From NCBI GenBank assembly GCA_009914755.4, contig CP086569.2, positions 1,152,001-1,216,000 of the forward strand: a stretch of 64,000 nt of DNA. Reading direction: 5' to 3'. The translations under genes were made by a program, and so were the position numbers. The notes under the pieces were generated by a model, which ran no database searches, had not been told where the DNA came from, and saw nothing but the letters and a program-made list of their open reading frames with translations. The DNA is from the human T2T-CHM13v2.0 reference genome, Homo sapiens. This document shows positions 1-64,000 of the stretch, piece after piece. Each line of letters starts with the position of its first letter. Position 1 is the first letter of the stretch.

Positions 1-750
1 TGCTTTTTGGTTTCACGTTTTTGTGGTGTTTTGTGTTTTTGTGTTTTTGTTTTTTGTGTTTGTTTTTGTTTTGTTTTGTGTTTTGTTTTGTGTTTGTTTT
101 TGTTTTGTTTTGTGGTTTTTGTTTTGTGTTGTGTTTGTTTTTGTTTTGTTTTGTGTTTTTTTGTTTGTGTTTTGGTGTTTTTGTTTTGTGGTTTTCTTTT
201 GTGTTTGTTTTTGTTTTGTGTTTTTGTGTTTTTGTTTCATTTTGTTTTGTTTTGTGTTTTTGTGTTTTGTTTTGTTTTGTGTTTGTTTTTGTTTTGTTTT
301 GTGTTTTTGTGTTTTTGTTTTGTGTTTTGTGTTTTTGTGTTTTGTTTGTTTTGTGTTTTTGTGTTTTGTTTTTGTGTTTTGTTTTGTTTTGTGTTTTTGT
401 GTTTTGTTTTGTGTTTGTTTTTGTTTTGTTTTGTGTTTTTGTGTTTTTGTTTTGTGTTTTGTGTTTTGTTTTGTGTTTTTGTGTTTTGTTTTGTGTTTTT
501 GTTTTGTTTTGTGTTTTTGATTTGTGTTTTTGTGTTTTGTTTTGTGTTTGTTTTTGTTTTGTGTTTTGTGTTTTTATGTTTTGTTTTGTGTTTGTTTTCG
601 TTTTGTTTTGTGTTTTTGTTTTGTGTTTTGTGTTTTTGTGGTTTTTTTTTGTTTTGTGTTTTTGTTTTGTGTTTTTGTGTTTTGTGTTTTTGTGTTTTGT
701 TTTGTGTTTGTTTTTGTTTTGTTTTGTGTTTTTGTGTTTTGTTTTGTTTT
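1..750. repeat. GT-rich minisatellite/simple repeat (TTTTG/TGTG-type units), ends ~35 bp before the CSF2RA exon acceptor
   Basis: Uninterrupted gttttgtgtttttgtgttt... pattern. ORFs of only F/C/V/L codons on + and K/T/Q/N on - are repeat artefacts. Confidence 0.9.
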
Positions 751-777
751 CCTGATTGCTCTCTGAGCACTTTCTAA

Positions 778-996
<219 letters not shown>

Positions 997-1031
997 TGAA
1001 ATGGAATTTGCCTTAAAATCTGTGTAACTGA

Positions 1032-1327
1032 GGCCACGTGCGGTGTCTCACACCTGTAATCTCAGCACTTTGGGAGGCCGAGGCGGGCCGATCACCTGAG
1101 ATCGGGTGTTCAAAACCAGCCTGACCAACATGGGGAAACCCCATCTCTACTAAAAATACAAAAATTAGCCGGGCATGGTGGCGCGTGCCTGTAATCCCAG
1201 CTACTCGGAAGGCTGAGGAGAATCACTCAAACCTAGGAGGCGGACGTTGCAATGAGGTGAGATTGTGCCACTGCACTCCAGCTTGAGCGACAGAGCAAGA
1301 CTCTGTCTCAAAAACAAACAAACAAAA
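1032..1327 (+). mobile_element. Alu (full length)
   Basis: GGCCACGTGCGGTGTCTCACACCTGTAATC...GAGCGACAGAGCAAGACTCTGTCTCAAAAACAAACAAACAAAA. Confidence 0.9.
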
Positions 1328-1370
1328 ATCTGTGTAACTTTGGTGCTGTAACAAATTAGAACTGAGCTGA

Positions 1371-1670
<300 letters not shown>

Positions 1671-1905
1671 TCCCTCTTTACCTCCTTCCTTCTTTCCTTC
1701 CTCCCTGCCTTTCTGCCTTTCTTCTTTCTTCCTTCCTTCCTTCCCTCCCTCCCTCCTTTCCTTCCTTCCTTCCTCCTTCCCTCCCTTCTTCCTTCCCTCC
1801 CTCCCTCTCTCCCTCCCTTCTTCATTCCTTCCTTCTTCCTCTCCTTCCTTCTCCTTCACTCATTTCCTCCTTCCTTCCTCTTTTTCTTCATTTCTTCCTC
1901 ACCAG
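1671..1905. repeat. polypyrimidine (CCTTCC/CTTCCT)n tract on +, potential H-DNA
   Basis: cctccttccttctttccttcctccctgcc... pure C/T for ~230 bp. Confidence 0.9.
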
Positions 1906-2149
1906 CACCTCTTCGTGTCCCAGTGCCCTGCTCCTGGCTGGCCTCTTGGAGCCAGTCCCATATGCCCACACGCTCTCCTCTTCCCAAGCCCACCGCATCC
2001 CACCCGTGGACTCCTTCATCCCGTTGGACGTTCCCAGCCTCTTCAGGCTTAGGACTCTCACAGAAGTGTGACTCCTGCCCACCAAGCCCATCCCCACCTC
2101 CCACCCTGGAACCCCTGCCCCAGTGGGTATCTCTCCTGTACATGGTAGC

Positions 2150-2732
2150 TGCCCCACCTCCACTTGGACCCAGTGTAGACAGGAGGAGACCCTGCCCCAT
2201 CTCCACCTGGACCCAGTGTAGTCAAAGAGGTGTCCCTACTCCACGTCCACCTGGACCCAGTGTAGACAGGAGGAGACTGCACCACCTCCACCTGGACCCA
2301 GTGTAGTCAAAGAGATGTCCCTACTCCACGTCCACCTGGACCCAGTGTAGACAGGAGGAGACCCTGTACCACCTCCACTTTACCCAGTGTAGACAGAAGG
2401 AGACCCTGCACCACCTCCACCTGGACCCAGTGTAGACAAAGAGGTGTCCCTACTCCACATTTACCTGGACACAGTGTAGACAGGAGGAGACTGCACCACC
2501 TCCACTTGGACCCAGTGTAGACAGGAGACCCTGCACCACCTCCACCTGGACCCAGTGTAGACAAAGAGGTGTCCCTACTCCACGTCCACCTGGACCCAGT
2601 GTAGACAGGAGGAGACTGCACCACCTCCACCTGGACCCAGTGTAGACAAAGAGGTGTCCCTACTCCACATTTACGTGGACACAGTGTAGACAGGAGGAGA
2701 CCCTGCCCCACCTCTACCTGGACCCAGTGTGA
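2150..2732. repeat. Minisatellite family A block 1 (~44-48 bp units, ...CCACCTGGACCCAGTGTAGACAGGAGGAGACCCTGCCCCACCT...)
   Basis: Alternating units CAGTGTAGACAGGAGGAGAC(C/T)CTGC.CCACCTCCACCTGGACC and CAGTGTAGACAAAGAGGTGTCCCTACTCCACGTCCACCTGGACC. Confidence 0.9.
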
Positions 2733-3498
2733 AGGCGACCAGCCCTTCCACACATGTGGGTATTTCTCGTCAGGTGGGATGAGAGACTGAGAAAAGAAAT
2801 AAGACACAGAGACAAAGTATAGAGAAAGAACAGTGAGCCCAGGGGACCGGCGCTCAGCATACGGAGGACCTGCACCGGTCTCTGAGTTCTCTCAGTATTT
2901 ATTGCTTACTATTTTCACTATCTTGGCAAGGGGAATGTGGCAGGAGGACAGGGTGATAGTGGGGAGAAGGTCAGCAGGAAGACATATGAGCAAAGGAATC
3001 TGTGTCACAAATAAGTTCAAGGGAAGCTACTATGCCTGGATGCACACGCAGGCCAGATTTATGCTTCTCTCCACACAAACATCAGTGTAGCAAAGAGTCA
3101 CAGAGCAGTATTGCCACCAGCATATCTCGCCTCCAGCCACAGGGCGGTTTTCTCCTGTCTCAGAATAGAACGAATGTACGATCGGGTTTTACACGGAGAC
3201 ATTCCATTCCCAGGGGCAGGCAGGAGACGGAGGGCTTCCTCTTATCTCAACCGCGAGAGGACTTCCTCCTCGGCACAGACCCTTTATGGATGTCGGGCTG
3301 GGGGACGGTCAGGTCTTTTTCCCTTCCCACGAGGCCATATCTCAGACTGTCTCAGTGGGGGGAACCCTCAGACAATACCCGGGCTCTCTCGGGCAGAGGT
3401 CCCTGCGGCTTTCCGCAGTGCATGGTGTCCCTGGTTAATAGAGAATGGAGAATGGCGATGACTTTTACCAAGCATGCTGCCTGCAAACCTATTGTTAA

Positions 3499-3960
<462 letters not shown>

Positions 3961-4056
3961 CCCTGATCTCTCTTTCTTTTCCCTACACAGAGTAGACAAA
4001 GAGGTGTCCCTACTCCACATTTACCTGGACCCAGTGTAGACAGGAGGAGACCCTGC

Positions 4057-4131
4057 CCCACCTCCACCTGGACCCAGCGTAGACAAAGAGGTGTTTCTAC
4101 TCCATATCTACCTGGACCCAGTGTAGATGGG
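4057..4131 (+). ncRNA. MIR3690: miR-3690-like hairpin copy 1 inside the minisatellite HOR (candidate mature arm ACCTGGACCCAGCGTAGACAAAG at 4066-4088)
   Basis: ...CACCTCCACCTGGACCCAGCGTAGACAAAGAGGTGTTTCTACTCCATATCTACCTGGACCCAGTGTAGATGGGAGG. The 5' CCCA.CTCC can pair with 3' GTAGATGGG. The assignment rests on my recollection of the miRBase entry. The 5' flank differs by 1 nt (CAC vs CAT) from copies 2 and 3. Confidence 0.4.
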
Positions 4132-4359
4132 AGGAGACCCTGCCCCATCTCCACCTGGACCCAGTGTAGACAAAGAGGTGTCCCTAGTCCACATCCACCT
4201 GGACCGAGTGTAGACAGGAGGAGACCCTGCCCCACCTCCACCTGGACCCAGTGTAGACAGGAGAAGACTCTGCACCACCTCCACCTGGACCCAGTGTAGA
4301 CAGGAGGAGACCCTGCCCCACCTCCACCTGGACCCAGTGTAGACAGGAGAAGACTCTGC

Positions 4360-4434
4360 CCCATCTCCACCTGGACCCAGCGTAGACAAAGAGGTGTTTC
4401 TACTCCATATCTACCTGGACCCAGTGTAGATGGG
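4360..4434 (+). ncRNA. MIR3690: miR-3690-like hairpin copy 2 (candidate mature arm at 4369-4391)
   Basis: CCCATCTCCACCTGGACCCAGCGTAGACAAAGAGGTGTTTCTACTCCATATCTACCTGGACCCAGTGTAGATGGG. Matches my recollection of the hsa-mir-3690 precursor and of mature miR-3690 ACCUGGACCCAGCGUAGACAAAG. Confidence 0.5.
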
Positions 4435-4662
4435 AGGAGACCCTGCCCCATCTCCACCTGGACCCAGTGTAGACAAAGAGGTGTCCCTAGTCCACATCCA
4501 CCTGGACCGAGTGTAGACAGGAGGAGACCCTGCCCCACCTCCACCTGGACCCAGTGTAGACAGGAGAAGACTCTGCACCACCTCCACCTAGACCCAGTGT
4601 AGACAGGAGGAGACCCTGCCCCACCTCCACCTGGACCCAGTGTAGACAGGAGAAGACTCTGC

Positions 4663-4737
4663 CCCATCTCCACCTGGACCCAGCGTAGACAAAGAGGTGT
4701 TTCTACTCCATATCTACCTGGACCCAGTGTAGATGGG
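4663..4737 (+). ncRNA. MIR3690: miR-3690-like hairpin copy 3 (candidate mature arm at 4672-4694)
   Basis: Identical to copy 2 and lies one HOR period (303 bp) downstream. Confidence 0.5.
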
Positions 4738-5028
4738 AGGAGACCCTGCCCCACCTCCACCTGGACCCAGTGTAGACAGGAGAAGACTCTGCACCACCTC
4801 CACCTGGACCGAGTGTAGACAGGAGGAGACACTGCCCCACCTCTACCTGGACCCAGTGTAGACAGGAGGAGACCCTGCCCCATCTCCACCTGGACCCAGT
4901 GTAGTCAAAGAGGTGTCCCTACTCCACCTCCACCTGGACCCAGTGTAGACAGGACCTACTCCACCTCCACCTGGACCCAGTGTAGACAGGAGGAGACTCT
5001 GCACCACCTCCACCTGGACCCAGTGTAG

Positions 5029-5319
<291 letters not shown>

Positions 5320-5489
5320 TGAGCGGTGACTCTGGGGTGAACGCACTTCGGGTAGCGGAGGAAGAGGTGAAGGGTCTGTGGCCTGTGGAGCCACCTTGAA
5401 AGAGGTTGCAGGGAGGGTGGACAAGGATGATCCTGCAACCATGGAACCAGGAAGTGGACCGGGAGGTGTGGGGGACGATGCCACAAGCA

Positions 5490-5930
5490 AGGAGAGCCTC
5501 TGCTCCACCTCCAGCTGGACGCAGTGTAGACAGAAGGAGACCCTGCCCCATGTCTACCTGGACCCAGTGTAGATAGGAGGACACCCGACCCCACCTCCAC
5601 CTACACCCAGTGTAGACAGGAGGAGACCCTGCTCCACCTCCATGGAGACCCAGTGTAGACAGGAGGAGCTCTTGTCCCACAACTACCTGGACCCAGTGTA
5701 GACAGGGAGAGAGACTGCCTCACGTCCACCTCGATCCAGTGTAGACAAGAGGAGATCTTGTCTCACAACCTCCTGGACCCAGTGTAGACAAGAAGAGACC
5801 CTGCCCCATGTCCACCTCGAGCCAGTGTAGACAAGAGGAGATCTTGTCCCACAACCACCTGGACCCAGTGTAGACAAGAAGGAGAGCCTGCTCCATGTCT
5901 ACCTGGACGACAGGAGAACACCCTGCCCCA
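5490..5930. repeat. Minisatellite family A block 3 (more diverged units)
   Basis: Repeated ...CCACCTCCA(G/C)CTGGAC(G/C)CAGTGTAGACAG(A/G)AGGAGACCCTGCCCCA... units. Several short ORFs on both strands are artefacts. Confidence 0.85.
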
Positions 5931-6173
5931 AGGCCAGTGGGACCTTTCTGGATGGGTTACAGGAAGATATCTGGCCAGGAAGACTTCTGTGTTTGCAGCT
6001 CCTCATCCTACCTGTCTTGTAGATTCGGGGTTTGTGGAGGGAGACCTGCCTGCCACTCCGCAGGGACTCCTTCCCATTCGGTGCCCACACCAGGGGAGAC
6101 ACTGTGTGAACCATCTACAGTGTTTTAGAAATGGAAACAGTGAGCCTTGTGTTGTGTTTTGTTTTGTTTCTAG

Positions 6174-6203
6174 AATACCCAGCCTGGCACGGAAAACCTA
6201 CTG
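6174..6203 (+). CDS. CSF2RA: CSF2RA 30-nt micro-exon encoding [10 protein letters not shown]
   Basis: Acceptor ttgttttgtttctag|AATACC and donor CTACTG|gtaagtg. Phase is consistent with the flanking exons. Matches recalled CSF2RA ...[21 protein letters not shown]... Confidence 0.9.
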
Positions 6204-6224
6204 GTAAGTGAAACCACAGACCCT

Positions 6225-7364
6225 ACTGACAACCCTCAGCGTAACCCTACGGTCCCCTACTCACCACACCTAATGTAACTCTACAGTCCCCTACTCATGA
6301 CCCCTACAGTCCCCTACCGACGACCTCCAGCGTAACCCTACAGTCCCCTACTCACCACACCTAGTGTAACTCTACAGTCCCCTACTCACGACCCCTACAG
6401 TCCCCTACTGACGACCTCCAGCGTAACCCTACGGTCCCCTACTCACCACACCTAGTGTAAGGAGGAGGAGACCCTGCCCCACCTCCACAGAGACCCAGTA
6501 TAGACAGGAGGAGCTCTTGTCCCACAACCACCTGGACCCCGTGTAGACAGGAAGAGAACCTGCCCCACGTCCACCTAGTTTAACCCTACAGTCCCCTACT
6601 CACCACACCTAATGTAACTCTACAGTCCCCTACTCATGACCCCTACAGTCCCCTACCGACAACCTCCAGCGTAACCCTACAGTCCCCTACTCACCACACC
6701 TAGTGTAACTCTACAGTCCCCTACTCACGACCCCTACAGTCCCCTACTGACGACCTCCAGCGTAACCCTACGGTCCCCTACTCACCACACCTAGTGTAAG
6801 GAGGAGGAGACCCTGCCCCACCTCCACAGAGACCCAGTATAGACAGGAGGAGCTCTTGTCCCACAACCACCTGGACCCCGTGTAGACAGGAAGAGACCCT
6901 GCCCCACGTCCACCTAGTTTAATCCTACAGTCCCCTACTCACCACACCTAATGTAACTCTACAGTCCCCTACTCATGACCCCTACAGTCCCCTACCGACG
7001 ACCTCCAGCGTAACCCTACAGTCCCCTACTCACCACACCTAGTGTAACTCTACAGTCCCCTACTCACGACCCCCGGAGTAATCCTACAGTCTCCTACTCA
7101 CGACGCCTACAGTTCCCTATTCATGACCACTAGCGTAACCATACAGTCCCCTACCCATGAGCCCTGGCATAACCCTACAATCCCCTACTCACCACACCTA
7201 GCATAAACCTACAGTCCCCTACCCATGACCCCTGGAGTAACCCTACAGTCCCCTAGTCACTACACCTAGTGTAACTAACCATACAGTTCCCTATCCATGA
7301 CCTCTGGCGGAACCCTACACTCCCCTACTCACAACCCCTAGTGTAACCCTACAGTCTCCTACCC
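6225..7364. repeat. Composite higher-order repeat (~335-340 bp period) interleaving family-B units (CTACAGTCCCCTACTCA...) with family-A units (GTAGACAGGAGGAG...)
   Basis: The block ...ctacagtcccctactcatgacccctacagtcccctaccgacgacctccagcgtaaccc... recurs at ~6283, ~6628 and ~6963. Each copy ends with two family-A units. Confidence 0.85.
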
Positions 7365-10300
7365 ATGACCCCTGGCGGAACTGTACAGTCCCCTACTCAC
7401 GACCCCTACACTCTCCTACCCATGACCCCTGGCGGAACCCTACAGTCCCCTACTCACGACCCGTACAGTCTCCTACCCATGACCCCTGGCAGAACCCTAC
7501 AGTCCCCTACTCACGACCCCTACACTCTCCTACCCATGACCCCTGGCGGAACCCTACAGTCCCCTACTCACGACCCCTACAGTCTCCTACCCATGACCCC
7601 TGGAGGAACCCTACAGTCCCCTACTCACGACCCCTACACTCTCCTACCCAAGACCCCTGGCGGAACCCTACAGTCCCCTACTCACGACCCGTACAGTCTC
7701 CTACCCATGACCCCTGGCGGAACCCTACAGTCCCCTACTCACGACCCCTACACTCTCCTACCCATGACCCCTGGCGGAACCGTACAGTCCCCTACTCACG
7801 ACCCCTACAGTCTCCTACCCATGACCCCTGGCGGAACCGTACAGTCCCCTACTCACGACCCCTACACTCTCCTACCCATGACCCCTGGCGGAACCGTACA
7901 GTCCCCTACTCACGACCCCTACAGTCTCCTACCCATGACCCCTGGCGGAACCGTACAGTCCCCTACTCACGACCCCTACAGTCTCCTACCCATGACCCCT
8001 GGCAGAACCCTACAGTCCCCTACTCACGACCCCTACACTCTCCTACCCATGACCCCTGGCGGAACCGTACAGTCCCCTACTCACGACCCCTACAGTCTCC
8101 TACCCATGACCCCTGGCGGAACCGTACAGTCCCCTACTCACGACCCCTACAGTCTCCTACCCATGACCCCTGGCGGAACCCTACAGTCCCCTACTCACGA
8201 CCCCTACAGTCTCCTACCCATGACCCCTGGCGGAACCCTACAGTCCCCTACTCACGACCCCTACAGTCTCCTACCCATGACCCCTGGCGGAACTGTACAG
8301 TCCCCTACTCACGACCCCTACAGTCTCCTACCCATGACCCCTGGCGGAACCCTACAGTCCCCTACTCACGACCCGTACAGTCTCCTACCCATGACCCCTG
8401 GCGGAACCCTACAGTCCCCTACTCACGACCCCTACAGTCTCCTACCCATGACCCCTGGCAGAACCCTACAGTCCCCTACTCACGACCCCTACAGTCTCCT
8501 ACCCATGACCCCTGGCAGAACCCTACAGTCCCCTACTCACGACCCCTACAGTCTCCTACCCATGACCCCTGGCGGAACCCTACAGTCCCCTACTCACGAC
8601 CCCTACAGTCTCCTACCCATGACCCGTGGCGGAACCCTACAGTCCCCTACTCACGACCCCTACAGTCTCCTACCCATGACCCCTGGTGGAACCGTACAGT
8701 CCCCTACTCACGACCCCTACAGTCTCCTACCCATGACCCCTGGCGGAACCGTACAGTCCCCTACTCACGACCCCTACAGTCTCCTACCCATGACCCCTGG
8801 CGGAACCCTACAGTCCCCTACTCACGACCCCTACACTCTCCTACCCATGACCCCTGGCAGAACCCTACAGTCCCCTACTCACGACCCCTACAGTCTCCTA
8901 CCCATGACCCCTGGTGGAACCGTACAGTCCCCTACTCACGACCCCTACAGTCTCCTACCCATGACCCCTGGCGGAACCGTACAGTCCCCTACTCACGACC
9001 CCTACAGTCTCCTACCCATGACCCCTGGCGGAACCCTACAGTCCCCTACTCACGACCCCTACACTCTCCTACCCATGACCCCTGGCAGAACCCTACAGTC
9101 CCCTACTCACGACCCCTACAGTCTCCTACCCATGACCCCTGGCGGAACCCTACAGTCCCCTACTCACGACCCCTACAGTCCCCTACCCATGACCCCTGGA
9201 GTAACCCTACAGTCCCCTACTCACGACCCCTACAGTCTCCTACCCATGACCCCTGGTGGAACCCTACAGTCCCCTACTCACGACCCCTACACTCTCCTAC
9301 CCATGACCCCTGGCGGAACCCTACAGTCCCCTACTCACGACCCCTACACTCTCCTACCCATGACCCCTGGCGGAACCCTACAGTCCCCTATTCACGACCC
9401 CTACAGTCTCCTACCCATGACCCGTGGCGGAACTGTACAGTCCCCTACTCACGACCCCTACAGTCTCCTACCCATGACCCCTGGCGGAACCCTACAGTCC
9501 CCTACTCACGACCCCTACAGTCTCCTACCCATGACCCCTGGCAGAACCGTACAGTCCCCTACTCACGACCCCTACACTCTCCTACCCATGACCCCTGGCG
9601 GAACCGTACAGTCCCCTACTCACGACCCCTACACTCTCCTACCCATGACCCGTGGCGGAACCCTACAGTCCCCTACTCACGACCCCTACAGTCTCCTACC
9701 CATGACCCCTGGCAGAACCCTACAGTCCCCTACTCACGACCCCTACAGTCCCCTACCCATGACCCCTGGAGTAACCCTACAGTCCCCTACTCACGACCCC
9801 TACAGTCTCCTACCCATGACCCCTGGCAGAACCCTACAGTCCCCTACTCACGACCCCTACAGTCTCCTACCCATGACCCCTGGCAGAACCGTACAGTCCC
9901 CTACTCACGACCCCTACAGTCTCCTACCCATGACCCCTGGTGGAACCCTACAGTCCCCTACTCACGACCCCTACAGTCTCCTACCCATGACCCCTGGCGG
10001 AACCCTACAGTCCCCTACTCACGACCCCTACAGTCTCCTACCCATGACCCCTGGCGGAACCATACAGTCCCCTACTCACGACCCCTACACTCTCCTACCC
10101 ATGACCCCTGGCAGAACCCTACAGTCCCCTACTCACGACCCCTACACTCTCCTACCCATGACCCGTGGCGGAACTGTACAGTCCCCTACTCACGACCCCT
10201 ACAGTCTCCTACCCATGACCCCTGGCAGAACCCTACAGTCCCGTACTCACGACCCCTACAGTCCCCTTCCCATGACCCCTGGCGGAACCCTACAGTCCCC

Positions 10301-10540
10301 TACTCACGACGCCTACACTCTCCTACCCATGACCCCTGGCGGAACCCTACAGTCCCCTACTCACGACCCCTACAGTCTCCTACCCATGACCCCTACAGTC
10401 CCCTACTCACAACCCCTACAGTCTCCTACCCATGACCCCTGGCGGAACCCTACAGTCCCCTACTCACGACCCCTACAGTCTCCTACTCATGACCCCTGGA
10501 GTAACCCTACAGTCCCCTATTCAGGAGCCGTAGTGTGACC
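7365..10540. repeat. 57-bp VNTR, ~55 highly homogeneous copies (unit ACCCCTGGCGGAACCCTACAGTCCCCTACTCACGACCCCTACAGTCTCCTACCCATG)
   Basis: The 19-aa periodic translation MTPGGT(L/V)QSPTHDPY(S/T)LLP repeats through the whole 1057-aa ORF. The unit length is a multiple of 3 and has no stop codon in that frame. Variants are single-base G/C, C/G and A/G changes. Confidence 0.95.
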
Positions 10541-10880
10541 CTACAATCCCCTACTCACAACCCCCGGTGGAACCCTACAGTCCCCTACCCATGACCTCTG
10601 GTGGAACCCTACAGTCCCCTACTCACGACCCCTAGTGTAACCCCACGTGTAACCCTATAGTCCCCTACCCACGACCTATGTCTGCCTAGACCCAGTGTGA
10701 TCAGGAGGAGACCCCACCTCACCTCCCCCTAGACCCAGTGTAGACAAGAAGGAGAGCCTGCCCCACGTCTACCTGGATCCAGTGTAGACAGGAGAATACT
10801 CTGCCCGACATACAGTTGAACCACTCACAACCCTAGCGTCACCCTACAGTCTCCACGAACCCTACAGTCTTGGTTTATGG
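10541..10880. repeat. Degenerate tail of the family B and family A minisatellites
   Basis: Diverged CCCTACAGTCCCCTAC units followed by CCAGTGTAGACAAGAAGGAGAGCCTGCCCCACGTCTACCTGGA. Confidence 0.8.
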
Positions 10881-11322
10881 GACTCTTAGTGCCAGTGTGG
10901 CCCAGGGGTGGACACGGTGGATCCTGAACCGGAGGATGCAGATCTCACACGGGTGAGGGCCCCCTCATAGTTCTCACTGTGCAGGGTCTGCTCTTGGCCT
11001 CAACCTTCGTGTCCCAATGGTTGGAATATTTATGCTCAGCCTGTTCTACTGATTTTCCCATTTTATTCCTCTTTCCTCTACGTGGGTTAAGAATATATTC
11101 TAGTGACTGTCTAAGGAGATTATGTCTCCCTCTAAAATGCTTTTAGAGTGAGTACTGTTGCCGGGTATTTACCAAGTCTCGCGGCCACTCTGACCCTCGG
11201 TATCCTCCTCTGTCCGATGAGTATGCTAGACTTGGGGATCTTAATATCCCTTGCTAAACTATCCGTCTGAAGGTCTGTTAATATCAGTTGTTGATCCTGA
11301 ATCATTTATTTATGTATGTATT

Positions 11323-12743
<1,421 letters not shown>

Positions 12744-12759
12744 TAATAACCAGAGAAGG

Positions 12760-13250
<491 letters not shown>

Positions 13251-13341
13251 AGAAGGAGGTGGTCTCATACTCATACGGGGTCATGCAACATTGCTTTGCT
13301 GGTGTTTTTTTCAGGGTGGATGAGCTAGAATCCCTTAATAG

Positions 13342-14103
<762 letters not shown>

Positions 14104-14216
14104 GGGGAAGCTCTCTTCAAAGCCAGGTCTCGGCTGCCCAGGAGACAGGTCTATGCTTTTCTCTGAAGATGATTTTGAGGGCTCCAAATTGAAAAGGGGA
14201 ACGGGCAGGATATTGA

Positions 14217-15908
<1,692 letters not shown>

Positions 15909-16014
15909 TAACCTGTGAAACACCTGGGCCTCCCCAATGAAAACAGGCCAGGCCGGGAGGAAAGCGCTTTGTCCAGTCTCTGTCTCTGTCTCTGAGAAAG
16001 AGAAACACAGCCTT

Positions 16015-16371
<357 letters not shown>

Positions 16372-16532
16372 TCAGCCCCTCGGGCACAGGGATGGGAATG
16401 GAACAGGCAGTCAGCTGTGGGCAGCTTCAGGGAGTCTGAAGTCACTGCTGTTGAAGGGCTGAGCTCCAGAGGGGAAACGCCTGCCTTGATCCCACTAGCC
16501 TTGAAGAGCGTGGTTTCTGGGTTGGAGGTGGG

Positions 16533-17215
<683 letters not shown>

Positions 17216-17292
17216 GTTTTGCATAGTTGAGCGCAGACACCCCGCACGCAGCATCCCTCGGCACAGGGCGTTGATGGAAGGAACTCTGGTGA

Positions 17293-17640
<348 letters not shown>

Positions 17641-17686
17641 TGAGGCAGGGTGGTGGTCAAGAAAAGGAGGAGAAGACGGTAGAGAG

Positions 17687-18565
<879 letters not shown>

Positions 18566-18574
18566 AGCAGGGAG

Positions 18575-18900
18575 AGGAGAGAGACAGAGAGGAACAGAGG
18601 CACAGAGAGGGGAGAGAGACAAAGACAGAGAGACACAGAGAAAGACACAGAAAAAGAGAGAGAGAGGGAGAAGGAGACATAGAGACAGGGACAAAGAGAA
18701 AAAGACGGACAGAGAGAGAAACAGAGAGACATAGGTGGACACAGAGAGGGGAGAGAGAGAGAGAGACAGAAAGAGACAGAGAGCAAGGGATGGGAGTGGA
18801 AGAGAGAGACAGATGGAGGAAAAAGACAGAGAGGGAGGCAGAGAAAAGACACACAGAGACACCGAGAGAGACAGGGAAGACAGAGGAGTCGGACTTAGTC
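18575..18900. repeat. GA-rich polypurine tract, second part. Together with 18900-19020 it is duplicated at 20500-20800
   Basis: ggagaggagagagacagagaggaacagaggcacagagaggggagagagac... The following segment CCCAGAGAGGGTGA.CAAGGG.GAGG...CTCTCCCACCCACCTCTCTCC.GCTCAGGG.CTG.GTCTT appears at ~18907-19020 and again at ~20690-20800. Confidence 0.8.
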
Positions 18901-19157
18901 TCAGCGAGAGCCCAGAGAGGGTGAACAAGGGCGAGGAACCATGTGACCTGCACCCTGAGACCCCATTGGCGCTCCTCTCCCACCCACCTCTCTCCGGCTC
19001 AGGGACTGCGTCTTATGTTGCAGTAGGCTGGCAGGCTGGAAAGTCAGGCCAGGGCTGATGCTGCATCCCAGAGGCAGAACTGTCCTGCATTCTCAGAGTG
19101 GGAGATGAAATTTTTAAAAAGGAAATAAAACTCTTGTCGGGGAACCTCAGCTTTTAT

Positions 19158-20355
19158 CCTTTAGACGTTTGACTGATTAGACCAGGCCCACTCTTCTCCT
19201 TTACACCTTCGGCTGATTGAATGAGGCCCACCCTTCCCCCTTTACACCTTCGACTGATTAGATGAGGCCCACCATTCCCCTTTAGACCTTCGACTGATCA
19301 GATGAAGCCCACCCTTCCCCTTTAGACCTTCAGCTTATTAGATAAGGCCCACCCTTACCCTTTAGACTTTCAACTGATTAAATGAGGCCCACTCTCCCCG
19401 TTTAGACCTTTGACTGATTAGATGAAGCCCACGCTTCTCCTTTGGACCTTCAACTGATTAGATGAGGCCCACCCTTCCCCCTTCAGCCTTTCGACTGATT
19501 AGATGAGGCCCACCCTCCCCTTTATACCTTCGACTGATTAGATGAGGCCCACCCTCCCCTTTATACCTTCGACTGATTAGATGAGGCCCACCCTCCCCTT
19601 TATACCTTCGACTGATTAGATGAGGCCCACCCTCCCCTTTATACCTTCGACTGATTAGATGAGGCCCACCCTCCCCTTTATACCTTCGACTGATTAGATG
19701 AAGCCCACCATTCTCCTTTATACCTTCGACTGATTAGATGAAGCCCACGCTTCTCCTTTGGACCTTCAACTGATTAGATGAGGCCCACCTTTCCCCCTTC
19801 AGCCTTTCGACTGATTAGATGAGGCCCACCCTCCCCTTTATACCTTCGACTGATTAGATGAGGCCCACCCTCCCCTTTATACCTTCGACTGATTAGATGA
19901 GGCCCACCCTCCCCTTTATACCTTCGACTGATTAGATGAGGCCCACCCTCCCCTTTATACCTTCGACTGATTAGATGAGGCCCGTCCTTCCCCCATTTAG
20001 ATCTTCAACTGATTAGATGAGGCCCACCTTTCCCCCTTTGGACCTTCGACTGATTAGATGAAGCCCACCTTTCCCTTTTTAGACCTTTGACTGATTAGAT
20101 GAGGCCTACCCTTCTCCCTTTAGACCTTTGACTGATTAGATGAGACCCACCCTTCCCATTTAGACCTTCAACTCATTAGATGAAGCCCACCCTTCCCCCC
20201 TTCCCCTTTAGACCTTCAGCTTATTAATTAGACAAGGTCCACCCCCTTTAGACCTTCAACTGATTAGATGAGGCCCACCCCTCTTCAGACCTTCAACTGA
20301 TTAGATGAGGCCCACCCCCTTTAGACCTTTGACTGATTAGATAAGGCCCACCCAC
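19158..20355 (+). repeat. 40-bp minisatellite, ~30 copies (unit AGATGAGGCCCACCCTCCCCTTTATACCTTCGACTGATT), with a recently homogenised core
   Basis: Perfectly identical consecutive units at 19490-19700 and 19800-19980. More diverged units at the edges (TTTAGACCTTTGACTGATTAGATGAAGCCCAC...). Confidence 0.95.
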
Positions 20356-21187
20356 ATTCTCCAGTCCAATCTCTTTTCCTGGAAATCAGCTGATTGTGGA
20401 CTTGACATCTACAAAGCCCCTTCGTAGCAGCCGCTGAGTCATGGTTTCATTCAATAACTGGGGACTGTAGCCTAGTCACGGGGACACGTCATTGGTGCCG
20501 GGTATCAGAGACGAAGGCCAAGAGATGAAAAAGAAACAGAGACTGAACCCAAAAGAGGCAGACACACAGGAAGATGGAGATAGAGACCCAGAGATGGGGG
20601 TGGAAGAAGGTGAGAGGGGGAGGAAAGAGAGACAGAGAGGGAGACAGAGAAAAGAGGCAGAGAGACCGAGAGAGAGGCTGAACAGCAAGACCCCAGAGAG
20701 GGTGACTAAGGGTGAGAGACTTGCGTGACCCACATCCCAAGACCCCGTGGGTGGCCCTCTCCCACCCACCTCTCTCCAGCTCAGGGGCTGTGTCTTCCTC
20801 CCATGGGGAACTCCAGTTGCAGCCCAGGGTTGCCCCCAGCGCCCTCTTCTCTGCCACATAGGTAACATCCTCCTGGTTGCCACTTGCACACCCCCATCCT
20901 AGACCTGGCCATCTGTCATTCCATTACCTTCCACCCCCACGCCAGCCTCCTCCCCGGCCCCCGCTTTCCACTGACCCCCAGGGGTCCCCCACATCGAGGT
21001 GCCAGGATGACGGCTTCAGGCTTCAACCTTCCCTTCTCTGAGCTCCATCAGCTCCAGGGGCTTAGCACCTGCTGTACCCTGCCCAGGTTTCATGCTCACA
21101 AGCTCTTCCAAAGACCACCCTGTTCATCGTCAACTATGAGGTCCCATGGGTGGATCTGTCTCAGATCTTTACCCCAGGAAAAACCCA

Positions 21188-21809
<622 letters not shown>

Positions 21810-21847
21810 TCATTTTCTATGTTTTTATTTAAAAACATGACATTTGG

Positions 21848-22445
<598 letters not shown>

Positions 22446-22629
22446 TGATACTTCGCAAAGATGCTTAGACTCCAAGAAGCTTTTGCATCTCTTTCCAACC
22501 CAACTACTGAGGTACTGTGTAGCCTCCTCCTTGAATAACTAACCTGGTGAGCTGAGATTGCGCCATTGCAATCCAGCCTGGGCAACAAGAGCAAAACTCC
22601 ATCACATTTAAAAAAAAAAAAAAATTGAT

Positions 22630-23983
<1,354 letters not shown>

Positions 23984-24193
23984 AAATAAACCTCTCTTTA
24001 AAATACATCACCCAGCCTGGGGAATCCCTTTGTAGCAACACAAAACAGACTAAGACGAGACGGAAATTCATTTCCCTCCATTTCCCACATCTAGAAAAGG
24101 CTGACTTTCTTCATTGGTGGTTGCTGTCACTCAGGCCTGCTGTTGACTCCTCATATCTCACTGGACTGTGACTCTCCTGCCTCCCTCTCATAA

Positions 24194-24480
<287 letters not shown>

Positions 24481-24644
24481 CCTTATAAGGACAATTGTAA
24501 TTACATGTCAGGCCCACGGGGACACTCCAGAATCATCTCTCCATGGCAATATCCCTGGAATAAAAGTCCTCCTTCCATAGAGAGCATTCTGTAATGTGTC
24601 CACAGCATGCTTATCCAGGTAAGAACATGCTGGGGGCCATTATT

Positions 24645-24850
24645 CTGTCTCCCACGTGGAATTAGGACGTGGACATCTTTGGGACCATTATTCTGTCTCC
24701 CACATGGAATTAGGACGTGGACATATTTGGGGACATTATTCTGTCTATCACATGGGTTTAGGACGTGGACATCTTTGGGGCCATTATTCTGTCTCCCACA
24801 TGGGATTAGGACATGGCCATATTTACGGGACATTATTTTGCCTCCCACGA
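24645..24850. repeat. ~48-bp tandem repeat, ~4.3 copies (unit CATTATTCTGTCTCCCACATGGAATTAGGACGTGGACATCTTTGGGGC)
   Basis: Copies begin at ~24645, 24693, 24741 and 24789. ORFs on both strands (MELGRGH..., LPHGIRTW...) are periodic artefacts. Confidence 0.9.
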
Positions 24851-25385
24851 TCAGTGAGTAATTCAATCGCCACAGATACCGAAACATCAACTGAGATGGT
24901 GGCTGACAGGTGGTCTAGGGCCTACAGGGGACTTCAGGACTTGGAGCCGAGAGAGAGCCGAGCTTGGGATGGATCTGACGGTGAGGTGCCAGCTGTTTCC
25001 TCCCTCGTGGGTGTTCCACGTCCCTCCTGCAAACCCCAGCCGGCCCCTTGCTTCAGAGTTTCAGGGGAGATTTGACGATGGAGCAGAGGCAGCCTTCCGG
25101 AACCTTCTACCCCTGACCTTTTGATTCACAAGTCAAAGCTTGGGGAAGAGATGGAGCCAGGCTCTTGGTGGGGAGAAGCGTCTAAAACACAGCAAGGAAG
25201 AAAAAGCGTGGAATCCTCTGGGCCTGCAAGAAGTGAGAGGAGGAGACTCCCACAGGGCGCCCCAGGAAGCAGGTCCACCTCCCCAAGGGAGCACCACATT
25301 CCTGGGTATGAACCTGTGGGTTTCAGAGACCTCAGGCCCTATTTACCTCAGAAGCAGAGGCCTCCGGTGTCAAAGAGACAGCAGA

Positions 25386-26295
<910 letters not shown>

Positions 26296-26439
26296 AGCCA
26301 GCAGAGATAGGGCCTAGGATGACTGAGGCCCCTGAAGGCTGTGGCGATCAGCCCCTCCCCTGTGTTCTTTGGCACCTACGGACCCTCTCCAAGGAATGGG
26401 TGGGCAGAGGCTGTCAATATTGGCTGAGAGGGAGCTTTT

Positions 26440-27070
26440 GCAGAACCGCACTGCACCTGCCCAACCCCACTGCACCTGCCCAACCCCACTGCACCTGCCC
26501 AACCCCACTGCGCCTGCCCAACCCCACTGCATCTGCCCAACCACTCTGTGCCTGCCCAACCACACTGCACCTGCCTAACCGTACTGCACCTGCCCAACCG
26601 CACTGCACTTGCCCAATTGCACTGCACCTGCCCAACCCCAATGCACCTGCCTAACCGTACTGCACCTGCCCAACCGCACTGCACCTGCCCAATCCCACTG
26701 CACCTGCCCAATCCCACTGCACCTGCCCAATCCCACTGCACCTGCCCAACCCCACTGTGCCTGCCCAACCGCACTGCACCTGCCCAATCCCACTGCACCT
26801 GCCCAATCCCACTGCACCTGCCCAATCCCACTGCACCTGCCCAACCCCACTGTGCCTGCCCAACCGCACTGCACCTGCCCAATCCCACTGCACCTGCCCA
26901 ACCGCACTGCACCTGCCCAACCACACTGAACCTGCTCAACCCCACTTCACCTGCCCAACCGCACTGCACTTGCCCAACCCCTCTGTGCCTGCCCAACCCC
27001 ACTGTGCCTGCCCAATCGCACTGCACCTGCCCAACCCCACTGCACCTGCCCAACCACACTGCACCAAAGG
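26440..27070. repeat. 19-bp minisatellite (CTGCACCTGCCCAACCCCA)n, ~33 copies, with a 114-bp (6-unit) higher-order repeat
   Basis: The block ccgcactgcacctgcccaatcccactgcacctgcccaatcccactgcacctgcccaatcccactgcacctgcccaaccccactgtgcctgcccaa recurs at 26665 and 26768. The 57-bp periodic ORFs on both strands (241 aa, 247 aa) are artefacts of 3 x 19. Confidence 0.95.
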
Positions 27071-27289
27071 AAGAGCAATGCAGACATTCAATCCTTTGCA
27101 TGCCTAAACTGGAGAAGACTGTTTATAAGATGCATGCAGGTGGGAGTCACACTGTGGGGGGGAGGGTCATCGGTCACCTGCGTGAGATCAGGGTTGTGCA
27201 GGTGGAGAAAAGAGAGGGAGGGGAGACAGATTCTATGATGAGGACAGGTGTGGTGAAAATGGGTCTCAAAAGAAATTTAAAAAATAGAT

Positions 27290-27738
<449 letters not shown>

Positions 27739-27744
27739 ATAATG

Positions 27745-27804
27745 GATGAATTTTAGATAGATGATAGACATAGATAGATAGATAGAAAATAGATAAAATA
27801 GATA

Positions 27805-27850
<46 letters not shown>

Positions 27851-28286
27851 TAGATAGATGAATGGATAAATAGATGGATAGATAGATGGATGAATGGATA
27901 GATGACAGATAGATAGACTCTAGATGGATAATAGATGATGGATAGATTGATGATAGATGGATGATAGATAATAAATGATAGATGATAGATAAATAGATGA
28001 TTGATAGAAAATAGATGATAGATGGATAGACAGATAGATAGATATATAGATAGATACATAGATAGACCAATAGACAGATAGATAGATCAATAGATAGATA
28101 GATAGAATAGATAAATGGATAGATAGACACATAGATACATAGATACATAGACAGATACATAGATAGATGATAGATTAGATAGATGATAGAAGAGCTAGAC
28201 AGATGGATAGATAGACACATAGACAGATACATAGATACATAGGTAGATAGATAGATGATAGATGACAGATGATAGATTAGATAGAT

Positions 28287-28330
<44 letters not shown>
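27745..28330. repeat. (GATA)n/(TAGA)n compound tetranucleotide microsatellite
   Basis: Long runs of gatagatagatagatagatagatagataga with GATG, GACA and CATA interruptions. Ends with (gata)12(gaca)4. Confidence 0.95.
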
Positions 28331-28344
<14 letters not shown>

Positions 28345-28912
28345 GAGGTAGTTGGGATCTATCTGCTATTTCTCAGGCTCCCTCCTGGAAGTTGGAACTG
28401 ATCTCACTTGTTCCAAGACCCTCACCTTAAATCACATTGTTAGACGGTGAACCATCCAAAGCCCCCAGGCCAGCAAAGATACTACCAGGGGCCATTCCAG
28501 GACCTGAGGTATCACCACCCTCCAGCCAAGACCCAAGGCAAGACTTCCCTTTGGGTAAGGCTAGGTCTTCAGTGCACAGCGTCTAACAAGCGACAGGAGA
28601 AAGGTATGTCCTGGAGATGGGCTTGGCCCGGGAAGAGCCATGGAGACTCACGTTCAGCCCCTGCCCATCCACGCGGGAGGGAACACCGGCGTCATGGGGC
28701 TCCCCAACGCCTGGGTTCTCCTGAATGAGATCAACAGCACCACCACCTCCTACATCCGTGCCTGCGTCTCTCATCCTGTTGAGTCATGCCGTGGGGAGCA
28801 AGTTCCCTAATTCTGTCTTCCTGTGTGGACACAAAACCAGCAGCCGACGCCCCAGACACAGAGGCGTTGAGGGCGTGGGGCCAACACGCTTGCCCCCCTA
28901 ACGGTTTGCTGA

Positions 28913-29607
<695 letters not shown>

Positions 29608-29988
29608 TGAGACGGAGTCTTGCTCTTGTCACCCAGGCTGGAGTGCAATGGTATCATCTCAGGTCACCATTTCTGTAACGTGCAAATTTCTGTAACGTGC
29701 ACGCACAGAAGCCTTCAGAATGAAGACCCACGCTCCCAGGGAGGTACAAGCTTTTGGAGTGGAAGAAGAGGAAGAAGAGAAATTCTAATGGGGCTTGGAT
29801 CTTCTCTCCTGGAGTGGGAAAAGAGGAATTCTATTGAGGGAAAGTAAGAGATTGCTAGGAAGATCCTTTGCCCAGGCTGGAGTGCAGTGGCGACTCTTGG
29901 CTCACGGCAGCCTCAACATCCCAGGCTTAAACAATCCTCCCACCTCGGCCTCCTTAGTAGCTTGGATGACAGGCATGCACAACCATGA

Positions 29989-30657
<669 letters not shown>

Positions 30658-30658
30658 T

Positions 30659-31610
<952 letters not shown>

Positions 31611-31678
31611 CAAGTTTTTTGTAGAGATGGAATCTCACTATGTTACCCAGACTGGTCTTGACTGCTAGGCTCCAGTGA

Positions 31679-32352
<674 letters not shown>

Positions 32353-32478
32353 TGCTGTCTTCTTTGTGGTCACAAAACTTCCCCAGAGAGAGAATTTACA
32401 ACACTCATCATTTTTCAGAGGTTTTTGCTTTTAGTCAGAAAAGGGAAGCTCCAAGAAGTTTCTTTCTAGATCTGTTGA

Positions 32479-33151
<673 letters not shown>

Positions 33152-33211
33152 CCCAACTTGGCATATTTTGGATTGACCCATTCTAGTCCCTTTTAAGAAG
33201 TGCAGACAGAG

Positions 33212-33629
<418 letters not shown>

Positions 33630-34078
33630 TCAGTACACGCTTGGGGGTTAACTTAAACAGTGACCATCACCAAGCGAAATCTTAAAATGCGAGCAACGTG
33701 GAGCTAAACGGACTGCAAAAAGAAGACCATTGTGTATTGTAGGCACTGTCACAAAAAGGCAGAACCCCGCTTCTTCAGCGTAGCTGAGAACGTCCACATC
33801 AGGCAACTCAGATTTTTTTGCCACACTGCTTATGATGCCTCTGAATGGCCACAAACTTGCCCCAAGTATCAGCCGGGTGCGGTGGCTCATGCCTGTAAAT
33901 TGCATCACTTTGGGAGGCCGAGGTGTGGGTGGATCGCATCATGAGGTCGGGAGTTCGAGACCAGCCTGACCAACGTGGTGAAACCCCTTTTCCACTAAAA
34001 ATACAAAATTACCCCGGCATGGTGGCTCATGCCTGTAATCCCAGAACTTTTGGAGGCTGAGGCAGGAGCATTGCTTGA

Positions 34079-34433
<355 letters not shown>

Positions 34434-34831
34434 CCACTTACCATCTTAACTGTGTGTGTTTGTTTTTTTTTTTTTTTTTTTTGAAAGGTAGCTCTCCAGA
34501 GAAAGACCCTGTAAGTATCTTTTTCTTTCTCAATGACATCCTGTGATTGGGCCATGAGTCACCTCCAAGTTCAGTGCTCATTTCATGGAACTGTTTAGCT
34601 GTGGGGCCCCACTGAACCCTTTGTGGTCACGCGGCAGCTCTCGGAGGAGCCACGGTTCTCCTGAACGCCCCTGGCTCAGCTACTCAACAATCACACAATG
34701 GACAGAGCGACGTCCTTCCTCCAAAGCTGCCCACTGAGAGATTTTCAGGTCAAAAATTGTAGTGCGTTGAACAGTGACCCTTAACATTTATGTCCACGTT
34801 AACCTCAGAATGGGACATTATTTCAAAATAA

Positions 34832-35403
<572 letters not shown>

Positions 35404-35518
35404 TTATTAAACGTCCATAGTTACTAGTCGGGACTGGCAGGGATGGCTGCAGAGAGGAGCATGTCGTCAGTCACTAGAGGGCAGCAATGTCCCCCACCTT
35501 CAGGCGACCGGATTCTCA

Positions 35519-36232
<714 letters not shown>

Positions 36233-36357
36233 AGGCCAGGAGGGGTGATTCACGCCTGTAATCCCAGCACTTTGGGAGGTAGAGGCTGGAGGATCACTTG
36301 AGGTCAGGAGTTAGAGGCCAGCCTGGGCCACATAGCAAGATCCTGTCTCTAAGAAAA

Positions 36358-36660
36358 AGGAAGGAAGGAAGGAAGGAAAAAGAGAAAGGAAAGAAAGAGA
36401 AAGAAAGAAGGAAGGAAGGAAAAAGGAAAAGAAAGGAAAGAAAAAGAAAGAAGAGAGAGAGAAAAAAGAAAGAAAAAGAAAGAGAAAGGGCAAGCAAGCA
36501 AGCAGGGAGGGAGGGAGGGGAGGGAAGGAGGAGGGAAAGAAGGAAGGGAGGGAGGGAGGGAGGAAGGGAAAGAAAGGAAAGAAAAGAAGGAAGGAAGGAA
36601 AGAAAGAAAGAGAAAGAGAGAAAGAAAAGCAAGAAAGGAAAGAAAGAAAAAAGAAAAAGG
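36358..36660. repeat. (GGAA)n/(GAAA)n polypurine microsatellite
   Basis: aaggaaggaaggaaggaaaaagagaaaggaaagaaagagaaagaaagaaggaagg... The K/E/R-rich + ORF and the F/L/S-rich - ORFs are artefacts. Confidence 0.95.
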
Positions 36661-37104
36661 ACATAAGTGCTTTGGCCCCACTGTGGATGGAGAGGTTGCT
36701 TTTGCCCAGCAGGGCCGCTTGGGCATGACCAAGAAGCACTCTCGTTGCCACCTAACAAAGGCCTGTCTGAGTCGGGACCACGCAAGATGTGGACGCACGC
36801 AGGGAAAGCTGTCAGCAGCTTACACCCATGAAGCCCTTTGCTGTCCTCACCCGGAGGTGCAGACTCTGAGGACCCCTGAGGGAAAGAAAGGCAGGAAAGT
36901 CTGACCTCCTTGTCAGAGCCCTGTGTCCAAGAACTGGGTACTCAGCGATCACAGGACGGTTGGGTTTCTCCGCCTCCTCCCTCAGGTCACAACTCAGCTG
37001 TCTGTGCCCCAAACTGGCCACCGACACCAGGTTCTCTCTTCTTTTAAAGGTTTTCCAGAGAGGTGTACCTGGTGCCCCGTCCTGAGTTGAAAACAAAACA
37101 TACT

Positions 37105-38397
<1,293 letters not shown>

Positions 38398-38854
38398 TCA
38401 AAACAATGAAGAAATAACACATGTCCTAAGAGGCCGTGGCTCCTGATCGGACAGATTTTAATTTCAAAACTTCATCCACGTCTTTGGGTTCAGGCAGGGG
38501 GAGCGATGAACAGGTGCTGACAGCCAGCATCTTTCGAAAGATTTCCTTTGTGTTGACAGACTGAGTTGACACTTGCCCAGTGAAAGAGAGATGATTTGCT
38601 CTCTCTGTGACCACCTGCCCCCCAGGAGCCGGTGACCAAGATAAGCCCCGTGTCCCCAGCCAACCAGTCAAGGTGCCACCTGCGATAGCCCCTGAGTGAC
38701 TCAGGCGGTGCCCACATTACCGTCGGTGACGGTAGCTTTGGTTTTCAGAACCTCTGATCACAAAACAAGGTTTCTCTGGGACACTCTGGCTGTGGCTCTA
38801 CGGATGAGCTCAGCTGTGGAGAAACTTCTGAGTGAGCAGGATGGAGTTATAGAA

Positions 38855-40083
<1,229 letters not shown>

Positions 40084-40128
40084 GTTTTGCAGGATAGATA
40101 GATTCAAGAGATCTATGGTACAATGCAT

Positions 40129-40495
<367 letters not shown>

Positions 40496-40974
40496 TCACG
40501 TTCAGACAGAAGTGGGTCGGTCTTGCAACTGCCGGAGACCGTGGCCCCTGCCCTGGGGGGCTCTGAGCAGTAGCAGAACCAGCCACATTGCAGAAGCCGG
40601 GAACCAGGAGTCAGCCTCACGGTGGGTGGAGGGTGGGGGGCTGGAGGATCCCTCATTTCCCCGGGACAGACCTGCACGTCCACCCTCTTAGAAGCCAGGG
40701 CAAGAGCAAAGAGTGGGCACGTGGTCTGAGAGACCCACTGGTCACGGAAGGTCTCAGCAACACCATCCCCAGGAGGGTCCTTGCAGGCACCTGTGGGGCT
40801 AGTTCCTGGCTCCAGGCAGCCTTTACCGTCCAACCCAGGCAGGAGTGGTTTCCGTGACCCCAGTATTGCCCGTGGAATTCCCCTGAGACGAGGGGCTTTC
40901 CTGGCGAACTTTCCCAGCGAAAACACATCCGGTCACAGGCTTTGCAGCCCCCTCACTCCTGGGATCCCTGGGGA

Positions 40975-41866
<892 letters not shown>

Positions 41867-42030
41867 GACTACTCCTGGTTTAATTCATCCCAGGCAAATG
41901 CAGGCTGGATATGCTGGGACCCCTCTTTCATGGCAAAGAGGTCTTTGTAGATGTTGTTAAGTAAAGGATCTTGAGATGAGATCGTTCTGGAGGGGGGTGG
42001 CCCTAAATGCAATGACAGGTGTGTTTCTAA

Positions 42031-42511
<481 letters not shown>

Positions 42512-42784
42512 CGACCCTGAGACATCTTGATCTCAGACTCCTGACCTCCAGGACTGGGGGATAGGATGTTGTGATCAAGGTGCGGCTTCTGGCATGGAGA
42601 TTGGCAAGGCCCGAGATTGCTCCAGCAGGCACACAGGAGGGCTGCGTCACCAGAGGGAGACCTGAGGTCTCCAGCCATCACCCAGGCTGCGGAAGAGCAG
42701 CGGACGGAAACCCAGAGGAAGGTTAACCAAAGCCAGGTCCCATCCCACTTACCTGGCCACTGTGCACCCCTCAACATCCTCACA

Positions 42785-43395
42785 AGGGATGCCTCAGCCT
42801 CCCGCCTAGCTGGGATGACAGGCACCTGCCATCATGTCCAGCTCATTTTTTTCTTTTTCTTTTTGAGACGGAGTCTTGCTGTGTTGCCCAGGCTGGAGTG
42901 CAGTGGCACCATCTCAGCTCACTGCTACCTCCGCCTCCCGGGGTTCAAGTGATTCCCCTGCCTCAGCCTCCCCAGTAGCTGGGAGGCAGAGGTAGCAGTG
43001 AGCCGAGATCTCGCCACTGCACTCCAGCCTGGGCGACAGAGCAAGACTCCGTCTCCAAAAAAAGAGAAAAATTTAGCTGGACATGATGGCAGGTGCCTGT
43101 CATCCCAGCTACTTGGGAAGCTGAGGCAGGAGAATGGCGTGAACCCAGGAGGAAGAGCTTGCAGTGAGGCGACATCGCACCACCACCCTCCAGCCTGGGC
43201 AACAGAGCAAGACTCCATATCAAAAAAAAAAAAAAAAATATGAGCTGAACATGATGGCAGGTGCCTGTCATCCCAGCTACTGCGGAAGCTGAGGCAGGAG
43301 AATCGCTTGAACCCGGGAGGTGGAGCTTGCAGCGAGCCTAGATTATGCCACTGCTCTCCAGCCTGGACGACAGAGCGAGACTCCGTCTCAAAGAA
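42785..43395. repeat. Alu-monomer cluster: reverse right-arm pieces (42785-42975) joined at the near-palindromic CCCAGTAGCTGGGAGG site to a run of three tandem plus-strand right-arm monomers (42976-43060, 43062-43230, 43232-43395; ~170-bp period)
   Basis: AAATTTAGCTGGACATGATGGCAGGTGCCTGTCATCCCAGCTACTTGGGAAGCTGAGGCAGGAGAAT at 43069 and ATATGAGCTGAACATGATGGCAGGTGCCTGTCATCCCAGCTACTGCGGAAGCTGAGGCAGGAGAAT at 43238. Each ends ...CCAGCCTGG.CGACAGAGC.AGACTCC.T.TC(A)n. Confidence 0.8.
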
Positions 43396-43615
43396 CAAAG
43401 AAAAAGTCGGCTGTGCTCCTGGCATGGGTGGCACACATACGAGGGTCTGCACACACAGGTGCACGCCTTGCTGCGTTAAGGAGGTTCTATTTCGGGTGTC
43501 TCCCATCTGTGTTATCTCCCAGACTCACCCACCATCCCTTCTCATTTCCTTGTTTCTGTTCCTCCTGCCCAAGTCCTGCCAAGGCCGCCACCCCTCCCGC
43601 AAGCTTCTGAAGCTA

Positions 43616-45558
<1,943 letters not shown>

Positions 45559-45559
45559 T

Positions 45560-45870
45560 TCTTTCTTTCTTTTTTTTTTTTTTTTTGAGACAGAGTCTTC
45601 CTCTGTCACCAGGCTGGAGTGCAGTGGCATGATCTTGGCTCACTGTAACCTCCGCCTCCTTGGTTCAAGCCAAATTCTCCTGGCCCAGCCTCCTGACTAG
45701 CTGGGACTACAGGTGCCCACAAGCACACCCAGCTAATTTTTTTTGTTTTTTGTATTTTTAGTAGAGACAGGGTTTCACCGTGTTAGCCAGGATGGTCTCG
45801 ATCTTCTGACCTCGTGATACGCCACCTCGGCCTCCCAAAGTGCTGGGATGACAGGCTTGAGCCACACATG
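45560..45870 (-). mobile_element. Alu (reverse), abutting the L1 fragment
   Basis: Poly-T then GAGACAGAGTCTTCCTCTGTCACCAGGCTGGAGTGCAGTGGCATGATCTTGGCTCACTGTAACC...GGGATGACAGGCTTGAGCCACACATG. Confidence 0.85.
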
Positions 45871-45995
45871 TGATAAAATTACTTAGAACTGAATGCTTAG
45901 TAATACTGGGAACACCCAAGTAAGATTGTATCAATCTCCAGGTTGCAACATTGCAACCCTCATTTTGTAAGATGTTACCAAGGAAAAAAAACTGA

Positions 45996-46491
<496 letters not shown>

Positions 46492-46629
46492 TGCCGCCAT
46501 GGTTTTCTTAATACCATTCTTTTCTGTAGCCTAGTTAATTGCAAGAATGCAGTATAGCATACACAGAGCATAACAAATATGTATGAATCAACTGTTTATG
46601 TTATCAGTAAGGCTTCTGGTTAACACTAG

Positions 46630-46972
<343 letters not shown>

Positions 46973-47127
46973 TGTATTTGGATTTTTGAGTGCACGAGGT
47001 GGCAGTGTCTGTAACCTGCACATTGCCTAAGAGTTAATTCTGTATCAAAACATCTTGTTTGTACGTTAAATATATCCAGTTAAAAAAAAATAAGGAAGCG
47101 GTTAGCCATGAGTTGACATCACATTTA

Positions 47128-47647
<520 letters not shown>

Positions 47648-47786
47648 AGGAGCCGGGCTGCAAGGTGGAGGCTCTGGGGAAGGGCTGAGGTTGGGGTGGA
47701 ATTTGGGAAGGGTGCCGAGAACCAGAGAAGAGTTGATACATTCAGAGGGAAGGGAAGGGCTGTCTGGGAGTGCGCGTGCTGAGTAA

Positions 47787-49113
<1,327 letters not shown>

Positions 49114-49469
49114 TAATAAGATCTGTCATCTGAGACCGGGGGCCACCTCCCTGTCTGGGTGCTGTTTCCCACGAGACAGGGAGGAAACACAGGCAGGAGC
49201 CCCTGGACACCAGCGTTCACGCCTCCAAGGCTGAATTTACTATGTCAGGAAGTTGCCCAACCCTGCCTGTATAGCCAGCAAGAATTCTAATTATAGCAAA
49301 CAGAAACACTTGCAGAAAAAAAAAAAAATGAGAACGGGAACATGATAATTTTCAAAGAAAGAGTCTTTCTTTCAAGGAAAGTCAGGTTCATGGTTACGAA
49401 GCTGCTGACCCCAGGATCCCAGCCCGTGGGAGAGAAGGGGGTCTCTGACAGCCCCCACCCCTCCCCACT

Positions 49470-49551
49470 GCCAGATCCTTATTGGGTCTGAGTTTCAGGG
49501 GTGGGGCCCCAGCTGGAGGTTATAAAACAGCTCAATCGGGGAGTACAACCT
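49470..49551 (+). promoter_or_regulatory. IL3RA: Candidate IL3RA core promoter: inverted CCAAT (ATTGG ~49480), GC box (GGGGTGGGGCC ~49497-49508) and TATA box TATAAAA at 49521-49527
   Basis: ccagatccttATTGGgtctgagtttcaGGGGTGGGGCCccagctggaggtTATAAAAcagctcaatcggggagtacaacc. The predicted TSS is ~25-30 nt downstream of the TATA, and a strong splice donor lies 140 nt further on. Confidence 0.55.
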
Positions 49552-49691
49552 TCGGTTTCTCTTCGGGGAAAGCTGCTTTCAGCGCACACGGGAAGATATC
49601 AGAAACATCCTAGGATCAGGACACCCCAGATCTTCTCAACTGGAACCACGAAGGCTGTTTCTTCCACACAGTACTTTGATCTCCATTTAAG
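49552..49691 (+). other. IL3RA: Candidate IL3RA non-coding exon 1 (5' UTR). The TSS is approximate
   Basis: Unique sequence with no ATG-initiated ORF of the IL3RA frame, ending in the consensus donor TTTAAG|gtaaggtccc at 49691/49692. The position, ~27.8 kb downstream of the CSF2RA stop, fits the expected intergenic spacing. Confidence 0.5.
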
Positions 49692-50229
49692 GTAAGGTCC
49701 CCCCTCCAGGGTGGGATGAGGGAAAAAGAGGGCAGGCAGGGGAGGCGGTGGACTGTGGGTTCCCAAATCCAAGCTGGCAGACACGGGGCATTGGCATGTA
49801 ACAGGTTTCTGCTGAGACCTGCTGTCCGTGTGGGCACCACACCACACATAGAATGACCCGGTACCAGAGAAGTATGTTTGCGATCTCATTCACCCTTTTG
49901 TAAGTGGATCGGACGCTGAAGCCATCATAGCATGTTAGATGCCTTGGGTTTATAAAGGTGATAGCATTAGGAGTAATTTGACAGTGCTTTCTGCTTTTTC
50001 TGTGTGCTTGCTAGAAAATGTACACACCTACACATGGCTAGAGTTCTCTGTTTATTAGAAAGCGCTGGTTCAGTTAGTCAATGAGCTCACGCCCAGGGCG
50101 AGCTGACTGCCAGCCGGGGAGCCGCTTTTGGGGCTGGGACCCCAGCCTGCTTGTAGTGTTTCTCAGTGGTTTTCAAAGGCTGGCGGGACTCAGAATGTTC
50201 CAGATGGCTGGTGAAACCTCAGGTCCCTC

Positions 50230-51345
50230 CTAGCAGCTTTATTCACAGTAGCCAAGAGGTGGAGACAGCCCTCGTACCCATCTATAGATGAATGGAAAAA
50301 TATAATGTCCATCCACACAGTGGAATATTACGCAGCCATGAAAAGGAACAAGCAGCTTTATTCACAATAGCCAAGAGGTGGAGACAGCCCTCATACCCAT
50401 CTATAGACGAATGGATAAATATAATGTGGTCCAGCCACACGGTGGAATATTACACAGCCATGAAAAGGAACAAGCAGCTTTATTCACAATAGCCAAGAGG
50501 TGGAGACAGCCCTCATACCCATCTATAGACGAATGGATAAATATAATGTGGTCCAGCCACACAGTGGAATATTACACAGCCATGAAAAGGAACAAGCAGC
50601 TTTATTCACAATAGCCAAGAGGTGGAGACAGCCCTCATACCCATCTATAGATGAATGGAGAAATATAATGTGGTCCAGCCACACAGTGGAATATTATACA
50701 GCCATGAAAAGGAACAAGCAGCTTTATTCACAATAGCCAAGAGGTGGAGACAGCCCTCGTACCCATCTATAGATGAATGGAGAAATATAATGTGGTCCAG
50801 ACACACAGTGGAATATTATACAGCCATGAAAAGGAACAAGCAGCTTTATTCACAATAGCCAAGAGGTGGAGACAGCCCTCATACCCCCATCTATAGATGA
50901 AGGGAGAAATATAATGTCCATCCACACAGTGGAATATTACACAGCCATGAAAAGGAACAAGCAGCTTTATTCACAATAGCCAAGAGGTGGAGACAGCCCT
51001 CATACCCATCTATAGATGAATGGAAAAATATAATGTCCATCCACACAGTGGAATATTACACAGCCATGAAAAGGAACAAGCAGCTTTATTCACAATAGCC
51101 AAGAGGTGGAGACAGCCCTCATACCCCATCTATAGATGAATGGAGAAATATAATGTGGTCCAGCCACACGGTGGAATATTACACAGCCATGAAAAGGAAT
51201 AAGCAGCTTTATTCACACTAGCCAAGAGGTGGAGAGAGTCCTCATACCCATCTATAGATGAATGGAGAAATATAATGTGGTCCAGCCACACGGTGGAATA
51301 TTACACAGCCATGAAAAGGAACGAGGCTCTGCCACAGGTGGCAAT
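50230..51345 (+). repeat. 122-bp tandem array (~9 copies) derived from the 3' coding end of an old L1 ORF2 (sense orientation)
   Basis: Unit AGCAGCTTTATTCACAATAGCCAAGAGGTGGAGACAGCCCTCATACCCATCTATAGACGAATGGATAAATATAATGTGGTCCAGCCACACGGTGGAATATTACACAGCCATGAAAAGGAACA. Its translation ...AALFTIAKRWRQPSYPSIDEWINIMWSSHTVEYYTAMKRNKQ... parallels L1 ORF2p ...AALFTIAKTWNQPKCPTMIDWIKKMWHIYTMEYYAAIKNDEF... Copies start at ~50292, 50414, 50536, 50658, 50780, 50905, 51027, 51150 and 51272. Confidence 0.9.
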
Positions 51346-51558
51346 GTGGGTGAATGCTGAGGACATCATGCTTCCTGAGAGAGGCCAGATACAAAAAGAT
51401 ACATAGTGTCTGTATGATTCCATTTATTCCCTATGTCCAGATACAGGCAAATCCACAGAGACAGAAAGTGGATGAGTGGTTGCCACAGGCTGGGGAAGAG
51501 GAAGGACGGGTCTTTAATGGGTCTGGAGTCTCCTTTTGGGGTCGTGACAATGTTCTAG

Positions 51559-51929
<371 letters not shown>

Positions 51930-52277
51930 TAAGAGCACAGATTTCCCAACGTTCTGACTCAGGCATCTTCCTGGACCACAGCCCCTACAGGCAAGTGTGA
52001 CTGTGTGTGGTGAGCCCATGAGCTGAACACAGGCTCTGTCCGAAAGGAGACTCTAGAGATTGCCTGTTGCCTTGGAGGTGGGCTGCGGTCCCTCTGCCCA
52101 GGCAGGAAGGGGCTCCGAGGCCTCTGGAACCTCATTTTACCTTTTCCCTGCTGCCCTCAGTCCCGTCCCCAGCCTCAAGGGGCTCAGCTTTTTCCAGGCT
52201 CACCCCTTCCATTTATAATTTGGAGACAAGCAAGGTCCACTGACGCTAACGCCATTTGGTTCTTTAAAAGATGTTAG

Positions 52278-53460
<1,183 letters not shown>

Positions 53461-53467
53461 ACAAACA

Positions 53468-54077
<610 letters not shown>

Positions 54078-54078
<1 letters not shown>

Positions 54079-54360
54079 GAAAACACACAAACACTTATGT
54101 GTGCACACAGATACACACGGGCACAAAAATGTACACACATGTGCAAGCACACACACACAGACACATGTACACAGTACCCGTGTGTGCACAGGCATGCATG
54201 CAGTCCTGCAAATGTGCAAACAGACATGGCTACATAGAGGCATGCACACATATAGACCCATGTACACACACACGAATATTCGTGCACACATGTAGAAGCA
54301 CACTCTGACTTCTACATGCGCAAAGGCGCATTTGCACACAGACACATATGCACACTCACC
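54078..54360. repeat. Second cryptic CA/CATG-rich simple repeat, ending ~130 bp upstream of IL3RA exon 2
   Basis: cacacaaacacttatgtgtgcacacagatacacacgggcacaaaaatgtacacacatgtgcaagcacacacacacagacacatgtacacag... Confidence 0.85.
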
Positions 54361-54527
54361 ACCGCTTTCCCTCCAGAAGCAGCTCCTTCTGCTGTGAGCA
54401 CCAGGCTCTGGAAGGGGCAAGCGTCCTTCATTACCCGCAACCCAGTTTCACAGCCAGTCCCCGCTGCCTGACTCTCGTTTCTCCTCCAGCAGGCACCTCT
54501 GTCCTGCGTTCCGGAGCTGCGTTCCCG

Positions 54528-54591
54528 ATGGTCCTCCTTTGGCTCACGCTGCTCCTGATCGCCCTGCCCTGTCTCCTGCAAACGAAGGAAG
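54528..54591 (+). CDS. IL3RA: IL3RA first coding exon (exon 2; the exon itself probably begins ~54489): MVLLWLTLLLIALPCLLQTKE(D), the signal peptide
   Basis: Candidate acceptor tcgtttctcctccag|CAGGCACC, ATG at 54528, donor AAGGAAG|gtaagaac. Exact match to the recalled IL-3 receptor alpha N-terminus. Confidence 0.92.
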
Positions 54592-54823
54592 GTAAGAACT
54601 GGAGAAAAGATGCACGTGCCACCTGGGGAGCGGTGGGGGTAGACAGACACACAATGTCAGCGTGCCGTCCTTCAGGGAAACTTTTCATGCTGAGCTTATG
54701 GCAGAGTCTCATGCAGTGGTCGGGAATGACTCAGACACTTCCCTGTACCCGTCACCAAGTTCCCTGTAATGCAGCATCTTGCAAAATGGTAATACGACCT
54801 CACAGGCAGGGACCTGATCGTGA

Positions 54824-55896
<1,073 letters not shown>

Positions 55897-56145
55897 TTAA
55901 GGGATAAATTATCCTTCTAAGTTAGAAGAAAATAATGCCAGAAGTCTAGACATTCTTATGCTTTGGTCCCGCTTATCAAACCAAGGTTGCTGACCTTGAT
56001 AACCACTCAAGATCCTTACAGTTTATAAAGTCATTTCCTTAAGTTTTCTAAGTGGCCGATCAGAGATAAACCCTAGAGAAATAGTTGATGTATGTTTCTA
56101 GCTTTGGGTGACCAGCAAAATGTGATAGAATATTGCCTTTTACTG

Positions 56146-56448
56146 GCCGGGTGCAACGGCTCACGTCTGTAATCCCAGCACTTTGGGAGGCTGAGGCGGG
56201 TGGATCACTTGAGGTCAGGAGTTCAAAACCAGCTTGGCCATCATGGTGAAACCCCGTCTGTACTAAAAATACAAAAAAATTAGCTGGGCGCGGTGCTGTG
56301 CACCTGTAATCCCTGCTACTCAGGAGGCTGAGGCAGGAGAATCACTTGAACCCGGGAGGCGGAGGTTGCCGTGAGCCAAGATCACGCCATTGCACTCCAA
56401 CCTGGGTGACAGAGCGAGGCTCCATCTCAAAAAAAAAAAAAAAAAAAG
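56146..56448 (+). mobile_element. Alu (full) with a 15-bp TSD AGAATATTGCCTTT.AC
   Basis: Left flank tgatAGAATATTGCCTTTTACtggccgggtgcaacgg, right flank aaaaaaaaAGAATATTGCCTTTAACatc. Confidence 0.92.
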
Positions 56449-56534
56449 AATATTGCCTTTAACATCTTTGTACAGGTCATTTATGAAATATCTTGAGCTC
56501 TGTGATGGCTAAGAGAGACCTTCTTTTTCTTTCT

Positions 56535-56852
<318 letters not shown>

Positions 56853-56911
56853 TTGCTTTATGACTTCTACCAGCTCACAGAAGTCTCCTGTCTACATAGA
56901 ACTCCACTTCC

Positions 56912-57217
56912 CAGCCAGGCTCAGTAACTCACGTCTGTGATCCCAGCACTTTGGGAGGCTGAGGCAGGCAGATCATGTGAGGTTGGGAGTTCGAGACCAG
57001 CCTGGCCAACATGGTGAAACCCCATCTCTAGTAAAAATACAAAAATTAGCCGAGTGTGGTGGCAGGCACCTGTTATCCCAGCTGCACAGCAGGCTGACAC
57101 AGGATAATCGCTTGAACCCGGGAGGCGGAGGTTGTAGTGAGCCGAGATCGCGCCACTGAATTCCAGCCTGGGCGACAGAGTGAGACTCCGTCTCAAAACA
57201 AACAAGCAAACAAAAAT

Positions 57218-57218
<1 letters not shown>
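56912..57218 (+). mobile_element. Alu (full)
   Basis: CAGCCAGGCTCAGTAACTCACGTCTGTGATCCCAGCACTTTGGGAGGCTGAGGCAGGCAGATCATGTGAGGTTGGGAGTTCGAGACC...GAGACTCCGTCTCAAAACAAACAAGCAAACAAAAATACC. Confidence 0.9.
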
Positions 57219-58045
<827 letters not shown>

Positions 58046-58081
58046 CGTATCTCTTCTAACTCCAACCTGTCACCGTTTTAG

Positions 58082-58555
<474 letters not shown>

Positions 58556-58799
58556 CAGACTCTCTAATGTTGACGAACAAGACGTTTCCGTCTTCTGCAG
58601 GAATCTCAGAACCAATACTGCTCCCATCGCTGGTGTCATGACTACCTGGTTTCTGCCCCGAAGTCAGGTGTGGGATTTGAAGTGACTTTGGAGCGTCTGG
58701 TTCCCCGTCCGCGGGACATCTAAGATGGCACACACTGGACAGGGTGGATGTGAAAGTGAAATGAGGCTAAGCTATGACTGGTGCGAAACCCAACCCCAC

Positions 58800-59537
<738 letters not shown>

Positions 59538-59931
59538 CTATTTACAAGTCAGTGTCTTATGGGAAAGGAGCACGTTTCCCTGAGAACCTATTTGGTCCCC
59601 TCCAAGAGCTATGTTCGTTCAATACAATTCAAATCACGGCCCTTCATGCGTCTGCTCGGGCCACCATTATAAAATCCTACCCCCAGCTCCAAATACAGTC
59701 CCATTGAACTTTGTGATTTTGGAGAGTAGAGATAAAACAGTCTAGAATCCCAGAGCGATTTTACCATACCATGGCAAACTGACTCTCAACTTTAGAAACA
59801 CAAATGCTGAAAAAAAAAACTAAGGAAATTTTGAAAAAGAAGGTGAATGAAGGAGAACCTGCCTTACCTATATCAAAAGGCACTGAAAAGTTCATACCCA
59901 ATGTGCGGATTGCTATAAGAATACACAAGTA

Positions 59932-60242
59932 GGCCGGGCGCGGTGGCTCACGCCTGTCATCCCAGCACTTTGGAGGCCGAGGCGGGAGGATCACGAGGTC
60001 AGGAGATCGAGACCATCCCGGCTAACACGGTGAAACCCCGTCACTACTAAAAATATAAAAAATTAGCCGGGCGTGGTGGCTGGTGCCTGTAGTCCCAGCT
60101 ACTCGGGAGGCTGAGGCAGGGGAATGGCTTGAACCTGGGAGGCAGAAGCTTGCAGTGAGCCGAGATCGCGCCACTGCACTCCAGCCTGGGCGACAGAGCG
60201 AGACTCTGTCTCAAAAAAACAAAAACAAAAGCAAACAAAACG
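59932..60242 (+). mobile_element. Alu (full)
   Basis: GGCCGGGCGCGGTGGCTCACGCCTGTCATCCCAGCACTTTGGAGGCCGAGGCGGGAGGATCACGAGGTCAGGAGATCGAGACCATCCCGGC... followed by an (AAAAC)n tail. Confidence 0.9.
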
Positions 60243-60272
60243 AAGAATATACAAGTAGATTAATGAAATGTG

Positions 60273-60450
60273 GCCGGGTGCGGTGGTGAGGCAGGAGAAT
60301 TGCTTGAACCCGAGAGGTGGAGGTTGCAGTGAGCTGAGATCGCACCACTGAAGTCTAGCCTGGGCAAGCGGAGTGAGGCCCTGTCTTAACAAAAAAACAA
60401 AGAAACAAAAAACAAACAAACAAGAAAAAAACAAAGCAAAACAAACAGAA
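60273..60450 (+). mobile_element. Alu with a large internal deletion (5' start joined to the right-arm end)
   Basis: GGCCGGGTGCGGTGGTGAGGCAGGAGAATTGCTTGAACCCGAGAGGTGGAGGTTGCAGTGAGCTGAGATCGCACCACTGAAGTCTAGCCTGGGCAAGCGGAGTGAGGCCCTGTCTTAACAAAAAAAC... Confidence 0.8.
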
Positions 60451-60524
60451 AAGTATTTCACTAATATTTACTGCTAAGTGGGATTATTTTTATTCAAGCT
60501 TTTGTATCTTTAGAAAAAAATTGT

Positions 60525-61130
<606 letters not shown>

Positions 61131-61199
61131 TCTGAACATCATTAGCGTCAAATTAAGCATGGTCTCTCAGCAGCCATCATAGTCCTATGTCTCTCTTAG

Positions 61200-61314
61200 G
61201 CAGTGAACAATAGCTATTGCCAGTTTGGAGCAATTTCCTTATGTGAAGTGACCAACTACACCGTCCGAGTGGCCAACCCACCATTCTCCACGTGGATCCT
61301 CTTCCCTGAGAACA
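61200..61314 (+). CDS. IL3RA: IL3RA coding exon 4: AVNNSYCQFGAISLCEVTNYTVRVANPPFSTWILFPEN(S)
   Basis: Acceptor ctatgtctctcttag|GCAGTGAAC and donor GAGAACA|gtgagaaaaatg. The exon ends in phase 1, so the downstream exon must begin GT or GC to complete Ser-Gly. Exact match to recalled IL3RA ...YSMPAVNNSYCQFGAISLCEVTNYTVRVANPPFSTWILFPENSGKPW... Confidence 0.9.
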
Positions 61315-61344
61315 GTGAGAAAAATGTTCATTGTTTGTTTATTC

Positions 61345-61413
61345 TCTATTCCCTCCCTCCTTCCCTCTCTCCCTCCCTCTCGCCTTCGCTGTGTCTTTTT
61401 TCTTTTCTTTTTC

Positions 61414-61452
<39 letters not shown>

Positions 61453-61798
61453 CTTTCTTTCTTTCTGTTTCTTTCTGTTTCTTTCTTCCTTTCTTTTTCT
61501 CTTTCTTTCTTTCCTTCTTTCCTCTCTTTCTTTTCTTTCTCTTTCCCTCCCTCCCTTCTTTCTTTTCTTCACTTCCTTCCCTCCCTCCTTCTCTCCTTTT
61601 CCTCCCTCCTCCTTCCCACCCTACTTCCTCTCTCTCCTTCCTTCCCTTTCGTTTCTTTCTTTTCCTCCCTGCCTCACTCCCTTCCTTCCTTCTCTCCCTC
61701 CTCTTTTCCTTCCTTCTTCCCTCCTTCCCTTTCTCTCTCTCTCTCTTTCTCTCTTTCCCCCTCCCCTCCCTTCCCCTCCTCTCCCCTCTCCTTTCCTG
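61345..61798. repeat. ~450-bp polypyrimidine (CTTT/CCTT/CTCC)n tract on +, immediately downstream of IL3RA exon 4
   Basis: ccctccctccttccctctctccctccctctcgccttcgctgtgtcttttttcttttctttttctctttctttctttctttc... Multiple overlapping F/L/S/P and K/E/R ORFs are artefacts. Confidence 0.95.
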
Positions 61799-61799
61799 A

Positions 61800-62382
<583 letters not shown>

Positions 62383-62406
62383 CTTCTTTGTTTTTGAATT
62401 AATTAG

Positions 62407-62722
<316 letters not shown>

Positions 62723-62851
62723 CAATTTAATTATTTTTAAGTTTAATGGATTTCCAGGGAGTTATGCCGAGTCGGAAAAAAAAGACCACTCCAGAGCGTG
62801 ACACACACAGTGATTTCATTAATACAACTGTCTTGAAATGGCAAAATTTTA

Positions 62852-64000
<1,149 letters not shown>

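What the first reader, a model, noticed from the sequence alone, without database searches (positions are those of the whole stretch)
49470..49693. Candidate IL3RA promoter and non-coding first exon
In otherwise unique sequence ~27.8 kb downstream of the CSF2RA stop there is, in order: an inverted CCAAT (ATTGG), a GC box (GGGGTGGGGCC), a consensus TATAAAA (49521-49527), ~140 nt with no in-frame ATG relevant to IL3RA, and a strong donor TTTAAG|GTAAGGTCCC at 49691/49692. The first IL3RA coding exon (ATG at 54528) begins at an acceptor ~4.8 kb further on and carries 39 nt of 5' UTR. This fits a TATA-driven, myeloid-type promoter with a 5'-UTR exon. The spacing to CSF2RA is what I expect for PAR1.
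Basis: partly seen in the sequence, partly recalled or inferred. Interest (0 to 1): 0.5.

Follow-up and report, generated by a model that had tools for sequence, protein, structure and literature searches.

The report
Known IL3RA promoter and first exon

Summary
These are ATTGG at 49481-85, GGGGTGGGGCC at 49498-508, TATAAAA at 49521-27 and the donor AAG|GTAAGG at 49691|49692. No ATG lies between the TATA box and the donor. The IL3RA ATG is at 54528, after a 4,798-nt intron. The CSF2RA stop codon (21720-22) is 27.8 kb upstream. The one slip is that exon 2 carries 38 nt of 5'UTR, not 39.

The arrangement is not chance. The donor ranks 2nd of 7,117 GT sites. This is the only one of 30 TATAAA sites in the window that also has CCAAT, a GC/GT box and a strong donor. 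Only 2.5% of shuffled windows give such a composite.

Published work fixes the interpretation. Six IL3RA promoter-luciferase primers (PMC10986138) all place +1 at window 49550. An Ensembl-based SNP survey (PMC7583315) lists a SNP inside this TATA box as lying in an IL3RA core promoter. The same survey implies a second, weaker start about 140-190 nt upstream (49363-49413), whose transcripts would contain these "promoter" motifs and a 33-codon uORF.

The promoter is not a CpG island and does not fit the "myeloid-type" (TATA-less, PU.1-driven) label. Verdict: real and correctly read, but already known, so low interest.

The parts
49316..49328 (+). A13 run, which is the '-234/-222 A-rich' ZNF384 / EP300-ZNF384 binding site of the IL3RA promoter
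   Evidence: The coordinates follow from the primer mapping (+1 = 49550). In PMC10986138, deleting or substituting this site abolished transactivation, and ChIP was positive.
49343..49379 (+). Upstream regulatory cluster. It holds TGATAA (GATA-like, 49343-48) and two STAT/GAS-like TTCNNNGAA sites (49351-59, 49371-79). It is also the weak TBP-site region of the upstream alternative start.
   Evidence: Motif scan. The SNPs at 49343-49362, listed as an IL3RA 70-bp core promoter with KD 18 nM, are. Factor binding is inferred and was not tested.
49363..49413 (+). Interval that must contain the upstream alternative IL3RA transcription start (the long 5'UTR form)
   Evidence: Inferred from PMC7583315. 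Its SNPs lie within 70 bp upstream of an Ensembl protein-coding transcript start. My unverified memory of older RefSeq/cDNA 5' ends (GTCAGGTTCATGG...) would put the start at about 49381.
49390..49491 (+). 33-codon upstream ORF (plus its TGA stop), present only in transcripts from the upstream start
   Evidence: ATG 49390 to TGA 49489-91. Whether it is translated is not known.
49453..49461 (+). CCCCACCCC (CACCC / Sp-KLF type box) at -97..-89
49481..49485 (+). Inverted CCAAT box (ATTGG) at -69..-65
   Evidence: The flanks fit the NF-Y consensus poorly (read from the sequence).
49498..49508 (+). GT/GC box GGGGTGGGGCC at -52..-42
   Evidence: It is unique in the window.
49510..49515 (+). E-box CAGCTG at -40..-35, between the GT box and the TATA box
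   Evidence: Binding by E-proteins such as TCF4 is speculation.
49521..49527 (+). TATA box TATAAAA at -29..-23
   Evidence: rs1458842073 at 49526 is listed as an IL3RA TBP-site SNP with predicted KD 3 nM.
49550..49691 (+). IL3RA exon 1: 142 nt, non-coding, no ATG. +1 is at 49550 according to published promoter numbering.
49689..49697 (+). 5' splice site AAG|GTAAGG (exon ends at 49691)
   Evidence: 11.2 of 12.6 bits, rank 2 of 7,117 GT sites in the window.
49692..54489 (+). Intron 1 (4,798 nt)
   Evidence: The acceptor has a pyrimidine-rich tract (82%) and a CAG|CAG tandem acceptor.
54490..54591 (+). IL3RA exon 2: 38 nt of 5'UTR, then ATG at 54528 and the signal peptide MVLLWLTLLLIALPCLLQTKE
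   Evidence: The exon's donor end at 54591 is confirmed by the spliced RNA contig L001.

Best explanation
Window 49316-49691 is the proximal promoter and non-coding exon 1 of human IL3RA (CD123) in pseudoautosomal region 1.

Proposed mechanism:
1. TBP/TFIID binds the consensus TATAAAA at 49521-27.
2. It is helped by factors on the GT/CACCC boxes, the inverted CCAAT box and more distal sites (the A13 ZNF384 site, GATA-like and GAS-like motifs).
3. RNA polymerase II starts about 29 nt downstream, at 49550.
4. The 142-nt exon 1 contains no AUG. Its near-consensus donor (49691|49692) is spliced across a 4.8-kb intron to the acceptor at 54489|54490.
5. The result is a 180-nt 5'UTR with no uAUG, and the first AUG (54528) opens the IL3RA reading frame.

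A second, weaker start about 140-190 nt upstream yields a longer 5'UTR that includes these motifs and a 33-codon uORF.

What is shown: the motif positions, the strength of the splice signals, the absence of uAUGs, the published +1 and the published reporter activity.

What is inferred: TBP and other factor occupancy, the relative use of the two starts, and the exon 1-exon 2 junction itself.
For: - Gene identity.
- Motifs.
- TATA box to +1 spacing of 29 nt, using the +1 fixed by six published primers.
- The -1293/+110 fragment drives luciferase, and the -234/-222 site is needed for ZNF384 and EP300-ZNF384 transactivation.
- The Ensembl-based core-promoter survey places the TATA-box SNP within 70 bp of an IL3RA protein-coding transcript start.
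- The donor ranks 2 of 7,117 GT sites, and the first ATG of the spliced 5'UTR is the IL3RA start at nucleotide 181.
- The composite is unique in the window and rare in shuffles.
- The region is a repeat-free island.
- It is not a CpG island (CpG observed/expected 0.31-0.40), as expected for a TATA-type, tissue-restricted promoter.
Against: - No transcript spanning exon 1 and exon 2 could be retrieved. The metagenome scan gave only two chance bacterial matches. The only IL3RA RNA contig in reach (L001) starts inside exon 2.
- PMC10986138 does not say where its +1 comes from.
- There is no good Inr motif at 49550, and +1 is a C preceded by a C (read from the sequence).
- An annotated upstream start exists, so part of the transcription reads through the 'promoter' motifs.
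- Conservation in other species could not be examined.
Confidence: 0.9

Rival explanations
1. The functional IL3RA start is the upstream one (about 49363-49413). On this view the CCAAT box, GT box and TATA box are simply part of a 280-330-nt exon 1 and do not position polymerase. The 49550 '+1' would be a truncated-cDNA artefact carried into annotation.
For: PMC7583315 lists four IL3RA core-promoter SNPs at 49343-49362, which implies an Ensembl protein-coding transcript start just downstream of them. My unverified memory is that the original cDNA and older RefSeq versions begin near 49381.
Against: - The predicted TBP affinity of the upstream site is 6 times weaker (18 nM against 3 nM).
- The 29-nt spacing from a perfect TATAAAA to the independently quoted +1 is what a TATA-directed start predicts.
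- The long form carries a uORF, which is unusual for a main mRNA form, though not excluded.
- Both starts can coexist.
Confidence: 0.08
2. A chance cluster of short promoter-like motifs beside a cryptic donor, with the true IL3RA first exon elsewhere or exon 2 serving as the first exon.
For: ATTGG and similar short motifs are common. TATAAA occurs 30 times in the window.
Against: - Two independent publications place the IL3RA promoter and TSS here.
- Exon 2 begins at a strong acceptor with a pyrimidine tract, so it needs an upstream donor.
- The composite is unique in the window and appears in only 2.5% of shuffles.
- The donor ranks 2nd of 7,117 GT sites.
Confidence: 0.02

Closest known systems
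Annotated human IL3RA (CD123) promoter and exon 1 (RefSeq/Ensembl; gene structure first described by Kosugi et al. 1995, BBRC 208:360, cited in PMC7690688; reporter analysis in PMC10986138)
   Same: It is the same locus. The published primer coordinates, the -234/-222 A-rich site and the TATA-box SNP all map onto the flagged sequence.
   Different: Nothing of substance differs. The Kosugi paper could not be read here, so its own description of the promoter was not compared.
TATA-box, non-CpG-island 'focused/sharp' RNA polymerase II promoters of tissue-restricted genes
   Same: Consensus TATAAAA at -29..-23, low CpG content (observed/expected 0.31-0.40), and upstream CCAAT and GT boxes in the usual -40..-100 zone.
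   Different: There is no recognisable Inr at the quoted +1. A second annotated start about 140-190 nt upstream means initiation is not strictly single-site.
Classical myeloid promoters, which from my own knowledge (not checked here) are TATA-less and PU.1/C-EBP-driven. An example is the paralogous neighbour CSF2RA.
   Same: Expression in myeloid and dendritic lineages, and a paralogous gene family in the adjacent genomic position.
   Different: This promoter has a strong TATA box and no PU.1/ETS consensus close to the start. The best ETS match, CAGGAAGT, lies at -303. The CSF2RA promoter is outside the window and was not compared.

Membership tests
IL3RA promoter / exon 1 (the annotated locus itself) | Lies upstream of the IL3RA start-codon exon, on the same strand | tested here: met
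   The IL3RA N-terminal exons at 54528-54591, 58082-58200 and 61200-61314 match PDB 'Interleukin-3 receptor subunit alpha' (E 9e-52). The candidate lies 4.8 kb upstream on the + strand.
IL3RA promoter / exon 1 (the annotated locus itself) | Published promoter coordinates and the annotated TSS coincide with the candidate | tested here: met
   Six reporter primers give +1 = 49550. The Ensembl-based 70-bp core promoter contains the TATA-box SNP at 49526.
IL3RA promoter / exon 1 (the annotated locus itself) | Transcripts join 49691 to 54490 | not testable with these tools
   No human transcript resource was available. The metagenome scan returned only chance bacterial hits. L001 starts inside exon 2.
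Non-coding 5'UTR exon | Consensus 5' splice site at its end, a matching acceptor before the ATG, and no upstream AUG | tested here: met
   The donor scores 11.2 of 12.6 bits, rank 2 of 7,117. The spliced 180-nt leader has its first ATG at nucleotide 181. The acceptor's pyrimidine fraction is 0.82.
TATA-box focused core promoter | TATAWAWR with its first T about 28-33 nt upstream of +1 | tested here: met
   TATAAAA lies at -29..-23 relative to the published +1.
TATA-box focused core promoter | Initiator (YYANWYY / BBCABW) at +1 | tested here: not met
   The sequence around 49550 is GTACAAC|CTTCGG, with no match that places an A at +1 (read directly). An Inr is common in this class but not obligatory.
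TATA-box focused core promoter | A single sharp experimental TSS peak (CAGE) | not testable with these tools
   No CAGE data were available. Annotation indicates at least two starts.
CpG-island promoter | GC above 55% and CpG observed/expected above 0.6 over at least 200-500 bp | tested here: not met
   CpG observed/expected is 0.31-0.40 and GC is 52-55% across 49300-49800.
Myeloid-type (TATA-less, PU.1-dependent) promoter | No TATA box, with a functional PU.1/ETS site close to the start | tested here: not met
   A consensus TATA box is present. The only ETS-like cores within -300..+142 are AGGAAA at -175 (overlapping a GAS-like site) and weak GGAA cores in the exon. CAGGAAGT lies at -303. Binding was not tested.

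The most novel reading that the evidence does not exclude
IL3RA may use two starts about 140-190 nt apart as a switch. The weak upstream start would make an mRNA whose leader holds a 33-codon uORF (49390-49491) and is translated poorly. The TATA-driven start at 49550 has an E-box immediately upstream (CAGCTG, -40..-35) that TCF4/E2-2 could use. It would make a uAUG-free, efficiently translated mRNA and so account for the very high CD123 levels on plasmacytoid dendritic cells, BPDCN and AML blasts.
Probability: 0.12. Interest if true: 0.35.

Novelty: already known. Interest (0 to 1): 0.08.

Why it matters
CD123 is a major diagnostic marker and drug target in AML, BPDCN and B-ALL, so its promoter is of practical interest. 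However, this promoter and first exon are already in the reference annotation and have been used in published reporter assays. The value of this check is mainly as quality control. It shows that the first-stage reader can locate a TATA-type promoter and a non-coding first exon from raw sequence to within 2 nt. It also records the second upstream start and its uORF as a small open question.

Tried and rejected
1. I tried to get direct transcript evidence for the exon 1-exon 2 junction.
- The protein database returned only two IL3RA fragments. One contig, L001, is a spliced IL3RA RNA, but it begins inside exon 2.

2. I tried to reach orthologous or other copies of the promoter through exact-ORF look-ups of three ORFs overlapping 49501-49889. 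None is on record, so conservation could not be assessed.

3. I checked whether the region is a structured RNA or a known RNA family. Rfam finds nothing at 49000-50300. The 190-nt stretch folded (the 180-nt spliced 5'UTR plus the first 10 nt of coding sequence) folds no better than shuffles (z = -0.21).

4. A CpG-island promoter is rejected. The only CpG-rich, GC-rich block between the two genes (37400-38253) is an (AGGGG)n simple repeat, not an obvious promoter.

5. Literature searches for primer-extension, CAGE or TATA-box studies of IL3RA found nothing further. Kosugi et al. 1995 is not held. PMC3511536 concerns the IL3 promoter, not IL3RA.

6. I did not run the bacterial promoter/terminator scan, because it is irrelevant to a human locus.

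Full report
**1. What the window is**

The window is human pseudoautosomal sequence. It holds the 3' half of CSF2RA and the 5' part of IL3RA.
- Exon-sized matches to the GM-CSF receptor alpha chain run from 784 to 21719 and end in a TGA at 21720-21722.
- Translation of 784-957 matches PDB chains named 'Granulocyte-macrophage colony-stimulating factor receptor subunit alpha' (E 2e-35).
- Three exons at 54528-54591, 58082-58200 and 61200-61314 splice into MVLLWLTLLLIALPCLLQTKEDPNPP.... This matches PDB 'Interleukin-3 receptor subunit alpha' (E 9e-52).

**2. The observation**

- ATTGG at 49481-85.
- GGGGTGGGGCC at 49498-508, the only copy in the window.
- TATAAAA at 49521-27.
- The donor TTTAAG|GTAAGGTCCC, with the exon ending at 49691.

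The only ATG between 49380 and 49700 is at 49390, upstream of the TATA box. The coding exon begins at ...tctcctccag|CAGGCACC (54489|54490) with the ATG at 54528. Intron 1 is therefore 4,798 nt, and the leader part of exon 2 is 38 nt. The distance from the CSF2RA stop is 27.75-27.8 kb. The stretch 49120-50231 is a repeat-free island between Alu-rich flanks.

**3. Is it more than chance?**

- A simple 5' splice-site weight matrix, built from approximate human frequencies that I recalled from memory, gives the donor 11.2 of a possible 12.6 bits. That ranks it 2nd of 7,117 GT dinucleotides on both strands, above the proven IL3RA exon 2, 3 and 4 donors.
- Among the 30 TATAAA sites in the window, only 49521 has both a CCAAT box and a GC/GT box upstream. 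It is also the only one followed by a strong donor within 80-350 nt.
- 2.5% of 200 dinucleotide-preserving shuffles contain at least one such composite. The composite was defined after seeing the site, so this figure is supportive rather than a formal probability.

**4. What it is, from published work**

*PMC10986138* (EP300-ZNF384 transactivates IL3RA) cloned 'the promoter of IL3RA (from -1293 to +110)' and a deletion series into pGL3.
- The primers in its Table S1 map to 48257 (-1293; one mismatch to the window, the other five are exact), 48573 (-977), 48904 (-646), 49219 (-331) and 49335 (-215). The reverse primer ends at 49659 (+110).
- All six give +1 = 49550.
- Their functional 'A-rich sequence at -234/-222' is the A13 run at 49316-49328.
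- With +1 at 49550 the TATA box sits at -29..-23, the GT box at -52..-42 and the inverted CCAAT box at -69..-65.
- Exon 1 is 49550-49691, or 142 nt.

*PMC7583315* analysed SNPs in the 70 bp in front of Ensembl GRCh38 protein-coding transcript starts. For IL3RA it lists two groups:
- rs1458842073, with flanks gaggttataa[a/g]acagctcaat, at window 49526 inside the TATA box. The predicted TBP KD is 3 nM.
- Four SNPs at 49343-49362, with a predicted KD of 18 nM.

The annotation therefore contains two starts:
- A start within 70 nt downstream of the TATA box.
- A second start somewhere in 49363-49413.

My own unverified recollection is that the original cDNA and older RefSeq versions begin at GTCAGGTTCATGG (about 49381), which would fit the second start.

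**5. How it most likely works**

- The promoter is not a CpG island (CpG observed/expected 0.31-0.40, GC 52-55%).
- It has a consensus TATA box at canonical spacing. This matches the class of TATA-directed promoters typical of tissue-restricted genes.
- TBP/TFIID binding at 49521-27 would place initiation near 49550.
- The GT/CACCC boxes (49498-508 and 49453-61), the inverted CCAAT box and the distal A13 ZNF384 site supply activation. The ZNF384 site is experimentally supported. The others are inferred from motifs.
- Other motif matches are an E-box CAGCTG at -40..-35, TGATAA at -207, two GAS-like TTCNNNGAA sites at -199 and -179, and an ETS consensus CAGGAAGT at -303. These are leads only.
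- Exon 1 has no ATG. After splicing, the 180-nt leader has its first ATG at nucleotide 181, the IL3RA start.
- The leader shows no unusual folding (z = -0.21), and no Rfam family matches there.
- Transcripts from the upstream start would also contain a 33-codon uORF (ATG 49390 to TGA 49489-91).

**6.

- 'Myeloid-type promoter' is not apt. From established knowledge, classical myeloid promoters are TATA-less and depend on PU.1 sites near the start. This one has a strong TATA box and no nearby PU.1 consensus.
- There is an annotated upstream start, so the listed motifs are transcribed in some mRNAs.
- There is no recognisable Inr at 49550.

**7. What could not be done**

- I could not obtain a transcript across the exon 1-exon 2 junction. 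The metagenome scan gave chance bacterial hits. The only IL3RA RNA contig, L001, starts inside exon 2.
- Three exact-ORF look-ups around exon 1 found nothing, so conservation in other species is untested.
- PMC10986138 does not state the source of its +1.
- The primary gene-structure paper, Kosugi et al. 1995 (cited in PMC7690688), is not held.

**8. Verdict**

This is the known, annotated IL3RA promoter and non-coding first exon. Novelty: already known. Interest is low. The only mildly open point is the relative use of the two starts and what the uORF in the long form does.

Noticed in passing
L001 1-704 (ENA ERZ1694935); window 54538-54591 joined to 61200-61315: A spliced human IL3RA RNA fragment in a public assembly joins exon 2 directly to exon 4, skipping the 119-nt exon 3. 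This shifts the frame and stops after 25 codons (MVLL...TKEGSEQ*). The contig then runs into unspliced intron after a later exon. It is probably a non-productive isoform.
   Followed up: partly
window 49390-49491: A 33-codon uORF (MVTKLLTPGSQPVGEKGVSDSPHPSPLPDPYWV*) would be present only in IL3RA mRNAs from the annotated upstream start. The TATA-driven form has no uAUG.
   Followed up: partly
window 54487-54492: The exon 2 acceptor is a tandem CAG|CAG (NAGNAG) site, so a 3-nt alternative acceptor within the 5'UTR is possible.
   Followed up: no
window 37400-38253 (and 36351-36656): A large (AGGGG)n-like array of about 167 copies lies in the CSF2RA-IL3RA intergenic region. It has 73% GC, CpG observed/expected near 1 and strong G skew. 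It is preceded by (AAGG)n/(GAAA)n tracts. The G-rich strand could form G-quadruplexes. It looks like a CpG island by composition but is a simple repeat.
   Followed up: partly
window 18-750, 2154-2730, 4023-5034, 5490-5908, 6221-10643: The CSF2RA introns are packed with minisatellites: (TGTTTT)n, 85-mer and 43-mer arrays, and a 57-mer repeated about 53 times with 96% matches (7347-10394). These explain the strong C-rich skew at 6-11 kb and are typical of PAR1.
   Followed up: partly
window 12143-12262 (-): A full-length 5S rRNA match scores exactly at Rfam's gathering threshold (38 bits, E 3e-4). It lies just upstream of a CSF2RA exon (12378-12515) and is probably a 5S pseudogene.
   Followed up: no
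window 48257-49116: The distal part of the published '-1293' IL3RA reporter fragment (-1293 to about -434) consists of tandem Alu-type repeats. The -646 primer also matches two other places in the window exactly.
   Followed up: no
L002 (JGI 3300032031), L003, L004 (ENA 'GS_farmland'): Environmental metagenome assemblies contain IL3RA intron/exon 3 DNA of human or primate type, at 98.5%, 100% and 94.5% identity to the window. This is host or contaminant DNA. The 94.5% contig may be a non-human primate or a divergent PAR1 haplotype.
   Followed up: no
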